DNA from: a virus
Lineage: Duplodnaviria > Caudoviricetes
Length of the DNA stretch: 64,000 nucleotides
Strand: one strand, 5' to 3'
Virus record (IMG/VR): IMGVR_UViG_3300020576_004352
Coordinates: 1 to 64,000 of that record
Positions 1 to 64,000 of the stretch are shown piece after piece. Within the stretch, counting starts at the first letter, position 1. Every line of letters begins with the position of its first letter. Both the position numbers and the translations under genes were made by a program. Under the pieces are notes generated by a model that worked only from the letters and a program-made list of their open reading frames with translations, did not search any database and was not told the DNA's origin.

Positions 1-53
1 ACACAAGAAAGCTGTTCGTAAAATTAATAGATGCATAGCCTCTATGGAAAGCC

Positions 54-344
54 ATGATTTCCCACCAACTTATATGCGTGGACTGCAGCACGAGTGGAGT
101 GGACAGTATAATGAGCACAGATAAGTATATCTCCATAGATAGTCACCTGATAGCGGCTTCTCAGCTTTTGGGTGAGATAGAGAATGATAACACACTGCCC
201 CGGTATAAGAGGGCGGAGGCTATGGAGTTTAGGGCGCGTATACTAGGTATGCGCTCCTCTATATGGCCTCAAACTCAGGAAGAGCCGCAAGGGTGCGAAC
301 CACCACAGTTTGGTATTGAAGATGAAGGAGGAGATATAGCATGA
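54..344 (+). CDS. hypothetical protein
   Basis: ORF track; same strand as neighbours; no recognised motif. Confidence 0.45.
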   Translation: MISHQLICVDCSTSGVDSIMSTDKYISIDSHLIAASQLLGEIENDNTLPRYKRAEAMEFRARILGMRSSIWPQTQEEPQGCEPPQFGIEDEGGDIA

Positions 345-585
345 CTAGATACCGGATCGATAGGAAGAACACATTAGGCGGCTTTAGTTACCTAGTACAG
401 CGTAAGGGGTTTTTGAGATGGAAAACCATCTATGAAGACCGAAACCCGAATGAGGCGCTGATGTTTTATTTTGCCTGTATAAAAGGAGGCAGAGAATGAT
501 CTACGCACTTGTGGTAGTCTACCTATTAGGTGCTTATACCTCGTTCCCCGCTTTTCACTGAAGCCACTGGCTTCGCTACCCGCAT

Positions 586-948
586 GTGAGGCTGACCATG
601 GTGAGCCTGACAGATTGCCCCCTTAATGTTTTGGTGGCCCGTTCTTTGGAGAGCCACGGCTGGGATACCAAGGACATGCTGAAGTATGGCTCCGCTAAAA
701 AGATTTACGTGACATATGTAGGGATAAAAGAGGCTATTGCTTACTTGCTATTTGACCGTGAGACGGGGAAGGCTGAGCTACAGGCCGAGTACCAGAGTGA
801 GGGCCGTAACGTGTTGGGCATGGTGGATAAGACGCTATCAATGTCAGATATTACCGAAACGTCCGCACTTGTGCGGGCCTTCTCTGAAGAGGTTGATAGC
901 ATCGTTAATGATACCTATGCGATGCGCTTGATGAGGGAGGCATACTGA
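586..948 (+). CDS. hypothetical protein (start may be ATG 598)
   Basis: ORF; stop overlaps next start (TGATG) as in a coupled operon. Confidence 0.6.
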   Translation: MRLTMVSLTDCPLNVLVARSLESHGWDTKDMLKYGSAKKIYVTYVGIKEAIAYLLFDRETGKAELQAEYQSEGRNVLGMVDKTLSMSDITETSALVRAFSEEVDSIVNDTYAMRLMREAY

Positions 949-1437
949 TGATTGAATACTATGCGCAAGCCACTCCGCACAATGTGCTGGCTGAGGGTGA
1001 GCCGTTTTTTACCATGATTGACGGGCACCGGGTAAAGCTGGTTTTGCAATATCGCTATGACCGGCTTCCGCAGGAAACTCCCGCAGTGGTGCATTATGCG
1101 AGTGGCAAGATTTTGGCCAGTGTCGCCATGATGCACGCAAAAAAGCTGGCCTATGGTGCCATGCGTGGCCGGAAAGCCCCTTCTGATCGTGATCGTCAAA
1201 GCCTTCAACTGGAAAAAGAATGTGAGCCGGGCGGACTGCACCATGCGCCCGCAAGACCACAAGTGGTACAACGCGGATATGTTCCCTGCGATGCTCAACA
1301 GGATGTACTTCCAGCTTCGCGGCGGTGAGTATGCCACGTGGTGCAGGCTGGATAAACTTCCGCCCGGTGTTACCGTCACACAGGGCAAGAGCTTGCTGGC
1401 GACTGTGACCATTGAGCTGCCTGCGGACTTCAAGTGA
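948..1437 (+). pseudogene. two overlapping out-of-frame ORFs (948..1328, 1153..1437), possibly halves of two genes joined near 1195
   Basis: First ORF looks protein-like up to SDRDR; the second frame looks protein-like from ~1195 to its stop and has no good RBS or start. Confidence 0.35.
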
Positions 1438-1469
1438 ACCGGGGTTCAAAAAAGATGCACGAATGGCAC

Positions 1470-1498
1470 TTGACAAATAAAATGTTATAGGCTAGGGT
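1470..1498 (+). promoter_or_regulatory. sigma70-type promoter, conserved-spacer family
   Basis: TTGACA-17-TAGGGT, spacer AATAAAATGTTATAGGC; RBS CTGGAGAC before ATG 1530. Confidence 0.8.
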
Positions 1499-1529
1499 GC
1501 AGAGGTTGGAAACTAACTGGAGACGTACA

Positions 1530-1709
1530 ATGGCTAAAGCAGACCTTACTTTTACATGGACACCTGATAAAGCAACCGAAACCACGGTGAAGATCGTGGA
1601 AGGATTTGAGAACTATCCGGCATTGGATCGGCTTGACTTCCTTACCGACTGTCGGCGTGTAATTGAAAAACTTTACAGGCAGGCTTCAAAAGATTTCAGC
1701 GGGGAGTAG
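1530..1709 (+). CDS. small early hypothetical protein
   Basis: ATG after GGAG RBS, directly behind promoter. Confidence 0.65.
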   Translation: MAKADLTFTWTPDKATETTVKIVEGFENYPALDRLDFLTDCRRVIEKLYRQASKDFSGE

Positions 1710-1715
1710 GTCGTT

Positions 1716-1886
1716 ATGCGCCGTGATGCAAGTTTTGTGATTGTGCGCAAGGCCGATGGCCAAGCAATCATGGAAACCTTCTCTGCCCGCGTGGCGGAGC
1801 GTGTGAACAAGGACAAGTATGAGGCGGTGCCCATCTTGGACTACCTTGAGCGGCTTAATGCCAAGATTAAAGCGGAGGCTGCATGA
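1716..1886 (+). CDS. small hypothetical protein, 56 aa (MRRDASFVIVRKADG...)
   Basis: Read by eye, below track cutoff; GGGAG RBS; ATGA overlap with next ORF. Confidence 0.6.
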   Translation: MRRDASFVIVRKADGQAIMETFSARVAERVNKDKYEAVPILDYLERLNAKIKAEAA

Positions 1887-2023
1887 TGTTCAAAGTGCAT
1901 GTCGGCTATACGCCTAAGGGCCGTGACCGCTGGAAGCGTTTTGCGACCTTTGAAGCTGCGCAGCGGCTATGTTCTGAGGTGTTCAACAAGACAGGTGTTG
2001 TCCTTACCATCATTGGAGGCTGA
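1883..2023 (+). CDS. small hypothetical protein, 46 aa
   Basis: GGAGG RBS, ATGA coupling; read by eye. Confidence 0.5.
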   Translation: MMFKVHVGYTPKGRDRWKRFATFEAAQRLCSEVFNKTGVVLTIIGG

Positions 2024-2024
2024 T

Positions 2025-2204
2025 ATGGCGTCTGCTACCCCTATTGATAAGGCTGAGCTATTGATGGAAGTGCGAGATTTTCTGAGTATCATCGTATGGA
2101 AGTACGGGGTAGCACTCACAAGTATTTCAGCAGAGTACGATAAGCAGGAAGGCAAGCCCGCTGCTTTTGCTTTGCGTGGCGTGAATATGAAGTATGAGGA
2201 GTGA
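2025..2204 (+). CDS. small hypothetical protein
   Basis: GGAGG RBS before ATG 2025; 3' part of track ORF 1899..2204. Confidence 0.55.
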   Translation: MASATPIDKAELLMEVRDFLSIIVWKYGVALTSISAEYDKQEGKPAAFALRGVNMKYEE

Positions 2205-2650
2205 TACTGATGCTTGAGGTTGTCTGCCTGCGCGGCTTGCCCGGAAGTGGTAAGACCACACTTGCCAATGAAATTATCCGTGAGACGGGTGGCAAGTACG
2301 TACACTATGAGGCCGATCAGTGGATGATTGATCCGGCCAGTGGTTTATACCGGTTTGACTACAAGCGCCTGCCTGAGTGTCACCAGAAGTGCCAAGAGGC
2401 TACCTATAAAGCCCTCAGTGAGGCGAAGAAGAGCGTGATTGTGTCCAACACGTTTGTCATGCAGTGGGAGCTGGCGAACTATGTGGATATTGCCCGCCGT
2501 AACAGTGCGTCTTTCCGGGTGATCGCCCTGCGGGGTAATTTTGGAAGCGTGCATGAGGTTCCGCAGTCTGTGGTGGACAGCATGGCTTCGCGGTGGCAGA
2601 GCTGGCCCGGTGAAACAATCATTGGGGAGGAAAGGGCACCCTTGCTATGA
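2201..2650 (+). CDS. P-loop kinase (AAA_33 / polynucleotide-kinase-like)
   Basis: Walker A GLPGSGKTT, plus VSNTF and GSVHEVP...M motifs typical of this phage family. Confidence 0.8.
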   Translation: MILMLEVVCLRGLPGSGKTTLANEIIRETGGKYVHYEADQWMIDPASGLYRFDYKRLPECHQKCQEATYKALSEAKKSVIVSNTFVMQWELANYVDIARRNSASFRVIALRGNFGSVHEVPQSVVDSMASRWQSWPGETIIGEERAPLL

Positions 2651-2710
2651 GTATGTTGACCTTGAGAAGTGTGAGCATTGTCCAACGGCTAGAAAGGTAG
2701 GGCACGTAAA

Positions 2711-3235
2711 ATGATACTCAAAGACCGTATCCGGCAATGGCTGGGCCTTCGTAAGCTGGCCTTCTTTGTGAAGGACAAAGGCGAATGGGTGACCATGTTC
2801 ATTGAGCTGGATCGCCGGGGCAATGGCTTCACCTTTTCCATGGTGGGGAGCTTTGTTGACGGTGGGCACTATTGGTCAAGCCCCGGTGAGAATTGGCGCA
2901 GTTTTCTAAAGTCACTCGACCGGGATTACTTTGGTGGGAAGATATTAGCAGGCGGGTATAAGGTATTTGACCCTGAAGCTACTATCGCACACGCCCAAAA
3001 GAAGATTATTCAATGGCGCAAAGAAGGGCATTTAGATACTGAACAGGCTCGTAATATGTGGGATGAGCTACGTTTGCGTGGGGATGACCTTATACACGAG
3101 TGCCAGCTATTCGAGTGGCTTTCACCGTATTGCGACGACCCTTACGATATATCAGAGCTTGTGTGCAGGTCACCGCACCAGCAATTCACAGAGTTTTATA
3201 ACCGCCTGTGGCCGAAGTTATTGGCGCAGCTATAG
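2711..3235 (+). CDS. hypothetical protein
   Basis: 174-aa ORF in the operon. Confidence 0.65.
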   Translation: MILKDRIRQWLGLRKLAFFVKDKGEWVTMFIELDRRGNGFTFSMVGSFVDGGHYWSSPGENWRSFLKSLDRDYFGGKILAGGYKVFDPEATIAHAQKKIIQWRKEGHLDTEQARNMWDELRLRGDDLIHECQLFEWLSPYCDDPYDISELVCRSPHQQFTEFYNRLWPKLLAQL

Positions 3236-3244
3236 GAGAGCAGA

Positions 3245-3910
3245 ATGGCACAGATACCGACCGCATACCCGTTGCATTGGCCCCCGAATTATCCGCGCAC
3301 CCGGAGCGTGATAAAGAGCCAATTCAAAACCAGCGTAAGCGGGGCGCTTAAGAACGTGCAGGCTAGCATTGCCGCCTTCAGCAAGGACAGCGGCAAGCAG
3401 GTGAGTGAGCTGACGATTAGCAGTAATTACAGCCTCACTACGCCTTCCCCCAAAGATGCTGGCGTGGCCGTGTATTTCACGTGGGACGGGATCAGCACCT
3501 GCATTGCGGTTGACCGGTATGCCAAGATTGAAGAAAACTTGCAGGCCATTCACCATGTCATAGAAGCCGAGCGGGGAGAGAAGCTTGAGACTGCTCTCCG
3601 GCTTGCACAGGCTGAACTTATGTCCCTGCACGTCCAGTTTGGTGACAAGGACAATGCACTGAAGCACAGCAAGGCCCTGCGGGAGGCCGATAAAGTGCTC
3701 GCGCCAAATCAGCCGGATGAAGAGAAGCTGTGCCCAGTCTGTTACCATCCACCTTGTGATAAATGCCCCACCTGTAAGGACGCTCCGGGTGCGGATGTGT
3801 CACCTTGCAAGACGTGCGGAGGGGCAGAGAACTTTGAGGTTAACTATAAAGGCGTCTGGGAGAAATGCCCGCACTGTAAGGGAACTGGAATAGAGCCTGC
3901 TGACGGGTAG
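3245..3910 (+). CDS. chimeric protein: N-terminal domain of phage J-domain protein family plus Cys-rich zinc-finger tail
   Basis: YPLHWP..YPRT, GVAVYF, DRY...NLQAI..VIEA.RG motifs; C-terminal CKTCGG and CPHCKGTG; no HPD J-domain. Confidence 0.6.
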   Translation: MAQIPTAYPLHWPPNYPRTRSVIKSQFKTSVSGALKNVQASIAAFSKDSGKQVSELTISSNYSLTTPSPKDAGVAVYFTWDGISTCIAVDRYAKIEENLQAIHHVIEAERGEKLETALRLAQAELMSLHVQFGDKDNALKHSKALREADKVLAPNQPDEEKLCPVCYHPPCDKCPTCKDAPGADVSPCKTCGGAENFEVNYKGVWEKCPHCKGTGIEPADG

Positions 3911-4461
3911 TCAGTTGTACGAGACGTGGCACCTTCTTAGCGGGAGTAGGGAGTTGATCGCCCTGAGGCCCGTGACAGAGGCGAAGCGGCTAGGTTGAAC
4001 GGCGTGCCAACTAGTATGCCTAGCGCCCGATCCCAAGGGTAAAACATGTTTCTGCTTGCAAAAGGACGGCTCCAGTAGCCGAAAGACAGGTGTGATACCT
4101 GTTGAGCTGGCCCGGTAGGGAGCTGCGCCTCTACATGGGAGTATGCCGCTGAAAGGTTGGTATCGCAGCACCGAGTGGTGTAACAGAGCACATACCGCAT
4201 AGACCCGTTGCCTTTTCTATCGGTAACCATTCCGATGTTAGGGAAGATGATAGGCGGTAAGGTGGGGGAGAATTGCCCCTCTCGGTTAAAGGTTTCTTAT
4301 TAGGCGGGGGCTTATATATAAGTGCCCTTGCCTATGTGGCCGGTGGAAGCCGGTTACCAGTCTGGCTATGGGTGGTGTAAGGATAACACGACTGGCATCA
4401 CCTCTTGGGGAGGCTGACTAGCTGGTAGATGCGGGGTTCAAACCCCTGCCCCTAGCCGGGC
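3911..4461 (+). ncRNA. candidate large structured ncRNA ending in a tRNA-like domain
   Basis: No credible + strand ORF; many hairpins (3989-4024, 4067-4081, 4086-4102, 4219-4236, 4301-4334, 4336-4357) then D-arm and T-arm. Confidence 0.6.
4360..4461 (+). ncRNA. tRNA-like element with 26-nt expanded anticodon loop and extended acceptor stem
   Basis: D-arm GTGT-AAGGATA-ACAC, T-arm CGGGG-TTCAAAC-CCCTG, flanks GTCTGGCTA/TAGCCGGGC pair; no CCA. Confidence 0.6.
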
Positions 4462-4485
4462 TCACTCTTTCAGAAAGGAAGAACT

Positions 4486-5227
4486 ATGGTTGAAGCATTA
4501 TGTGAAGATGAGGGCTGCCCCCAACACGGCACTCCGCATGTCTGTACCGGAAGCGATAAGAGCGTCACCATATCGCAGGAGCTGCTGGACAAGATGATCG
4601 AGGGCCTTAATGTGTTTCGAGGTGTGCTGCCCAATCGCAAGCACGGGCAGGTCATGACATTGCAGGAGGTATTCACTGCCTTGAAGAACCTGCGGAGCTC
4701 GTGCAATTGATCGGCGTGTTGAAGCAGGTCATGCGGGAGCTTGAGGTATACCGCAATAACCACAAGGTACTCCGGCGGCGGGCTGAAGAGTGGCGCGAGA
4801 CGTTTCCTGAGGACGCTGTGAATTGTGCCATTGAGGCGGAAGGGTGCTACCGCATGACACAGCACCTGCAACGGGCACAGGCTGCGCTTATTGAGGCCGT
4901 GTGCTTTAAGCACAGGAATGAACCGGGGTTCAAAATTGAAGAGGAGCTGCGTAAATGAACAGGCATGACAGGCGTATGGCCGTGGCCAAGGCTCGCAAAG
5001 ACCGCAAGGCGTTTGGCCGCAACTTCAAGACCGGCTACACAGGCCAGAACTTCAAGGTGATGTGTACCTATAACCGCGTGCCGAATTACCTGCTGGGCTG
5101 GACGAATGATCCGCAGGGCGGTAACCTGATGAAACTCGCGGCCATGCACCCTGAGATAACAGATGCTTGTGTCATGCCGGTTACTGATGAAGAACGCCAT
5201 AAAAATATGGGTGGCAAAGTCCACTAA
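4486..5227 (+). CDS. three small overlapping hypothetical ORFs (4486..4710, 4701..4958, 4955..5227)
   Basis: ORF track; AAGGA RBS at the first; ATGA coupling at the third. Confidence 0.55.
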
Positions 5228-5364
5228 CCGAAGCTATACTGACCCTATTAACGGAGGATACCGCTTTGGCTGGACTGAGAATAGACCGTCAATAAGCCAA
5301 TATGCGCGGGGTTGGTCTTATGGTATAAAAATAAGGCGTACAGTACGACACAGCGGAGGCGTAT

Positions 5365-5721
5365 ATGACACCGGTTTCTAAAGATTACACAATTTACCAA
5401 GGTTCTGTGTTTAACACGAATGGTATCCGCTGGAAAAACTCGGACGGCACGACCAAGGATTTAACCGGCTATACAGCTCGCGCTTTTTTCAAGAGAAAGA
5501 TAACTGACGCTTCGGCGGCGTTTGAGTGTACTAACGGGAATGGTCGGCTTGAAATTACCGGCCTAGACGGAAAAGTCATGTTCAATTTATCCTCTGCCGA
5601 TACCGATACCCTAAGCGGCACGTATTTCTATGACCTCGAACTAGTGCCACCCGGAGAGCCTAGTCAAGCGACCCAAATACTGCGCGGTAAAATAAACGTA
5701 GTTTCCTCGGTGACGAAATGA
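5365..5721 (+). CDS. virion-associated beta-sandwich protein (BppU-N-like)
   Basis: DLTGYTARA...G.L.I....G.V.F.LS..DT....G.YFYDLELV pattern; GGAGG RBS. Confidence 0.6.
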   Translation: MTPVSKDYTIYQGSVFNTNGIRWKNSDGTTKDLTGYTARAFFKRKITDASAAFECTNGNGRLEITGLDGKVMFNLSSADTDTLSGTYFYDLELVPPGEPSQATQILRGKINVVSSVTK

Positions 5722-6008
5722 GTAGTCAGGAAATCATTGAGCATATCCAGACTACCTTCGAGGTTGTAGAGGTCATAGATGCTGGGCCTAAGGGTGAGAA
5801 AGGCGAACCGGGAGAAACCGGTGCGAATTTCACGTTTAGTAGCCCCGCGACAAGCTGGACTATAAATCATAACTTGGGATACCGGCCTATCGTCACCTTG
5901 CTCTCTATAGGAGGGCTTGATATAGAGGGACAAATAGTTCATACTAGCCTTAACCAAGTGGTAGCCAGTTTTGTTATCGCTACGGCTGGCAGCGCACGAG
6001 TAGTGTAG
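5718..6008 (+). CDS. putative virion accessory protein with short collagen-like segment
   Basis: GPKGEKGEPGETG; WTINHNLG motif. Confidence 0.6.
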   Translation: MSSQEIIEHIQTTFEVVEVIDAGPKGEKGEPGETGANFTFSSPATSWTINHNLGYRPIVTLLSIGGLDIEGQIVHTSLNQVVASFVIATAGSARVV

Positions 6009-6024
6009 GAAAAGGAGCTTTTCA

Positions 6025-6816
6025 ATGTCTAAGAATATCCTCACTGATTTAGATTTTAATAATGCCGCCAAAATCACTAATCTGCCTAACCCTACTTCGG
6101 CTCAGGATGCGGCCACAAAAGGATACGTTGATAGTGCGGTAGAGGGTCTTGCTTGGAAAGATAGCGCACGCGCCTCTACTCAGGGAAATATTAACCTGTC
6201 TTCTCCGGGTTCGACTATTGACGGCGTAACCATGGCTACAAACGATCGGGTGCTTGTCCGTGCGCAAAGCACTCAGTTGCAGAACGGTATTTATATTTGG
6301 AATGGCGCTGCTACGCCAATGACACGCGCTCTTGACGCCAGTACGTCGGCTGAGCTTGAGCAGGCGATCTTGACAGTGGAGGAAGGTACCGACGCTGGAG
6401 CTACTTTTCGTCAGACCCAAGTAAACTTTACACTCGATAGCGGTAACGTAGTCTTCGCGTCGTTTGGTACCGCCGCACCTTCTGCGAGTGAAACCGTGGC
6501 CGGTGTGGCAGAAATCGCTACGCAAGCCGAGACTGATACTGGATCGGACGACGCCCGGATTGTGACGCCTCTTAAGTTGGCCACTTATGCAGGCCGCAAG
6601 CGCAAATTATCGCAGAATATTGGTGATGGCTCCGCCACTCAGTTTACTGTTACGCATAACTTCGGTATGCGTGATGTGGCCGTAGAGGTCTATCGTAATG
6701 GCGGTAACTATGACACTGTGCTATGTGATGTAGAGCGCACGTCTACTAACGCGGTGCGCCTGACCTTTGCTTCGGCTCCTACTACTAACCAGTATAACGT
6801 CGTGGTAATCGGCTAA
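6025..6816 (+). CDS. putative fibre/decoration protein
   Basis: ITNLPNPT...DAATK.YVD and ATQAE..G..VTP fibre motifs; strong AAGGAG RBS. Confidence 0.65.
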   Translation: MSKNILTDLDFNNAAKITNLPNPTSAQDAATKGYVDSAVEGLAWKDSARASTQGNINLSSPGSTIDGVTMATNDRVLVRAQSTQLQNGIYIWNGAATPMTRALDASTSAELEQAILTVEEGTDAGATFRQTQVNFTLDSGNVVFASFGTAAPSASETVAGVAEIATQAETDTGSDDARIVTPLKLATYAGRKRKLSQNIGDGSATQFTVTHNFGMRDVAVEVYRNGGNYDTVLCDVERTSTNAVRLTFASAPTTNQYNVVVIG

Positions 6817-7061
6817 TGGCTAAAGAGATACTTTCTGACCTTGACTTCAAGGACGCGGCGAGGCCGATAAACCTTCCCGCCCCAACGCTGTCTCATCATG
6901 CTGCTACTAAAGCATACGTAGATACAGCGGTAGCAAGCGGCGGCAGTATGGTAGGTGAACCGGTTTTTGTACAAGATACTGAACCGGTGCATCCGGGGCC
7001 TTATGTGTGGTTTGATATATCTGGCGGTAATCTTCAGATTAAGTATCATGACGGAGTATAG
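6816..7061 (+). CDS. small fibre-related protein, N-terminus paralogous to 6025..6816
   Basis: MAKEILSDLDF...INLPAPT...AATKAYVD matches the start of the previous gene. Confidence 0.6.
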   Translation: MAKEILSDLDFKDAARPINLPAPTLSHHAATKAYVDTAVASGGSMVGEPVFVQDTEPVHPGPYVWFDISGGNLQIKYHDGV

Positions 7062-7063
7062 CT

Positions 7064-7363
7064 ATGCCTTTACAGAACGCGCTTGGTGACATTGCACTGG
7101 ACTCGACCTCGCAGTCCATTCGAGACTTGCAAACCGACATCCGTGGGCTAACCGATACCTTGACGGTTCTTCTCGCCGCTGTTCTTGAGAAAATGCCGCG
7201 CGTTACGGCCAACGATCAAGCTGCGGTAAGCATTGAAGGCGGAACTTTGCCCTGGGTGACCACCGTTACAAGCATCAGCGGACTAGGCTCCAAATACTCT
7301 TCGGGGGATAACGTTAATCTGGCGGGGTGCCAGCACATTTACTCCAACATTACGGTGACATGA
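7064..7363 (+). CDS. hypothetical protein of accessory cassette
   Basis: ORF coupled to both neighbours. Confidence 0.6.
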   Translation: MPLQNALGDIALDSTSQSIRDLQTDIRGLTDTLTVLLAAVLEKMPRVTANDQAAVSIEGGTLPWVTTVTSISGLGSKYSSGDNVNLAGCQHIYSNITVT

Positions 7364-8823
7364 TGACGACTACAGTGAACTTAAGAAAACTACTTCACCG
7401 CAAGGCATGGGAGAGCTGCACTTCATCCCCGGCATCTACGGCTACGGGGGCATTTGTAGTGTCTGACAAACACGACCTTAATAACGGGTCACGCGCGTAT
7501 CTTATTGTAAGCGCCACCCTGACTTATCTTTACGAGGGAGCGGAAGACGGGTGGCAGCAACTTCCTGCGTCCGGAATTTCCGGTACGTTTGGAGCCGGAG
7601 CCTGCGGAGAGTACAGAGGTTTGGGCGCTATGGGTGGGGTGTTCACCCAGACTGCCACGGCAGGAACGACGACGACGATCACGACGAACCGAACCATAGT
7701 CCGGCAGATGCCCGGGCAGAGGGTTCGTGTCGTAGCCGGAACCGGCGTAGGCTACGAAGGTACAGTCGCTAGCAATACGTTGGGGGCCAACTCGGTCATT
7801 ACTGTCACGCCAGCAAGCTCTGTAGCTTTCGACGCTACCACGCAGTTTCAGGTTTACTCTGGGTCTGTATGGTTTTTCTGCCCCGGCGCTGGAACCGTTG
7901 GATTCTCTGTTTACGACGTAGCGACTAACTCTTGGACCGCCCGGTCTGTCACAAACATTCCTACGTCATTCGGCACTGACGGTGCCTTAGTGAGTACGTT
8001 AGGGAGTGCCGCGACTTTCGCATCGGGTACAGCAACCGCAGGTGCCTCAACTACGCTTACGAATGACGCGAAGTCTTGGGCAACGAATATGTGGGCTAAC
8101 TACCAAGTCCGCATCACGGGAGGTACGGGCAAAGGGCAGATCAGAACGATTGCCAGCAACACCTCTACCGTTCTCACGGTATCCTCAGCTTGGACAGTGA
8201 CGCCGGACGCTACCAGCACCTACAGCATCGAGGGTAACGACGACTACCTGTATCTGCTCGGAAACAACGCCGTCACGATGTACAGGTTCAGCGTTTCTGG
8301 CAACGCTTGGACTGTACTATCTCCTACAGCGGCACGGTCTGGCGCTCCGGGTGCGGGGCTGTCGGCAAACTGGATTGATAGTGTAGCCGCATGGAACGAA
8401 TTGGAGACCGCTCCCAACCACCATTCCGGTACAATCTTCAAACAGAACGGCCGGTATATCTACAGTTTCAGAGGTGGCGCGACTTCGACGCTAGACGTTT
8501 ACGATATTGCCGCAGACACGTGGGTATCAGGCGTTTCCTACGGCGGGAAGATGGAAACGTTCACCACCGGATCAAGTGCTGTCGATATAGCCGGTGCCAT
8601 CTATATCAACAAGGAAGCTACGGGACGCATCTTCCGATTTGATGTTGATTACAACAGGCTTCTTCCGGTGGCAACCAATACAAACCAAGGTGCTTTGGGC
8701 GGAACTGCCGTCGTCGGAAATAGGATGTTCCTACTGCCGTACACTGACGGAGGTACGACAATCTACTTTGGTTATGTACTCCGCCACTCTGCGGCTGACC
8801 TCATGAGAATGTTGGTGATCTAA
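7360..8823 (+). CDS. Thr/Gly-rich beta-propeller-like virion accessory protein with two inserted repeats
   Basis: Kelch-like Y....W repeats; two copies of TATAG.TT.T...(Q/R)VR...GTG.G..R/GT.ASNT; ATGA overlap gives start 7360. Confidence 0.6.
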   Translation: MMTTTVNLRKLLHRKAWESCTSSPASTATGAFVVSDKHDLNNGSRAYLIVSATLTYLYEGAEDGWQQLPASGISGTFGAGACGEYRGLGAMGGVFTQTATAGTTTTITTNRTIVRQMPGQRVRVVAGTGVGYEGTVASNTLGANSVITVTPASSVAFDATTQFQVYSGSVWFFCPGAGTVGFSVYDVATNSWTARSVTNIPTSFGTDGALVSTLGSAATFASGTATAGASTTLTNDAKSWATNMWANYQVRITGGTGKGQIRTIASNTSTVLTVSSAWTVTPDATSTYSIEGNDDYLYLLGNNAVTMYRFSVSGNAWTVLSPTAARSGAPGAGLSANWIDSVAAWNELETAPNHHSGTIFKQNGRYIYSFRGGATSTLDVYDIAADTWVSGVSYGGKMETFTTGSSAVDIAGAIYINKEATGRIFRFDVDYNRLLPVATNTNQGALGGTAVVGNRMFLLPYTDGGTTIYFGYVLRHSAADLMRMLVI

Positions 8824-8910
8824 TTCTTCGTCTAGTATAGCGTATGATTTTGTATTACAAGGATAGCCACAGTAGGCCGTTTTGGCTATGTATCAACCAA
8901 CTAAGGGAGT

Positions 8911-9579
8911 GTGGATATGTTTGGACTTGGAAAGAGTAACGAGAAGATTCTTCAAGATGAAGAAGCTCGTAAAGCCGAGGTAGAAGCGGCTGCCGCTAAA
9001 GAAGATTCGAGTACCAAGGTGGTAGAAGACGCCGTTAAGCCTGAAACCTATGCACCGGTGCCGGAAGCCGCATCTGCTGCCGATCCCGCTGTTGACCCCG
9101 CTGCGGAAACCCCTACTGTAGAGCCTGAGGCCGCTCCCGTGGCTGACCCGGCTGCCAGTGTTGATCCTGTTGAGCAGGTAGCTACGGCTGATGCGGCTAC
9201 GGCCGCTCCCGTGGCTGACCCGGCTGCCAGTGTTGATCCTGTTGAGCAGGTAGCTACGGCTGATGCGGCTACGGCCGAAGTCACTAAGGTTGATCCTGCT
9301 ACTGGCGAAGAGCATGTTGAAAAGGTCGAGCTGACTGGCGACTTCCCGCCTTTTCCGTCTGACCATAAAACCTCCCCCAGCTTTGACGGTCACAAATACG
9401 TAGTGACTGCCTTTGCTGACTTTGGCGACGGCGAGAAGCAGGTAGTGGTGGGTTATACCCATCATTCAAACGGCGGTGGCCTGCTTGAGTATGTGGACAC
9501 CCATCCTCTTTACTCAAAGCCTCTGCTGCGTGAGCTTTCTTTTGAAGAGCAGATCGCACTGGCTAAGGCAGCGGTATAA
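8911..9579 (+). CDS. acidic Ala/Pro-rich low-complexity protein
   Basis: AAGGGAG RBS; followed by a terminator. Confidence 0.7.
   Translation: MDMFGLGKSNEKILQDEEARKAEVEAAAAKEDSSTKVVEDAVKPETYAPVPEAASAADPAVDPAAETPTVEPEAAPVADPAASVDPVEQVATADAATAAPVADPAASVDPVEQVATADAATAEVTKVDPATGEEHVEKVELTGDFPPFPSDHKTSPSFDGHKYVVTAFADFGDGEKQVVVGYTHHSNGGGLLEYVDTHPLYSKPLLRELSFEEQIALAKAAV
9130..9276 (+). repeat. exact 72-bp tandem duplication (AAPVADPAASVDPVEQVATADAAT x2)
   Basis: 9130-9201 is identical to 9202-9273. Confidence 0.95.
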
Positions 9580-9624
9580 GCTGTTAGCGCGGCCCCGAGC
9601 ACAGGCTCAATGGTCGTGTCAACT

Positions 9625-9663
9625 CTCCCCTCTGTGTTGGGCATGCAGAGGGGAGTTTCTTTT
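9625..9663 (+). terminator. intrinsic terminator
   Basis: CTCCCCTCTG/CAGAGGGGAG stem followed by TTTCTTTT. Confidence 0.75.
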
Positions 9664-9744
9664 GGAGATTGAACCTCGGTTCAAATAACGGGCTTGTTTA
9701 AACAGCCCGCCCTATGTAATATCCAACTAACGAGGAGCAGCACG

Positions 9745-10308
9745 ATGAGCAGCACCATAGAGCGGTACGACACCCATTACCTGCATAAGTTTATCCAAGA
9801 CAGCAACATGATCGAGGGCATCTTTGGCACGCCCAGTGCCCGAGATTTAGAGGTGGCGCAGGCCTTCCTCGAGAAGAAGTATCTGACTGTCGATGATTTG
9901 TGCGAGGTAGTTACCCATTTTCAGCCGGGAGCACGTGTGCGCAGTCAGGCGGGGATGAATGTTCGCGTAGGTAACCATATGCCCCCGGTGGGCGGTATGC
10001 AGGTGGTCTATGCGTTGGAAGAGTTGCTGGGAGTGATCAATGCATCCCCCAAGGATATGACCCCTTACTATCTGCATCAGGCATATGAGAGACTGCACCC
10101 CTTCACGGATGGCAATGGCCGCTCTGGTCGTTTGCTCTATGCGTACCACTCTCTGAAATGCGGGCAGGATCGCTTTCTCAAGCTGGGCTTTCTGCACAAC
10201 TTTTATTATGAGAGCCTTGCCCATGACCCCATGCGGCATGTGCCGCAGCCGGTCTATCTGAAATGCGCTGATCTGGCTCCGCTCGAGCGGACTGATATGG
10301 AGGCCTAA
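9745..10308 (+). CDS. fic: Fic-domain protein with N-terminal inhibitory motif
   Basis: Catalytic HPFTDGNGRSGR; SNMIEG matches (S/T)xxxE(G/N); GAGGAG RBS before ATG 9745. Confidence 0.9.
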   Translation: MSSTIERYDTHYLHKFIQDSNMIEGIFGTPSARDLEVAQAFLEKKYLTVDDLCEVVTHFQPGARVRSQAGMNVRVGNHMPPVGGMQVVYALEELLGVINASPKDMTPYYLHQAYERLHPFTDGNGRSGRLLYAYHSLKCGQDRFLKLGFLHNFYYESLAHDPMRHVPQPVYLKCADLAPLERTDMEA

Positions 10309-10557
10309 GTGACCGAAGTTGCCATGATACCGATTATATCAAACGCCAATGTCATCAATGATGCCTTCATATATGCAGGCAACACGGTGGTCTTCACCAC
10401 TGACCGGCAGGCCAAGGCATTCACGGAAGAGATGGTGCTGATAATCGCGGATGGGGATAAAGCACCGATTAACTGCACGGTTAAAAAGATACGCAAGGTA
10501 TCGCTGGGGTTTTATGAAGTAACGGCATGGGTACAGCCCGGCCAAGGGGAGAATTGA
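10309..10557 (+). CDS. hypothetical protein
   Basis: GTG start with GGAGG RBS. Confidence 0.5.
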   Translation: MTEVAMIPIISNANVINDAFIYAGNTVVFTTDRQAKAFTEEMVLIIADGDKAPINCTVKKIRKVSLGFYEVTAWVQPGQGEN

Positions 10558-10558
10558 G

Positions 10559-11878
10559 ATGACAGAACGTGAGCGCATCTGCAGTGTGGTGTCAAAGCCA
10601 ACGGTCATTGAGAATGGTGTTGTGGGTATCAATAAGCTGGTTCCATATGCCAAGAACTCCCGCACTCACAGCGAAAAGCAGATTGAGCAGATCGCGGCTT
10701 CTATCGCGGAGTTTGGATTTGTAAATCCTGTGCTGGTGTGGAAGAAGAATGAGATTATCGCCGGACATGGCCGGGTGCTCGCGGCCAAGCGACTGCTTGA
10801 ACAAGACCCTAAGAGGTACGCGCACCTTGGAGAGCTTCCTGTTCGGAAGTGCGACCATCTTACCGATGTGCAGCGCAGAGCCCTTGTGATCGCAGACAAC
10901 AAGCTGGCCCTGAATGCGGGCTGGGATAACACCATTCTTTCGGAGGAGTTGACCGCGCTGATGCCTGACTTCTCAGATTTGGGTATCATTGGCTTCACAG
11001 AGATTGAACTCCGCGACCTCCTGCCAGCTGCTGAAGACCTGACCGATGAGGACAGCGTGCCAGCGGTTCAGTCTCGCGCAGTATCATGTGCCGGGGATAT
11101 ATGGGAGCTGGGAGAGCACAAGCTTATGTGTGGTGACAGCACCTCATGCACAGATGTGGCCACACTGATGGGGAGGGAGCGTGCAGATATGTGGCTGACC
11201 GATCCACCTTATAACGTAGCCTATGAGGGTAAGACGAAAGACGCCCTCAAGATCGTGAACGACAACATGTCGGACGAGAAGTTCAGAGCCTTCCTGCGGG
11301 ACGCCTGTGTAGCTGCCGATGCCGTGATGAGGCCGGGCGCGGTTTTTTATATCTGGCACGCGGACAGTGAGGGTTATAACTTCCGGGGTGCTTGTAAGGA
11401 CACTGGCTGGGTTGTCCGGCAGTGCGTTATCTGGAAGAAGCAGTCGATGATACTCGGGAGACAGGATTATCATTGGCAGCACGAGCCTTGCCTATATGGG
11501 TGGAAGAGCGGAGCATCTCACAAATGGTCTAGCAACAGGAAGCAGACCACCATTCTTGAGTTCGATAAGCCCTCCCGGAACGGGGAGCACCCCACCATGA
11601 AGCCTGTTGCTCTCTTCGAGTATCAGATGCTTAATAATACGGACAAGGGAGACATTGTTCTCGACAGTTTTGGAGGCAGCGGAACTACCTTGATCGCAGC
11701 GGAAAAGAATGAACGCATCGCCCGGATCATGGAACTTGATCCCATATATGTAGACGTCATTATCCGCAGGTGGGAGCAGCTTACAGGTAGGCAGGCCGTG
11801 CATTCCGTTACCAAGAAGACATTCGCCTCCTGCGAGTGTGGTAGGGGCAGCGCGGGGCCATTGAAAACCCGTAAGTAG
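10559..11878 (+). CDS. ParB-like N-terminal domain plus amino-DNA methyltransferase (beta order)
   Basis: Y.KNSRTH..FGF.NP...IAGHGR..AA; DPPY precedes DSFGGSGTT. Confidence 0.9.
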   Translation: MTERERICSVVSKPTVIENGVVGINKLVPYAKNSRTHSEKQIEQIAASIAEFGFVNPVLVWKKNEIIAGHGRVLAAKRLLEQDPKRYAHLGELPVRKCDHLTDVQRRALVIADNKLALNAGWDNTILSEELTALMPDFSDLGIIGFTEIELRDLLPAAEDLTDEDSVPAVQSRAVSCAGDIWELGEHKLMCGDSTSCTDVATLMGRERADMWLTDPPYNVAYEGKTKDALKIVNDNMSDEKFRAFLRDACVAADAVMRPGAVFYIWHADSEGYNFRGACKDTGWVVRQCVIWKKQSMILGRQDYHWQHEPCLYGWKSGASHKWSSNRKQTTILEFDKPSRNGEHPTMKPVALFEYQMLNNTDKGDIVLDSFGGSGTTLIAAEKNERIARIMELDPIYVDVIIRRWEQLTGRQAVHSVTKKTFASCECGRGSAGPLKTRK

Positions 11879-11958
11879 TGCGGTAACATGGCTTGAAGGT
11901 AGGGATAGGCAGTTGAACCCCGGTTCAGCAGGCACAACTCTAGACAGGAAGCGCCAGT

Positions 11959-12693
11959 ATGGAAAGAACTCGTGAACGCACTCGTGGGCAGCGTGGCCCC
12001 GGCAAGAAGACTGTCGTGGTGCCACCATCTGCACGAGTGTCCAAGAAACCTATGATGGGTAACCGCGACGCGGTGAGCGCCACGGCTGACCGCATTATAA
12101 AGACAGGCTCTCTGCCCGCCAATGACTGGCTTGAACGCATGTTCCCCGGTGTGACAGCCAGTCCTGCGGCCCGCACCGAGTTGATGATGGGCCTTGTGTT
12201 CACGCTTGAGCTTCGCGGCATGCGTACCGCGCAGATGGCACAGGCCCTTCGCGTGCGCGAAGAGACAGTGAATTATTACCGCAACAAGATGCGCGAGCAG
12301 TTTGCAAAAGAGACAACGGACATGAGCTTTACTGGCTCCATTGGCCGCAGCCTCACCACGTTTCGGGAGCTTCAGGCGCAGGCCGCTAAAATCCTGTACA
12401 GCTCTGATAAGAACACCACCAACTATCACAAGTTACGTGCCTTGCAGGCGGCTGCCAGTATGGAGAGGTCGATCTTTACCGTTATGGAGAAATCGGGCTT
12501 CTTGGAAAACCAGCGTTTGACGGCTGCCGCTCCGCCTGCCCAGAAAGATGACAATCTGAACTTCGTGCAAAACCTGATCTTGCAGATGCTGACCGGTGAT
12601 CCAGATGCACCTGATGAGGAGGCACCTCCTAACGATCCAAATAATGAAATGCTGGCCGTAGAGGAAAAGCATATTTCTCTGACAGGCTTCTAG
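11959..12693 (+). CDS. putative terminase small subunit
   Basis: Directly upstream of terL; HTH-like segment (TAQMAQALRVREETVNYY). Confidence 0.55.
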   Translation: MERTRERTRGQRGPGKKTVVVPPSARVSKKPMMGNRDAVSATADRIIKTGSLPANDWLERMFPGVTASPAARTELMMGLVFTLELRGMRTAQMAQALRVREETVNYYRNKMREQFAKETTDMSFTGSIGRSLTTFRELQAQAAKILYSSDKNTTNYHKLRALQAAASMERSIFTVMEKSGFLENQRLTAAAPPAQKDDNLNFVQNLILQMLTGDPDAPDEEAPPNDPNNEMLAVEEKHISLTGF

Positions 12694-12694
12694 C

Positions 12695-14689
12695 ATGGGG
12701 TATAATTTTAAAGACTTCACCCCCGAAGAGCTTGACCGGATAAAGAGGCAAACCGAAAGGCTGGTACGTGCTGCACAGGCATCAGGCAATGCGCGTGCTC
12801 TGAAGATGTTTGAGCATGCAGCATTGCAGTTGTTTAACGAGAATAATCCGCACTACGTGACTGCCATTATGAACATGTCGTCATGGCCGGTCACCATCGA
12901 TGAGTTTATCGAGAGCAAAGATTTCCTCGGGCATGATCCAGACTTCAACGTATGGCCGATGCTGCGGGAGGATTTGAGAGGGATGAACCCGGATATATGG
13001 ACGGGGCAGACCCATATATTTGAGACGTTTGACGGTGGCTCCACGGGGACAGGGAAAACGCACAAGGCCCAGATAACGCAGCTTTATCAGCTCTATACCC
13101 TTTGTTGCTTTCCAAAACCCGTCAAGCTTTGGCCCCGGCTCTCCAGTAATACTCCGCTGATGTTCTTCTTCCAATCGGTGCAGGAGCGTGTGACCCGGCG
13201 AGTAATATATGAGCCCTTCCGCAGCATGTTCACCCAGCTTCCGTTTGTCAGGAGGTTTGTCTCGTGGGACAAGGACAAGGATACCTCACTGGTGCTGGGT
13301 AATGGAGTGCAGGTCATTCCGGCTCTCGCGGCCCTCAATAATATCGTGGGGCAGGCCATCGTATCTGGCATCCTCGACGAAGTAAATTTTATGTCGGTGG
13401 TCACAGAGAGTAAGCAGGTTATAGGGGCTCGTGGCCAAGGCGGATTGTTTGACCAAGCCCAGATCGTCTACAACAACATCACTCGTCGCCGGAAGTCGCG
13501 CTTTATTACCAAGGGCCCGAGCCCCGGAGTGATCTCTGTGTTGTCGTCCGTGAGATACCTTGGCGATTTTATGGATCGCCGCATACAGCAGTACGAGAAT
13601 GTCAGAGGCACTATTGATGAGGAGCGGCACACCTTCGTCATGCGTCGCGCACAGTACCACGTGCATCCAGCAGAGGATTACTCCGGGGTTAAATTCAGGC
13701 TCCTCGTCGGCAGCGTTGAGTATGGCACTCGTATCCTTAAAGATGGTGAGGAAGCCGGGCGTCACTACCCCCTGAATGCCCGTGTGGAAGAGGTGCCGAT
13801 AGAATACAAGCAGGACTTCCTGCGTGACCCTGAGGGTGCTCTGCGGGACGTGTGCGGCATCGCCACGGACGTTATCAGCCCGTACATCACACAGCGGCAT
13901 AAGATCGTTGCGGCCATCACTCGCGGCAAAAACCGGGGCATGAAGCCTTGGGTGATCGACGCGGATATTGATCTCTCCAATGGTGAAGAGGGCGTGGCCA
14001 TGATGCCCCAGATCATTGAGGATAACCTTCCCACTGATAGGAGTGCCCCTCGTTATGTGCATGTGGACTTGTCCGTATCAGGTGATCGGTGCGGACTAGC
14101 CATTGTCAAGGTGGCTGGGTTTAAACAGGTCACTAATGCAGACCACGTGATTGAGCACTTGCCGCACTATGTTATGGAGCAGGGCATTACAATTCAGCCC
14201 AGCACCGCGCATGAGTTGGATATTGCAGAAGTGCGGCGCTGGATCATGAGTTTGAAATCGCACTACGGTATCAACATCGCGGTGGTGACCTACGATAACT
14301 TCCAGAGCCGCGAGAGTATGCAGCTCCTGCGTAAGGCTGGCGTGCCGTCAATGCACATATCGGTGGACACCACCACGGAGCCTTATGACACCCTGAAGGC
14401 CGCGCTGTATCAAGATCGCATTGACTTTCAGGATCACGAGATGCTGAAGGTTGAGCTATCTAACCTTGAGTATAACGCCAAGAAGAAAAAGGTAGACCAC
14501 CCTGTCAAGGGCAGCAAAGACCTTGCTGACGCTGTGGCCGGTGCGGTGTATAGTGCCTCTATTGCCCGTGCGGTTCGCGGTGAAACCCGAATGACTGACG
14601 AGTATGGCCGGGAGCCGGGCCGGGATGAGTATGGCCGGATGCGGGTTACAGACCGCCCGCAATCACCCCATCGCCGCGTGCGGCAGTAG
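12695..14689 (+). CDS. terL: terminase large subunit
   Basis: Walker A GSTGTGKT, Walker B ILDEVN, nuclease HVDLS..GD, DHP..GSKDLADAVAG. Confidence 0.9.
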   Translation: MGYNFKDFTPEELDRIKRQTERLVRAAQASGNARALKMFEHAALQLFNENNPHYVTAIMNMSSWPVTIDEFIESKDFLGHDPDFNVWPMLREDLRGMNPDIWTGQTHIFETFDGGSTGTGKTHKAQITQLYQLYTLCCFPKPVKLWPRLSSNTPLMFFFQSVQERVTRRVIYEPFRSMFTQLPFVRRFVSWDKDKDTSLVLGNGVQVIPALAALNNIVGQAIVSGILDEVNFMSVVTESKQVIGARGQGGLFDQAQIVYNNITRRRKSRFITKGPSPGVISVLSSVRYLGDFMDRRIQQYENVRGTIDEERHTFVMRRAQYHVHPAEDYSGVKFRLLVGSVEYGTRILKDGEEAGRHYPLNARVEEVPIEYKQDFLRDPEGALRDVCGIATDVISPYITQRHKIVAAITRGKNRGMKPWVIDADIDLSNGEEGVAMMPQIIEDNLPTDRSAPRYVHVDLSVSGDRCGLAIVKVAGFKQVTNADHVIEHLPHYVMEQGITIQPSTAHELDIAEVRRWIMSLKSHYGINIAVVTYDNFQSRESMQLLRKAGVPSMHISVDTTTEPYDTLKAALYQDRIDFQDHEMLKVELSNLEYNAKKKKVDHPVKGSKDLADAVAGAVYSASIARAVRGETRMTDEYGREPGRDEYGRMRVTDRPQSPHRRVRQ

Positions 14690-14697
14690 GAGCTATC

Positions 14698-14937
14698 ATG
14701 GATTTAGTTTGGCGAGAACTCAGTGACCGTGCGCAGGATTATCTTGAAGGGCAGCTTATTGCGGGGTTGACCACACATAACAAGGTCGAGCTCTGCCGGT
14801 GGAAAAAGGAGGCGGGTTTCCGCAGCGGCTTTTACCTTCAAGGAGGTAGTGCGGTGCTGAGGCTGAAGGGTTACTGGCCTATCCCTTATGCAGAGGCAAA
14901 GCCGAGTGAACCCCGGTTCAAGAAAGCAATAAAATAA
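14698..14937 (+). CDS. hypothetical protein
   Basis: AGGAG RBS. Confidence 0.55.
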   Translation: MDLVWRELSDRAQDYLEGQLIAGLTTHNKVELCRWKKEAGFRSGFYLQGGSAVLRLKGYWPIPYAEAKPSEPRFKKAIK

Positions 14938-14950
14938 TAAGAATTATTAC

Positions 14951-14979
14951 TTGACCAATAAAGTGTTAGGGTTTAGGGT
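14951..14979 (+). promoter_or_regulatory. promoter, conserved-spacer family
   Basis: TTGACC-AATAAAGTGTTAGGGTT-TAGGGT. Confidence 0.75.
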
Positions 14980-15028
14980 GTTTTTGTTGGCGGGTGGTTG
15001 GCACCCGTGAAAAACCGGAGACTGGACT

Positions 15029-15154
15029 ATGCCTGAAGATTTCGATTTCACCTTTGATTGCAGCCTGAACGAAGAAATGGCCCTGATGCTGGCCGAACAG
15101 GATGATGACGGCCTTGAGGCCTTTGGGTATGAGGAAGAAGTCGCGTATGCCTAA
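15029..15154 (+). CDS. 41-aa highly acidic peptide
   Basis: GGAGACT RBS, first ORF after promoter; 14 D/E and no K/R. Confidence 0.6.
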   Translation: MPEDFDFTFDCSLNEEMALMLAEQDDDGLEAFGYEEEVAYA

Positions 15155-15419
15155 GCTGTCTTCCAGAGTGAGTGTGAACCCCTCCCCAGATACAAAACTC
15201 CGGGGAGGGTTTTACGTGAGCACTATCCGGGACAGGAGCTCCTACGCGCTTCTGCTGGGCCCGTTTGATACCCATCGCGAGGCTCTTGGCCATGTCCGCG
15301 CAGTCACTGACTTTACAAACGAGCGCAAGCCGGAGAGCCATTGGTGGCTCTTTGGCACTTGTCGGGTTGACCCCGCCGAGGGCTCACTACCCGGAGGGAT
15401 ACTGAATGGTCTCGTCTAA
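15147..15419 (+). CDS. hypothetical protein
   Basis: GAGGAAG upstream; overlaps previous stop. Confidence 0.55.
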   Translation: MPKLSSRVSVNPSPDTKLRGGFYVSTIRDRSSYALLLGPFDTHREALGHVRAVTDFTNERKPESHWWLFGTCRVDPAEGSLPGGILNGLV

Positions 15420-15879
15420 AAATAAGTTAAAAGAAAAGCAAGACGTATCGAGCTATCGTGGGAAGGCCCCGTCGATGAACCCCTACCTGATGGGCGATGA
15501 CCTATATCTCTGGCAGGAGCTGGCCGCTACCTTTAAGCCGAACGCGGATAAAGAGGAGGTGCTTGAATGCTTAATTGCATATGGGGACACCTGCCCGGAA
15601 GACGAAGAAGAGAAATTCGAGGATCGTGTGGCTGCCCGCCTCTTGGAGATAGCGGAGGAAGAACAGGCCTCCCATGAAGACGACAAAAAAGAGACCATGC
15701 TGTCTCTGGCGGAGCGGATAGACACTGTGCTTCACCTTCGGCTGACCGAGGGTGATTTCAGGATGTGTAAACGACTGCTTGAGCCTGTATTCCGGGAGTT
15801 CGGGGTTGGCGAGCCCCTACCAGTTAAGAAGACCCCTAAAAATAAAAAAGCACTTGACAAAAAAACTGTTAGGGGTTAG
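15406..15879 (+). CDS. hypothetical acidic protein
   Basis: GGAGG RBS. Confidence 0.6.
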   Translation: MVSSKNKLKEKQDVSSYRGKAPSMNPYLMGDDLYLWQELAATFKPNADKEEVLECLIAYGDTCPEDEEEKFEDRVAARLLEIAEEEQASHEDDKKETMLSLAERIDTVLHLRLTEGDFRMCKRLLEPVFREFGVGEPLPVKKTPKNKKALDKKTVRG

Positions 15880-15882
15880 GGT
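15854..15882 (+). promoter_or_regulatory. promoter, conserved-spacer family
   Basis: TTGACA-AAAAAACTGTTAGGGGT-TAGGGT. Confidence 0.8.
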
Positions 15883-15915
15883 GTGGGCGTTGGATACTTT
15901 TACTGGAGACGCACC

Positions 15916-16230
15916 ATGCCTACACAAATCACCATTGACCCTCTGAAGATGTTTAACGTGGTCGACCCTTGGGGCGAAGAGCACGAGGTCGAGGCTGACA
16001 CCCTTAAGGAAGCGCAGACCTACTGCGATGACACATTCTACGAGCGGATGTGCGATGCCGACGAGGACACATCAGGTGAGCACGAGCAGGACGGCTGGGT
16101 TATCGTTGAGCTCCACCTCACAGAGGATGACCCTGTAGAACTCGCCCGGCACTCCTATACCGCGACATTCGAGGATTACGGCAGCGATTACGAGCAGCAT
16201 AATACGCTGTGGCACGGATGCGCACTTTGA
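15916..16230 (+). CDS. highly acidic early protein, 104 aa
   Basis: CTGGAGAC RBS; about a quarter D/E by hand count. Confidence 0.7.
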   Translation: MPTQITIDPLKMFNVVDPWGEEHEVEADTLKEAQTYCDDTFYERMCDADEDTSGEHEQDGWVIVELHLTEDDPVELARHSYTATFEDYGSDYEQHNTLWHGCAL

Positions 16231-16241
16231 GGGAGGCTACT

Positions 16242-17939
16242 ATGTCAGAGAATACAGACGAAGACCTCATCGAGCTGCTCCCGCAATCTACCTTTGTGCG
16301 GGACTTTGCGAAGGCGTGGCACGACGAAACGGTCAGCTGCGCAGAAGAAGTGGATGCTGATGATTTTCGCGTGGGCGTTAATAACTCCGCGAAGGGGGAG
16401 AGCGATACCGCGTTCACTGTGACCCATCGAGGTGACCAGCTGCTATGCCGTGTTGTGGTGTACGAACAGAATGGCCGCTGCGGTGTCCTCTTCTGTAACA
16501 CGGGGCCGGTGGAGGCCGTTGAGACTTCCTTTTACAATTTTTGAACCGGGGTTCACATATGCCTGAAAACATTACGCTGTATTTCACAGAGGATTACAAA
16601 GCCAAGGTAACCTCTGTGGAGGTTGAGGCTTTGCCCTTGGTGTGCGCGGGGATACCGTTTCATGTGCATGTGTGGCTGCATCCGCTGACCGGGAAGCCCA
16701 TAAAGGGGGAGCGCAACATCTCCCGCAACGGTGCGCCTCTGCCTTGGATACTTAAGCAGGGCGATGATGCCAAGCAGTTTATTATAGACCGGGTACGCGG
16801 CACCTATGGGGGCCAGCCGAGCCCTTATGGCACCATCTCGATCAATAGGTTTATCTCCGACTTGGTGGCGTGGCAGAGGGTCTACCAGCGCGTATCCGGC
16901 AGGACTGATCGCTTTTATGATAGAGAGCGTGACTATCTGATTTCTGTTGTTAAATACAAAGGCAAAGCCTGATGCGCTTTACAGATGGGAGACTTAAGCA
17001 TGAGTAATGCACTGACTATGCGTGCCCGACTTTCTGATGCGATCCGCGAGTACGAAGACAAGTTTGCGGCTTTGGAAAACGAGCTTGTTCTATTTGGGCA
17101 GGCGGGTGATCGGCTCAAGAGTGCTGTAACCATATTGGGGCAGTGGGAAAGCGCGGCTGCGTAAGTTAATTAATAGTATTGCCTGCTGCACAGCCTCGAT
17201 TGGGCATGTAGCGGAAGAGTGTTGGTGAATTGCCACAAAGAACAGAAAGGCAGCGTAATCATGTACATAGACAAGTTTGCTAGGGAATACTTGCAGAAGG
17301 TGTGTCCTAAAAGTCAGGCCCGCGCTTTTTATTATTTTGACAACCCAACAAAAACAGCGGAGCTTTACCTGAACGTGCTGCGGCTGGACGACCCCCGCGA
17401 GCAGGTGACGCGCAAGATAATCTTGCCGTCTAACGTGGAGCTACCTCCGGGCTTAGACCTTAAGCAGACGTGCCGCGATATCCTTGCTGAAGCAGGACAC
17501 AAAATCACCAACACCGACGAGGGACTGAACGATGAGTAAGGAAGCCACATTTGACCCCGACTACCTGCATGGCGTTATGCGCGAGTTTTATATCCGTCGC
17601 CTCGTGGCCGGTGGCGCAAAGCGTGAGCGCCTGCAAATGCCTCCTCATCTGGTTGACCGGCACTGCGCCCAGTACAGTGTCACCCTTCGTACCTTACTAG
17701 AGGTGCTGGCAGACCGTGGCGACCTCGACCCGGCAAAGCTGCGCCCCACAGATGAAGACAAGATCCGGGCCCCGGTGCCCGACGAGACAGATACGATTAA
17801 GCCTGTGAAAGCTCCTGCCCCGAAAGTGCAGAAGCCCGAGCAGCTTAAGACGGCGGTACTTGATGAAGCGTTACCGGCCCCTACCGCCCCGGTCATTAGC
17901 GTTCCCCGAGTGCGAGAACGGACGCGCAGCAGGAGTTAA
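16242..17939 (+). CDS. run of hypothetical ORFs (16242..16544, ~16559..16972, 17000..17164, ~17261..17539, 17532..17939)
   Basis: Tightly packed + strand ORFs, several with GGAG-type RBS; no recognised domains. Confidence 0.55.
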
Positions 17940-17940
17940 C

Positions 17941-18423
17941 ATGAGCGTTATTATTGCTTTTCTTTTACACCTACTAGCCAATTCAAGTTATCAGGAGGCT
18001 GCCCAACTAGATCAACGAGAGATGATGTGTGTGGCGACAGCCATATATCATGAGAGCAGGGGGGAGCCCGTATCCGGGCAGACCGCTGTGGCATGGGTGA
18101 TAAAAAACAGGATAAGCGGAAGTCGCTATCCCGGAACCGCATGCGGGGTTGTCTACCAGCCTCACCAATTTACTGATATCAGGAGTGCCCGGCCAATATA
18201 CAGCAGCCCCGAGTGGAAGCAGGCAGTAGAGGTGGCGTGCTTGGTGTGGCTGGGTGCTATATCTGACCCGACAGGTGGCGCTATGTATTATTATGCACAT
18301 AATAAAGTAGACAAGCCCCGATGGGCATATTATATGGTCAGGACTGTGCGCCTGTATAATCACACGTTTTACCGTGAGCCTTTGAACCCCGGTTCAATCA
18401 GTTATTTGATCGCGATGAATTAA
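17941..18423 (+). CDS. SleB-like cell wall hydrolase (Hydrolase_2)
   Basis: C.ATAIYHESRGEP..GQ.AVAWV..NR, YP.T.CGVVYQP.QF, HTFY; AGGAG RBS before 17941. Confidence 0.9.
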   Translation: MSVIIAFLLHLLANSSYQEAAQLDQREMMCVATAIYHESRGEPVSGQTAVAWVIKNRISGSRYPGTACGVVYQPHQFTDIRSARPIYSSPEWKQAVEVACLVWLGAISDPTGGAMYYYAHNKVDKPRWAYYMVRTVRLYNHTFYREPLNPGSISYLIAMN

Positions 18424-18425
18424 CC

Positions 18426-18743
18426 ATGAAGTTCAAACGAAACCTCATAGCGCGTGATCTCTACACGCCAAAGTATCACCAACGGGTCGTACCCGCAAAA
18501 CGAAAGGAAGAGAGCATGGCGCGTAAAGGAGCAGAGGTAGTGGACATAGAGGCTGCGCTTCGCAAGGACACTGGCGCGGCCTACATGGTATTCGCTGGCG
18601 AGTACGAAAATCACCCTCAGTACGGACGTAAAGAAAAATGGGTTAGCCTGCCAAAAAGCCTCACGGAGTGGGACGGCGATAAAGTGTTCACAATCCCCGT
18701 CTGGATATGTGAAGAAAAAGGGCTCGACGCCTGCGTTATCTGA
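18426..18743 (+). CDS. hypothetical protein (possible second start MARKG at ~18516)
   Basis: ORF; internal AAGGAAGAG before MARKG. Confidence 0.55.
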   Translation: MKFKRNLIARDLYTPKYHQRVVPAKRKEESMARKGAEVVDIEAALRKDTGAAYMVFAGEYENHPQYGRKEKWVSLPKSLTEWDGDKVFTIPVWICEEKGLDACVI

Positions 18744-18795
18744 TATGCGGTAGTCCGGGTGTACCCCTCATATAAGCAGCATCGCAGGAGGTGGC

Positions 18796-19311
18796 ATGTC
18801 AAAGAGGTTCATGATATCTGATCTGCATTTCGATCATATCAAACTGGTGGAGTACCGAGGCTTCACCAGCGTAGCAGATATGAACGACGCACTGATCGCG
18901 GGATGGTGTAGCCGGGTTACTCCAGCAGACAAGGTGTACGTGCTGGGCGACGTGGCCCTGAACACCACGCCTGAGAGCCTTGATCGGCATCTCTCCATGT
19001 TGCCGGGCACCAAGGTACTCATCATGGGTAACCACGACACCTCCCCGGCCAAAATCGAAGTGTATCAGCGGCACTTTATTTCCCTGCTTGGCTGCATGGA
19101 GTATAAAGGCTGCATCCTTTCTCACATACCGGTGCATCCGGCCCAGCTGAGCCGCTTCCGGTTTAACATCCACGGGCATGTTCATAAAAACAGCCTGCGG
19201 ATCAATGATGACCTGTCCGAAGAGCTTGATATGCGATATATTAACGTGAGCTGTGAAGCTCTGAATTATGTACCGCAGACCTTCGAGGAGTTGATCGCTA
19301 ACAGGGGATAA
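18796..19311 (+). CDS. calcineurin-like metallophosphoesterase
   Basis: SDLHFDH, LGDV, GNHD, SH.P, NIHGHVH. Confidence 0.9.
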   Translation: MSKRFMISDLHFDHIKLVEYRGFTSVADMNDALIAGWCSRVTPADKVYVLGDVALNTTPESLDRHLSMLPGTKVLIMGNHDTSPAKIEVYQRHFISLLGCMEYKGCILSHIPVHPAQLSRFRFNIHGHVHKNSLRINDDLSEELDMRYINVSCEALNYVPQTFEELIANRG

Positions 19312-19314
19312 ATA

Positions 19315-19674
19315 ATGAGCAACGAGAAGCTGGAGAAACAGAAGCGTCTACGTGATCTAATGCATAAGGAAATACCACAGGCCCGGCAACAGGTGTCCAT
19401 ATCACAGCGTGGTCTTGCTGACCTCGAGCGGGAGGGACGCCAGCTGAGTATCGAGTTGGAGAGCGGCGGAGCCAGCGGGGAGGTGCGTGTATCAGACCAT
19501 GCGGTGCTGCGATATATTGAGCGCGTGCTGAAGTTTGATATAGATGCCGTCCGCAGGCAGATACTCACCCCGGAGCGGATTGGCTACATCAAGGCGGGCG
19601 CGTGTAGGATAAACGTGGACGGCACCACCTTTGTGGTCAGGGACAAGACCATAGTAACGACGCTGGATCGGTAG
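19315..19674 (+). CDS. hypothetical protein with VSDHAVLRYIER motif
   Basis: Coiled-coil N-terminus plus a C-terminal motif recurrent in phage proteins. Confidence 0.65.
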   Translation: MSNEKLEKQKRLRDLMHKEIPQARQQVSISQRGLADLEREGRQLSIELESGGASGEVRVSDHAVLRYIERVLKFDIDAVRRQILTPERIGYIKAGACRINVDGTTFVVRDKTIVTTLDR

Positions 19675-19739
19675 GCTGCAATACCCTACTTGACACAGGA
19701 AATGAAATGGGGTAGTCCTGCCATATCGGAGGATATCCT

Positions 19740-19925
19740 ATGTTGGCAGGCTACCATCTCACCATGAAATTCCAGAAGAACGAAGAGCTTGAAGAGTGCA
19801 GCTTCACCTGCGCCACTCAGCGTCAGGCAGACGAGCGACAGCTCAACGAGTTGATAGTGCATGAGCAGCTCGGCTTTATATGTGTGGAGGCCAAGCTGGC
19901 CCGTGACCGGTCAAGAGGAGCTTGA
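19740..19925 (+). CDS. small hypothetical protein
   Basis: GGAGG RBS; weak promoter-like TTGACA at 19690. Confidence 0.5.
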   Translation: MLAGYHLTMKFQKNEELEECSFTCATQRQADERQLNELIVHEQLGFICVEAKLARDRSRGA

Positions 19926-20078
19926 CAAATGGGCATAACTACGGTATAGTAACAGAATAGAAAGCCGCATAGGCCACTGAAGCACTCGACAGCGCGTGGA
20001 TTAACCTCCCCCCAAAGTCTCCAGCGGTGCTTTACGTGAGGCCAGAGGACGCCAACATCCTCTGGCCTTTTCTCTTTT
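19922..20078 (+). ncRNA. candidate ~120-nt small RNA with own promoter and terminator
   Basis: TTGACA-17-TATAGT (19922-19950), no ORF, CU-rich ACCTCCCCCCAAAGTCTCCAG core, terminator 20039-20078. Confidence 0.6.
20039..20078 (+). terminator. intrinsic terminator
   Basis: AGGCCAGAGGA/TCCTCTGGCCT 11-bp stem plus TTTCTCTTTT. Confidence 0.85.
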
Positions 20079-20084
20079 CTGCGC

Positions 20085-20113
20085 TTGACAAATAAACTGT
20101 TATATGCTAATAA
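20085..20113 (+). promoter_or_regulatory. promoter, conserved-spacer family
   Basis: TTGACA-AATAAACTGTTATATGC-TAATAA. Confidence 0.7.
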
Positions 20114-20134
20114 ACCCGCGTTGGGGACTGGCGC

Positions 20135-20650
20135 ATGAGCTGTATTATCTACCTACCACGCAATTTCTCTGCACTTGTCTCTGTTGACGATTTTAAGCGG
20201 CTCTCTGCCGTGAAGTGGGGTGTGAACCTAGACCGGGCCAAGAAGGCATATGCATGCAGGAAGGTGAGCGGCAAACGCATTTATATGCACCGCGAGATTA
20301 CCAACTGCCCGCCCGGACTGGTGGTTGACCACATCAATGGAGACACGCTCGATAACCGCCGCACCAATCTTCGCATATGTACCGAGCGGCAAAACCTCTA
20401 TAACTGCCTGACAAACAATCTGTCCGGTTATAAAGGGGTAGGGCTGATAGGCACTGGCGGATATCGAGCCCGGATACAGCATCACGAGTACGGAGAGATA
20501 TACCTTGGACGTTATGAGAACCTACAGGACGCAGCGGATGCCTATGACAGAGCTGCGATTTTGTTGTGGGGCGAGTATGCTTGGTTAAACTGCCCTTTGC
20601 TGAGAGAGGAAAAGATACATGAGCCAGAACCCGAAATCCCCTTCCCCTAA
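20135..20650 (+). CDS. HNH homing endonuclease with AP2 domain
   Basis: YMHREI, VDHINGD.LDNRR.NLR, SGYKGV, YLG.Y...AA.AYD.AA. Confidence 0.92.
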   Translation: MSCIIYLPRNFSALVSVDDFKRLSAVKWGVNLDRAKKAYACRKVSGKRIYMHREITNCPPGLVVDHINGDTLDNRRTNLRICTERQNLYNCLTNNLSGYKGVGLIGTGGYRARIQHHEYGEIYLGRYENLQDAADAYDRAAILLWGEYAWLNCPLLREEKIHEPEPEIPFP

Positions 20651-21224
20651 ACCGGTGCGTCGGAACATCGATCTGGATACGGAGGTGGATGTTGAGACGT
20701 ATGGCCGGGCCAGCCGGGCAGACCTGATCCATCAGCTTAAAGAGACAAAGGCACTGCTGGCCAACATGGTCGGAGAGATGCGCGTGCAGGAAAACCGCAT
20801 GAACGAATGTGTGCGGATCGTATCTCATACCTACGAGATGATTTATGGCACGGTGGCGGAATATGCCGCGACGGTCTGGTGGAACGAGCGGGTTAACAAG
20901 AACGTCCATTATCTGCCGCCCGCATGGTTTGCCTCACGGGTGCAGAAATTTAGTGAGATGCTATTTGAGACATACGATCTTAAAGGCCTCTCCATGCGTC
21001 CGCCTCCTCGCGAGCTGGCCGGGAATATGTTTATCGCAGACGAACCTTTGAACCCCGGTTCAAAACTCTATCAAGCCATGTGCAGTTACAATGGGGAGAT
21101 CAACAAACAAAGGATACAGGCTGCCTTCATAGATATGATGCAAGCTGTACCCTTGCCGGACACCCACAAACAAGAATTTTTAAACGAGGTGGTAGAGCAT
21201 GCCGATGCGAAAACAGCGGGTTAG
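20619..21224 (+). CDS. hypothetical protein
   Basis: 201-aa ORF with GAGG RBS. Confidence 0.6.
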   Translation: MSQNPKSPSPKPVRRNIDLDTEVDVETYGRASRADLIHQLKETKALLANMVGEMRVQENRMNECVRIVSHTYEMIYGTVAEYAATVWWNERVNKNVHYLPPAWFASRVQKFSEMLFETYDLKGLSMRPPPRELAGNMFIADEPLNPGSKLYQAMCSYNGEINKQRIQAAFIDMMQAVPLPDTHKQEFLNEVVEHADAKTAG

Positions 21225-21762
21225 GCGACCCACCAAGCAGCTGCACCTTGCGGAGGATATCGTCCACATATTCACGGACGGCTCCTCAAGCCGTGTGGAT
21301 CGGGGCGGCAAGGGGCCGGGAGGCTGGGGAGCCGTGCTGCTATACAATCAGCACTACAAGGAGCTGCACGGGGGCAGCGGGCAGACCACAAACAACGAGA
21401 TGGAGCTCATGGGTATCTACAAGGGCTTGGAGGCCCTGAAGACCAAAGACAAGCGAGTGGTGGTTTACTCTGACAGTAAATACGCGATCAACGCAGTATC
21501 CATATGGTGGCGCGGATGGGAGCGCAGAGGGTGGCGCACAGCGGATGGCAGCCCGGTCAAGAACCTAGAGCTTATCAAAAAGATCATTGGCCTTGTGCAC
21601 AGTCAGGTAAGTTTCAGGTGGGTGAAGGGGCACATCGGTTTACAGCATAACGAGCGGGCAGACGTTCTCGCAGGAAAAGGGAAACGACAGCATGGCAAAA
21701 GTCACTGTAAAAGAGCTGCACAGGATGCCGGAGAGCAGCAGCCTGATATCTATCACCTTTGA
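21199..21762 (+). CDS. rnhA: ribonuclease HI
   Basis: FTDGS, GPGGWG, TTNNEMEL, SDSKY, WVKGH, NERAD. Confidence 0.93.
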   Translation: MPMRKQRVRRPTKQLHLAEDIVHIFTDGSSSRVDRGGKGPGGWGAVLLYNQHYKELHGGSGQTTNNEMELMGIYKGLEALKTKDKRVVVYSDSKYAINAVSIWWRGWERRGWRTADGSPVKNLELIKKIIGLVHSQVSFRWVKGHIGLQHNERADVLAGKGKRQHGKSHCKRAAQDAGEQQPDIYHL

Positions 21763-21892
21763 GGGACGAGAGGTACAGCTAAACCTCACGCAGGCCCGTG
21801 ATCTTGCCATACAGGTTATGGATGCGATGCATAATCTGGTGCTGAGAAACAAGGGTTCATCCCGCAGGGTGCGGGTGAAAAAAGCAGAATAG
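21692..21892 (+). CDS. small hypothetical protein
   Basis: ORF overlapping the rnhA 3' end. Confidence 0.5.
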   Translation: MAKVTVKELHRMPESSSLISITFEGREVQLNLTQARDLAIQVMDAMHNLVLRNKGSSRRVRVKKAE

Positions 21893-21958
21893 ACTAAACT
21901 CGCAATTTAGTGGTAGGATTTACTCTATTGGCCCTGACAAGGTGGTAGGAGTATTTTC

Positions 21959-24778
21959 ATGCCTGTACGTGAGCGCACCCGCAAGATCAATCTTTCAGAT
22001 GAAGAGCCCGTGCGGGTAAGCCGCCGTAGGTCGGCCCGTGTTACTCTTTTTGGGGGCGTGGCAAAGGCTTCTGATAAAGAGGACAGCCCCCTTTACGCAG
22101 CCCTGAAGACGTATGAGAGTACGCAGATTGCCGATCCGTTCAGCCAAAGCTATCAGGTGAGCTCTCCGCTGGGCGTCAACAGCGTGATTGCACCCCCCTT
22201 CAATCCCTACGCCCTTATGCGCCTGCCCAACGAGAACAACACCCTCCGCCAGTGCATTGATGCGATGGTTATCAATATCGAAGCAATGGGGCACCGCTTT
22301 GAGTATGTGGGCCCGGAGGGCGGTGAAGAGAGCAAGGAGGCTCAGGCGGAGCTTACCCGACTTGAGGCCCTGACAGCGCAGCCCAACGGCGAATATGGCC
22401 TGCTTGAGTTTCGGGAGCGCGTGCGTCGTGATCTTGAGACGTTTGGATATCGCTACATTGAGATTTGCCGGGGCACATTCAATCGTCAGATCGTTTCGAT
22501 CTACCATGTTCCTGCGCACAGCATGCGCTTGACCGGCATGGATAATGAGGAGACAGAGGTTTCGATCTGGCTGCCTCGCGACGGCAAGATGGTTATGCAG
22601 AAGATCAAGCGCCGCTTTCGCCGGTACGTGCAGGAGGTCGGATCGCACCGCACCTACTTTAAGGAGTACGGCGATCCCCGCCCGATCAGCTCAAAGACGG
22701 GACAGATAACTCCCGGAGCCGCTGCGGAGGATATGGCCACTGAAATCCACTTTGGCACGCTCTACACCCCCGGCAATCTGTATGGGCTGCCACGCTGGAT
22801 TAACCAGCTCCCCGCCGTGCTGGGCAGCCGTGAAAGCGAAATGACCAACTTGAGCTTCTTCCGGGATAATGCCATTCCGGCTATGGCTATCATGGTATCG
22901 GGCGGGCATTTGACTGCGGACAGCATTGACGAGATTGAAGAGCATATCAACGCGGTGCGTGGTCGCCAGTCTTCACATCGCGTCATGGTGCTCGAGGCCG
23001 AAGGGTCTGAGAAGGCAGCTGGCCCGGACAAATCAATCTCAGCCCCCAAGGTAGAGATGAAGTCGATGCTGCATGACCGGCAGAACGACGCCCTATTCCA
23101 AGAGTACGATAAGAACAACCAGACGAAGGTGCGATCTTCTTTCCGTATCCCCCCGATCTTCATTGGTCGCAGCGAGGACATGACTTACGCATGCTATGAC
23201 GATAAAACGGAGGTTTTGACTAATAAGGGCTGGCAACGGTATGACCAGTTTAAGAAGGGTACTAAAGTAGCGGCATATGACCAATCTACTGGAGAGGTTA
23301 AGTTTGAAGTACCCGAGAACGGGAAGCCATTCATCTATGACTTTAAAGGTGAGTTATTCCGTATCAAGAACGGTAATAATGATATGGCGGTTACACCGGG
23401 ACACCGGATGTTATTTGCCAACTACTACCGTGACAACTGGCGGGTAGAGACAGTAGAGCATATGGTGCAAAGCCGTATGGCTGTGAAGAACACCGCTACT
23501 TTTGAGAGCAAGGAGCCTCTTATCTCTTTCGAGCCTCCGCATGAATTACTGAAAGGTGGAACACTAGCTCCCACACAGGCTAAGGTGGCCCCGGTTAGCG
23601 CGGACTTATTCCTTCAGTTTCTCGGTCTATTTGTCTCAGAGGGTTGTACAATACAGGATGCTCAGGGGTGCAGAACCACTGAGATTGTTATCGGCCAGCT
23701 TCGTGGGGATAAAAAAGCCAAGGGCGATGTTCTGGAACAGATTACTGCGTGTATGCAGGAATTTGAGAAGGCCGGATATACCGTGCGGTATAATTACCCT
23801 CAATCGCCCCCCACAAAGCCGGATATGGTTTATCACACTATCCGACATAAGGGTTTTAGAAACTGGCTAAGAAAAAATACTGGTACACATGCCATAAATA
23901 AGCGACTGCCTAATGAAGTTATGCACCTGCCGAATGGCCAGATGCGTGTACTCTTTGACGCGCTTATGGCGGGAGACGGAACCTATGATATTCGTCAAGG
24001 CCGTACCAGCATGTCTTACTCAACACAGTCAGAGGTACTGGCTGGGCAGGTGCAGGAAATCGCGCTACGCTTGGGTTACACTGCTAAGATAATTGAAGGG
24101 ACACGTTGCTTACGTGTTCAAATGAGTGAAGGCAGAGACCGTGTTCGCGTTCTTAAGACAGATATAACGCGGGAACCTTACACGGGTAAGGTATGGTGTT
24201 TCCGGGTATCGACAGGATTATTTGTCACCCGCCGTAACGGGTATGTGGCTATCCAAGGAAACACGGCGGAGGCGTCGCTCACTATGGCAGAGGCGCAGGT
24301 GTTCGGCCCGGAGCGTAATAAAATTGATGACCTGTTCAATCAGGTGGTTCTCTCGGACGTTGAAGGCCGGATGCCGATCTACTGGAAATTCCGGTCTAAC
24401 CCGCCCCGCGTATCAAATCCCAAGGACGTGCTCGATGCCCTTAAAACGCTGGATGCGCTGGGTGCCCTGACGCCCAATGTGGCGATTGGCATCGCTAACG
24501 AGATGTTTGATCTCAACATCGAGACGGTCAAAGAGGACTGGGGCGATTTCCCATTCGAGATCGTGAAGATGCTGGCGCAGAAGGGGCAGCTCAAGGGGCT
24601 CGATAGCCTTATCGCAGCCTCCACAGACGCGCTGGACGCGCAGGGGGACACTGCTCCTGCAGACACACAGGTTGACCCGGCCACGGGTGAGGAGATCAAA
24701 GGTCTTGTGAAGCAGGCATTGAACGGGCTGAAGGGGAAGAATAACAATGTGCGTAAAGTGTCAAAAACTCGCAAGTGA
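21959..24778 (+). CDS. portal protein (PBSX-like) interrupted by an intein
   Basis: Y.EI.R...HVPA..MR, YGLPRW, FFRDNAIPAM.I.VSGG, FRIPPIFIG; position between terminase and head genes. Confidence 0.88.
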   Translation: MPVRERTRKINLSDEEPVRVSRRRSARVTLFGGVAKASDKEDSPLYAALKTYESTQIADPFSQSYQVSSPLGVNSVIAPPFNPYALMRLPNENNTLRQCIDAMVINIEAMGHRFEYVGPEGGEESKEAQAELTRLEALTAQPNGEYGLLEFRERVRRDLETFGYRYIEICRGTFNRQIVSIYHVPAHSMRLTGMDNEETEVSIWLPRDGKMVMQKIKRRFRRYVQEVGSHRTYFKEYGDPRPISSKTGQITPGAAAEDMATEIHFGTLYTPGNLYGLPRWINQLPAVLGSRESEMTNLSFFRDNAIPAMAIMVSGGHLTADSIDEIEEHINAVRGRQSSHRVMVLEAEGSEKAAGPDKSISAPKVEMKSMLHDRQNDALFQEYDKNNQTKVRSSFRIPPIFIGRSEDMTYACYDDKTEVLTNKGWQRYDQFKKGTKVAAYDQSTGEVKFEVPENGKPFIYDFKGELFRIKNGNNDMAVTPGHRMLFANYYRDNWRVETVEHMVQSRMAVKNTATFESKEPLISFEPPHELLKGGTLAPTQAKVAPVSADLFLQFLGLFVSEGCTIQDAQGCRTTEIVIGQLRGDKKAKGDVLEQITACMQEFEKAGYTVRYNYPQSPPTKPDMVYHTIRHKGFRNWLRKNTGTHAINKRLPNEVMHLPNGQMRVLFDALMAGDGTYDIRQGRTSMSYSTQSEVLAGQVQEIALRLGYTAKIIEGTRCLRVQMSEGRDRVRVLKTDITREPYTGKVWCFRVSTGLFVTRRNGYVAIQGNTAEASLTMAEAQVFGPERNKIDDLFNQVVLSDVEGRMPIYWKFRSNPPRVSNPKDVLDALKTLDALGALTPNVAIGIANEMFDLNIETVKEDWGDFPFEIVKMLAQKGQLKGLDSLIAASTDALDAQGDTAPADTQVDPATGEEIKGLVKQALNGLKGKNNNVRKVSKTRK
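23192..24262 (+). mobile_element. 357-aa intein with LAGLIDADG-type endonuclease
   Basis: YA|CYDDKTEVLT...FVTRRNG..IQGN|T; LGLFVSEG and FDALMAGDG blocks; lower GC than flanks. Confidence 0.9.
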
Positions 24779-25709
24779 CCTGCCGCAGCATGCTGATGCC
24801 CCGGATGCTTTTCAGCAGCTCATAGACAAAGGCAATCAGCTTCAGCAGCTATCTCCTGAGGCTCTCAGGAAGGCCGTGGCCAACGACCCGCAGGAAGAGA
24901 GTGGAGGCGAGGACTTTCTTCCCTACGAGCTGCTGCTGGCTGGGCTCTTGGGGCTGGCCTTCAAGAATGTGGGAGAAGAGGTCTTGCCGCAGATGTATGC
25001 GGAGCTTGATGCTCGTGGTATTCGCGGCCTTGGTAAGGCTATTGAAGAAGTCACTCCTGAATTCAGCAATGTGTTTACCCACGCGGATACTGAAGCCAAG
25101 GTCACCAGTGCGATTGAAGGTTCCATCGTTGCGGGATCAGCAATGGCAGGAGACGCAAAACTGGCAGGGGAGCTTTTCCGTGCCAAGGCCATTCTTGAGG
25201 ACATGGTGCAGGCATCCAAGTATTACACCAACACCTACTTTAACCGGATGGTGGTGCCCCAGCTTCAATCCATTGTGCAGGAAGCACTCCTGACCGGCCA
25301 GTTGGATAGCACCACGTATCAGGCAATCCGCGAAGCAATGTCAAACCGCCTAAAGAGCGTGCCCTACTGGCGCGTAGTGGCCAACGCGGCAGCCAGCCGT
25401 GGATATCACTACGGAGCTATCCGGGCCGGGCAGGCACTGGGCAGGAGGGGTTATCAAATCTTGGCTGTGCTGGATAGCCGGACTTCCGATATATGCCTCT
25501 TTATGAACGGGAAGCAGTTCTGGGTGGCGGATGCTGCTATACAGGTCACTCGAGCTGCTGAGGCGGAAGGCGAAGACATAAAAAGTGTCGCACCGTGGCT
25601 GCCCATAGAGGACATTCAAGACTTAACAAATGATGAGCTGCGGCAGCGAGGATTTATAATCCCTCCTCTGCATCCTAACTGCCGCTCGACTATCAAATTC
25701 ATAGACTGA
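24747..25709 (+). CDS. minor head protein, MuF-like
   Basis: AVLDSRTS.IC...NGK and C-terminal PPLHPNCRS. Confidence 0.85.
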   Translation: MCVKCQKLASDLPQHADAPDAFQQLIDKGNQLQQLSPEALRKAVANDPQEESGGEDFLPYELLLAGLLGLAFKNVGEEVLPQMYAELDARGIRGLGKAIEEVTPEFSNVFTHADTEAKVTSAIEGSIVAGSAMAGDAKLAGELFRAKAILEDMVQASKYYTNTYFNRMVVPQLQSIVQEALLTGQLDSTTYQAIREAMSNRLKSVPYWRVVANAAASRGYHYGAIRAGQALGRRGYQILAVLDSRTSDICLFMNGKQFWVADAAIQVTRAAEAEGEDIKSVAPWLPIEDIQDLTNDELRQRGFIIPPLHPNCRSTIKFID

Positions 25710-25723
25710 CCGGGGACAGAAGA

Positions 25724-26116
25724 ATGGGCGTTAAGCTTAGGGAATATCGCAACGATAACGGCTCCGAGGTTGGGTACAGCTTCAAGTGCCCCGGCTGTAA
25801 GCATACGCATGTAGTGCCCGTGGTGCGGCCTTATCCTGCCTCAGGCTGGCAGTTTAATGGGAACATGGAAGCTCCTACTTTTAGCCCGAGCATTCTTGCC
25901 CGCAGCGGGCATTACTGCACAGGTAAGAAGGCAGAGGGCTGTTACAACTGCGCGGAGAACGCAGCACACCCGGAAGAGGCAGAAGGGTTTGACTGCATGA
26001 TCTGTCATTCGTTTGTAACGGATGGGCGGATACAGTTCTTGAGCGACTGCACTCACGCTCTTGCAGGACAGACAGTCGATCTGCTGGACATGGCCCCCGA
26101 GGCGTCGAATGAATAA
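25724..26116 (+). CDS. DUF6527-like Cys/His metal-binding protein
   Basis: CPGC..H, W.FNG...PTFSPSIL, CHSFV.DG.I.F..DC.H.LAG. Confidence 0.7.
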   Translation: MGVKLREYRNDNGSEVGYSFKCPGCKHTHVVPVVRPYPASGWQFNGNMEAPTFSPSILARSGHYCTGKKAEGCYNCAENAAHPEEAEGFDCMICHSFVTDGRIQFLSDCTHALAGQTVDLLDMAPEASNE

Positions 26117-26179
26117 CTCTTGTTGTTTCTGTAAAACGAGTTTATTTTAGTAGAAAATGAACCGGGGTTCAAACCGACC

Positions 26180-26782
26180 ATGAAGCGCATTCACAAAGAA
26201 GATCAAAATCAGCACTTTGTCCGCATCAAGAAACTTGATGACGAGAAGCGCATCTGCTTTGGGGAAGTCTATGCGCCTTATGTGCTGGACAGCCACGGTG
26301 ATTTCATGGCCCCCGAAGACATTGAGGCAATGGCGCATCGCTTTATGCAGCTGAGCAATGTCAGTCGATCCATTGATACCAATCACAACAACCAGAGCAA
26401 TGGCAGCTATCCAATCGAGAGCTTTGTTGCCCGTGAAGGTGACCCCGATTACACGCCCGGTGCGTGGGTGCTGGGTGTAAAGGTTCCCGATGATGCCGTG
26501 TGGCAGGCCATTAAAAGAGGCGATCTGAACGGCTATTCCTTTGAGGCTCTGGTTTACAAGGTGGCCGTTATTGTCAGCGTGGACACGACGCCCGACTGCG
26601 TGGGCCAGACCGAGGATAACGAAGGACACAGCCACTTCTTTTATGTTAAGCTTGCGCTGGATGGGAAAGTTGAGGGCGGCATGACTTCGGAAGACGAAGG
26701 TCACTCCCATTTAATCAAGCGGGGCACGGCCACTGAGAAGAGCAATAATCACTCGCACCGTATAATCATCACAGGAGAATAA
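26180..26782 (+). CDS. prohead protease (XkdF-like) with His-repeat tail
   Basis: GEVYAP..LDSHGD, ESFVA, GAWVLG, G.LNGYS; C-terminal GHSH, GHSH, HSH. Confidence 0.85.
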   Translation: MKRIHKEDQNQHFVRIKKLDDEKRICFGEVYAPYVLDSHGDFMAPEDIEAMAHRFMQLSNVSRSIDTNHNNQSNGSYPIESFVAREGDPDYTPGAWVLGVKVPDDAVWQAIKRGDLNGYSFEALVYKVAVIVSVDTTPDCVGQTEDNEGHSHFFYVKLALDGKVEGGMTSEDEGHSHLIKRGTATEKSNNHSHRIIITGE

Positions 26783-26783
26783 C

Positions 26784-28115
26784 ATGAAGCGTGTTGTCAC
26801 TTCCGTTTCTCGTATCGCAAATCAACTCATCGACCCTACCCCTGAGTTCGTATCGCTGGTGGGACATGGCGCGAACCAGACACCCTTCAACGTGGTGAAA
26901 AGTGAAATTTGTGACTTCCGTAGTATTGACAACGACGGCAAACGAGGTCAGACAGACCTTAAGAGCGTCGCCAAGGCGCGTGCATTAAACGAGGAAGATA
27001 TGCCGTCACAGGCCGAAATCCATAAGGTTACACTCAGCAAATCTCGCTTTGCCAGTGATACGGACGCCAAGGCATATCTTGAAGTCAAGGGCTACACGGA
27101 CTTTACTCTGGAAGCCTCGGACACTGAATTTACGGTTGCCGCCAAATCAGCAGACAGCTTTGCGGGCGAGATTAAGCCCATTGCTATTGAAGAGGGTGTA
27201 ACCTTCTATGTTGGTCAACTTGCAGAAAGCGCAGAAGGACTTGAAATGAGCAAAACCACAAAAGCCGCCAAAACCGAGGCCGTGTCTGTTTTCAAGTGCG
27301 GCGATCTGACTGCCGATGCGCTGGTAAAGAAGTACGACTACTGGGCTTCCAGTCTGTCGAGCGGAAAAACCATTCAGGAAGTCATGGCTGATGCAGCCGA
27401 TGGCGGCTTCCCCGGTATGTACGAGCTGAATGATGCGTTCTGGTATGCGCTTTACAACTGTGTGCGTGATGGCGACAAGGCAGGTATCACCACGCTTTGC
27501 GCTGAGTTCGGCCAGCTTATCGTGAAAGTCCTCGCGGCGTTTGAGAGCGCAGGCACTAGCTCAACTGCCATGAAGGAGGCATTTATGACCAAGCCAAAGA
27601 CTGAAGACACCAAGAAGTCTGATACTCCCGAAGCCGTAGTTCCTGCCGCTGAGGCGGCTGCTACCGATGTATCCCCCGCTGCTGCGGAAGGGGATGCTTC
27701 GGCTGCTGTAGAGGCTCCTGTTGAAGCCGCAGCCCCGGTAGAAGCTGGGCAGGCCGACACCAAACAGAAGGGCGCTGATAAAGTTGCACCGCCCGTAACA
27801 GATATTGCTGCTCTGATCGCCAAGGCGGTCACTGACGCAGTTAGTCCCCTGAACGACAGCATCAAGGCAGTTACTGCCCAAGTTGCCGAAATTCAGAAGG
27901 GCACAAGCGAAGGCTTGGCAGACCTCACTGCGAAGGTCAGCAAGGCCGGTGAGAGGGTAGCAGAGCTGGAAACGGCGCGGCAGACCCGTAAGAGCGCGGA
28001 TGACGAAGGCGTCGTACCCGGAACTCAGGTGACTGAAAAGAAGAGCGAAGATCGCATCCGCAAGGTCGACGATCACCTCTTCCAGATGTCGCTTGGTATG
28101 CGCGGCACGCTGTAG
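26784..28115 (+). CDS. scaffolding-like protein with probable internal starts
   Basis: PEFVSLV.HGAN..PF N-terminus, Ala/Glu-rich linker, coiled-coil C-terminus; lies between protease and capsid. Confidence 0.7.
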   Translation: MKRVVTSVSRIANQLIDPTPEFVSLVGHGANQTPFNVVKSEICDFRSIDNDGKRGQTDLKSVAKARALNEEDMPSQAEIHKVTLSKSRFASDTDAKAYLEVKGYTDFTLEASDTEFTVAAKSADSFAGEIKPIAIEEGVTFYVGQLAESAEGLEMSKTTKAAKTEAVSVFKCGDLTADALVKKYDYWASSLSSGKTIQEVMADAADGGFPGMYELNDAFWYALYNCVRDGDKAGITTLCAEFGQLIVKVLAAFESAGTSSTAMKEAFMTKPKTEDTKKSDTPEAVVPAAEAAATDVSPAAAEGDASAAVEAPVEAAAPVEAGQADTKQKGADKVAPPVTDIAALIAKAVTDAVSPLNDSIKAVTAQVAEIQKGTSEGLADLTAKVSKAGERVAELETARQTRKSADDEGVVPGTQVTEKKSEDRIRKVDDHLFQMSLGMRGTL

Positions 28116-28178
28116 TAGCGGCACTCAAAACACGGGGTATCCCGGAAACCAACCAACTGTCCTTAAAGGGGTAATAAA

Positions 28179-29153
28179 ATGTCTAAGCAAGAACTCGGTC
28201 TTCCCGAAAACCTGAAGAAAGCTGATATGATCATCAGCGACCTGTCCAGTGGTGGCCTCCTGACTGTTGAGCAGTCGGACACCTTTATCCGTAACCTGAT
28301 TGACCAGCCCACGCTGCTCCGCCAGATGCGTGTTCAGACGATGAACAGTCCCAGCATGGAAATCAACAAGATGGGCTTCGGCAAGCGTATCCTTCGCTCT
28401 GCCACTGAAGCGACTGCTCTTGCGGATGCCGCTGTGGATGGCACCAGCTTTGATGCCTCGACCTCTGGTGAATACCGGGCCCGCGCTAAGCCGCAGACCT
28501 CGAAGGTCACGCTGACCACCAAGGAAGTTATCGCGGAAGTTCGCCTGTCCTACTCGACGCTGGAAGACAGCATTGAGCGCGGTAACCTTGAGAACACCAT
28601 CCTCGCCATGATCGCTGAGCGTGCTGCTCTCGATCTTGAAGAGCTGGTCATCAACGGTGATACCTCGCTCAACAACACTGATCCATATCTCGATCTGATG
28701 GACGGTGTGCTGAAGCTCTCGACTGCTCACGTGGTTGATGCGGACGGTGCGGCCCTTAACCCCACCCTGTTCAACACCACGTTGAAGGCTCTGCCGAACA
28801 AGTATCGCCGGAACCGCAATCTGATGCGCTTCTTCTCGACCCCGGATGCTGAGCAGGATTACCGTCTTGCTCTGGCCAGCCGTGGTACGGGTCTTGGTGA
28901 CGCGATCCTGACCGGCAATACTCCGGTTCCCGTGTTCGGTGTTCCGCTGGTAGGTGTGGCTCTGATGCCCTCCACCTCCCTGCTCTTCACTGACCCGAAG
29001 AACCTGATTTTCGGCATCCAGCGCAATGTTCGCATTGAAAGCGAGCGCCTGATCTCCGAGCGTCAGGTCAAGATCGTCCTGACCGCCCGTATCGCTACCG
29101 CTATCGAAGAGACGGATGCGGTTGTGAAGGTCAGCAATATTGGCTCGCTGTAA
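28179..29153 (+). CDS. major capsid protein (HK97 fold, XkdG-like)
   Basis: GGLLT.EQS..FI, AE..L.Y..LEDSIE, DLEEL.INGD; strongly biased codon usage. Confidence 0.9.
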   Translation: MSKQELGLPENLKKADMIISDLSSGGLLTVEQSDTFIRNLIDQPTLLRQMRVQTMNSPSMEINKMGFGKRILRSATEATALADAAVDGTSFDASTSGEYRARAKPQTSKVTLTTKEVIAEVRLSYSTLEDSIERGNLENTILAMIAERAALDLEELVINGDTSLNNTDPYLDLMDGVLKLSTAHVVDADGAALNPTLFNTTLKALPNKYRRNRNLMRFFSTPDAEQDYRLALASRGTGLGDAILTGNTPVPVFGVPLVGVALMPSTSLLFTDPKNLIFGIQRNVRIESERLISERQVKIVLTARIATAIEETDAVVKVSNIGSL

Positions 29154-29239
29154 TAGCGAATTGAGTTAGGGATAAAGCAGGGGGCCACAAACCCCCTGCA
29201 ATCCTGAAGTGAGTAACCAGCCATATAGGGAGAAAGAAC

Positions 29240-29974
29240 ATGGCACGTCGTATCTCGAAAATTAACCGTCACGATCTTACCTACGCCAACGCTACCAGTC
29301 ACAGCCGCGTTATCGCTGATCTCGCGCTTTCGCTGGGCAAGGTGAAAGTTGAAGCGATCACTGCGCTCACCAATAGCTCTGGCGGTAACGCTGCCTTGGC
29401 CGGTGGTGTGCAGGGTGTTGCGGCCTTCACCAACGTGGCCAACGCCGCTACCAATTTGGCGACAAAGGCCGCAGCTGACACTGCCATTGGCAAGATCAAA
29501 GACGCGATCACTGAGTTGGCTGCCAAAGCGAATGCGATGGCGACCGTGCTTTCTCTGCCGACCATCACTGATAGCTCAGGCGGTGCGGCAGCGGACGGTA
29601 CCATTGCTGCGCTTGACCTTTCAGTAGCTGCGGCTACCACGGGTTCGCAGGCAACTGAAACCAATGCAATTCGTTTGGTGTTGAACGATGCGTTCTATGA
29701 GCTGGCAAGCCTTGTTAACAAGATTTGCTTGGCCACGGACGTTGACCCGCTCACGATCACCAAGACGAATTTTGCACAGAACAGTGATGGTCTTGTTACC
29801 AAAAACTCGACCATTGCAGCCATTTCCACCAACACTGGCACTGCCGCCGACCCCGGCATTACCAAGGTTGCGATGGATGCCGCCCTTGTCGTATGGGGCG
29901 CTAACGTCGCTTATATTGCTACCAAGCTGAATACAATCCGCACGGTAGCACCTATTAAGACCGTTGTAGTCTAA
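29240..29974 (+). CDS. putative head decoration/fibre protein
   Basis: Ala/Thr-rich; internal repeat LTNSSGG.A / ITDSSGGAA..GTIAA; follows capsid gene. Confidence 0.55.
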   Translation: MARRISKINRHDLTYANATSHSRVIADLALSLGKVKVEAITALTNSSGGNAALAGGVQGVAAFTNVANAATNLATKAAADTAIGKIKDAITELAAKANAMATVLSLPTITDSSGGAAADGTIAALDLSVAAATTGSQATETNAIRLVLNDAFYELASLVNKICLATDVDPLTITKTNFAQNSDGLVTKNSTIAAISTNTGTAADPGITKVAMDAALVVWGANVAYIATKLNTIRTVAPIKTVVV

Positions 29975-30017
29975 TCGTGGACAATACGGCAGCACTTGAT
30001 TAAACAGGAGCAGCAAA

Positions 30018-30431
30018 ATGTCAAAGATGTATGAAGCAACTCTGGTACGCGGTGAAACCTACTATCTCGGCTCGAAGCGTTTTGAACGCGGCAAGCCGGT
30101 ACTGGTAACTCTGGAAGAGAAGGCGAAGCTTAACCGCAACGCTATCGACCGTGTGACCGTGCAGGAGAGTGGTGGCACCAGCGGAGAAGATCGTCAGAAG
30201 TTCGTCTTTAAGGAAGTGGCCGTAAAGGCCGCAGACAAGAGCGACAAGCTGGCAGACCTTGATGCGATGCAAGGCGACGGCGGAGTGTCCTTTGATGAGG
30301 ACACCGAGGGTAAAGAGGGAAGCGGCACTGGGGATGAAGAGGATCAGAATGATCCGCCCATTGCCGCTGCCAAGCCGGTAGCGAAAGCCACTGACAAGGC
30401 TCCTGCCCCGGCAAGAAGCCGTAGCCGGTAA
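30018..30431 (+). CDS. hypothetical head-region protein
   Basis: AGGAG RBS. Confidence 0.65.
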   Translation: MSKMYEATLVRGETYYLGSKRFERGKPVLVTLEEKAKLNRNAIDRVTVQESGGTSGEDRQKFVFKEVAVKAADKSDKLADLDAMQGDGGVSFDEDTEGKEGSGTGDEEDQNDPPIAAAKPVAKATDKAPAPARSRSR

Positions 30432-30439
30432 TAGGGGAT

Positions 30440-30464
30440 CGGGGGCGTGAAGCCCCCTTTCTCT
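30440..30464 (+). terminator. probable intrinsic terminator
   Basis: GGGGGC-GTGAA-GCCCCC followed by TTTCTCT. Confidence 0.55.
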
Positions 30465-30483
30465 ACTTTGAGAGGCTAGGCAA

Positions 30484-31197
30484 ATGACCATTTCAACTCT
30501 TGTGAGCCTTGATGATCTGAAAGCCTATATCAAGCTGGCCGACGACAGCCAAGAGTTTGACCGGCAGCTCGTGGAGCTAGGTGGCGCAGCCACGGCTCTG
30601 CTTGAGGTGTTCTGCCGGGCCACATTCGCCCGGAAAGCTTTTTCTGAAAAGTTCTCCACCATTCGCAGCACCGATTTTCAGTATGATTTAACCGGCAATA
30701 CAGTGAGTGATTTTGGTCTGCTCGAGCAGAACCGCGTGCAGCGTTTCCCCTTGCGGGGCTATCCGGTTGACGCGAGCTTGGCCGTGACCGTGAAGTATGA
30801 CCCGGATCGCGTGTTTGGCACGGACACTGTGAAAGCAGCCACTGGTTATTATCTGAACCCAAATACCAATGCACTGTACCTGCTTGATGGCACGGCACAG
30901 ACCACCTTTGGCCTTCAGGTTGATTACACGGCAGGATACGCAGTCGAGAATGCCACGTATGGTGAGGGTGACCAAGAGGTGACCTACCAGTATATATCTG
31001 GTGCTCCGCCTACTCTGCGCATGGCCTGCATCCAGCAGGTTATCTACATGTTCAATAAGGTGCAGGAGAGCAACGTGGGAGTGGTGGGCCGAGGCAGCGA
31101 CAACAGCCCCGAGTACGCCTCAAATGCCCTTCTGCTGTGCCCCGAGGCGCAGGCACTGGCTTCTTCCTTTAAGCGCGTACTGGTAGGACGGCGATGA
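30484..31197 (+). CDS. head-tail adaptor (gp6-like)
   Basis: LVSLDDLKAYI, V.YTAGY, P..LRMAC..QV. Confidence 0.75.
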   Translation: MTISTLVSLDDLKAYIKLADDSQEFDRQLVELGGAATALLEVFCRATFARKAFSEKFSTIRSTDFQYDLTGNTVSDFGLLEQNRVQRFPLRGYPVDASLAVTVKYDPDRVFGTDTVKAATGYYLNPNTNALYLLDGTAQTTFGLQVDYTAGYAVENATYGEGDQEVTYQYISGAPPTLRMACIQQVIYMFNKVQESNVGVVGRGSDNSPEYASNALLLCPEAQALASSFKRVLVGRR

Positions 31198-31832
31198 TCT
31201 CTGGCCAAATCGTATCAGCCTATGGAGGCAAGACCTACGGCAGCCCTGACGGGGCATTGCAGGCGGTTATCCGTGGCCTCAAGACGTATGAGCAGCAGGT
31301 CATTCCCCGTGCCATGCGCAGGGCCATGCAGCGATACCTGAAGTATGTGGCTGACACGATCATAAAGCGCAACAGTAAGCCGTGGCCGGGCGGGACAACG
31401 GCCAACAGTCTGTCAAAGCGTTCCGGGCAAGCCCTGCGCAGCATCTCGCAGAGCCTGAAGGTGGAAAGCACAGGCAGCGAAGTGCTGGGCTATATCGGCG
31501 GAATTTATTACCTGCAAACGCATGAAGATGGCGCGGTTATCCGGGCCCGCAGATCGAAATACCTCACCATTCCTTTGCCTGCGGCGCTGGATCAGCGGGG
31601 TGTTCCCAAGAAGCGCAGTGCTCGTGAGTGGACAAATACGTTCATCATCCGATCAAAGAACAACAACCTGCTGATCGTGCAGCGCACAGCCACGGGTATT
31701 CTGCCTCTTTATGTGCTTAAAAAGCAGGTTCGCATTCCTAAGCGGCTGGGTATGGGGGACGCACTTAATAAGTTCTTACCCACGCTGGGCAGTTACCTTC
31801 AAGACGAGTTGAAGGGAGAGTTCAATATATGA
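31194..31832 (+). CDS. tail completion/neck protein (HK97 gp10 / virion morphogenesis-like)
   Basis: L..RSG...RSI, HEDGAVI.A...KYL.IP; position. Confidence 0.65.
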   Translation: MISGQIVSAYGGKTYGSPDGALQAVIRGLKTYEQQVIPRAMRRAMQRYLKYVADTIIKRNSKPWPGGTTANSLSKRSGQALRSISQSLKVESTGSEVLGYIGGIYYLQTHEDGAVIRARRSKYLTIPLPAALDQRGVPKKRSAREWTNTFIIRSKNNNLLIVQRTATGILPLYVLKKQVRIPKRLGMGDALNKFLPTLGSYLQDELKGEFNI

Positions 31833-32308
31833 GCAATGAAGTCCCGGTGCGCGAGCGCGTGGTACAGCAGCTTGAACGGAAGCTCCAGAGCATGACGCTT
31901 GAGGGTAACAATGGGGTATCTTTCAAGCATGTAGTGCGCGGTGAGCTTAACCGGTCACAGAAATTTCAGGGCAACTCCATCGCAATTCAGGATATGGAGG
32001 AGTTCTACACTTACCAGACCTGCTATCTGCAATGTAACCTCCGGGTGGGTCTTGAGTTCTGGTTTTCCACTGCCGTTAACTCGGTGCCGAGCGCGGAGCT
32101 GGGTAAAGTGCTGGCCGAGCTAAAACGTGTTCTTATGACAGACATAAACCTTATCGAGCAGACCACGGCACTTCAGCTCGCTGAAAATGTACGTATCCTC
32201 GAAGTGGATTATGACATTGAAGGCCCGTTTGACCGGGTAGTTTCAGGCTATCTTCAGCTTGAGGTCATATACCGCGAGAGCAAAGAAAACCCGTACCAAT
32301 TGATGTGA
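31829..32308 (+). CDS. putative tail terminator
   Basis: Size and position before the tail tube gene. Confidence 0.55.
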   Translation: MSNEVPVRERVVQQLERKLQSMTLEGNNGVSFKHVVRGELNRSQKFQGNSIAIQDMEEFYTYQTCYLQCNLRVGLEFWFSTAVNSVPSAELGKVLAELKRVLMTDINLIEQTTALQLAENVRILEVDYDIEGPFDRVVSGYLQLEVIYRESKENPYQLM

Positions 32309-32318
32309 GGAGAAAACC

Positions 32319-32519
32319 ATGAGCAAGACTAAGTTAGAAGACATGATCCTTGGTGACAATTCCCCTGTTGACGCAGCATCGCCAGAAAGCGATACTGTAG
32401 AAATAGCGGCGGCACCCGAACAGGAAGCAGGCCCGGTTGACGAGAAGGCCAAATTGAACCCAGGTTCAGGTGGCTGCTATCGTTTCGAGGATGGCCAGTA
32501 TAAAAAGATTGAGGAGTAA
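32319..32519 (+). CDS. small acidic protein
   Basis: GAGGAG RBS; GG.YRF.DG motif. Confidence 0.55.
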   Translation: MSKTKLEDMILGDNSPVDAASPESDTVEIAAAPEQEAGPVDEKAKLNPGSGGCYRFEDGQYKKIEE

Positions 32520-32525
32520 CCCGCC

Positions 32526-33770
32526 ATGACTATGTTAGTTGATCGTGCCGTCCTTTTGGCAAAAATTGAGACCACCTTTCGCACGGATGCCAGCCCCTCC
32601 GCCAGCACCGACGCTTTGCTGATCGGTGCCCCGGAATTTAACCTCGACATTAACCAGCTCTCCCGCGACAATGTGCGAGGTGATCTCTCTCCCCTCGCCA
32701 CCTCTGCCGGACGTAAGACCGCCAGTGTCACCTTCACCCACGAGGTGCGCGGCTCTGGCAATGCAGACGGCACAGTGCCTCCGCGTATTGGTGCCCTGCT
32801 CCGCGCCTGTGGCATGGCCCAGACGCAGGTGACCGGTGCAGCCGGGACTATCGGCACTCCCGTGGCCGGTGGCTCCAACGTAGGCACTCTGTCTTTCGCC
32901 AAGACTACAGCATATACGGGTTACATGCAGCGCACAGTCACCCTGACCTGCACGACTGCCGGTGCCTCTGGTACTGCAAAGGTCACGGTGTCGGCCCCTG
33001 CATTGGGCGAGTTGCCCGCCGTCAATACCACGCTGGTGACGGTGACCACAGGCACCGCGATCACTCTTACGGATGGCGCACAGATCACCCCCACCCTTTC
33101 TGGTTCGCTCACTCTGGGTGACACATGGACAGTGGTGCTTACCCCCGCAGGGTATGAATACAGCCCTGTGTCCTCTGCCTTCGAGAGCGTCACGCTCTAC
33201 TTGTACCGCGATGGTTTACTGCATAAGCTGACCGGCTGCCGGGGCACTTTCAGTGCGCAGAACACTGGTGGCGAGTACGGCATGTTCAGCTTCACCTTCA
33301 CGGGCGACTATAACGCGGTGACGGACACTTCGATGGTCAGCCCGACTTATGAGACGCAGAAGCCTGTGCAGGTCGAACTGGCGCAGCTCACAGTGGGTGC
33401 ATATACCAACTTTGCGGCAGCCGAGTTCACATTCGACATGGCCAATGATGTGCAAATCCGTGAGGACGTGAATGCGGCTGAAGCATATGCAGGTGCGATC
33501 ATCGTGGGGCGTGCTCCGGTAATCACCTTCAATCCTGAAGTTGTGCTTGAGGCCACTCATCCGGTTTGGGGTGATCTGTCTGCCGGTACAGAGAAGGCAT
33601 TCTCTGCCAAGGTGGGCAAGGTGAAGGGTAACGTGGTGCAGTTCAAGGCACCCAATGTGCAATTCACGGGCGTTCAGTATGGGGATCGTAACAGCATCCT
33701 CACCTACGACATTACCATGAACTGCGCCCGCACCACGGGCAATGACGAAATCGCTTTGGCTTTCCGGTAA
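32526..33770 (+). CDS. major tail tube protein with inserted beta-rich domain
   Basis: LLAKIE.T.., LLRACG, Y.PVS..FES.TLY, G.RG, D.A.D. Confidence 0.8.
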   Translation: MTMLVDRAVLLAKIETTFRTDASPSASTDALLIGAPEFNLDINQLSRDNVRGDLSPLATSAGRKTASVTFTHEVRGSGNADGTVPPRIGALLRACGMAQTQVTGAAGTIGTPVAGGSNVGTLSFAKTTAYTGYMQRTVTLTCTTAGASGTAKVTVSAPALGELPAVNTTLVTVTTGTAITLTDGAQITPTLSGSLTLGDTWTVVLTPAGYEYSPVSSAFESVTLYLYRDGLLHKLTGCRGTFSAQNTGGEYGMFSFTFTGDYNAVTDTSMVSPTYETQKPVQVELAQLTVGAYTNFAAAEFTFDMANDVQIREDVNAAEAYAGAIIVGRAPVITFNPEVVLEATHPVWGDLSAGTEKAFSAKVGKVKGNVVQFKAPNVQFTGVQYGDRNSILTYDITMNCARTTGNDEIALAFR

Positions 33771-33997
33771 GGAGATGTGCTGTGGGAAAAGGAAAATCCC
33801 CTGATAGGGGGGGTATCCGCGTGAAGGTTTATTTAGTCCTGCGGCGCGAGAATACCGTTAAAGACACACAGGCGCATGAGCGCATTGTTGCCGCTGCCTT
33901 GACCCGTGCAAGTGCGGAGGTTATACAAGGGGATCATGTGGGCTCTTATATCCACAAACTGATCGCAACCAAGTAGCAGCCTAGGAGGGCAGCAACC

Positions 33998-34423
33998 ATG
34001 TTACAAGCAATCAATCTCGCCAAGACCATTGAGTATCAGAGCGACCGTGATCCAGCCAAGGGCACGGAAAACGCCACGGTCTTTGTGCTCGGCGCTTTGT
34101 CGTCTCGGGTAGCGTCTACCATCCGCGACAAGTCCACCCGCTTCAGCGGTGACTTGGGTAAGGTAGAAGGCATGACCACAGAGCTCCGCATGAACGAGAC
34201 TGCCTTTGAGCTTGTCCGGTTTGGCCTTCGCGGCTTCCGCAATTATCAAGCAGCTGATGGCACCTTGGTGGAGTTCAAGACCGAGGAAGTGCAGATCGGC
34301 ACGACTATCATGAAGGTGGTCGCCAAGGAAATCATGGACGTGATTGATCTTGAAACGATCCGTGAACTGGCCGAGGCCGTTGGCAAGGTCAGTGGCTTTG
34401 AGGAAGCCGACACAAAAAAATAA
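33998..34423 (+). CDS. tail assembly chaperone (gpG-like)
   Basis: Between tube and tape measure; ends in ACA AAA AAA TAA. Confidence 0.75.
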   Translation: MLQAINLAKTIEYQSDRDPAKGTENATVFVLGALSSRVASTIRDKSTRFSGDLGKVEGMTTELRMNETAFELVRFGLRGFRNYQAADGTLVEFKTEEVQIGTTIMKVVAKEIMDVIDLETIRELAEAVGKVSGFEEADTKK

Positions 34424-34791
34424 GACAGGTAGTCCTTTCTCTCATACTTCTTCCGAAGTGGGATTGCGCTACCTGCACCGACAGTCACAAGATAGAGCGC
34501 GGCTGCACCACGGACGCGCTTATTCCTCAGGAGATAGATGGGCGGCAGCTGACGCGCTGCCCCCGTCGCCCTCTGATCGACGACCCTGCTTTATTTGACG
34601 AGGCTTTTGAAGTATACTCGTGGTATAAAAAGGGGCACCTGCCGGAGAGTGGTGGGTGGGAGGAGCAATCCGCAGCATTCGTGCAGCTTGTCAGGACTAT
34701 GGATTTGGCGACAAACGACGCCAATAAACTAGCCGAAAAGCGCAGAGAGCAGATGGAGAAAACCAAGATCAATAAACCGAGGGTGCGGTAA
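34414..34791 (+). CDS. -1 frameshift extension of the chaperone (gpGT-like), absent from the ORF track
   Basis: Slippery A AAA AAA at 34414-34420; open -1 frame IRQVVLSL...YSWYKKGHLPESGGWEEQ...R to TAA 34789-34791, overlapping the TMP ATG. Confidence 0.85.
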   Translation, partial: KKIRQVVLSLILLPKWDCATCTDSHKIERGCTTDALIPQEIDGRQLTRCPRRPLIDDPALFDEAFEVYSWYKKGHLPESGGWEEQSAAFVQLVRTMDLATNDANKLAEKRREQMEKTKINKPRVR

Positions 34792-37493
34792 TGGGCAATA
34801 GAGACCTTCAGTTCGTTCTTCGCTTCAAAAGTGAAGCAACAGGGGTTCTGACTGCCGCTCGGCAAGAGATGCAGAAGCTGGCGCAGCAGGCCGTTGCCGC
34901 TAGTGCAGCCCTTCAAAAGCTAAATGCCTCTGCCGGTACCTTCAAATCAAATATTGCGACTTCAGCCAATGCAGCCTCACAGGCAGCTATGGCACAGCAG
35001 AAGCTGGCAAATCAGTCGCAGCGCCTTGCTCTTGATACACAGAAGCTGGCACAGCAGCAGCAAGCCCTTGTTCTAAACGAGCAGCGCCTTGAGTTGCAGT
35101 CGCAGCGGCTTGCTCTAGCTGAAGAGCGTTTGACTAATCAGCGCACGCGCATGGTGCAGTCAAACCGCAATCTGGCCACGTCTTTCCTCGGCCTCGGCCG
35201 ATCCATGTTCCCGGTACTGTCCACACTGAGCGCCGGTGTGGTGGTAGGCGGTATCATTCAAATGTCAGACACATGGAAGCAGCTCACGGGCCGCTTGCAG
35301 ATCGTATCAAGCAGCATGGCGGAAGTAACTCTACGCCAAAACCAGCTCTTTGAGATTGCGCAGCGCACCGGGCAGCCTCTGGCCAATATCACTGACCTGT
35401 ACACGCGCTTGAATAACTCCATTGATCCGGCTAAGCGTGCGCAGTATGACTTGCTTGGCGTAACTGAGACGGTAGCAAAGGCCTTGGCCATTACCGGTGA
35501 AGGCTCGGCGCAGGCCGCGAGTGCTATCCTTCAGTTCTCACAGGCCGTAGGCAGCGACTTCAAAGCCTCTTCACAGGAAATCAACTCGCTGTTGGATAGC
35601 GCCCCGCGTTTGGCGCAGGCTATTCAGCGGTCAATAGGCGACGGCACAAAGAGCTTGAAGCAGCTTGCGGAGGCAGGCCAGCTTTCGCGCAAGAATGTGC
35701 TTGAAGCTCTTTCCTCTATCGGTTCACAGGGGCAGCAGATCGCCCGTGAATTTGAGAAAATTCCCATGACGGTGGGCCGCGCCTTCACTGAGCTGCGCAA
35801 TAGCCTGATTAAGTTCATTGGCGAGAATGGCAAGGTGTTGGCAGTTACCAATGCCCTCGCTTCAGCCATTATCTTTTTGGCGGATAACTTGGATACGATC
35901 ACGACTGCCATAGCGGCGGTGGCGGCGGTTATCACTGCCCGTCTGGTATCTGCCCTTGTAGCCAGTGCAGCGGGCTGGATTGCTAATACTGCACAGATTG
36001 TTCTTTATCAGATCGCTCTCGGACGCATGGCGGGCTACTCTACCGCAGCGGCCACGGGGCTTGTCGCTCTAGGGGGTGCCGCTACTATTCTTGGCCGAGC
36101 ACTTGCTCTAGTCGGCGGGCCTATTGGCCTTGCCGCTTTGCTCGTGGTGGCCTCCTATGGTGCTCACGCCAGCCAAGCAGCAGGGAGACAAGCAGCCCTT
36201 AACAAGATCGTTGGTGAGTATGCCAGCAAGGCACAGTCTATGACTAATGCCAGCGCCGCGCAGCGCCGGGCTTTCCTTGAGGATAGTCGCGCCAAGATCA
36301 ATGCCATGATTGGTGAGGTTAATGCGCTGGCTGGGCTGATCCAAAGCTATGAAGCCCTTGGCGGTGTTGGAAAGTTTTTCAACAGCCTTGGCCAGCAACT
36401 AGGGTTAAGTCCTGACATTATCACAGCAAAAGAGCAGTATATCCAGCTCACGTCCGCGATTGAGAAGATGATGGCTGTGCGTGAGGGTATCAAGAATAGC
36501 TCAGGCGGTGATAACGGCGCTGCTGAGCTTAGCAAGAAGCAGGCGGATACGATCAAGCAGGTGATTGAGGGCTTGCAGGATGAAAGCATGGCTCTTGACC
36601 TGCAAATTAAATACTATGGCCAGAAAGAAGATGCCGTGCGCCGGGCACGCAAAGAGCAGGAGATTGCCACTGCCTTTATGCGCAATGGTGTTCAATGGAC
36701 AGCCGCCCTTTCAAAAGAGATTGGTGGTTACCTTGATATGCTGGATTTGCAGCACGAGCGGTTTAAGAAGCTGGAGGATTTGGCCCATAACGATTTTTGG
36801 GCGGGCCTACAGAAAGCTGCAAAAGACATGCAGGAGAACATGAAGGGCGCTGGTGACCTTGCTGCGGACGTGTTCAATAAAGGCACTGAGAGCATTTCAA
36901 GTGTACTGTCTGACTTTGTTAGCGGCAGCCTGAATAGCTTTGATGACCTTCGCAAAGGCATTGGTAGTATCTTGACTGATATTGCCGGGCAGATTGCTCA
37001 GTTTGTTATCCAGCAGCAGATCATAAAGCCGCTATTGAATAGTATCTTTGGGGCTTTTGGTGTTTCAACACCCGCGTCAACCGGAAGCGTGACAGTGGCC
37101 AATGCTCACGGCAATGCCTTTGCCAATGGCCGAGTGGCCATGTTCGCCAAGGGCGGTGTAGTTAATCAGGCGACCGCGTTCCCCATGCGTGGCGGTACCG
37201 GCGTGATGGGTGAGGCCGGGCCGGAGGCTGTGATGCCTCTGCGTCGTCTCTCCAATGGTGACCTTGGGGTGCAGTCTGCCAGTGGCGGGGGCGGAAACAC
37301 ACAGCTCAATTACAGCCCGAACTTCAGCTTTCAGATCGACGGGGGCAACAGACAGGGTGGCACAGACCGAACCGCCTCTGATGCTCTGTATAAGCAGCTC
37401 GACAATGAAGTGCAGAAAACCGTACTCGCGGTGATCCAGCGTGAGCAGCGTCCCGGTGGTTCTCTGGCTGGTGGCAAAGGGAGGACTGTCTGA
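34791..37493 (+). CDS. tape measure protein
   Basis: Tape-measure N-domain (W..L.GRL..V, QFSQA.G..), helical repeats, lambda-like C-terminus FAKGG..MGEAGPEAVMPL. Confidence 0.92.
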   Translation: MGNRDLQFVLRFKSEATGVLTAARQEMQKLAQQAVAASAALQKLNASAGTFKSNIATSANAASQAAMAQQKLANQSQRLALDTQKLAQQQQALVLNEQRLELQSQRLALAEERLTNQRTRMVQSNRNLATSFLGLGRSMFPVLSTLSAGVVVGGIIQMSDTWKQLTGRLQIVSSSMAEVTLRQNQLFEIAQRTGQPLANITDLYTRLNNSIDPAKRAQYDLLGVTETVAKALAITGEGSAQAASAILQFSQAVGSDFKASSQEINSLLDSAPRLAQAIQRSIGDGTKSLKQLAEAGQLSRKNVLEALSSIGSQGQQIAREFEKIPMTVGRAFTELRNSLIKFIGENGKVLAVTNALASAIIFLADNLDTITTAIAAVAAVITARLVSALVASAAGWIANTAQIVLYQIALGRMAGYSTAAATGLVALGGAATILGRALALVGGPIGLAALLVVASYGAHASQAAGRQAALNKIVGEYASKAQSMTNASAAQRRAFLEDSRAKINAMIGEVNALAGLIQSYEALGGVGKFFNSLGQQLGLSPDIITAKEQYIQLTSAIEKMMAVREGIKNSSGGDNGAAELSKKQADTIKQVIEGLQDESMALDLQIKYYGQKEDAVRRARKEQEIATAFMRNGVQWTAALSKEIGGYLDMLDLQHERFKKLEDLAHNDFWAGLQKAAKDMQENMKGAGDLAADVFNKGTESISSVLSDFVSGSLNSFDDLRKGIGSILTDIAGQIAQFVIQQQIIKPLLNSIFGAFGVSTPASTGSVTVANAHGNAFANGRVAMFAKGGVVNQATAFPMRGGTGVMGEAGPEAVMPLRRLSNGDLGVQSASGGGGNTQLNYSPNFSFQIDGGNRQGGTDRTASDALYKQLDNEVQKTVLAVIQREQRPGGSLAGGKGRTV

Positions 37494-37837
37494 TGGATAT
37501 TTTACCCGCGTACCCATCCCCCGATACGGGCATTGATCGCACCAGTAAGCCGAACATCAAAGAGGTCAAGTACGGGGACGGCTATTCGCAGCGGCTGGCC
37601 ATTGGTATCAATCAGGCTCCGGTAGCAATCAATCTGTCCTACAGCAATATCAGCACCGCAGAAAAGTTGACGCTCGAGAACTTTATAAAAGCGCATTCAT
37701 CCGGCCAAGCCATTCTCTGGGCAATGCCGGATGAGTACCTGCAACGGAAGTGGTTCATAAGCGACTGGACGATAACGTATGTGAAGTACGGCATCTTCAG
37801 CGTTAAGATCGGCCTGCAAGAGGTATTTGACGTATGA
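37493..37837 (+). CDS. distal tail protein (lambda gpM-like)
   Basis: VKYGDGYSQR...GIN, F...H.....F/LW. Confidence 0.85.
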   Translation: MDILPAYPSPDTGIDRTSKPNIKEVKYGDGYSQRLAIGINQAPVAINLSYSNISTAEKLTLENFIKAHSSGQAILWAMPDEYLQRKWFISDWTITYVKYGIFSVKIGLQEVFDV

Positions 37838-38634
37838 CACTAAACCCAAAGGTGATGCAGGAGGCCCTCAAGTTCACGCCTGACAAGGTGGTGACCTTGT
37901 TTGACCTTGACCTTACTGAACTCGGAGGCCCTGTATTCCACTTCACCCCTAATATTTTGTCAGGCGGCGAGCCGGTTTTGAATGAAGACGGCAGCCCGGT
38001 TTTAGATGAGAACGGGCACGCGGTATCCACAGAGGGTGAGGGCGTTGAGTTTGTCACTTGGCGCGGTAACCCGTATTTCCCTCTGCCGATAGAGGCCAGT
38101 GGATTTGAGATGAACAGCAGCGGGCAGCTCCCCCGGCCAAAGCTCACAGTGGCCAATGTGCTGAACCTGATTAAGCCGGAGATGATCGCCTACAACAACT
38201 TCGTAGGGGCCACGGTCACCCGGTGGCGCACGTTTGCGAAACACCTCGACAGCGGAAGTGACCCGGACAGTGAGGTCTATTTTCCTCTCGACGTATACAA
38301 GGTTGACCGCAAGTCCGGCGAGAACAATGTAATGGTCGAGTTTGAGCTGGCCACGTCTCTTGACCAAGAGGGTATGCAGCTACCGCGACGCCAGATCATC
38401 CGCTCGGCCTGCACACACAGGTATCGGGTCTGGGATGAGGCCACGGGCACTTTTGATTATAGCCGTGCCACCTGCCCCTATGTGGGCACCAATTATTTCA
38501 ACACCAACGGGGAGCCGGTGGGTACACCACAAGAGGACATGCCGTCAAAGCAGGTCAACACCTGCTGCAAGTTACGCTTCCCCAATCAGGCGCTGCCCAC
38601 TCGTGCCTTCCCCGGCGTAGGGAGGTTCAGATAA
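37834..38634 (+). CDS. minor tail protein L
   Basis: LFDLDLT, Y.P.PIEA.GFE...G..PRP.L.VAN, C-terminal Cys cluster, C..RF....LP...FPG. Confidence 0.88.
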   Translation: MTLNPKVMQEALKFTPDKVVTLFDLDLTELGGPVFHFTPNILSGGEPVLNEDGSPVLDENGHAVSTEGEGVEFVTWRGNPYFPLPIEASGFEMNSSGQLPRPKLTVANVLNLIKPEMIAYNNFVGATVTRWRTFAKHLDSGSDPDSEVYFPLDVYKVDRKSGENNVMVEFELATSLDQEGMQLPRRQIIRSACTHRYRVWDEATGTFDYSRATCPYVGTNYFNTNGEPVGTPQEDMPSKQVNTCCKLRFPNQALPTRAFPGVGRFR

Positions 38635-39356
38635 TGATACCGGTTGAAGTTGCACAGGCTGCCGTACAGCACGCACTCGCAGAGTATCCGCGTGAGGCGT
38701 GTGGTCTTGTGCTGAATAACAACGAGTATGTGCCCATGAGAAACGTGCATGAGCATCCGAAGAATAACTTTCGGATGGCTATGGACGCCTTCAAAACACA
38801 CTATCTCACGGGCAATGTAACTGCACTGATCCACTCGCATACCGGGCCTGATAATCCGTACCCCTCACAACAGGATATGACCGCACAGCAGAGTATGGGA
38901 CTGCCTTGGGGCATCATCCATATTAATGAGGTCAAGGACATTGATGGCCCGTTCTTCTTCGGGGACAGCCTGCCTATAGCGCCCTTCGTGGGTCGCAGTT
39001 TCCGCCCGAATGTGCATGACTGCTACACGCTGCTTCGGGATGTTTACCGCCAAGAGCTGGGGGTAGTTCTTCCCATAGCCCCTCGCGAAGCTGAGTGGTG
39101 GCGGAACAAACAGGACTTGCTGAGCCAGAACTTTGCCAAGGCAGGATTTGTGCGGGTCGACGCCAGCCAGATAATTAAAAACGATGTGATGCTGTGCCGG
39201 GTGAACTCGCCACGAGATAATCCTGTCGCAAATCATGTGGTCATTATCAGGGACAATGGGTTGGTACTCCACCACCTATCAAACCGACTTTCCCGGCACG
39301 ACCCTTATATACAATGGCGCAATACCGCGATAAGTTATATTCGGTATAAGGGGTGA
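38634..39356 (+). CDS. tail tip assembly protein K (JAB + NlpC/P60)
   Basis: YPREACG, HSHT....PS..D, DCYTL.RD, NH......LHH. Confidence 0.9.
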   Translation: MIPVEVAQAAVQHALAEYPREACGLVLNNNEYVPMRNVHEHPKNNFRMAMDAFKTHYLTGNVTALIHSHTGPDNPYPSQQDMTAQQSMGLPWGIIHINEVKDIDGPFFFGDSLPIAPFVGRSFRPNVHDCYTLLRDVYRQELGVVLPIAPREAEWWRNKQDLLSQNFAKAGFVRVDASQIIKNDVMLCRVNSPRDNPVANHVVIIRDNGLVLHHLSNRLSRHDPYIQWRNTAISYIRYKG

Positions 39357-39359
39357 ACC

Positions 39360-40010
39360 ATGCGGCAGCTTTTTTTATATGGCGAACTTGCTGAGCAGTA
39401 CGGCCCGAGCTTCACTGTGCGGGCCAATACTGTTGTGGCCGCTGTGCGGCTCATGGAAGCGAATTTCAAGGGCAAGTTCATGCGGGGCATCATTGACGGC
39501 ACCTATAGGGTTGTCGCCGGTAACTCCATTGATGACGAACACGCCATTCACTTTGATAACGAGCTGGTGCGCAAAGGATTGAACCTCGGTTCAAAAGACC
39601 TCCACATCATTCCGGTTCCCGCAGGATCGGGGGGCAGCTTTCGTATTGTTCTCGGCATAGCTCTGATAGCAGCAGCCTTCGCGTTTGCTCCGGCAGCGGT
39701 GATGAGTGCAGCAGGTACTGCCAGCACGACTGCCACCTTCGGGGTGGAATTAGGTACGGGCTTTCTGTCTTTTCAGACGATGGCCATGTTCGGTGCGTCT
39801 CTTGCCCTTGGCGGCATCGCCTCACTGCTCACGCCTGTGGCCAAGGTGGGAGATTACTCGAGCCGGGAGACTTCGGACGAGCGAGCCTCCTACCTGTTCA
39901 ACGGCGCTGTAAACCGGGTTGAGCAGGGCGGGCCAGTGCCCCTTATCTACGGGCGGATGCGGACAGGCAGCGTGGTTATATCTGGTGGTATCAAGAATGA
40001 GGATATTTAA
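39360..40010 (+). CDS. tail assembly protein I
   Basis: L.GEL...YG, ubiquitin-like N-domain, SY.FNG.VN...QG.PVP..YG...GS.VIS.G. Confidence 0.88.
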   Translation: MRQLFLYGELAEQYGPSFTVRANTVVAAVRLMEANFKGKFMRGIIDGTYRVVAGNSIDDEHAIHFDNELVRKGLNLGSKDLHIIPVPAGSGGSFRIVLGIALIAAAFAFAPAAVMSAAGTASTTATFGVELGTGFLSFQTMAMFGASLALGGIASLLTPVAKVGDYSSRETSDERASYLFNGAVNRVEQGGPVPLIYGRMRTGSVVISGGIKNEDI

Positions 40011-40013
40011 GGA

Positions 40014-43000
40014 ATGGATGGATCGTCTAGCCCTATGATACCTCGCCCTCAAGGCTCCGGTGGTGGCTGCTTCCGGGCGGGCACTCGCGTATCCACACTG
40101 GATGGCAGCAAGCCTATCGAGAGCCTGAAGGTAGGCGATCAGGTCTATGCCTATGACCAACAGGGGCGGATGCGTACAGGCGAGATTTCTGAAGTCCACC
40201 AGCACGAGAATGAAGCCCTGCTGCGCATGGAGTTCTGGGGCGGTGTAATTTTCGTTACGCCTAATCACTGGATGCAAAATTCAGCGGGCAGCTTCACTGA
40301 GGCGGGCACGCTCACCACACATGATGCGCTGGTAGACATTAGAGGCCACCTGCGCCCGATCCACAGCATCACCCCTATTGAGCCCGAGACAGTCTATAAC
40401 CTAACTGTCTTGCCGCACCACACGTTCATCGCGGACGGTATTCGCGTGCATAATGGAGGCGGCGGTAAAGGCGGGGGAAGCGCCCGCGCTGCGGTAGAGG
40501 CCCCGAATACATTACGCTCGAATGCCACGGCCCGTGTGCTTGATCTGATCGGTGAAGGCCCAATTGGTGGATTGGTGAATGGTGCGCAGTCAATTTTCTT
40601 TGACGATACACCTCTCGAAAATGCTGATGGCAGCTACAATTTTAAGGGAGTAGTTTGGGATATCCGCCACGGGTATCCTGACCAAGACCCCATGTCCGGC
40701 TTTGATGAGGTGGAGGCAGAGACTACCGTTGAAACTGCCGTGACCCGTCAGCTCGGCTCCATTGTGCGGCAGGTGAGCGAGGCGGACGCAGATGCCTGCC
40801 GTATCCGTATCCGTATCCCCTCGCTTACTTTGCAGGACACCACTACGGGCGACATGAAGCCCACGAGTGTGGAGATCAAGATCGAGGTGAAACCCTCCAA
40901 TGGAGAGTACCGAGATGTGACCTTCGTCTATAACGAGGTGGAGCGCACAGGACAGACTACCACAGTCAACAATGCAGTGGGCTTCCGGCTGGTGGTGAAA
41001 AAGCGTGTGCTGGTCAAACTTAACAGCCCTTCCTCTGTGACACTGGAGGCTCGCTACCGGAAGTCGGGTGCCGCCAGCTGGATCAGTCTGGGTGCCCGCA
41101 CAGTGAGCGCGATCATTGGCAGCGTGGCCGACATTGCCACGGCTGACGGGTATATTGATGGGCAGCCTGCCTATTATCACACCTTCACCACAACATACTC
41201 GTTGCTTGATCTGGGGGCCAACTCTTATGAGATCGGACTGGTGCAGGGAGACGAGATCGTTTCGTTTGTCGCGTATACCCGTAGCAACTTGCTGGTTGAG
41301 GGCAAGAATACCGCACCCACTGAAAAGTCATACCGGTTTGACCTTCCCGGAACCGGCCCGTGGCTGGTACGGCTTAGCCGCATAACGCCTGACAGCGACA
41401 GTGCCACCTTACAAAACCAAACCGTATGGGTGTCCTACACCACTATCATTGCTGACAAGTTCATCTACCCGGACAGCGCATATATTGGCCTATCTGTTAA
41501 TGCCTCCCTGTTCGGCAACAGCATTCCCGCCCGCGCATATGACGTATATGGGCGTGAGGTTCTGGTGCCTCTGAATTATGATCCGTTGCTGCGCATCTAT
41601 ACCGGCTTCTGGGATGGCACGTTCAAGCAGGCGTGGACTGATAACCCAGCATGGTGCTTTCTCGATATGCTGACCAATGACCGGTTCGGGTTGGGTGATC
41701 GTATTGATCTTGATGCAGTCGACACCGCCAAGCTCTATGAGATATCGCAGTACTGTGATGAGCTGGTGCCGGACGGCTACGGCGGATTTGAACCCCGGTT
41801 CACCTTGAACTGTGTGATTAACACACAGGCGGATGCCTACCAAGTATTGAACAGCATGGTGTCAAACTTCTGGGGCATGGTCTACCAGTCTGCTGGGGCA
41901 GTGGCCTTCGGCATTGACGCCCCTCGTGAGGCGGACGTGATCGTGGGCCGGGCCAACGTGGTTGATGGTGAGTTCAATTACTCGAGCTCGGGTGACCGGG
42001 CACGGCACAACTCTGTGCTGGTGACATGGAATAACCCCAACGACGGTGACCGTACCGATATCGAAGTGGTTGAGGATAACGCGGACATTTCTGCCCGTGG
42101 TCTGCGCCAGACAGACGTTTACGCCTTCGGATGTAAATCCCGTGGGCAGGCAAGCCGGTACGGAAAGCGGCTCTTGTACACTGAGAAATATGAGCAGGAG
42201 ACGGTCACTTATCGCTGCGGCCTTGATCATCTGAATGTGGTGCCGGGCATGGTGATTGGTCTTGTCGATCCCAAGGTAGCGGGAGCCGAATTTGCAGGCC
42301 GCACACTAGTTGTCGGAGGCAGCCCTATCGCATCTGAAGATGGCGGTGATATTCTGCTGGAGAATGAAAACCCGCTTCTGATGAACGATCCCACAGTGGT
42401 GACACTTGATCGGCCTGTCACTCTGGCAACGGGGCATACCTATGAACTGAATGTGGTGGACGACACAGGTGCTCTCCAGACCCGTGCTATTACCACCACG
42501 TCCGGTCAGACAGTGTCCACCTTGCAGATCAACACAGCCTTCGACCCGCAGCCCACAGAGGGCCGCATGTGGAGCATCAGTGGCACGGATGTTGAGCCGC
42601 GCCTGTTCCGCATTACGACCATCGTTGAGGTTGAGGGTTATATGTTTGAGGTGACCGGCGTAGAGTATAACCCGGCAAAGCATGATTATATTGATCGTGA
42701 CTTCAAGCTGAGCCCGGTCAATTTCAGTCGCCTGTTCTCGGGTAAGGTGCTCCCTCCCGAGAACCTTGATATTGTAGAGACGTTATTCAAAACCAACGGC
42801 GTGCTGCGCACCCGCGTAAATGTGGGCTGGAGCACGCCAACTGATACCCGAGTGACCATATTCCGGGTACAGTACGGCCTCAGTAATGGTGGGCTCTCGC
42901 GGGAGCTGCTGACACGAGATACCTCTGTTGAGCTGGACGATCTTGAGCCGGGAACCTATGACTTCTATGTGTCTTCAATCGCTGCTGCGGGCGAGAGCGA

Positions 43001-44510
43001 GGCGGTGAGCAGTGAAGCACATGTGATCCTTGGTAAGACTGCCCCGCCCGGTGATGTTGGCAATCTGCGTGCTGATCGTCGCGTGAATGGCGTCATGCTA
43101 CAGTGGGATACAGTGCCCGATCTTGATCTGGTTGGTTATGAAGTCAGGCAGGGAACCAACTGGGACACCTCCATATACGTGGGCGACGTGACCGGCACCA
43201 CCATGTATATCGCGCTTGATAACAGCGCAGAGATCACTTTTCTTGTGCGGGCAAAAGACCAGCTCAACATCCTGTCACAGAACGTGAGCACGATAACCAC
43301 CTCGGTTATATCTCCCACCTGCCCGCCTGTATTCACAGCCGTGGCGCAGGCTGACTATGTGCTATTCCGGTGGACGCGCACAGACGGGCTGGATAACAAG
43401 TATGAAATTCGCCGGGGCACAAGCTGGTCGTCGTCGGAGCTTATCGCAGAGAGTTCGAGCGATGAACTGCTTGTGTTAGACCCTCAGCGGGATGCATCCT
43501 ATTATTGGATACGTGCCAAATCAACGGCAGGGCTCTATAGCGGAGATGCCCGCGTGGCGATGGCGCAGCGTGCTTTGATCCAAGACCGCAATGTTATCCT
43601 TGAGTATGACAATCAGAATGATGGCGGGGCAGGCCTCTATCCCGGCTACACCTTTGATATGGAACAAGGGCTTGACGATACCCTGCTGATCTCGAATGGG
43701 AGCACGGATCATATTCTGCTGGAGAATGGCACAGACGAGATCAGCCTTGAAAGTACCGATCCGGTTTTGCTGGAGGGCACTCGTGCAGTTATGTATGGTG
43801 AGCATTACTTCACGGTTGATCTTGGTCAGACCCTGCGGGCTCGTAACTGGCTCGAGACAACTCCTGTAAATGTCGTTGGGGGCGGGCTGACATGGGAGGA
43901 GTGGCTTGCGTCGTGGGAAGCCCCTGAAAGTCAGATTACGTGGCTGCCCTTGGGCGACCTGTCAACAGTGCAGCTGCAAAAGGTGATCGCTTGGAAGAGG
44001 GCTCCTCTGACTGAGGAAGCATACGCTTTCACGATGAACAGCACGCTGGTTGATGTGCGAGGAGTTACCCCCGGAGAAAGTGTGAAAGTCACGTATGGCC
44101 CCGCCAAGTTTGAGCAGGGTCTGGTGATTAATGACCTGACGAAGGTGTCCTATACGGTAACTCTGGGCAGCTCTTTCAGTCTCATGTTTAAGTTTCGCCT
44201 CCGGGAAATATTGAACGGCAAGCGTATTTTTACAGTGCTCAAGAACAACACCAATGGTGAGCGACTGGAGATCGGATACGATGAGGCCTATGGATCACTT
44301 TACTATATGGATAACACAGGCAACACTCTGGACTTGCCTATTGCGGTACAGGACAACGATGACTTTATCTTTATCGGTTTTGTGCAGGCGGACAGTTCGC
44401 GGATGCTTTACTATAAATCCGAAAAACTATATACAGAGGGTAGTGCCGCTGCCAGTCACGCCCCGATGGCACACACGTTTGACCGCCTATACCTCTATGA
44501 CCGGGCATAA
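40014..44510 (+). CDS. tail tip/host specificity protein J with N-terminal Hint domain
   Basis: DLIGEGPI.GL, YPDSA, W.DNPAW, EPRFT.N, FN3 repeats. Confidence 0.92.
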   Translation: MDGSSSPMIPRPQGSGGGCFRAGTRVSTLDGSKPIESLKVGDQVYAYDQQGRMRTGEISEVHQHENEALLRMEFWGGVIFVTPNHWMQNSAGSFTEAGTLTTHDALVDIRGHLRPIHSITPIEPETVYNLTVLPHHTFIADGIRVHNGGGGKGGGSARAAVEAPNTLRSNATARVLDLIGEGPIGGLVNGAQSIFFDDTPLENADGSYNFKGVVWDIRHGYPDQDPMSGFDEVEAETTVETAVTRQLGSIVRQVSEADADACRIRIRIPSLTLQDTTTGDMKPTSVEIKIEVKPSNGEYRDVTFVYNEVERTGQTTTVNNAVGFRLVVKKRVLVKLNSPSSVTLEARYRKSGAASWISLGARTVSAIIGSVADIATADGYIDGQPAYYHTFTTTYSLLDLGANSYEIGLVQGDEIVSFVAYTRSNLLVEGKNTAPTEKSYRFDLPGTGPWLVRLSRITPDSDSATLQNQTVWVSYTTIIADKFIYPDSAYIGLSVNASLFGNSIPARAYDVYGREVLVPLNYDPLLRIYTGFWDGTFKQAWTDNPAWCFLDMLTNDRFGLGDRIDLDAVDTAKLYEISQYCDELVPDGYGGFEPRFTLNCVINTQADAYQVLNSMVSNFWGMVYQSAGAVAFGIDAPREADVIVGRANVVDGEFNYSSSGDRARHNSVLVTWNNPNDGDRTDIEVVEDNADISARGLRQTDVYAFGCKSRGQASRYGKRLLYTEKYEQETVTYRCGLDHLNVVPGMVIGLVDPKVAGAEFAGRTLVVGGSPIASEDGGDILLENENPLLMNDPTVVTLDRPVTLATGHTYELNVVDDTGALQTRAITTTSGQTVSTLQINTAFDPQPTEGRMWSISGTDVEPRLFRITTIVEVEGYMFEVTGVEYNPAKHDYIDRDFKLSPVNFSRLFSGKVLPPENLDIVETLFKTNGVLRTRVNVGWSTPTDTRVTIFRVQYGLSNGGLSRELLTRDTSVELDDLEPGTYDFYVSSIAAAGESEAVSSEAHVILGKTAPPGDVGNLRADRRVNGVMLQWDTVPDLDLVGYEVRQGTNWDTSIYVGDVTGTTMYIALDNSAEITFLVRAKDQLNILSQNVSTITTSVISPTCPPVFTAVAQADYVLFRWTRTDGLDNKYEIRRGTSWSSSELIAESSSDELLVLDPQRDASYYWIRAKSTAGLYSGDARVAMAQRALIQDRNVILEYDNQNDGGAGLYPGYTFDMEQGLDDTLLISNGSTDHILLENGTDEISLESTDPVLLEGTRAVMYGEHYFTVDLGQTLRARNWLETTPVNVVGGGLTWEEWLASWEAPESQITWLPLGDLSTVQLQKVIAWKRAPLTEEAYAFTMNSTLVDVRGVTPGESVKVTYGPAKFEQGLVINDLTKVSYTVTLGSSFSLMFKFRLREILNGKRIFTVLKNNTNGERLEIGYDEAYGSLYYMDNTGNTLDLPIAVQDNDDFIFIGFVQADSSRMLYYKSEKLYTEGSAAASHAPMAHTFDRLYLYDRA
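40068..40454 (+). other. 129-aa Hint (intein/BIL-like) domain with Gly at +1
   Basis: GSGGG|CFRAGTRV...VTPNH...VYNLTV..HHTF.ADGIRVHN|GGGGKGG. Confidence 0.9.
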
Positions 44511-44528
44511 CCAACTAGGGAGACTGTA

Positions 44529-44981
44529 ATGAAGCTCGAAAAGATGCACCTCAAAGGCGAGATGAAGGCCACTCTGCGGAAGCCTGATGGCCGTGTCCGT
44601 GATTTTCACGAGAAGAACCTTGTTGTCGATGGAGGCATTGATTTTCTGGCTGCCGCGCTGGCCAACAGTGCAAGCCGTCCGAACGTGCTTTCTCATATCG
44701 CGGTTGGTAACGGCGGCACCGCTGTGGATGCTGGGGACACTGCTCTTGATAATGAGTTGGCCCGGCAGGCTGCCACATATGGGCACAGTGTCGGGGACAG
44801 CAATTTCACGATGGCTGCTACCTTCGGAACGGGTGTCGGTACGGGTGATATCGTGGAGGCGGGTGTGTTGAATGCTGCCTCGAGCGGCACCCTCTTCAAT
44901 CGCGTAACCTTCAGTGCCATTCCAAAAGAGGCCGCTGATACCCTTGAGATCACGTTTACGTTTACCTTCACACCTACTTGA
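44529..44981 (+). CDS. tail tip accessory protein
   Basis: NLVV..G, IAVG.G......DT.L..E..R, I.EAG.LN, L.ITFTF pattern. Confidence 0.65.
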   Translation: MKLEKMHLKGEMKATLRKPDGRVRDFHEKNLVVDGGIDFLAAALANSASRPNVLSHIAVGNGGTAVDAGDTALDNELARQAATYGHSVGDSNFTMAATFGTGVGTGDIVEAGVLNAASSGTLFNRVTFSAIPKEAADTLEITFTFTFTPT

Positions 44982-44996
44982 TAGCGTGAAAGGCAG

Positions 44997-45692
44997 ATGG
45001 CTACTCATGTCAAGGATATCACTGAAGGTATCAGTGTAGCAGAGACCGATGCGCGACCTGCGGATTACTCCCGCAGTGAGGCGGATGCAGTCGATGCGCA
45101 GGACGTGGCCACTCGTGCGGTCTTCAAGGTCTTGAGTGCTGAATTTACTCTTGCGGATGATCTTCTCCGGGTTATTCATAAGAGCTTCATAGAGGGGATG
45201 GCAGTCAAGGATACGCGGCGCAGCCCGGCCAAGGGAACCTTGTTTGATCTCGTGTTGCGATCAGACGCTTTAAGCCTCGCTGACCTCAAGGTCGTGGCGG
45301 ACAGCCCCCCGGTCGGATACACGCCTTTTCAGAATTTCTACCCCGGCGACTATGAGTACGAAGAGGCTATGGTTGGGGTGCGCGTGCGCACGGCAGACAC
45401 CAGTAATCAGGTGGGTATCCTTGGGCTCACCCTGAACATTGATGTACCGGATGTGAATGATCGAGGCAGCGCAGAGGTGCTGATAGGGGATATCGCTGGA
45501 AAGACTGTAACTTTTGCCAAGCAGTTCACCATTCCGCCCGAAGTCACTGTGGTATTTGCGGGCGGAGCCACGGCAGCTGTAGCCGAAATAACCGGAGTGA
45601 CAACGGCTAATTTTACTTTTATACTTCGAGATGTAAGCAGCCCCGCGACGTTAGTGACTGGTGAAGTCACATGGGCAGCACTCGGCAGGTAG
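44997..45692 (+). CDS. putative tail fibre adaptor
   Basis: C-terminal VTF...F...P.V.V, VT...FT, V.W.A.G. Confidence 0.55.
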   Translation: MATHVKDITEGISVAETDARPADYSRSEADAVDAQDVATRAVFKVLSAEFTLADDLLRVIHKSFIEGMAVKDTRRSPAKGTLFDLVLRSDALSLADLKVVADSPPVGYTPFQNFYPGDYEYEEAMVGVRVRTADTSNQVGILGLTLNIDVPDVNDRGSAEVLIGDIAGKTVTFAKQFTIPPEVTVVFAGGATAAVAEITGVTTANFTFILRDVSSPATLVTGEVTWAALGR

Positions 45693-45710
45693 CAGGAAGG
45701 ATGCTTACAA

Positions 45711-47078
45711 TTGCAGGACTACCCAGATATCGTAGCAACAGACAGCGTTGGGGGCAGCCGAGTAAATCTGCTCGCCCGCGATAACGCGCTTAAATCCTGT
45801 TTTGCAGGAACGGCTTACCCCACCTCTGGCCTCTTACAGGGCATGGTGTGCTATCGCAGTGACCTGAATAAATTATATGTCCTCGAACAGGTCAGCCCGG
45901 CCATATGGCGTGAGATCATTTTATCCTCTGCGATTGGTACGGCTGCTCCGAAGAACATAGGAACTTCGGGTGACACCATTCCAAAGAACGACACGGCCAA
46001 TACGTTCTCAGAACGCCAGACCTTAGCGGGCGGAGGTGCCCTTGGCACCCAGAGTATCACAGGCAGCTCTGGGTACTTCAAGATGGACACCGAGGTACGT
46101 CTGGACGCCAACAGCACAAAGAAGATCAACTTCCTGATTAACAGCACGAGTGCCATGTCGGTGGAAAGTAATCGCGGCATAGTGGTGGGCTCGGCCACGG
46201 GGGGCAGCAAGGGCGCAGGCACTTTGAATGCTGTGGGTCTCTACAACGGGGGCAATCAGATTAAGACAGCTGCCTATAAGGACGCTGGAACTTCCGGCGA
46301 CACCGTCCCGACATGGAATGACCTCGGAGATGGTGCAGCTTATGATATCGCATCTCAGGCCGAGGCCGAGGCGGGGACTGTCACCAACAAGGCGATGACA
46401 CCTCAACGTACTGCGCAGGCTATCGCGGCCCTTGCTACCGGTAACAGTGGCAGGTGGATTAAAACCACAGTGCTCACGAGTAGCGGAAATTTTGTAAAAG
46501 ACGGAGCTGCCAACACTGTCCATGTTCGTCTGGTTGGTGGAGGTGGAGGTGGCGGGGCATCAGGGCAGACGGGCTCCAATTATTTAGCGGGTGGTGGTGG
46601 TGGCGCGGGGGGCTATTCTGAAAAGTATATCAGTGCGGCAGCCTTGTCGGGCAGTGAAACCGTCACGATTGGGGCAGGAGGAAGCGGAGGTGCTGGTGGA
46701 TCAGGATCAGCAGGTGCAGCAGGTGGAACTACCTCATTTGGGGCCCACCTGAGTGCCACAGGAGGGGCCGGAGGCGCTAAGGGCACTGCAAATGGCACCG
46801 TGGGGGGGATTGGTGGGCTAGGGTCAGGCGGGCAAATCAATGTCAGAGGCGAGGCAGGTAAATCCGCGATTGAAGTCTCAACTCAATATGCCTTATCCGG
46901 GAATGGGGCCTCCACCAGATTTGGAGCAGGGGCTCTTGGAGTAGTAGACAGCTCTGTTGGTAATGCTGCTGCGGCCAATAGTGGTGCAGGCGGCTCAGGA
47001 GGCTCTTCAGGAACCACTTCTTCTTATAACGGAGGAGCAGGTGGCTCAGGTATTGTTATAGTGGAAGAATATGCATAA
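45711..47078 (+). CDS. tail fibre protein with Gly-rich C-terminal domain
   Basis: ASQAEAEAGT....MTP.R; long GGGGGG(A)G tracts ending GIVIVEEY. Confidence 0.8.
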   Translation: MQDYPDIVATDSVGGSRVNLLARDNALKSCFAGTAYPTSGLLQGMVCYRSDLNKLYVLEQVSPAIWREIILSSAIGTAAPKNIGTSGDTIPKNDTANTFSERQTLAGGGALGTQSITGSSGYFKMDTEVRLDANSTKKINFLINSTSAMSVESNRGIVVGSATGGSKGAGTLNAVGLYNGGNQIKTAAYKDAGTSGDTVPTWNDLGDGAAYDIASQAEAEAGTVTNKAMTPQRTAQAIAALATGNSGRWIKTTVLTSSGNFVKDGAANTVHVRLVGGGGGGGASGQTGSNYLAGGGGGAGGYSEKYISAAALSGSETVTIGAGGSGGAGGSGSAGAAGGTTSFGAHLSATGGAGGAKGTANGTVGGIGGLGSGGQINVRGEAGKSAIEVSTQYALSGNGASTRFGAGALGVVDSSVGNAAAANSGAGGSGGSSGTTSSYNGGAGGSGIVIVEEYA

Positions 47079-47092
47079 CCGACAGGTGCTTA

Positions 47093-47347
47093 ATGGACAT
47101 ACTTATCAGTCTGGCTAAAGAACTTGGATCGGCTTTACTGGGGCAGGCCGGGATAGTTGCTTTTACTTTTTTCTGGTGGAATATTTACCTTGTAATAGAT
47201 AATCGTTCTCTGCGAAAAGAGAACAGGGAGCTCAACAAAACCATTTTTAATCTTGGCACTGGCATGACTGCCGCGATGGTGGAAAATAACAGTGTCTTGG
47301 ATAAAATTGGTGATTTTGTGGCAACACACACTGAGAGGAAGCCATGA
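47093..47347 (+). CDS. putative holin/antiholin (one TM helix)
   Basis: Hydrophobic AGIVAFTFFWWNIYLVI, upstream of endolysin. Confidence 0.5.
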   Translation: MDILISLAKELGSALLGQAGIVAFTFFWWNIYLVIDNRSLRKENRELNKTIFNLGTGMTAAMVENNSVLDKIGDFVATHTERKP

Positions 47348-47541
47348 ACGTATCTGAAAAACTACGGATCACAGTTCGCAAGCCCGGAGAAGACGGGCCG
47401 AAGTGTGTCTCGGATGCCGTGCCTATCATGGGCTCAGCAAAGATGGTAGAGGCACAGGTCACTGATCGGATAGAGGCTGCCATTCGTAAAGCCCGTCGTC
47501 TCACTGAAACGCTTGACCGCGTCATACCGCGAGGTGCCTGA
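47344..47541 (+). CDS. small hypothetical protein
   Basis: Coupled to both neighbours. Confidence 0.5.
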   Translation: MNVSEKLRITVRKPGEDGPKCVSDAVPIMGSAKMVEAQVTDRIEAAIRKARRLTETLDRVIPRGA

Positions 47542-47987
47542 TGTTCACAAAACCAAAGCGCCCGGTCAGCCGGGTATTCATTCACTGCTCTGCCTCGGAC
47601 GCGCTTGGCCCTGCATACAAAGGCGTGGAGCTGGTAAAGACCATAGACAGCTGGCACAGGGCACGAGGCTTCAACGATATTGGGTATCACTATGTGATCG
47701 ACAAGGCCGGTACTCTCATGATCGGGCGCGGTTTAGAGAGAGCCCCTGCTGCACAGGAAGGGCACAACTCCGGCACCATTGCTATCTGCGTGCATGGCCT
47801 TGATGTTTCGAGGTTTACGGTGGAGGCCCTTACAAGCCTTTTGTCCCTGTGCAAAGAAATCAATACCGCGTATAATGGCAGCATCACCTTTCACGGCCAC
47901 AGAGAGGTTGCACCTAAGACGTGCCCCGTATTCCCGTATGACAAAGTTCTTGGGTTAGATAAGTTTGGTAGGATGCCTTTAAAATGA
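47541..47987 (+). CDS. endolysin, N-acetylmuramoyl-L-alanine amidase (T7-lysozyme-like)
   Basis: FIHCSA, DIGYHYVI, GHN..TIAIC..G, HGHREV..K.CP. Confidence 0.93.
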   Translation: MFTKPKRPVSRVFIHCSASDALGPAYKGVELVKTIDSWHRARGFNDIGYHYVIDKAGTLMIGRGLERAPAAQEGHNSGTIAICVHGLDVSRFTVEALTSLLSLCKEINTAYNGSITFHGHREVAPKTCPVFPYDKVLGLDKFGRMPLK

Positions 47988-48141
47988 AGCGGTGTAGTGA
48001 CTGTAGAACTGTAAAGCCTTTCTCTGAGTTTTATGCTCGAAATGACGCAGTATCACCTACGTACCGGAGCCAGTGTAAGAAGTGTTGTTATACATATAGT
48101 TATAGATACAATAAGAATAATAAAGAAGAAAATAATGCTAG
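47984..48141 (+). pseudogene. 5' half of a disrupted phage HNH-like endonuclease
   Basis: C..C...KP.SEF...C..C zinc finger; rejoins in frame at 52115. Confidence 0.85.
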
Positions 48142-48560
48142 AGAACGATTGCTGCGGGCTTTCCGGTGGCTCTGACGATGACCAAAGTGGAAACCATCGC
48201 GTCGAGGTCGAAGGTGGCGGGGCGACATGGGATGAGAACAGCGTCGGCGCTCTGCACGGCTAAGGCGGCTTCCCTGTTGGCATGGGGGGCGGTGTCAAGG
48301 ATGAGCAGATCAATCCCGTTCTCGATGCCTAGCTTCTTGAGGTGTTCGAGCTTGTCGGCGGTCGCTTGGGTTGCGTCGAGTTTCGGGCTCAGCTCGTTGC
48401 CTTCCGCACGGCGAGCATTCCACTTGTAGGCGCTGGCCTGCTGGTCTAAATCGACGATGGCAGGGTGCAAGCCTTGTTGTCGAGCATATGCGGCCAAGTG
48501 AACGGCGAGGGTTGTCTTGCCGCAACCGCCTTTCTGGCTGACTATCGCTAGGGTGCGCAT
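48138..48560 (-). pseudogene. parA: 3'-truncated ParA family ATPase
   Basis: SQKGGCGKTT, DLD.Q.SA, ILDTAP, IPCRP..FDL; ends on the TAG of the junction CTAG. Confidence 0.85.
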
Positions 48561-48970
48561 GGTTGTACCCTCTTGTTTGTGGTATTGTGATATTGCGTGA
48601 TTGCGATATAACAATGCGGTTTGTAGCATAACAAGTGTATAGGCGTCAATGTCTCCCCGCGCACTTCTGGCCCCCGGTATGTGTGTACCGATGTCGCAAG
48701 CTGGCTGTTGCGTCAGGGAGCGCGTTACCGCATGGCCTAGACTTCACAGGCCCGGTGCGCGTCGCACATAGTGCCCGCCCCCCCGCTGGCGCTGGCGTGA
48801 GCTGGGATGCAGCACCAAGGCAACGAGATTGCTCAAGGTTGGCGTGTTGAATCGGACTAGACTGCGGGAATTTTATCGTCTGTGCCTGTCGCCGGTCGCG
48901 CCGCTAGATGCCTAGCCGGGAAAAGGCGGGTGTGTTAGACAATGAATGGCTCTGACGAAGGAACTTTTGA

Positions 48971-49786
48971 ATGACAAGAACAACGTGCTTCGACGTTTTT
49001 GAACAATGCGTGTTGGCCGTCCAGGCTGGCGAGTTGATTGAGTCCTTGAGCGTGAAAGACAAGGAATTCCATTTTCAGAACTGGTTTCAGGAGCGATTGC
49101 GAACGCTGGCGCTGCATTTCGAGGGTTCCGGTCGAAACACCTATCCTGACTTCTGCTTGGTTGAATTCACCGAAGGCTATGAGGTCAAGGGGCTTGCATG
49201 GCCTGGGCGCGAACGCGACTATGACTCCAACAGCCAAGTGCCAACCGGGTATCACAATGGGCGACAAATCTATTATGCGTTTGGTCGCTACCCAGCCGAC
49301 CTTAGGCCGTTTGCCGACCAAGGCAACGGGCGGCGGCAATATCCGGTGGTTGATCTGGTGGTATGTCACGGCGACTTTCTGAACGCGGATCACAACTATG
49401 TGCATAAAAACAAGAGCGTCAAGGGGTTTGGCACTTACGGCGACATTATGATCCGTGATCGGAAGATGTACGTTGCGCCAACACCATTTGCGCTTACCGA
49501 AGGCACGACCGGCCTGATGACTTTGATCCTGCCTGAACACATCGAAGCTGATGAGCGTTACCGGGAAGTTGGGCGGCTCACGCGGGTTGAGTCAGAAAGT
49601 TTGGTGGTGGGCTACACATTCGATTTGCGGACAAATGAACTCACGGCTGAACGCATATCCAACCCGCAGGCGGGCACAGAACACCACTTCGTCGCATACC
49701 GCCTAGCAGAGCAAGCGATGAGACCCGTTTCGATGGTAGCGCGGCTACCAATTCTCGAAGAGAGCAATGGAGCCGACGACGAATGA
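48971..49786 (+). CDS. putative PD-(D/E)xK restriction endonuclease
   Basis: YPDF...GYEVK motif; ATGA-coupled to a DNA methyltransferase. Confidence 0.7.
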   Translation: MTRTTCFDVFEQCVLAVQAGELIESLSVKDKEFHFQNWFQERLRTLALHFEGSGRNTYPDFCLVEFTEGYEVKGLAWPGRERDYDSNSQVPTGYHNGRQIYYAFGRYPADLRPFADQGNGRRQYPVVDLVVCHGDFLNADHNYVHKNKSVKGFGTYGDIMIRDRKMYVAPTPFALTEGTTGLMTLILPEHIEADERYREVGRLTRVESESLVVGYTFDLRTNELTAERISNPQAGTEHHFVAYRLAEQAMRPVSMVARLPILEESNGADDE

Positions 49787-51969
49787 AGTCTGTTGTCAAG
49801 ACCGTCACGTTCGCAAGGCCCATAACAACGGACACATCGACCGCGCTGGAAGGCGACTTCCCAATTGTGGAAGTGAGCCAGGTCGCAGAGCAAGAAAGCT
49901 GGCGCAAAGAAATTAATCGCCCGATTTACCACATACACAAGTGGTGGGCGACACGGCTCGGCTCGGTGTTCCGCGCCATCACGCTTGCCGCCTTGAGTCG
50001 CCCGGCGGCTAATATTTGGCAGGGGTTCTACGAGCAACATCGGTTAGCAGGGAAGGTGGTGCTTGACCCTTTTATGGGAAGCGGTACGACACTCGGCGAA
50101 GCGATCAAGCTAGGCGCTAAAGCCGTCGGGTGCGACATCAATCCAGTGAGCAGCTTCCTGGTGCGCCAAGCATTCACGCGTGTGCCTGAGGCCACGTTAC
50201 GCGCCGCATTCGTGCGCCTCGAAAGGGAAGTTGCCCCCAAAATTCGCCACTACTACCAAACCCGTGATCCACAGTCGGGGAATCACATTCCTGTTCTGTA
50301 TTTCTTCTGGGTAAAAACCTTGACCACACCGGACGGTGAAACCGTGCCGCTGCTGTCGCGCTACGTTTTCGCGCAGGACGCTTACCCGAAAAAGAAGCCG
50401 AGGGCGCAAATCGTGTGTCCGAAGTGCTGGGGTCTTATTGAAGATCGGTACGATACGACTGCGGTGACCTGCCCGCACTGTACCAACGCCTTTAATCCGC
50501 AGGAAGGCACGGCGGTTGGGCAGTATGTGACGACGAGGGCAGGAAATCGGTATCGCATCAAGGAGCTTTTGCCCGCTGATGGAACGCCCCCGGCGCACCG
50601 CCTTTACGCCATGCTCGCGCTGCGGCCTGACGGCGAGAAGGTATATCTACCTGTGCGTGACGAAGATCGGGTTTTATTCGCGGAGGCCGAAGCGCGGCTT
50701 CAAACGGAAACCTTGCCACTGCCAAGATCGGCCGTCCGTCCCGGCCATAACACCGACCAGGCACGAGGCTACAATTACACGCATTGGCGCGACTTTTTCA
50801 ACGCCAGACAGTTGCTCTGCCTTGGCTTGCTGCTGAACGCCATTGTTGAGATAGAAGACGAAGCGGTTCAAGAACAAATGCTGTGCTTGTTTTCGAGTAC
50901 GCTTGAATTCAACAACCTGTTTTGCAGCTACAAAGGCGAGGGGACAGGCGCAGTCCGACATATGTTCTCGCATCACATCTTGAAGCCGGAGCGCACACCG
51001 CTGGAAAATTCGGTGTGGGGAACAGACAAGAGTAGCGGGACATTCAGCACATTGTTCGAGTCACGCTTGATCCGGGCGAAACGCTACCTCGATGATCCTT
51101 TCGAGGTGGGGTTGGCACATGACCTTCTAGGTGCGCGTATCGGCGCACAAAAAGTCAGCGCCAGCGCACCGATTGACGTGCCGTGTTCCGGATCGTGGCA
51201 AGAGCTAACGACCAGTGCCAAGGGCGTGTTGATCCTGAACGGCGACAGTGCGCGACTGCCTCTCCCGAATGGGACTGTGGACGCGGTCGTCACCGATCCG
51301 CCGTATTTCGACTTCGTGCATTACAGCGAGCTAAGCGATTTCTTCTTCGCGTGGCTCGCGCCGGTGCTGAAAGACCGCTACCCGTGGTTCAACAAGGCGG
51401 ACTCGTCGGATGCCGGGGAAGTGCAGCAGAAAGACCCGCGAGCCTTCGCCCGCCAACTTTCCTATGTGTTCGCTGAAAGCCGTCGTGTGCTGAAGGAGGA
51501 AGGTGTTCTCGCTTTCAGTTTCCATCACTCTAGGGCAGATGGATGGGCGGCAATTTATGAGGCGGTGGCTAACGCTGGCCTGTTCGTCGTTGCGGCGCAT
51601 CCGGTTCATGCCGAGCTACGCGCTGCCAGCCCAAAATCAGCGGCCAAAGACCCCATTAGCTTAGACGCAATCCTCGTGTGTCGCAAACGGCCACGTGCAG
51701 CGAAACACGCATTCTCTGAAGATGATGTGATCCGGCACACCGGCGCACTGGTGCGTAAGCTCGAAGGAGGGGGAATGACCATATCATCCACTGACCGTTT
51801 CGTGATTGGCGCAGCGCAAATGCTTATCGTCGCTTCGGGCGACCTGCTGTCGTTCGAGGAAATCAGGGATCGGCTGGAAGCGTTGCGCCTGCGGCTGGGA
51901 CGGAACGAGCAGACACCTGGCATAGATAGTTTCTGGCAACCAGTCGCTGACCGCGTTGCCGTGCAATAG
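49783..51969 (+). CDS. amino-DNA methyltransferase (DUF1156-like, alpha order) with zinc ribbon
   Basis: HKWWA.R, DPFMGSGTT, CPKC/CPHC, VTDPPYFD..YSELSDFF. Confidence 0.9.
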   Translation: MKSVVKTVTFARPITTDTSTALEGDFPIVEVSQVAEQESWRKEINRPIYHIHKWWATRLGSVFRAITLAALSRPAANIWQGFYEQHRLAGKVVLDPFMGSGTTLGEAIKLGAKAVGCDINPVSSFLVRQAFTRVPEATLRAAFVRLEREVAPKIRHYYQTRDPQSGNHIPVLYFFWVKTLTTPDGETVPLLSRYVFAQDAYPKKKPRAQIVCPKCWGLIEDRYDTTAVTCPHCTNAFNPQEGTAVGQYVTTRAGNRYRIKELLPADGTPPAHRLYAMLALRPDGEKVYLPVRDEDRVLFAEAEARLQTETLPLPRSAVRPGHNTDQARGYNYTHWRDFFNARQLLCLGLLLNAIVEIEDEAVQEQMLCLFSSTLEFNNLFCSYKGEGTGAVRHMFSHHILKPERTPLENSVWGTDKSSGTFSTLFESRLIRAKRYLDDPFEVGLAHDLLGARIGAQKVSASAPIDVPCSGSWQELTTSAKGVLILNGDSARLPLPNGTVDAVVTDPPYFDFVHYSELSDFFFAWLAPVLKDRYPWFNKADSSDAGEVQQKDPRAFARQLSYVFAESRRVLKEEGVLAFSFHHSRADGWAAIYEAVANAGLFVVAAHPVHAELRAASPKSAAKDPISLDAILVCRKRPRAAKHAFSEDDVIRHTGALVRKLEGGGMTISSTDRFVIGAAQMLIVASGDLLSFEEIRDRLEALRLRLGRNEQTPGIDSFWQPVADRVAVQ

Positions 51970-52007
51970 AGCGGTGGTCTGTTCAATCCGCTAAACCTAC
52001 GACGCAG

Positions 52008-52110
52008 GCGCGGCATTGCAACCCGCTACGCCAAGAACTCCGCCTCTTTCCTCGCCGCCGTCCAGATCAGGTGTATGTTCCTTTGGGCAACCATCTCGTG
52101 ACTACACTGT
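52008..52110 (+). mobile_element. 3' remnant and right end of an IS5-family transposase
   Basis: RGIATRYAKNSASFLAAVQIRCMFLWATIS* then CTACACTGT-CTAG. Confidence 0.8.
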
Positions 52111-52433
52111 CTAGGGCAAAAGCATGGAGAGACGCTAATCCCATAAACACCATGTTAAAGACAGCAAGAAATAGGGCTATTAAACGCAGTCTGCTTTTTG
52201 GTATTACTATAGCTGATATACACATACCTAAGAAATGCCCGATACTTGGAATACCCTTGGTACGGTCTAGTGGGAAGGCCACTGATAACTCTCCTTCGCT
52301 TGATAGGATAGACAGCAATAAAGGATATTTACCTGACAATATTCAGGTGATTAGTAATCGTGCAAATCTCCTGAAAAGTAACGCCACATTACAAGAGATA
52401 AAGGCGCTGTACACATGGATGAAGAAACGATAA
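52111..52433 (+). pseudogene. 3' half of the disrupted HNH-like endonuclease
   Basis: CPILG, SPSLDRIDSNKGY..DNIQVIS.RAN..K. Confidence 0.85.
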
Positions 52434-52469
52434 CATGGGACGTGTGTCCATCTAAGAAAGGAAACTAAC

Positions 52470-53072
52470 ATGAAGAAGCTCCTATCCGCATTCTTTGTCG
52501 CCCTTCTGATGTTCGGGGCTACCGCGCAGGCTGAAGAGACTTTTACCGTTGCGGCGGAAACCCCTGTGGCCACAGCAGATGCACCCGCAGTCACTGCTGG
52601 CGAGAGCGATATCGCAGTAGTGAACCCCGGTTCAAAACCGGACGTGGACACTGTGACGGTGATCCACGGATCAAAACTGTTTGAGAGTTTGGGCGGTCTG
52701 CTCTATGCAGCTCTCGCCGGTATCGCGCTGTGGCTCTACAGCATGCTCTCGAAGATCGCTATTTTCAACAAATTGGTGACCCGTGAACAGTATCAGAAGC
52801 TTGTTGATCCCCTGCTGGATGAGGCGGTAGCCTTTGGGGTGGGTCGCCTGAATAAGGCCGACTGGGCAGATATTGAAACCAAGAATGAAGCCCTCGGTAC
52901 TGCGGTCAACTATGTGATCGATCACGGCCCTGACCTTCTCAAGAAGTTCGGCATTGGCCGTGAAGCCCTGATCCAGAAGCTCGAGGCAAAGCTGGTTGCG
53001 AATGGCTGGGATACCAAACCGGGCCAGTGGAATACGCCTACCTCCGAAACGGCACCCAAGACGAAGGTGTGA
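52470..53072 (+). CDS. membrane protein, LL-H-holin-like C-terminus with signal peptide
   Basis: AQA cleavage-like site, TM helix, AVNYV..HGPD.LKK.GI; within lysis module. Confidence 0.55.
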   Translation: MKKLLSAFFVALLMFGATAQAEETFTVAAETPVATADAPAVTAGESDIAVVNPGSKPDVDTVTVIHGSKLFESLGGLLYAALAGIALWLYSMLSKIAIFNKLVTREQYQKLVDPLLDEAVAFGVGRLNKADWADIETKNEALGTAVNYVIDHGPDLLKKFGIGREALIQKLEAKLVANGWDTKPGQWNTPTSETAPKTKV

Positions 53073-53073
53073 C

Positions 53074-53331
53074 ATGGTAAAGTGGCTGACGCTTCTCGCA
53101 GAATTCTTGGCGGCTCTCCTGAGTGCTTGGCTTGGTGAAAAGAGCCGAGACAACGCCAATAAGGAAGCGGGGGCGTCGGCTGCTCGTCAAGCAGGTGCCG
53201 AGGCCGCATTAGAGAGGGCAAAAAATGCACAAGATACTCGTGAAAATCTGTCTGGTCTTAGTGACGATGAGCTGCTTGCCCGGATGCGCAGTAATCGAGA
53301 GAGCAAGCGGAGAGGCACAGACGCAGGTTGA
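53074..53331 (+). CDS. i-spanin (Rz-like)
   Basis: N-terminal TM then helical periplasmic region; overlapped by a lipoprotein gene. Confidence 0.7.
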   Translation: MVKWLTLLAEFLAALLSAWLGEKSRDNANKEAGASAARQAGAEAALERAKNAQDTRENLSGLSDDELLARMRSNRESKRRGTDAG

Positions 53332-53563
53332 GATACACAAGCCGGATTTTCGAGACGGGTGCGAGTGGTCGTCATTCATTGGGCTTTCTGATCCATCCTT
53401 GAATGCCTTAATCACGGCCAAGCGTGACCCGGAAACAACCTCCGCAGACGCACAGCTTATCCGAGATGATCTGGAGCGCGTGGCCGCGCAGGATAAAAAC
53501 TGGCTGGACAACTGTGGCGAAACAACCGACAAAGATACTAAGGTAGAAGGAGCTGCACCATGA
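53225..53563 (+). CDS. o-spanin (Rz1-like lipoprotein)
   Basis: Lipobox LPGC after a hydrophobic stretch; overlaps i-spanin in another frame. Confidence 0.7.
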   Translation: MHKILVKICLVLVTMSCLPGCAVIERASGEAQTQVEIHKPDFRDGCEWSSFIGLSDPSLNALITAKRDPETTSADAQLIRDDLERVAAQDKNWLDNCGETTDKDTKVEGAAP

Positions 53564-53880
53564 GCATGAACGGCGTACCCACAATGAACGCGCAAGAGCT
53601 GGGCCTGCTGCCCATGCCTACCGAAATTGACTGGGTAATCAATGAAACAAAACTGCTTTCCCGGCCCGCTGGCAAAACTGTGCTGGTGCTTCAGGCGCTG
53701 GTAGGTGATTGGCAGATAAAGCCCGGAGATAGCGCAGCTTCATTCCCTACCGCTCCCGGCGCTACAACGTCAAATGGATCGGCTTATTGGCCTCTTAAAG
53801 AGGGCCGTGAGATTGCACTTGCTGGCCCTAACAAGATGACTGTCAAGGGCACGGGTACACTGGTTTACTACTGGGCATAA
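53560..53880 (+). CDS. hypothetical protein
   Basis: AAGGAG RBS, ATGA coupling. Confidence 0.6.
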   Translation: MSMNGVPTMNAQELGLLPMPTEIDWVINETKLLSRPAGKTVLVLQALVGDWQIKPGDSAASFPTAPGATTSNGSAYWPLKEGREIALAGPNKMTVKGTGTLVYYWA

Positions 53881-53882
53881 TC

Positions 53883-54056
53883 ATGCGGCATGGCTTCACT
53901 AACCCTCTGGCTTCAGCACTCGGAAAGAAGTTTCTGAGCGTAACGCCTCTCGCGGTCAGTGTGCGCAATGACTTGATTGATGCCGCAGACGGCATTTTGC
54001 TGGAGAACGGAAATCGTGTCCTGACTGAGGACGGCAAACCCATCGTGAAGGAGTAA
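53883..54056 (+). CDS. 57-aa protein ending in GILLENGNRVLTEDGKPIVKE
   Basis: Read by eye; below track cutoff. Confidence 0.6.
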   Translation: MRHGFTNPLASALGKKFLSVTPLAVSVRNDLIDAADGILLENGNRVLTEDGKPIVKE

Positions 54057-54059
54057 AAA

Positions 54060-55025
54060 ATGATCAAGCGTATGTTTACCAAGTTCGGCGTAGTTCCTAC
54101 CCTTCTCGGCCTTGTGCTGTTTTCGGCGGTGGCCTATGCCGCTGGCACGAAAATCTCTGACCTTGTTAGCGGTTCTCCGCTTCAGGGCACTGATGCTTTC
54201 CCGATCCAGCGCGGCAGCTCAAACTACAAGGGCACCATTGCTAATATCAACACCTATGTGCAGGCCAATCAGGACGCGGAGCTTCAGGCTATCGCGGGGC
54301 TAACCTCTGCCGCTGATCGTCTGGCGTACTACACAGGCAGCGGAACGGCCTCTTTGGCCACGTTCACCTCGTATGGCAGGTCACTGGTGGATGATGCCGA
54401 TGCTGCGGCAGCCCGGCAGACCCTCGAGATGGTGCAGACGGTCTACCCACTGGCCAGTAGGTATTATTTGGCTGGCCCGCCTGCTGCCAGCACCACCAAT
54501 ACCAATCCAAATCTGCTCGTGACCAACACCATGTACGGCATCCTCGTGCCGCTACCCAAAGGCACGATCCAGTCACTCCACACCCGTACCGGCACATCCA
54601 ACAACAGCGTCGGCGCAAAGATACGCATGTGCCTCTATAGCGTTAACTCTGACCTATCCCCTAACGCACTATTGGCCTCAAGCAATGAGGTAAACATCCC
54701 GGACGCCATTGGCGCGGCCACGTTTGACGCGACCATCGCGATCCCGGTAGCAATCAATGCCGGTGTCTACCTTATCGCGGTCTGGGGCACCGCCACCACC
54801 ACGCAGATGACCCCCGCTGTCTACTCCACAGTGAGTCCTTGGGCGACGTGGTTAGGGGCTGCCACCAATACGGCGGCCCTCACCAATACGGTCACTACAG
54901 GCTACACCTCCACAGTGACTTATACCACGGCCTGCCCGGCGTCCTTTGGCACCACAACTGCCATAACCTCGTCAAACACCAGCACCACTAACCAGATGCC
55001 TGTGGTGGGCTACCGTTTGCAGTAA
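54060..55025 (+). CDS. fibre-like protein with signal-peptide-like leader and KISDL N-domain
   Basis: AAGGAG RBS; LFSAVAYA|AGTKISDL; LTSAAD.L.Y.TG.GT..L.T.T..GR.L..DADAAAAR.TL fibre repeat. Confidence 0.65.
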   Translation: MIKRMFTKFGVVPTLLGLVLFSAVAYAAGTKISDLVSGSPLQGTDAFPIQRGSSNYKGTIANINTYVQANQDAELQAIAGLTSAADRLAYYTGSGTASLATFTSYGRSLVDDADAAAARQTLEMVQTVYPLASRYYLAGPPAASTTNTNPNLLVTNTMYGILVPLPKGTIQSLHTRTGTSNNSVGAKIRMCLYSVNSDLSPNALLASSNEVNIPDAIGAATFDATIAIPVAINAGVYLIAVWGTATTTQMTPAVYSTVSPWATWLGAATNTAALTNTVTTGYTSTVTYTTACPASFGTTTAITSSNTSTTNQMPVVGYRLQ

Positions 55026-55068
55026 ATAGGGCCTCTTGGGGCACATTTGAGATATTAACCATTTAAGA

Positions 55069-55100
55069 GCCCCGGATGAACCGGGGTTCACTTTTTTTTG
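55069..55100 (+). terminator. intrinsic terminator overlapping a palindrome copy
   Basis: CCCCGG-ATGAA-CCGGGG then TTCACTTTTTTTTG. Confidence 0.7.
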
Positions 55101-55110
55101 TTTTTATCGC

Positions 55111-55139
55111 TTGACTAAGAAAGTGTAATGGTCTATATA
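55111..55139 (+). promoter_or_regulatory. promoter, divergent member of conserved-spacer family
   Basis: TTGACT-AAGAAAGTGTAATGGTC-TATATA. Confidence 0.6.
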
Positions 55140-55188
55140 TAAAAGCACAACGAGGGGCTGCTGCCCCGCCAACCTTAGGAGAAATAAG

Positions 55189-55587
55189 ATGATGAACGCA
55201 GGAACGGATACCGGGTCGCTTACGAACCACCTCATGAGCCGCCAAGTAATTGGTGAGCCCGCTCCACATATCGGCATGGGCTGCACCCTGCTGTCTTGGA
55301 CAGACCGGTACGCGGGCACCATCGTCGAGATATTCAAGCAGGGCAAGACGCAGTACATTGTGGTGCAAGAAGACAAGGCGACCCGCACCGACAAGGGAGG
55401 CATGAGCGAGGCGCAGGAATACTCATACGAGCCGGATACCAAGGGCCCGAAATACACCTTCCGCAAGGACGGTAAAGGCTTCTGGGCACAGGTCACGCTC
55501 AATAAGGAAACGGGCCTCTACAATATGTATCGCGGCTACGGGCTCAAGATAGGCCACAGGAACGCATATCATGACTACAGCTTCTAA
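55189..55587 (+). CDS. conserved phage hypothetical protein
   Basis: AGGAG RBS; P..GMG.T...WTDR.A.TI..V, G.R..Y.D.SF pattern. Confidence 0.7.
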   Translation: MMNAGTDTGSLTNHLMSRQVIGEPAPHIGMGCTLLSWTDRYAGTIVEIFKQGKTQYIVVQEDKATRTDKGGMSEAQEYSYEPDTKGPKYTFRKDGKGFWAQVTLNKETGLYNMYRGYGLKIGHRNAYHDYSF

Positions 55588-55659
55588 GGAGGGGCCCCGC
55601 AAGGGGCCTCTACTCTTGGCTCGCAGCCTTCGCTGCGGGTCGAGGGGCTCACAAGTGAT

Positions 55660-56007
55660 TTGGTTGCCCGTGAAGCCGCCCGGATGGGTGCCAAGGAGCG
55701 CATGAGGGCGCAGGCGGAGGCTGCTAGTATACCGGTGGGGCGGCAGACTATTCAAGGCACTGTCAGAAGCCTTAGGGAAGGTTACTATCGTATACCGAGC
55801 GCGTGGAATAGGCAAGTCATGAAGATGACGTTGGTACGCGAGGACGGAGTGACCTACTATGGCAGCGTGCCGAGGGCCCTGCATCCGAGGGTGGGGGACA
55901 TAGTGGCACTGTGCGCCACGGTCACCTTTAAAAGACCGGGCTTCGCCTATTTTTCAAGGCCCACTAAACCCACGATTGTGCAGGAGGTTGAGCGGAATAT
56001 AACTTGA
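55660..56007 (+). CDS. hypothetical OB-fold-like protein (start uncertain)
   Basis: YYGSVP, GD.V...ATV, F..RPTK. Confidence 0.45.
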   Translation: MVAREAARMGAKERMRAQAEAASIPVGRQTIQGTVRSLREGYYRIPSAWNRQVMKMTLVREDGVTYYGSVPRALHPRVGDIVALCATVTFKRPGFAYFSRPTKPTIVQEVERNIT

Positions 56008-56032
56008 CAAAAAAACTGTTATATAGTAGGGG
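56004..56032 (+). promoter_or_regulatory. promoter, conserved-spacer family
   Basis: TTGACA-AAAAAACTGTTATATAG-TAGGGG; CTGGAGACT RBS. Confidence 0.8.
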
Positions 56033-56067
56033 TTACACCCTTGGCGAAACTTAACTGGAGACTGAAC

Positions 56068-57726
56068 ATGACCAATGCTGAGCTGACAAGCAAAGAAAAG
56101 TTTATTGAGGATATTTCCACACTGGTGAACGCCGCCATTGGCGTTATCATTGTGCGCACCCGTGAGCCTTATGAGGTTATGACGGTGCTGCGAGAATACT
56201 CCCTGAGCACCAAGTGGCAGTTCAATCGCTGGAGCATTACTTCAGGCTTCCTGAAGTTTCCGTTGACCGATGCGACTGCGGAGCCGGTTAAGGTTGATAA
56301 TACACAGCCTCCCGGTGCCGCGATTAAATACGTTGGCGACAATCAGGACGGCAACAACTCAAGACAGATTTACGCGATGATGTGGAGCCACTTTTATAGC
56401 AAGCGCGACAATCCCATGCCTGAGTTTATTCAGCACATGGCAGACTACACAAAGCTCTTTGCCAATAAGCCAAAGCGCCTGATTATGGTGGTGCCGCCAG
56501 AATACCAAGTGCCTCCCGAGCTGCAGGACAGCGTGGTCATTGTTGACACTGACCTGCCGACGCAGCCTGAGCTGCGGGAGCTGTACGACGATGTGATGGA
56601 GCAGATTAACACGATGGGGAAGAAGGCCCTCACCTACACAGAGGAAGAGGTTGACCGCATCACTGCCGCAGGCGCTGGCATGACGCTCACGGAGTTCGAT
56701 AACACACTGAGCCGGGCCCTGCGCAAATTCCGCAAAGAGCTGCCAGATATCGCAGTTGATACCTTCGTGCGCGAAATCAGCAAAACGAAAGCGGAGATTG
56801 TAAAGCGCAGTGAGGTGCTCGAGCTTATGCCTCTCGGCAACATGGACGAGGTGGGTGGGCTTGAAAACCTGAAGGAGTGGATCAGCCTGAGACGGCACGC
56901 TTACGATAAGGAGGCCCGTGATTTTGGGGTAGATCGTCCGCGAGGCGTGGCACTGCTTGGAGCCCCCGGAACGGGTAAGAGCTTGTGCGCGAAGGCCATT
57001 GCTCACGAGCTTGGCCTCCCTCTCATCCGCTTTGATATCAGCCGTATCTTCGGCAGCCTTGTCGGACAGTCAGAAGGTCGGGTGCGGGAAGCCCTCAAGC
57101 TGTGCGATGCCCTTGCGCCCTGCACGGTTCTCCTAGACGAGATCGACAAAGCCTTCGACGTGAACAGCGGGGGCGGAGACAGTGGAGTGGGCAAGCGGGT
57201 GCTTGGCGCGGTGCTCACGCACATGCAGGAGAGCGACAAGGATATCTTCTGGGTGATGACTGCAAACCGTGTCGGTGGCCTTCCGCCAGAGCTCCTGCGC
57301 AAGGGTCGGCTGGACGAGGTGTTCTCGGTAACCACTCCCTCCGAGAAGGAGCGTGAGGCTATCTTCAAAATCCATTTGAAGAAGCGCAAGCAGGCTCCCG
57401 ACCTGAAGGGGCTGGATAAGGCTGTGGAGGCGTCTAACCGCTTTGTGGGTGCTGAGATTGAGGCGGCAGTGGCCGAGGCGGTGCTGCATGCCTACTCGAA
57501 GAACAAGGCATTGACCGCCGAGATGCTGGTGGAGCAGTTCAGGGATACCAAACCTCTCTCCGAAGCACACAAAGAGCAGTTCAGAATGATGGAGGATTGG
57601 GCTGCCGATAACGCGAGAGCCTCCAGCAAAGAGACGAGGACGCGCACTCGTGAGCGTAACCGGGTCGCGGATACCAGCTCCCGCAGCAGTGCCAGCGCGG
57701 CGCTTACTGACGATCTGGACGGGTGA
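56068..57726 (+). CDS. Ycf46-like AAA+ ATPase
   Basis: VGGLENLKEW, Walker A GAPGTGKS, Walker B LLDEIDK, ELLRKGRLDE, GAEIE; degenerate N-terminal AAA domain. Confidence 0.88.
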   Translation: MTNAELTSKEKFIEDISTLVNAAIGVIIVRTREPYEVMTVLREYSLSTKWQFNRWSITSGFLKFPLTDATAEPVKVDNTQPPGAAIKYVGDNQDGNNSRQIYAMMWSHFYSKRDNPMPEFIQHMADYTKLFANKPKRLIMVVPPEYQVPPELQDSVVIVDTDLPTQPELRELYDDVMEQINTMGKKALTYTEEEVDRITAAGAGMTLTEFDNTLSRALRKFRKELPDIAVDTFVREISKTKAEIVKRSEVLELMPLGNMDEVGGLENLKEWISLRRHAYDKEARDFGVDRPRGVALLGAPGTGKSLCAKAIAHELGLPLIRFDISRIFGSLVGQSEGRVREALKLCDALAPCTVLLDEIDKAFDVNSGGGDSGVGKRVLGAVLTHMQESDKDIFWVMTANRVGGLPPELLRKGRLDEVFSVTTPSEKEREAIFKIHLKKRKQAPDLKGLDKAVEASNRFVGAEIEAAVAEAVLHAYSKNKALTAEMLVEQFRDTKPLSEAHKEQFRMMEDWAADNARASSKETRTRTRERNRVADTSSRSSASAALTDDLDG

Positions 57727-57778
57727 ACCCCGGTTCACTGGTGGGGTGCCTCCGTTGCAAAAAATGTGACGGAGGCAC

Positions 57779-57807
57779 TTGACAAATAAACTGTTAGGGT
57801 ATAGGGT
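57779..57807 (+). promoter_or_regulatory. promoter, conserved-spacer family
   Basis: TTGACA-AATAAACTGTTAGGGTA-TAGGGT. Confidence 0.8.
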
Positions 57808-57834
57808 ACAGGCGTTGGAATTTGGAGACGCATC

Positions 57835-64000: not shown

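What the first reader, a model, noticed from the sequence alone, without database searches (positions are those of the whole stretch)
3911..4461. ~550-nt densely structured non-coding region: candidate large ornate phage RNA
Seen: the longest ORF-free + strand gap in an otherwise tightly packed region, filled with hairpins (GCTAGG/CCTAGC, CGGCT/AGCCG, ACAGGT/ACCTGT, a GAAA-capped stem near 4142-4163, ATCGG/CCGAT, TAGGC/GCCTA, GTGGCCGG/CCGGTTAC) and ending in a tRNA-like domain. Known: GOLLD and ROOL are large structured RNAs of phages/prophages, often near tRNAs. The resemblance here is general and from memory only, so it may be a divergent member or a new class.
Basis: partly seen in the sequence, partly recalled or inferred. 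Interest (0 to 1): 0.75.

Follow-up and report, generated by a model that had tools for sequence, protein, structure and literature searches.

The report
New large phage RNA, two tRNA-like modules
The 575-base gap in this uncultured phage is a real, conserved, intricately folded non-coding RNA that matches no catalogued RNA family, and its second half is two tRNA-shaped modules that cannot decode; large folded RNAs of this size are rare, and its function is unknown.

Summary
Confirmed. Window 3911-4485 is by far the longest + strand ORF-free stretch of the 87.9-kb phage record (575 nt; the next is 209 nt) and shows no coding signal. Folding energy alone is unconvincing: z is -1.2 for the whole region, and only 4300-4460 stands out.

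Homologues settled it. Seven other metagenomic phage contigs carry the same element directly upstream of a homologue of the 74-aa gene at 4486, although their upstream genes differ.
- Five copies are long (575-590 nt).
- Two are short (304-352 nt) and lack the 5' domain.
- One is cut by its contig end.

Covariation supports the fold. In the 3' domain, 94.5% of cells pair and 20 of 67 pairs change on both sides, against 3-9 in slid controls. In the 5' domain, 14 of 68 pairs do, against 1-2. Invariant G-U pairs place the RNA on the + strand.

The 3' half is two tandem cloverleaves (TLS-1 4157-4298, TLS-2 4359-4462) separated by two hairpins. Both have long, non-decoding "anticodon" arms.

There is no match to Rfam 15 as a whole, nor to the GOLLD, ROOL, RNase P type A or tRNA models tested singly. 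I read it as a new family: a co-transcribed RNA that mimics tRNA. The function is inferred, and transcription could not be tested. Earlier unchecked notes of this scan describe tandem tRNA-shaped phage RNAs on other DNA; no sequence link to them was found.

The parts
3911..4466 (+). Whole conserved non-coding RNA element (long form, about 555 nt of conserved sequence in a 575-nt gap)
   Evidence: Alignable end to end with L060/L061, L065, L068 and L069 at 70-75% identity. Conservation starts within about 3 nt of the upstream stop codon and ends about 20 nt before the next start codon. No ORF is conserved among the copies. The RNA is more conserved (65-75%) than third codon positions of the flanking gene (51-57%).
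3911..4156 (+). 5' domain, optional: present in 5 of the 7 copies whose start is on the contig, absent in the short forms L066 and L067. Helices: 3925-3947/3966-3988, 3989-3996/4017-4024, 4025-4028/4037-4040, 4067-4071/4077-4081, 4085-4090/4098-4103, 4111-4120/4129-4139, 4143-4149/4156-4163. Near-invariant core about 4022-4084.
   Evidence: RNAalifold plus pair counts on A6 (5 sequences, about 3 lineages): 93.2% of cells paired; 14 of 68 pairs change on both sides, against 1-2 in slid controls. Window coordinates.
4157..4298 (+). TLS-1, first tRNA-shaped four-way junction. Acceptor-like helix 4170-4175/4281-4286, with an unsupported extension 4159-4164/4291-4296. D-like arm 4178-4181/4188-4191. 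Long covarying arm 4193-4201/4251-4259, 4211-4215/4240-4244 and 4220-4222/4234-4236. T-like arm 4264-4268/4276-4280 with a 7-nt loop.
   Evidence: In A5 (8 sequences), the acceptor-like helix, the long arm and the T-like arm all have pairs changed on both sides. Model R2, built from this module, scores 123-155 bits on all 8 distinct copies. Its next-best hit in every copy is TLS-2.
4301..4334 (+). Hairpin A, whose tip is a perfect palindrome (UUAUAUAUAA here, UCCAUGGA in six other copies)
   Evidence: Helix 4302-4311/4324-4333 is 94% paired with one pair changed on both sides. Palindromes. Absent in L064.
4336..4357 (+). Hairpin B, hypervariable in sequence and length; a hairpin-like inverted repeat is visible in most copies (unclear in L064) and it is deleted in L066
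   Evidence: Alignments; sequences listed; MFE.
4359..4462 (+). TLS-2, second tRNA-shaped module. Acceptor-like helix of 13-14 bp, 4359-4372/4450-4462, with a conserved mismatch and no CCA. UG connector. D arm 4375-4378/4386-4389 with invariant loop AAGGAUA. Long hypervariable non-decoding arm 4391-4426. T arm 4431-4436/4444-4449 with loop UUCAAAC.
   Evidence: The MFE of this segment alone is a cloverleaf, here and in most of the 8 copies. ARAGORN calls it a 92-nt 'tRNA-Val(cac)' with a mismatched anticodon stem. Acceptor and T stems covary. The Rfam tRNA model does not match it at E <= 10. The only Rfam hit is a 17-bit mascRNA-like match.
4475..4481 (+). Shine-Dalgarno-like AAGGAAG of the downstream gene
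   Evidence: Read from the sequence; purine-rich equivalents occur in all copies.
4486..4710 (+). 74-aa gene that always follows the RNA: a Cys/His motif (CEDEGCPQHGTPHVC) plus a two-helix C-terminal domain; function unknown
   Evidence: Homologues at 64-81% identity follow the element in all 8 distinct copies. No Pfam, PHROG or NCBIfam match. AlphaFold pLDDT 60.
3245..3910 (+). Upstream gene, not linked to the RNA: N-terminal domain shared with J-domain proteins of other phages and prophages, C-terminal CxxC zinc-finger tail found only here
   Evidence: Relatives match residues 1-125 only and have no gap behind them. The other copies of the RNA have different upstream genes.

Best explanation
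Window 3911-4466 (+) encodes a member of an undescribed family of large structured phage RNAs.

Shown:
- It is non-coding.
- It is conserved in at least eight related but distinct phage contigs.
- It is under selection for base pairing on the + strand.
- It is modular: an optional 5' domain of about 245 nt, then a constant 3' half made of a tRNA-shaped four-way junction (TLS-1), two spacer hairpins, and a second, more canonical tRNA-shaped module (TLS-2).
- Both cloverleaves keep tRNA geometry: a 2-nt connector, a 4-bp D stem with a 6-7-nt loop, a roughly 4-nt variable region, a 5-bp T stem with a 7-nt loop that runs directly into the acceptor strand.
- Both carry long arms without a 7-nt anticodon loop, and neither has an encoded CCA, so they cannot decode.

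Inferred:
- The upstream stop codon abuts the RNA, the scan found no sigma-70-like promoter or intrinsic terminator in it on the + strand, and the next gene's ribosome-binding site follows within about 20 nt. The RNA is therefore probably made as part of the early polycistronic transcript.
- The conserved tRNA 'top halves' (acceptor/T helix plus D/T elbow) are the part recognised by host tRNA-handling enzymes such as RNase P, RNase Z and the CCA-adding enzyme.
- Most likely they serve as built-in processing and stabilising signals. These would release a stable tRNA-mimic RNA and uncouple the upstream and downstream messages.
- The released RNA would then act in trans, plausibly by binding a host tRNA-binding factor.

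My odds:
- Real structured RNA family: about 0.9.
- Excised by tRNA-processing enzymes and acting as a stable RNA: about 0.45.
For: Non-coding:
- Stops in all + frames and no codon periodicity.
- Longest ORF-free gap in the genome.
- The minus-strand ORFs have no Pfam match and no relative among 1.84 billion representative proteins.
- They are not kept in the homologues.
- Six-frame read-through finds nothing in Pfam or PHROGs.

Homologues:
- L060/L061, L065, L066, L067, L068, L069 and L064 were found through the downstream gene.
- They align over the full length.

Structure:
- 3' domain: 94.5% of cells paired; 20 pairs changed on both sides against 11.2 +/- 1.9 in shuffles (0 of 500 reached it) and 3-9 in slid controls.
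- 5' domain: 93.2% paired; 14 pairs against 1-2 in slid controls.
- Invariant G-U pairs (for example columns 8-144 and 29-37) fit only the + strand.
- The RNA is 65-75% identical between copies, while third codon positions of the adjacent gene are 51-57% identical.

tRNA shape:
- Cloverleaf MFE and an ARAGORN call.
- The TLS-1 model hits TLS-2 as second best in all 8 copies, at 9.8-22.5 bits.

Co-transcription:
- The scan found no promoter-like or terminator-like site on the + strand inside the element.
- In the short forms the kinase gene ends where the RNA starts.

Precedent:
- The tRNA-like module of M. smegmatis YrlA is cut by RNase P and receives CCA (PMC4201824).
- GOLLD and ROOL lie near tRNA islands, and GOLLD can carry covalently linked tRNAs (bioRxiv 10.1101/2024.12.08.627333).
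Against: - Transcription, ends and processing are all untested.
- There are only about 5-6 independent lineages, about 3 for the 5' domain, so the covariation statistics are modest and a few helices are uncertain. The extension 4159-4164/4291-4296 never covaries and competes with 4143-4149/4156-4163.
- The acceptor-like helix of TLS-2 runs 6-7 bp past the normal tRNA end and has a conserved internal mismatch. Both could hinder RNase P.
- T-loop position 56 is A rather than C in 4 of 8 copies, which breaks the canonical G19-C56 elbow pair.
- The Rfam tRNA model does not match either module.
- Strict adjacency to one gene also fits a cis-acting leader.
- Whole-region folding energy is unremarkable.
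Confidence: 0.5

Rival explanations
1. The element is a cis-acting leader (5' UTR) of the 74-aa gene. The folded RNA stays attached to the message and controls its translation or stability, for instance by binding the 74-aa protein itself or a host tRNA-binding factor, or by hiding the ribosome-binding site.
For: - The RNA sits 24-30 nt upstream of the start of the 74-aa gene homologue in all 8 distinct copies, whatever lies upstream.
- The Shine-Dalgarno sequence follows TLS-2 closely.
- RNAalifold on full-length copies pairs the invariant GGUUUCUU (4291-4298) with the purine-rich ribosome-binding region.
Against: - 300-590 nt with two four-way junctions is far larger than known bacterial leaders.
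- The 5' domain is dispensable.
- The anti-Shine-Dalgarno pairing is generic pyrimidine-purine complementarity with no clear covariation.
- L062 carries the homologous gene with no RNA in front of it.
- The protein gives no sign of RNA binding: no family match and pLDDT 60.
Confidence: 0.25
2. The element is a counter-defence decoy. The tRNA-shaped modules mimic host tRNA and titrate or mislead a tRNA-targeting defence nuclease or sensor. The variable arms evolve quickly under that conflict.
For: - The top halves are conserved while the anticodon-like arms are hypervariable in sequence and length.
- The element lies in the early accessory region, next to genes that hit the Pfam family Acb3 (PF25187) in L060, L065, L068 and L069.
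- In L062 a Lar restriction-alleviation gene occupies the slot where the RNA sits elsewhere.
- A P-loop kinase abuts the RNA in the short forms; its weak best matches are polynucleotide kinase and tRNA kinase.
Against: - All of this is guilt by position.
- The modules have no anticodon loop to offer an anticodon nuclease.
- The kinase matches are far below the curated cut-offs (17.6 bits against 502.8).
- No defence system or target is identified.
- This reading can coexist with the best explanation as its biological role.
Confidence: 0.2
3. The element is the decaying remnant of a former phage tRNA gene cluster, or spacer DNA left by recombination, with no function of its own.
For: - Both modules are plainly tRNA-derived in shape.
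- Phages gain and lose tRNA genes.
- The element is confined to a narrow clade.
- Folding energy is close to that of shuffled sequence.
Against: - Pairs are kept by compensatory changes in nearly every helix, including the parts that are not tRNA-like.
- The RNA is more conserved than synonymous sites of the neighbouring gene.
- Relaxed ARAGORN thresholds reveal no further tRNA ghosts above the genome-wide background.
Confidence: 0.05
4. The gap holds a protein gene, either the 86- or 97-aa minus-strand ORFs or a small + strand peptide.
For: Two overlapping open frames of 86 and 97 aa lie on the minus strand at 3911-4230.
Against: - No Pfam match.
- No relative in IMG/VR or among 1.84 billion representative proteins.
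- No codon-position GC pattern.
- The frames are interrupted in L065, L069 and L067, and indels are not multiples of three.
Confidence: 0.02

Closest known systems
GOLLD (RF02032) and ROOL (RF03087), the large 'ornate' RNAs of phages and prophages
   Same: - Phage-borne and large: 575 nt here against a ROOL average of 581 nt (PMC5737381).
- Multi-junction structure supported by covariation.
- Linked to tRNA-type sequences. [quoted passage not shown] Here the 3' half is constant, the 5' domain is optional, and the RNA has covalently linked tRNA-like modules.
- Function unknown.
   Different: - No sequence or structure match to either covariance model.
- The tRNA-shaped parts here are integral, non-decoding modules rather than neighbouring or inserted real tRNAs.
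- Known from only 8 distinct loci.
- Multimerisation is untested.
YrlA-type bacterial and phage Y RNAs (tRNA mimics bound by Ro60/Rsr; PMC4201824)
   Same: - A non-decoding RNA with conserved D- and T-arm mimicry.
- An acceptor-like stem that continues into a longer helix.
- M. smegmatis YrlA shows that such a module can be cut by RNase P and receive CCA.
   Different: - YrlA is about 100-130 nt with a single module; this RNA is 300-590 nt with two.
- YrlA lies within about 4 kb of rsr and carries the motif GNCGAAN0-1G. This record has no TROVE/Rsr gene and no RtcB gene.
- There is no Rfam YrlA hit.
- The motif fits the window (GGCGAAG at 3980-3986) but not L060 or L065.
MALAT1-mascRNA / MEN-beta tRNA-like 3' modules (RF01684)
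   Same: A tRNA-shaped element at the 3' end of a long non-coding RNA, serving there as an RNase P/RNase Z processing signal. It is the only Rfam model that touches TLS-2 (17.1 bits, E = 1.9).
   Different: It is a vertebrate nuclear system. The hit is far below the gathering score of 42.5 bits, so this is an analogy of mechanism only, not homology.
Phage T4 stable RNAs species 1 and 2 (rnaC, rnaD) in the T4 tRNA cluster
   Same: Phage-encoded, non-decoding stable RNAs with tRNA-like features, co-transcribed with other genes and matured by the host tRNA-processing machinery. Function unknown.
   Different: The T4 RNAs are about 120-140 nt and lie among real tRNA genes. This element is 4-5 times larger, has an extra non-tRNA domain, and sits between protein genes. 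No sequence comparison was run.

Membership tests
ROOL (Rfam RF03087) | Match to the ROOL covariance model (gathering score 99.1 bits) | tested here: not met
   No match at E <= 10 in the whole 87.9-kb record, nor in the all-Rfam scans of the window and 9 homologous loci. The tool's control genomes contain no ROOL, so the single-family run had no positive control.
GOLLD (Rfam RF02032) | Match to the GOLLD covariance model (gathering score 150 bits) | tested here: not met
   No match at E <= 10 in the record; none in the all-Rfam scans.
Canonical tRNA (Rfam RF00005) | Match to the tRNA covariance model (29 bits) | tested here: not met
   Only the gene at 59198-59267 matches (45.3 bits). Neither TLS-1 nor TLS-2 appears at E <= 10.
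Canonical tRNA (Rfam RF00005) | A 5-bp anticodon stem with a 7-nt loop, conserved among homologues | tested here: not met
   The arm is 36-66 nt, hypervariable, and folds as an extended stem with an internal loop. ARAGORN's alternative reading needs a mismatched stem and a long variable arm.
Canonical tRNA (Rfam RF00005) | Cloverleaf with D/T elbow nucleotides (U8, A14, G18 G19, A21; T-loop UUCRA) | tested here: inconclusive
   TLS-2 has UG, then GUGU-AAGGAUA-ACAC, and a UUCAAAC T-loop. But position 56 is A in 4 of 8 copies, and the acceptor stem carries a conserved mismatch.
tmRNA (RF00023 and the permuted forms) | tRNA-like domain formed by the 5' and 3' ends, G3:U70, a tag reading frame; detection by ARAGORN or Rfam | tested here: not met
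   ARAGORN finds no tmRNA and Rfam gives no hit. The acceptor strands lie about 100 nt apart and enclose a full cloverleaf. Position 3 pairs A-U or U-U, not G-U.
Bacterial RNase P RNA type A (RF00010) | Match to the covariance model (100 bits) | tested here: not met
   No match at E <= 10 in the record. The short forms lack the 5' 245 nt, which would be fatal for an RNase P fold.
YrlA / bacterial Y RNA | Adjacent Ro60/Rsr (TROVE) gene | tested here: not met
   No TROVE domain (PF05731) in the record and no RtcB. The record is 81% complete.
YrlA / bacterial Y RNA | Conserved GNCGAAN0-1G Rsr-binding motif near the 5' end (PMC4201824) | tested here: not met
   The window has GGCGAAG, but L060/L068 and L065/L069 read AUGCGAAG, which does not fit the motif.
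Group I / group II introns | Match to intron covariance models; interrupted host gene | tested here: not met
   Only an 18-bit sub-threshold D1-D4 hit in L065, at E = 6. No reverse transcriptase in the record. The flanking ORFs are complete and unrelated.
attP site carrying the 3' end of a host tRNA | Integrase gene nearby and identity to a host tRNA or tmRNA 3' end | tested here: not met
   No tyrosine integrase in the record. No match of 35 nt or more in 401 Planctomycetota genomes. Both acceptor strands are present in the phage. The host is unknown, so host identity could be tested only in part.

The most novel reading that the evidence does not exclude
This is a new class of large 'ornate' phage RNA built by fusing two tRNA mimics to an accessory domain. 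It is released from an mRNA by the host's tRNA-processing enzymes and assembles into an RNA-only or RNA-protein particle. The self-complementary tip of hairpin A, kept as a palindrome with different sequences, would be a kissing-loop contact. The particle would capture a host tRNA-binding factor during early infection.
Probability: 0.2. Interest if true: 0.85.

Novelty: new variant of a known kind. Interest (0 to 1): 0.66.

Why it matters
Bacterial and phage RNAs longer than about 300 nt with conserved multi-junction folds are few: rRNA, RNase P, tmRNA, group I and II introns, OLE, GOLLD, ROOL, raiA and HEARO. They have repeatedly turned out to be ribozymes or unusual assemblies.

This element adds a family that Rfam 15 does not hold, and its architecture is readable: two tRNA-shaped modules, two spacer hairpins and an optional domain. 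That suggests concrete tests, namely RNase P and RNase Z cleavage, CCA addition, oligomerisation and pull-downs. It also offers a possible evolutionary route from phage tRNA genes to large structured RNAs, and a bacterial-virus parallel to the MALAT1/mascRNA way of making a long RNA's 3' end.

Its weaknesses are the small number of known copies, the uncultured host and phage, and the absence of expression data.

Tried and rejected
Searches with the window's RNA that found nothing:
- blastn against 50,697 phage records.
- 401 Planctomycetota genomes.
- 3 phage records sharing the upstream protein domain.
- 12 records related by large terminase.
- The single-sequence model R1 on 15 records.
- Model R2 on 151 Gemmataceae genomes (one 21-bit chance-level hit) and on 14 related virus records.
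- Five DNA patterns in IMG/VR.
- The minus-strand ORF used as a pseudo-protein probe in IMG/VR.

Dead ends:
- Following the upstream gene was misleading. Its relatives share only residues 1-125 and have no gap behind them. That wrongly suggested an orphan insertion until the downstream gene was followed.
- A 34-nt match in genome G181 lies inside a coding region.
- Relaxed ARAGORN thresholds gave no support for a decayed tRNA cluster.
- I recalled a resemblance to RNase P RNA from memory. The RF00010 model did not support it.
- RF01998 was queried by mistake; it is a group II intron model, not GOLLD.
- There are no Rsr, RtcB, reverse transcriptase, tyrosine integrase or CCA-adding enzyme genes in the record.
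- The 74-aa protein was uninformative: Atlas scores at or below 0.77 and AlphaFold pLDDT 60, so no fold search was run.
- L063, which precedes a shorter homologue of the gene, does not contain the element.
Full report
**Context.** The window is the first 64 kb of an 87,856-bp IMG/VR virus record, linear and estimated 81% complete. The same DNA occurs as a JGI metagenome contig. Its large terminase, portal and major capsid genes mark it as a tailed phage. The nearest cultured capsid relatives, at about 50% amino-acid identity, are phages of Aeromonas, Stenotrophomonas, Vibrio, Agrobacterium and Rhizobium. The host is therefore probably a proteobacterium. My early guess of Planctomycetes rested on one shared protein domain.

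**The observation.**
- Between the stop codon at 3908-3910 and the start at 4486 there are 10-14 stop codons in each + frame and no codon-position GC pattern. Flanking genes show GC3 well above GC2.
- This is the longest + strand ORF-free stretch of the whole record: 575 nt against 209 nt for the next.
- Two minus-strand ORFs of 86 and 97 aa overlap it. They have no Pfam match, no relative in IMG/VR, none among 1.84 billion representative proteins, and are not preserved in the homologues.
- Six-frame read-through with X at stops finds nothing in Pfam or PHROGs.
- The region is therefore non-coding.

**Thermodynamics alone is weak.** The whole region folds only slightly better than dinucleotide shuffles: z = -1.18 on +, -1.52 on -. 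In 120-nt windows only 4300-4460 stands out, with z -4.8 and -2.0.

**Known families.**
- Rfam 15 at gathering thresholds finds only a tRNA at 59198.
- A permissive scan of 3700-4700 finds only a 17-bit mascRNA-like match over 4364-4457.
- Single-family searches of the whole record found nothing at E <= 10 for RNase P type A, ROOL, GOLLD and, for this region, tRNA.
- ARAGORN calls 4366-4457 a 92-nt 'tRNA-Val(cac)', but with a mismatched anticodon stem and a long variable arm. It finds no tmRNA.

**Finding homologues.**
- Nucleotide and pattern searches with the window's sequence all failed.
- Following the upstream gene gave only relatives that share its N-terminal 125 residues and have no gap behind them.
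- The downstream 74-aa gene was the key. Its few homologues lie on Logan and ENA metagenome contigs: L060/L061, L065, L066, L067, L068, L069 and L064.
- In each, an uncalled gap lies directly upstream of the gene.
- These gaps align with window 3911-4485 over their whole length, at 64-75% identity to the window and 51-55% for L064.
- The upstream genes differ: a 221-aa protein here, 65-aa or 128-aa proteins elsewhere, and an AAA_33 kinase in two copies.
- L066 and L067 are short forms (304 and 352 nt) that start at about window 4153 and lack the 5' domain.
- L062 has the homologous gene preceded by a Lar gene and no RNA.
- L063 does not contain the element.

**Structure.**
- *3' domain.* On the 8-sequence alignment A5, RNAalifold predicts 67 pairs. 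Of the cells, 94.5% form standard pairs. Twenty pairs change on both sides, against 11.2 +/- 1.9 in column shuffles (0 of 500 reached the observed value) and 3-9 when partners are slid by 1-3 columns.
- *5' domain.* On A6 (5 sequences, about 3 lineages), 93.2% of cells pair. Fourteen of 68 pairs change on both sides, against 1-2 in slid controls.
- *Strand.* Several invariant G-U pairs fit only the + strand.
- *Selection.* The RNA is 65-75% identical between copies, while third codon positions of the adjacent gene are 51-57% identical. Indels are not multiples of three.
- *Caveats.* The number of independent lineages is small. The shuffle control is not a probability. The helix 4159-4164/4291-4296 never covaries, and in the long forms it competes with the covarying helix 4143-4149/4156-4163.

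**Architecture** (window coordinates).
1. *5' domain, 3911-4156.* Several hairpins and a three-way junction, with a nearly invariant core at about 4022-4084.
2. *TLS-1, 4157-4298.* A four-way junction with tRNA geometry:
   - the acceptor-like helix ACCGAG/CUCGGU;
   - a UG connector and a 4-bp D-like stem;
   - a long, strongly covarying arm;
   - a 4-nt variable region;
   - a 5-bp T-like stem with a 7-nt loop that runs directly into the acceptor strand.
3. *Hairpin A, 4301-4334.* Its tip is a perfect palindrome in every copy that has it, but with different sequences: UUAUAUAUAA here and UCCAUGGA in six others.
4. *Hairpin B, 4336-4357.* Hypervariable, and deleted in L066.
5. *TLS-2, 4359-4462.* The MFE of this segment alone is a cloverleaf here and in most of the 8 copies.
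   - Its D arm (GGUGGUGUAAGGAUAAC) is nearly invariant (one substitution, in L064), and its T arm and acceptor covary.
   - Its 'anticodon' arm is 36-66 nt and hypervariable, and has no 7-nt loop.
   - The acceptor-like helix extends to 13-14 bp with a conserved mismatch, and there is no CCA.
   - T-loop position 56 is C in four copies and A in four.

A covariance model built from TLS-1 alone (R2) scores 123-155 bits on all copies. With filters off, its next-best hit in every copy is TLS-2, at 9.8-22.5 bits. The two modules are therefore built alike and may be an old duplication.

**How it probably works.**
- *Shown:* it is a conserved, structured, + strand RNA element linked to the downstream gene.
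- *Inferred, co-transcription:* the upstream stop codon abuts the first conserved bases, in the short forms the kinase gene ends where the RNA starts, and the scan found no sigma-70-like promoter or intrinsic terminator on the + strand. The RNA is therefore most likely co-transcribed with its neighbours.
- *Inferred, recognition:* what both modules conserve is the tRNA 'top half', the part that RNase P, RNase Z and the CCA-adding enzyme read.
  - M. smegmatis YrlA shows that a non-decoding tRNA mimic can be cut by RNase P and receive CCA (PMC4201824).
  - MALAT1/mascRNA is the textbook case of a tRNA-like 3' module that defines the end of a long RNA.
- *My reading:* the modules act as processing and stabilising signals that release a stable tRNA-mimic RNA, which then acts in trans.
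- *Open alternatives:* a cis-regulatory leader of the 74-aa gene and a counter-defence decoy role both remain possible. The decoy role is compatible with the main model. Its support is positional only:
  - genes hitting the Pfam family Acb3 lie nearby in four copies;
  - a Lar gene occupies the RNA's slot in L062;
  - a P-loop kinase whose weak best matches are polynucleotide and tRNA kinases abuts the RNA in the short forms.

**Comparison with known RNAs.**
- The element resembles GOLLD and ROOL in size, phage origin, link to tRNA-type sequences and, like GOLLD, a constant 3' part with a variable 5' part (PMC5737381; bioRxiv 10.1101/2024.12.08.627333). It fails their covariance models, so it is not a member.
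- It resembles YrlA in tRNA mimicry, but it lacks Rsr and the conserved Rsr-binding motif, and it is several times larger.
- It is not a tRNA, tmRNA, RNase P RNA or intron by the tests run.
- Earlier unchecked notes of this scan describe tandem tRNA-shaped RNAs in other phages. No sequence link to them was found.

**Verdict.** The family is small: 8 distinct loci, none found in the IMG/VR pattern scans, and none in the 50,697 phage genome records by blastn. Its function is unproven and expression is untested.

Noticed in passing
window 59197-59269: A second tRNA gene scores 45 bits with the Rfam tRNA model, but ARAGORN reports it as 'tRNA-???' with a two-base anticodon '(ga)'. The Rfam alignment shows a deletion in the anticodon loop, so it may be an odd or defective phage tRNA.
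   Followed up: no
window 3245-3910: The upstream protein is a domain swap. Residues 1-125 match a widespread phage and prophage domain (phrog_9210) that is elsewhere fused to a J domain (PF00226), for instance in Zavarzinella and Fimbriiglobus. Here the J domain is replaced by a CxxC-rich zinc-finger tail with no close relatives.
   Followed up: partly
window 4301-4334 and the same hairpin in L060, L065-L069: The tip of hairpin A is always a perfect palindrome, but with different sequences: UUAUAUAUAA here and UCCAUGGA elsewhere. It could be a kissing-loop self-association site, a weak stem extension, or a DNA operator.
   Followed up: partly
L062 111-640: In one relative, a Lar restriction-alleviation gene (PF14354) occupies the slot directly upstream of the 54-aa homologue, where the RNA sits in the other loci. 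This suggests an exchangeable accessory or anti-defence position.
   Followed up: no
window 4492-4545 (protein residues 3-20) and proteins P0126-P0130: The short Cys/His motif LCEDEGCPQHGTPHVC at the N-terminus of the 74-aa protein recurs almost unchanged in otherwise unrelated small phage proteins. It is absent from the 54- and 59-aa homologues.
   Followed up: no
window 2210-2650; L066 5259-5696; L067 2211-2648: A small AAA_33 P-loop kinase lies near the RNA and directly abuts it in the short forms. Its weak best NCBIfam matches are polynucleotide kinase and seryl-tRNA(Sec) kinase, all far below cut-off.
   Followed up: partly
L060 2460-3119, L065 1234-1893, L068 572-1231, L069 418-1077: The relatives that carry the long form of the RNA also encode a 219-aa protein hitting Pfam PF25187 (Acb3) a few genes upstream. 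The window has no such gene in the stretch examined.
   Followed up: no

What the first reader, a model, noticed from the sequence alone, without database searches (positions are those of the whole stretch)
19922..20078. Candidate phage sRNA antisense to the shared RBS of promoter-proximal early genes
Seen: a self-contained unit with promoter TTGACA-17-TATAGT, about 120 nt without an ORF, and an 11-bp terminator. Its core AGTCTCCAG (20016-20024) is the reverse complement of CTGGAGACT. This extended RBS occurs at the first gene behind most conserved-spacer promoters (1517, 15017, 15903, 56055 with 9/9, 57823) and also at 16988, 44519 and 59286. An adjacent ACCTCCCCCC is a second anti-SD-like tract. 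Known: alphaproteobacterial sRNAs such as AbcR use exposed anti-SD loops. Inference: one RNA could shut off an early regulon through a shared RBS signature.
Basis: partly seen in the sequence, partly recalled or inferred. Interest (0 to 1): 0.75.

Follow-up and report, generated by a model that had tools for sequence, protein, structure and literature searches.

The report
Phage small RNA matching early-gene ribosome sites
An uncultured 88-kb phage carries a small non-coding RNA gene whose exposed loop is the exact complement of the unusual ribosome-binding sequence shared by its promoter-proximal genes; a distant relative keeps the RNA with a matching change in both partners, so it is probably a translational repressor of a phage gene set.

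Summary
Bases 19922-20078 are a compact unit with the best sigma-70-type promoter and best intrinsic terminator in the 10 kb scanned. It has no ORF and no Rfam match, and its fold is stabler than shuffles (z -3.8).

The shared ribosome-binding motif is CTGGAGAC, 8 nt; only site 56055 matches 9/9. All five exact copies in the 87.9-kb genome lie 12-13 nt before an ATG. The antisense 7-mer occurs once in the genome, in this RNA's large loop.

Pairing is specific to that gene set (mean best helix -12.4 kcal/mol; 1 of 300 composition-preserving loop shuffles as good). It is no better than shuffles for the other 123 start regions.

The only relative found (IMG/VR contig, proteins 31-66% identical) has a homologous RNA between the same two genes. 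Its loop, CCUCCAGCU, is a 9-bp perfect complement of that phage's own promoter-proximal ribosome site, AGCUGGAGG. The terminator loop GCCAACA is identical in both although the stems differ.

My reading is a trans-acting, ribosome-site-blocking phage sRNA. It works like P1/P7 c4 RNA but is not homologous to it.

No transcript data exist, there are only two sequences, pairing is modest (net -5 to -10 kcal/mol), and early timing is assumed.

The parts
19922..19950 (+). Promoter of the RNA: TTGACA, 17 nt, TATAGT. The -35 hexamer contains the TGA stop of the upstream 61-aa ORF. It lacks the conserved AAWAAACTGTTA spacer of the phage's promoter family. The inferred start is near 19957.
19957..20078 (+). 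Predicted ~115-120-nt non-coding RNA. It has a small 5' hairpin (GCC-GCAUA-GGC, 19964-19974), stem-loop 2 and a terminator stem-loop 3. Fold energy is -44.2 kcal/mol, z -3.76 against shuffles. There is no ORF and no Rfam match.
19975..20038 (+). Stem-loop 2. The arms 19975-19985 and 20027-20038 (core GAAGCAC/GUGCUUU) close a ~41-nt loop that carries both C-rich tracts.
20004..20013 (+). ACCUCCCCCC tract. It contains ACCUCC, the core of the 16S rRNA anti-Shine-Dalgarno sequence. Unpaired probability is 0.74-0.96. ACCUCC is also present in the relative's loop.
20016..20024 (+). Seed AGUCUCCAG, the complement of CUGGAGAC(U). It is the only GTCTCCA on the + strand of the whole genome. Opening cost is 2.5 kcal/mol.
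20038..20078 (+). Intrinsic terminator: a 12-bp stem, the loop CGCCAACA (20050-20057) and a U-rich tail. The loop heptamer GCCAACA is identical in the relative although the stems differ. It is complementary to the GTTGG box at the predicted 5' end of the family mRNAs.
19740..19925 (+). Upstream 61-aa ORF with its own promoter at 19690. It is the orthologue of the relative's 55-aa ORF, whose ribosome site is the 9-bp partner of the relative's RNA loop. Here the start AUGUUGGC (19740-19747) is an 8-bp complement of the terminator loop, but that match is at chance level genome-wide.
20085..20134 (+). Family promoter and short 5' UTR of the HNH endonuclease gene (20135-20650). CGUUGGGGACU (20119-20129) is the best predicted partner of the seed: 11 bp including 2 G-U, -16.6 kcal/mol.
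1470..1532 (+). Family promoter, GTTGG box (1505-1509) and ribosome site CTGGAGAC (1517-1524) before the ATG at 1530. This is a predicted target (8 bp).
14951..15031 (+). Family promoter. TGTTGGCG (14985-14992) is an 8-bp complement of the terminator loop. The ribosome site GGAGACT (15017-15023) lies before the ATG at 15029. This is a predicted target.
15854..15918 (+). Family promoter, GTTGG box (15889-15893) and CTGGAGAC (15903-15910) before the ATG at 15916. This is a predicted target (8 bp).
56004..56070 (+). Family promoter and CTGGAGACT (56055-56063) before the AAA+ ATPase gene (ATG 56068). This is a predicted target: 9 bp, net -10.3 kcal/mol.
57779..57837 (+). Family promoter, GTTGG box (57814-57818) and TTGGAGAC (57822-57829) before the ATG at 57835. 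This is a predicted target: 8 bp including one G-U.

Best explanation
Bases 19957-20078 encode a trans-acting, base-pairing small RNA of the phage. It is transcribed from its own near-consensus host-type promoter and ended by an intrinsic terminator.

Its large loop presents GUCUCCAG. This pairs with the extended ribosome-binding sequence CUGGAGAC, 12-13 nt upstream of the start codon of the first gene behind a family of dispersed phage promoters. These include the neighbouring HNH endonuclease gene, two very acidic small proteins, an AAA+ ATPase and, beyond the window, a UvsX-like recombinase gene. Pairing would occlude the ribosome site and lower translation of this gene set as the RNA accumulates.

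The terminator loop (CGCCAACA) may add a second contact with the GUUGG box at the 5' end of the same mRNAs.

Shown: the anatomy, the specificity of the complementarity, the accessibility of the seed, and conservation with a matched change in one relative.

Inferred: transcription, repression, timing and the second contact.
For: - Anatomy: the best promoter and best terminator in the 10 kb scanned, no ORF, and a fold with z -3.76.
- Motif placement: all 5 exact CTGGAGAC copies are ribosome sites, and the antisense 7-mer is unique to this RNA in 87.9 kb.
- Ranking: among 132 start regions, the nine family genes rank 1, 2, 4, 7, 8, 9, 16, 24 and 29 for best helix with the loop.
- Shuffle test: family mean -12.4 against -5.1 +/- 1.7 kcal/mol in 300 shuffles, with 1 as good. 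Other genes give -6.2 against -5.8, with 79 of 300 as good.
- Energetics: seed opening costs 2.5 kcal/mol and net energies are -5 to -10 kcal/mol.
- Synteny: relative L009 has the same gene order (small ORF, ORF-free gap, HNH gene, RNase H, portal), with proteins 31-66% identical.
- Relative's RNA: the L009 gap folds with z -5.0 into a hairpin whose 8-nt loop is CCUCCAGC, plus a terminator.
- Matched change: with the adjoining U, that loop is a 9-bp perfect complement of the ribosome site AGCUGGAGG of L009's promoter-proximal gene. It scores -16.2 against a next best of -7.4 among 30 start regions. In 2000 shuffles, 54 matched any site as well and 1 matched that same site.
- Terminator loop: GCCAACA is invariant while 3 stem pairs changed on both sides.
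- Second contact: the terminator loop pairs with family 5' UTRs better than shuffles, -7.4 against -3.9 +/- 1.6, with 6 of 500 as good.
- Uniqueness: this is the only intergenic gap in the genome that holds all four motifs.
Against: - There are no expression data. The phage is uncultured and its host is unknown.
- Only two homologous sequences exist, so covariation statistics are weak. Terminator stem covariation was matched by 76 of 500 shuffles.
- The seed is short (8 bp) and partly involved in a weak internal helix (unpaired probability 0.3-0.67).
- The family 5' UTRs are paralogous copies of one module, so nine targets count as roughly one independent match, and that match was noticed post hoc.
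- In L009 the matched ribosome site belongs to the small ORF just upstream of the RNA. Its orthologue in the window has only a 5-bp match to the loop, so the target sets of the two phages may differ.
- L009 has no strong promoter of its own for the RNA, and its HNH gene looks leaderless.
- The GUUGG contact depends on an unmapped transcription start and has no clear partner in the 21 kb of L009 that is available.
Confidence: 0.5

Rival explanations
1. It is a real phage small RNA, but its physiological targets are local or host-encoded. Candidates are the small ORF it follows (feedback within one operon, as a 3'-UTR-derived RNA), the adjacent HNH nuclease gene, or host mRNAs. On this view the match to the dispersed gene set is secondary.
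For: - In L009 the perfect 9-bp partner is the ribosome site of the small ORF immediately upstream, and no strong separate promoter is seen.
- In the window the single best partner is the neighbouring HNH 5' UTR: 11 bp, -16.6 kcal/mol.
- The small ORF's start codon region is an 8-bp complement of the terminator loop.
- The ACCUCC tract would fit many host ribosome sites.
Against: - In the window the small ORF's ribosome site pairs over only 5 bp with the loop.
- The 8-bp terminator-loop match is at chance level (166 of 500 shuffles do as well somewhere).
- L009's HNH gene has no leader to pair with.
- The exact seed complement occurs only at ribosome sites of the dispersed set.
Confidence: 0.2
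2. It has no RNA function. The region would be only a transcriptional insulator: a terminator ending the upstream operon before the nuclease gene, plus a fortuitous promoter. The complementarity would be a post-hoc coincidence in a C-rich spacer.
For: - A terminator directly before a separately promoted HNH nuclease gene makes sense as insulation and is kept in L009.
- The motif with up to one mismatch is at chance in the window.
- The seed match is only 8 bp.
- The family UTRs are one paralogous module, so there is effectively one match.
Against: - An insulator does not explain a near-consensus promoter aimed at the terminator.
- It does not explain a conserved second hairpin whose loop keeps ACCUCC and CUCCAGC while its stem sequence is entirely different.
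- It does not explain an invariant terminator-loop heptamer with changed stems, or the matched seed and ribosome-site change in L009.
- Shuffle tests give 1/300 and 54/2000.
Confidence: 0.2
3. It is a cis-acting translational lock on the homing-type HNH endonuclease. In transcripts that read through the terminator, the upstream AGUCUCCAGCG would fold onto the HNH ribosome-site region. Only transcripts from the HNH gene's own promoter would then be translated, as described for phage T4 I-TevI and other T4 late genes (my own knowledge).
For: The strongest complementarity of the seed in the whole genome is with the HNH 5' UTR about 100 nt downstream: 11 bp including 2 G-U. The RNA and HNH adjacency is conserved in L009.
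Against: - A strong terminator and a promoter lie between the two partners.
- In L009 the HNH gene starts at or next to the transcription start and has no complementary leader.
- This view does not explain the perfect matches to dispersed ribosome sites, or to L009's small-ORF site.
Confidence: 0.1

Closest known systems
c4 antisense RNA of phages P1 and P7 (immI region)
   Same: It is a phage-encoded, ~77-nt structured RNA that acts in trans on phage mRNA. Short complementary sequences presented in loops cover the ribosome-binding region and block translation. Loop and target sequences differ together between P1 and P7, giving heteroimmunity (review PMC12197685; details of a'/b' loops from my own knowledge). 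The matched change between the window and L009 has the same logic.
   Different: - There is no sequence or structure homology: no Rfam family, C4 included, matches at E up to 10.
- c4 controls one operon (icd-ant) from which it is itself processed. Here the complement is shared by about nine dispersed transcription units.
- The RNA has its own promoter in the window phage.
- Nothing shows that this phage is temperate.
Phage T4 RegB endoribonuclease and RegA translational repressor
   Same: The functional outcome is analogous. Both give post-transcriptional shut-off of a set of early phage mRNAs recognised through their ribosome-binding regions. RegB cuts within GGAG of early Shine-Dalgarno sequences (T4 review PMC3014915 listed; mechanism from my own knowledge).
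   Different: Those are proteins. Here recognition would be by RNA-RNA pairing with an extended motif (CUGGAGAC). There is no evidence here for cleavage or for timing.
Bacterial sRNAs with C-rich anti-Shine-Dalgarno loops (alphaproteobacterial AbcR1/2, alpha-r14/CcsR 'cuckoo' RNAs, staphylococcal RsaE)
   Same: An exposed CCUCC-type loop in a hairpin, followed by an intrinsic terminator, that pairs with G-rich ribosome sites of many mRNAs (my own knowledge). The closest cultured kin of this phage infect alphaproteobacteria.
   Different: - There is no Rfam match to any of these families.
- It is phage-encoded.
- Specificity comes from the flanking bases (CU..AC) of a phage-specific 5' UTR module, not from generic SD pairing.
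Recently described phage sRNAs that act on host or phage mRNAs (e.g. the lambda-type sRNA acting on host replication, bioRxiv 10.1101/2024.10.31.621285; prophage sRNAs of EHEC, PMC13502914)
   Same: They are phage-encoded base-pairing regulators with their own promoter and terminator (titles and abstracts).
   Different: Those act mainly on host genes or on single phage genes. A single sRNA matched to a shared 5' UTR module of a dispersed phage gene set was not found in the searches I made. That is not an exhaustive search.

Membership tests
Trans-acting base-pairing sRNA (ribosome-site occluding) | Independent transcription unit: promoter and intrinsic terminator, non-coding | tested here: met
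   TTGACA-17-TATAGT (11/12), a 12-bp terminator with a U tail, and no ORF of 25 aa or more.
Trans-acting base-pairing sRNA (ribosome-site occluding) | A discrete stable transcript is made | not testable with these tools
   No expression data exist: the phage is uncultured and the host is unknown.
Trans-acting base-pairing sRNA (ribosome-site occluding) | Accessible seed complementary to target translation-initiation regions beyond chance | tested here: met
   Seed opening costs 2.5 kcal/mol. Family genes rank at the top of 132 start regions. Only 1 of 300 shuffles is as good. Net energies are -5 to -10 kcal/mol.
Trans-acting base-pairing sRNA (ribosome-site occluding) | Conservation of structure and seed, with seed and target covariation in relatives | tested here: inconclusive
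   One relative (L009) keeps the hairpin-loop and terminator architecture and shows a matched seed and ribosome-site change. With n = 2, stem covariation is not significant.
P1/P7 c4 antisense RNA (Rfam C4 family) | Sequence and structure homology to the C4 covariance model | tested here: not met
   No Rfam 15 match at the gathering score or at E up to 10 in 19700-20300.
P1/P7 c4 antisense RNA (Rfam C4 family) | Two loop sequences complementary to two sites around the target ribosome site | tested here: inconclusive
   The loop 2 to ribosome-site match is clear. The terminator-loop to GUUGG-box match is 5-8 bp and enriched (6/500). It depends on an unmapped start site and is not seen in L009.
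Alphaproteobacterial AbcR / alpha-r14-type anti-SD sRNAs | Match to the family covariance models | tested here: not met
   No Rfam match. Only the general design (C-rich loop plus terminator) is shared.
Cis-acting ribosome-site sequestration of a homing endonuclease gene (T4 I-TevI type) | An upstream complement and the ribosome site lie on one transcript, and the arrangement is conserved in relatives | tested here: not met
   An 11-bp complement to the HNH 5' UTR exists. However, a terminator and a promoter intervene, and L009's HNH gene has no such leader.
tRNA, tmRNA or other catalogued structured RNA | Detection by ARAGORN or Rfam | tested here: not met
   ARAGORN finds genes only at 4366-4457 and 59197-59269. 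Rfam finds only the tRNA at 59198.

The most novel reading that the evidence does not exclude
A virulent-type phage uses one two-loop small RNA as the RNA counterpart of T4 RegA/RegB. The loop GUCUCCAG and the terminator loop GCCAACA would clamp two conserved boxes (the 5'-terminal GUUGG and the ribosome site CUGGAGAC) of a mobile promoter-UTR module. This would coordinately switch off a dispersed early gene set. Seed and box sequences would co-evolve between phages, so the RNA could also act as a specificity or immunity determinant against related phages.
Probability: 0.25. Interest if true: 0.75.

Novelty: new variant of a known kind. Interest (0 to 1): 0.58.

Why it matters
Regulatory RNAs of lytic-type phages that act on the phage's own genes are barely known. 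Coordinated early-gene shut-off is understood mainly through proteins (T4 RegA and RegB).

Here a single RNA gene and a shared 5' UTR signature would define a whole post-transcriptional gene set that can be read from sequence alone. One relative suggests that seed and target co-evolve.

If this is confirmed, it offers a simple rule for finding such circuits in metagenomic phages: look for loop sequences antisense to recurrent promoter-proximal ribosome sites. It would also give a compact, orthogonal RNA and UTR pair for synthetic control.

Tried and rejected
- Rfam at gathering and at permissive thresholds gave only chance microRNA hits on the terminator.
- DNA search of 50,697 phage records found no match.
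- Protein searches of neighbouring genes in the phage records found only distant kin.
- IMG/VR searches by seed sequence, by promoter-family pattern and by a three-box pattern gave chance hits plus L009's contig only.
- Protein-guided locus searches in IMG/VR, GTDB genomes and JGI metagenomes found only L009, plus L008, a 1.26-kb contig in which a different gene follows the 119-aa gene and there is no such unit.
The contigs of the closer relatives P0002 and P0003 (78% and 76% identical neighbouring protein) could therefore not be read.
- RNAduplex-type hybrid prediction with long arms produced artefactual multi-loop duplexes. I dropped it in favour of contiguous helices plus opening energies.
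- A first shuffle script timed out.
- I considered the idea that the RNA arose as an inverted copy of a family 5' UTR. Similarity does not extend beyond the 9-mer.
- A general anti-SD 'sponge' role is not supported, because pairing with the other 123 start regions is no better than shuffles.
- The 8-bp match of the terminator loop to the small ORF's start codon is at chance genome-wide.
- Distant cultured kin (Rhizobium phage L338C, Aeromonas phage HJ05) lack the motif pair.

Full report
**Context**

The window is the first 64 kb of a single 87,856-bp phage contig with 54% G+C. By my own simple gene calls, 132 + strand genes cover 92% of it. There are no close relatives among 50,697 phage records. 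The nearest cultured kin by portal and AAA+ ATPase are Rhizobium phages L338C and RHph_I4, Aeromonas phage HJ05, Agrobacterium phage JP1 and Rhodobacter phages, at 34-49% identity. An alphaproteobacterial-type host is therefore plausible but unknown.

**Anatomy**

- The promoter is TTGACA (19922-19927), 17 nt, TATAGT (19945-19950). At 11/12 it is the best sigma-70-type match in 14-24 kb.
- The hairpin at 20038-20069 (12 bp, loop CGCCAACA) with the tail TTTTCTCTTTT is the best terminator match in the same 10 kb.
- The -35 hexamer contains the stop codon of a 61-aa ORF (19740-19925) that has its own promoter at 19690.
- Six bases after the T tract, a further promoter (20085) drives an HNH-AP2 endonuclease gene at 20135-20650.
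- Between about 19957 and 20078 there is no ORF of 25 aa or more on either strand, no tRNA and no Rfam family.
- The RNA folds at -44.2 kcal/mol, z = -3.76. The fold has a small 5' hairpin. A stem (core GAAGCAC/GUGCUUU) closes a ~41-nt loop carrying ACCUCCCCCC and AGUCUCCAG, and the terminator follows.
- Unpaired probabilities are 0.74-0.96 for the first tract and 0.3-0.67 for the seed. Opening the seed costs 2.5 kcal/mol.

**The target motif**

The genome holds about a dozen promoters that share (gc)acTTGACAAAWAAACTGTTA. One class (1470, 14951, 15854, 20085, 56004, 57779, 66895, and more loosely 76123 and 78381) continues in a fixed pattern. It has a TAGGGT-like -10, then a GTTGG box exactly where transcription should start. 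A short leader follows, ending in CTGGAGAC(G) 4-5 nt before the ATG. Earlier notes of this scan had described the promoter family.

TGGAGAC occurs 11 times on the + strand, and six of these are ribosome sites 4-5 nt before an ATG. All five CTGGAGAC copies are ribosome sites. On the - strand of the whole genome the 7-mer occurs once, in the RNA's loop.

The case therefore rests on position and strand, not on count.

**Specificity**

I took the best contiguous helix (Watson-Crick plus G-U, Turner energies) between the loop (19986-20026) and positions -25 to +6 of all 132 starts.

- The nine family genes rank 1, 2, 4, 7, 8, 9, 16, 24 and 29.
- The top hits are the HNH leader (11 bp including 2 G-U, -16.6 kcal/mol), the AAA+ ATPase gene (9 bp, -14.1) and three 8-bp sites (-12.5).
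- A UvsX-like recombinase gene at 73055 carries the same site without the family promoter.
- In 300 composition-preserving shuffles of the loop, the family mean is -5.1 +/- 1.7 against the real -12.4, and 1 shuffle is as good.
- For the other 123 genes the real loop is no better than shuffles: -6.2 against -5.8, with 79 of 300 as good.

The RNA is therefore not a generic anti-SD sequence. Its specificity lies in the bases flanking GGAG. With opening costs on both partners, net energies are -5 to -10 kcal/mol. That is modest but within the range of working seeds.

The terminator loop pairs with the GTTGG box over 5-8 bp. The family mean is -7.4 against -3.9 +/- 1.6, with 6 of 500 shuffles as good. 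Its best single matches are unremarkable genome-wide.

**Comparative evidence**

All collection scans together yielded one informative relative: IMG/VR contig 3300014205_000771 (L009, 21.4 kb, portal 66% identical). It is syntenic. The order is an endolysin-like gene, a 106-aa gene, a promoter, a 55-aa ORF (31% identical to the 61-aa ORF), a 188-nt ORF-free gap, the HNH gene (55%), RNase H and portal.

- The gap is not alignable at sequence level, but it folds with z = -5.0.
- The fold has a 12-bp hairpin whose 8-nt loop is CCUCCAGC, followed by a terminator with loop AAGCCAACA.
- Both phages therefore keep ACCUCC and CUCCAGC in loop 2, and GCCAACA in the terminator loop. The stems are different sequences. 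In the terminator, 3 pairs changed on both sides, though this is not significant with two sequences.
- L009's loop, with the adjoining U, is a perfect 9-bp complement of AGCUGGAGG, the ribosome site of the first gene behind L009's promoter. It scores -16.2 against a next best of -7.4 among 30 start regions. In 2000 shuffles, 54 matched any site as well and 1 matched that same site.
- The difference GGAGAC versus GGAGG in the ribosome sites is thus mirrored by GUCUCC versus CCUCC in the loops.

Limits of this comparison:
- The L009 fragment is mostly structural genes, so its early promoters cannot be surveyed.
- Its matched gene is the small ORF next to the RNA, whose orthologue in the window pairs only weakly.
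- L009 has no strong promoter for the RNA, so the RNA may be 3'-UTR-derived there.
- A more distant 1.26-kb contig (L008) has a different gene at the equivalent place.

**Interpretation**

The most economical reading is a phage-encoded, trans-acting RNA that occludes the ribosome sites of a defined set of promoter-proximal phage genes. A possible auxiliary loop contact lies at the mRNA 5' end.

It works like the c4 RNA of P1/P7, which uses loop-presented complements around a ribosome site that differ together between phages. However, it fails the homology test for that family and for the alphaproteobacterial anti-SD sRNAs. In outcome it resembles T4 RegA/RegB control of early mRNAs.

The rivals are purely local or host targets, a mere insulator, and a cis lock on the HNH gene. 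They are not excluded, but each leaves part of the conserved pattern unexplained.

Transcription, direction of the effect and timing are inferred. The literature searches found no described case of one phage sRNA matched to a shared 5' UTR module of a dispersed phage gene set. That search was limited to open-access text.

Noticed in passing
window 1470, 14951, 15854, 20085, 56004, 57779 (and 66895, 76123, 78381 beyond the window); 55111 (and 82241, 86327): The promoter family has a conserved spacer (TTGACAAAWAAACTGTTA) and falls into two classes. One has a TAGGGT-type -10, a GTTGG box at the expected start and a CTGGAGAC ribosome site. The other has a TATATA -10 followed by a GGGGCTGCTGCCCC leader hairpin. 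The RNA's own promoter shares only TTGACAAAT.
   Followed up: partly
window 21959-24778: The portal gene encodes 939 aa. It matches other portals in two pieces that cover only 46-57% of it, and it has a middle segment hitting an unrelated PHROG. This is consistent with an intein-like insert, which others in this scan had already noted.
   Followed up: no
window ~16540-16558 and ~26155-26179; genome ~73030-73050; L009 727-741: The palindrome GAACC(G/C)GGGTTCA recurs just upstream of several start codons. It is also present in the distant relative L009 at the end of its endolysin-like gene.
   Followed up: no
L009 1450-1486: The HNH endonuclease gene of the relative appears leaderless. TTGACA-17-TTTAGT is followed by the ATG 5 nt after the -10, with no Shine-Dalgarno sequence. 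The window's orthologue has an ~15-nt leader.
   Followed up: partly
L048 (Rhizobium phage L338C, KF614509.1) 194-300: A short promoter-to-terminator unit sits directly before the promoter of the AAA+ ATPase gene. It runs TTGACAT, then TACAAC, then ~60 nt, then an AGCCGTTTGATC/GATCAAACGGCT hairpin with a T run, and has no obvious ORF. Small non-coding units between early operons may be common in this phage group.
   Followed up: no
window 4366-4457 and 59197-59269: ARAGORN calls an over-long tRNA-Val-like gene (92 nt) and a tRNA with an undefined two-base anticodon. Only the second reaches the Rfam tRNA threshold.
   Followed up: no
genome 86621-86648 and 87024-87051 (beyond the window): Two genes (starts 86646 and 87049) have identical 25-nt upstream sequences. 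This is consistent with the recent duplication noted elsewhere in this scan.
   Followed up: no
window 19315-19674 and 18796-19311: The phosphoesterase gene and the 119-aa gene that precede the small ORF in the window are absent at the same place in L009. They are adjacent in the L008 contig, where the 119-aa homologue is 63% identical. The region around the RNA is therefore a hotspot of gene gain and loss, while the small ORF, RNA and HNH block is kept.
   Followed up: partly
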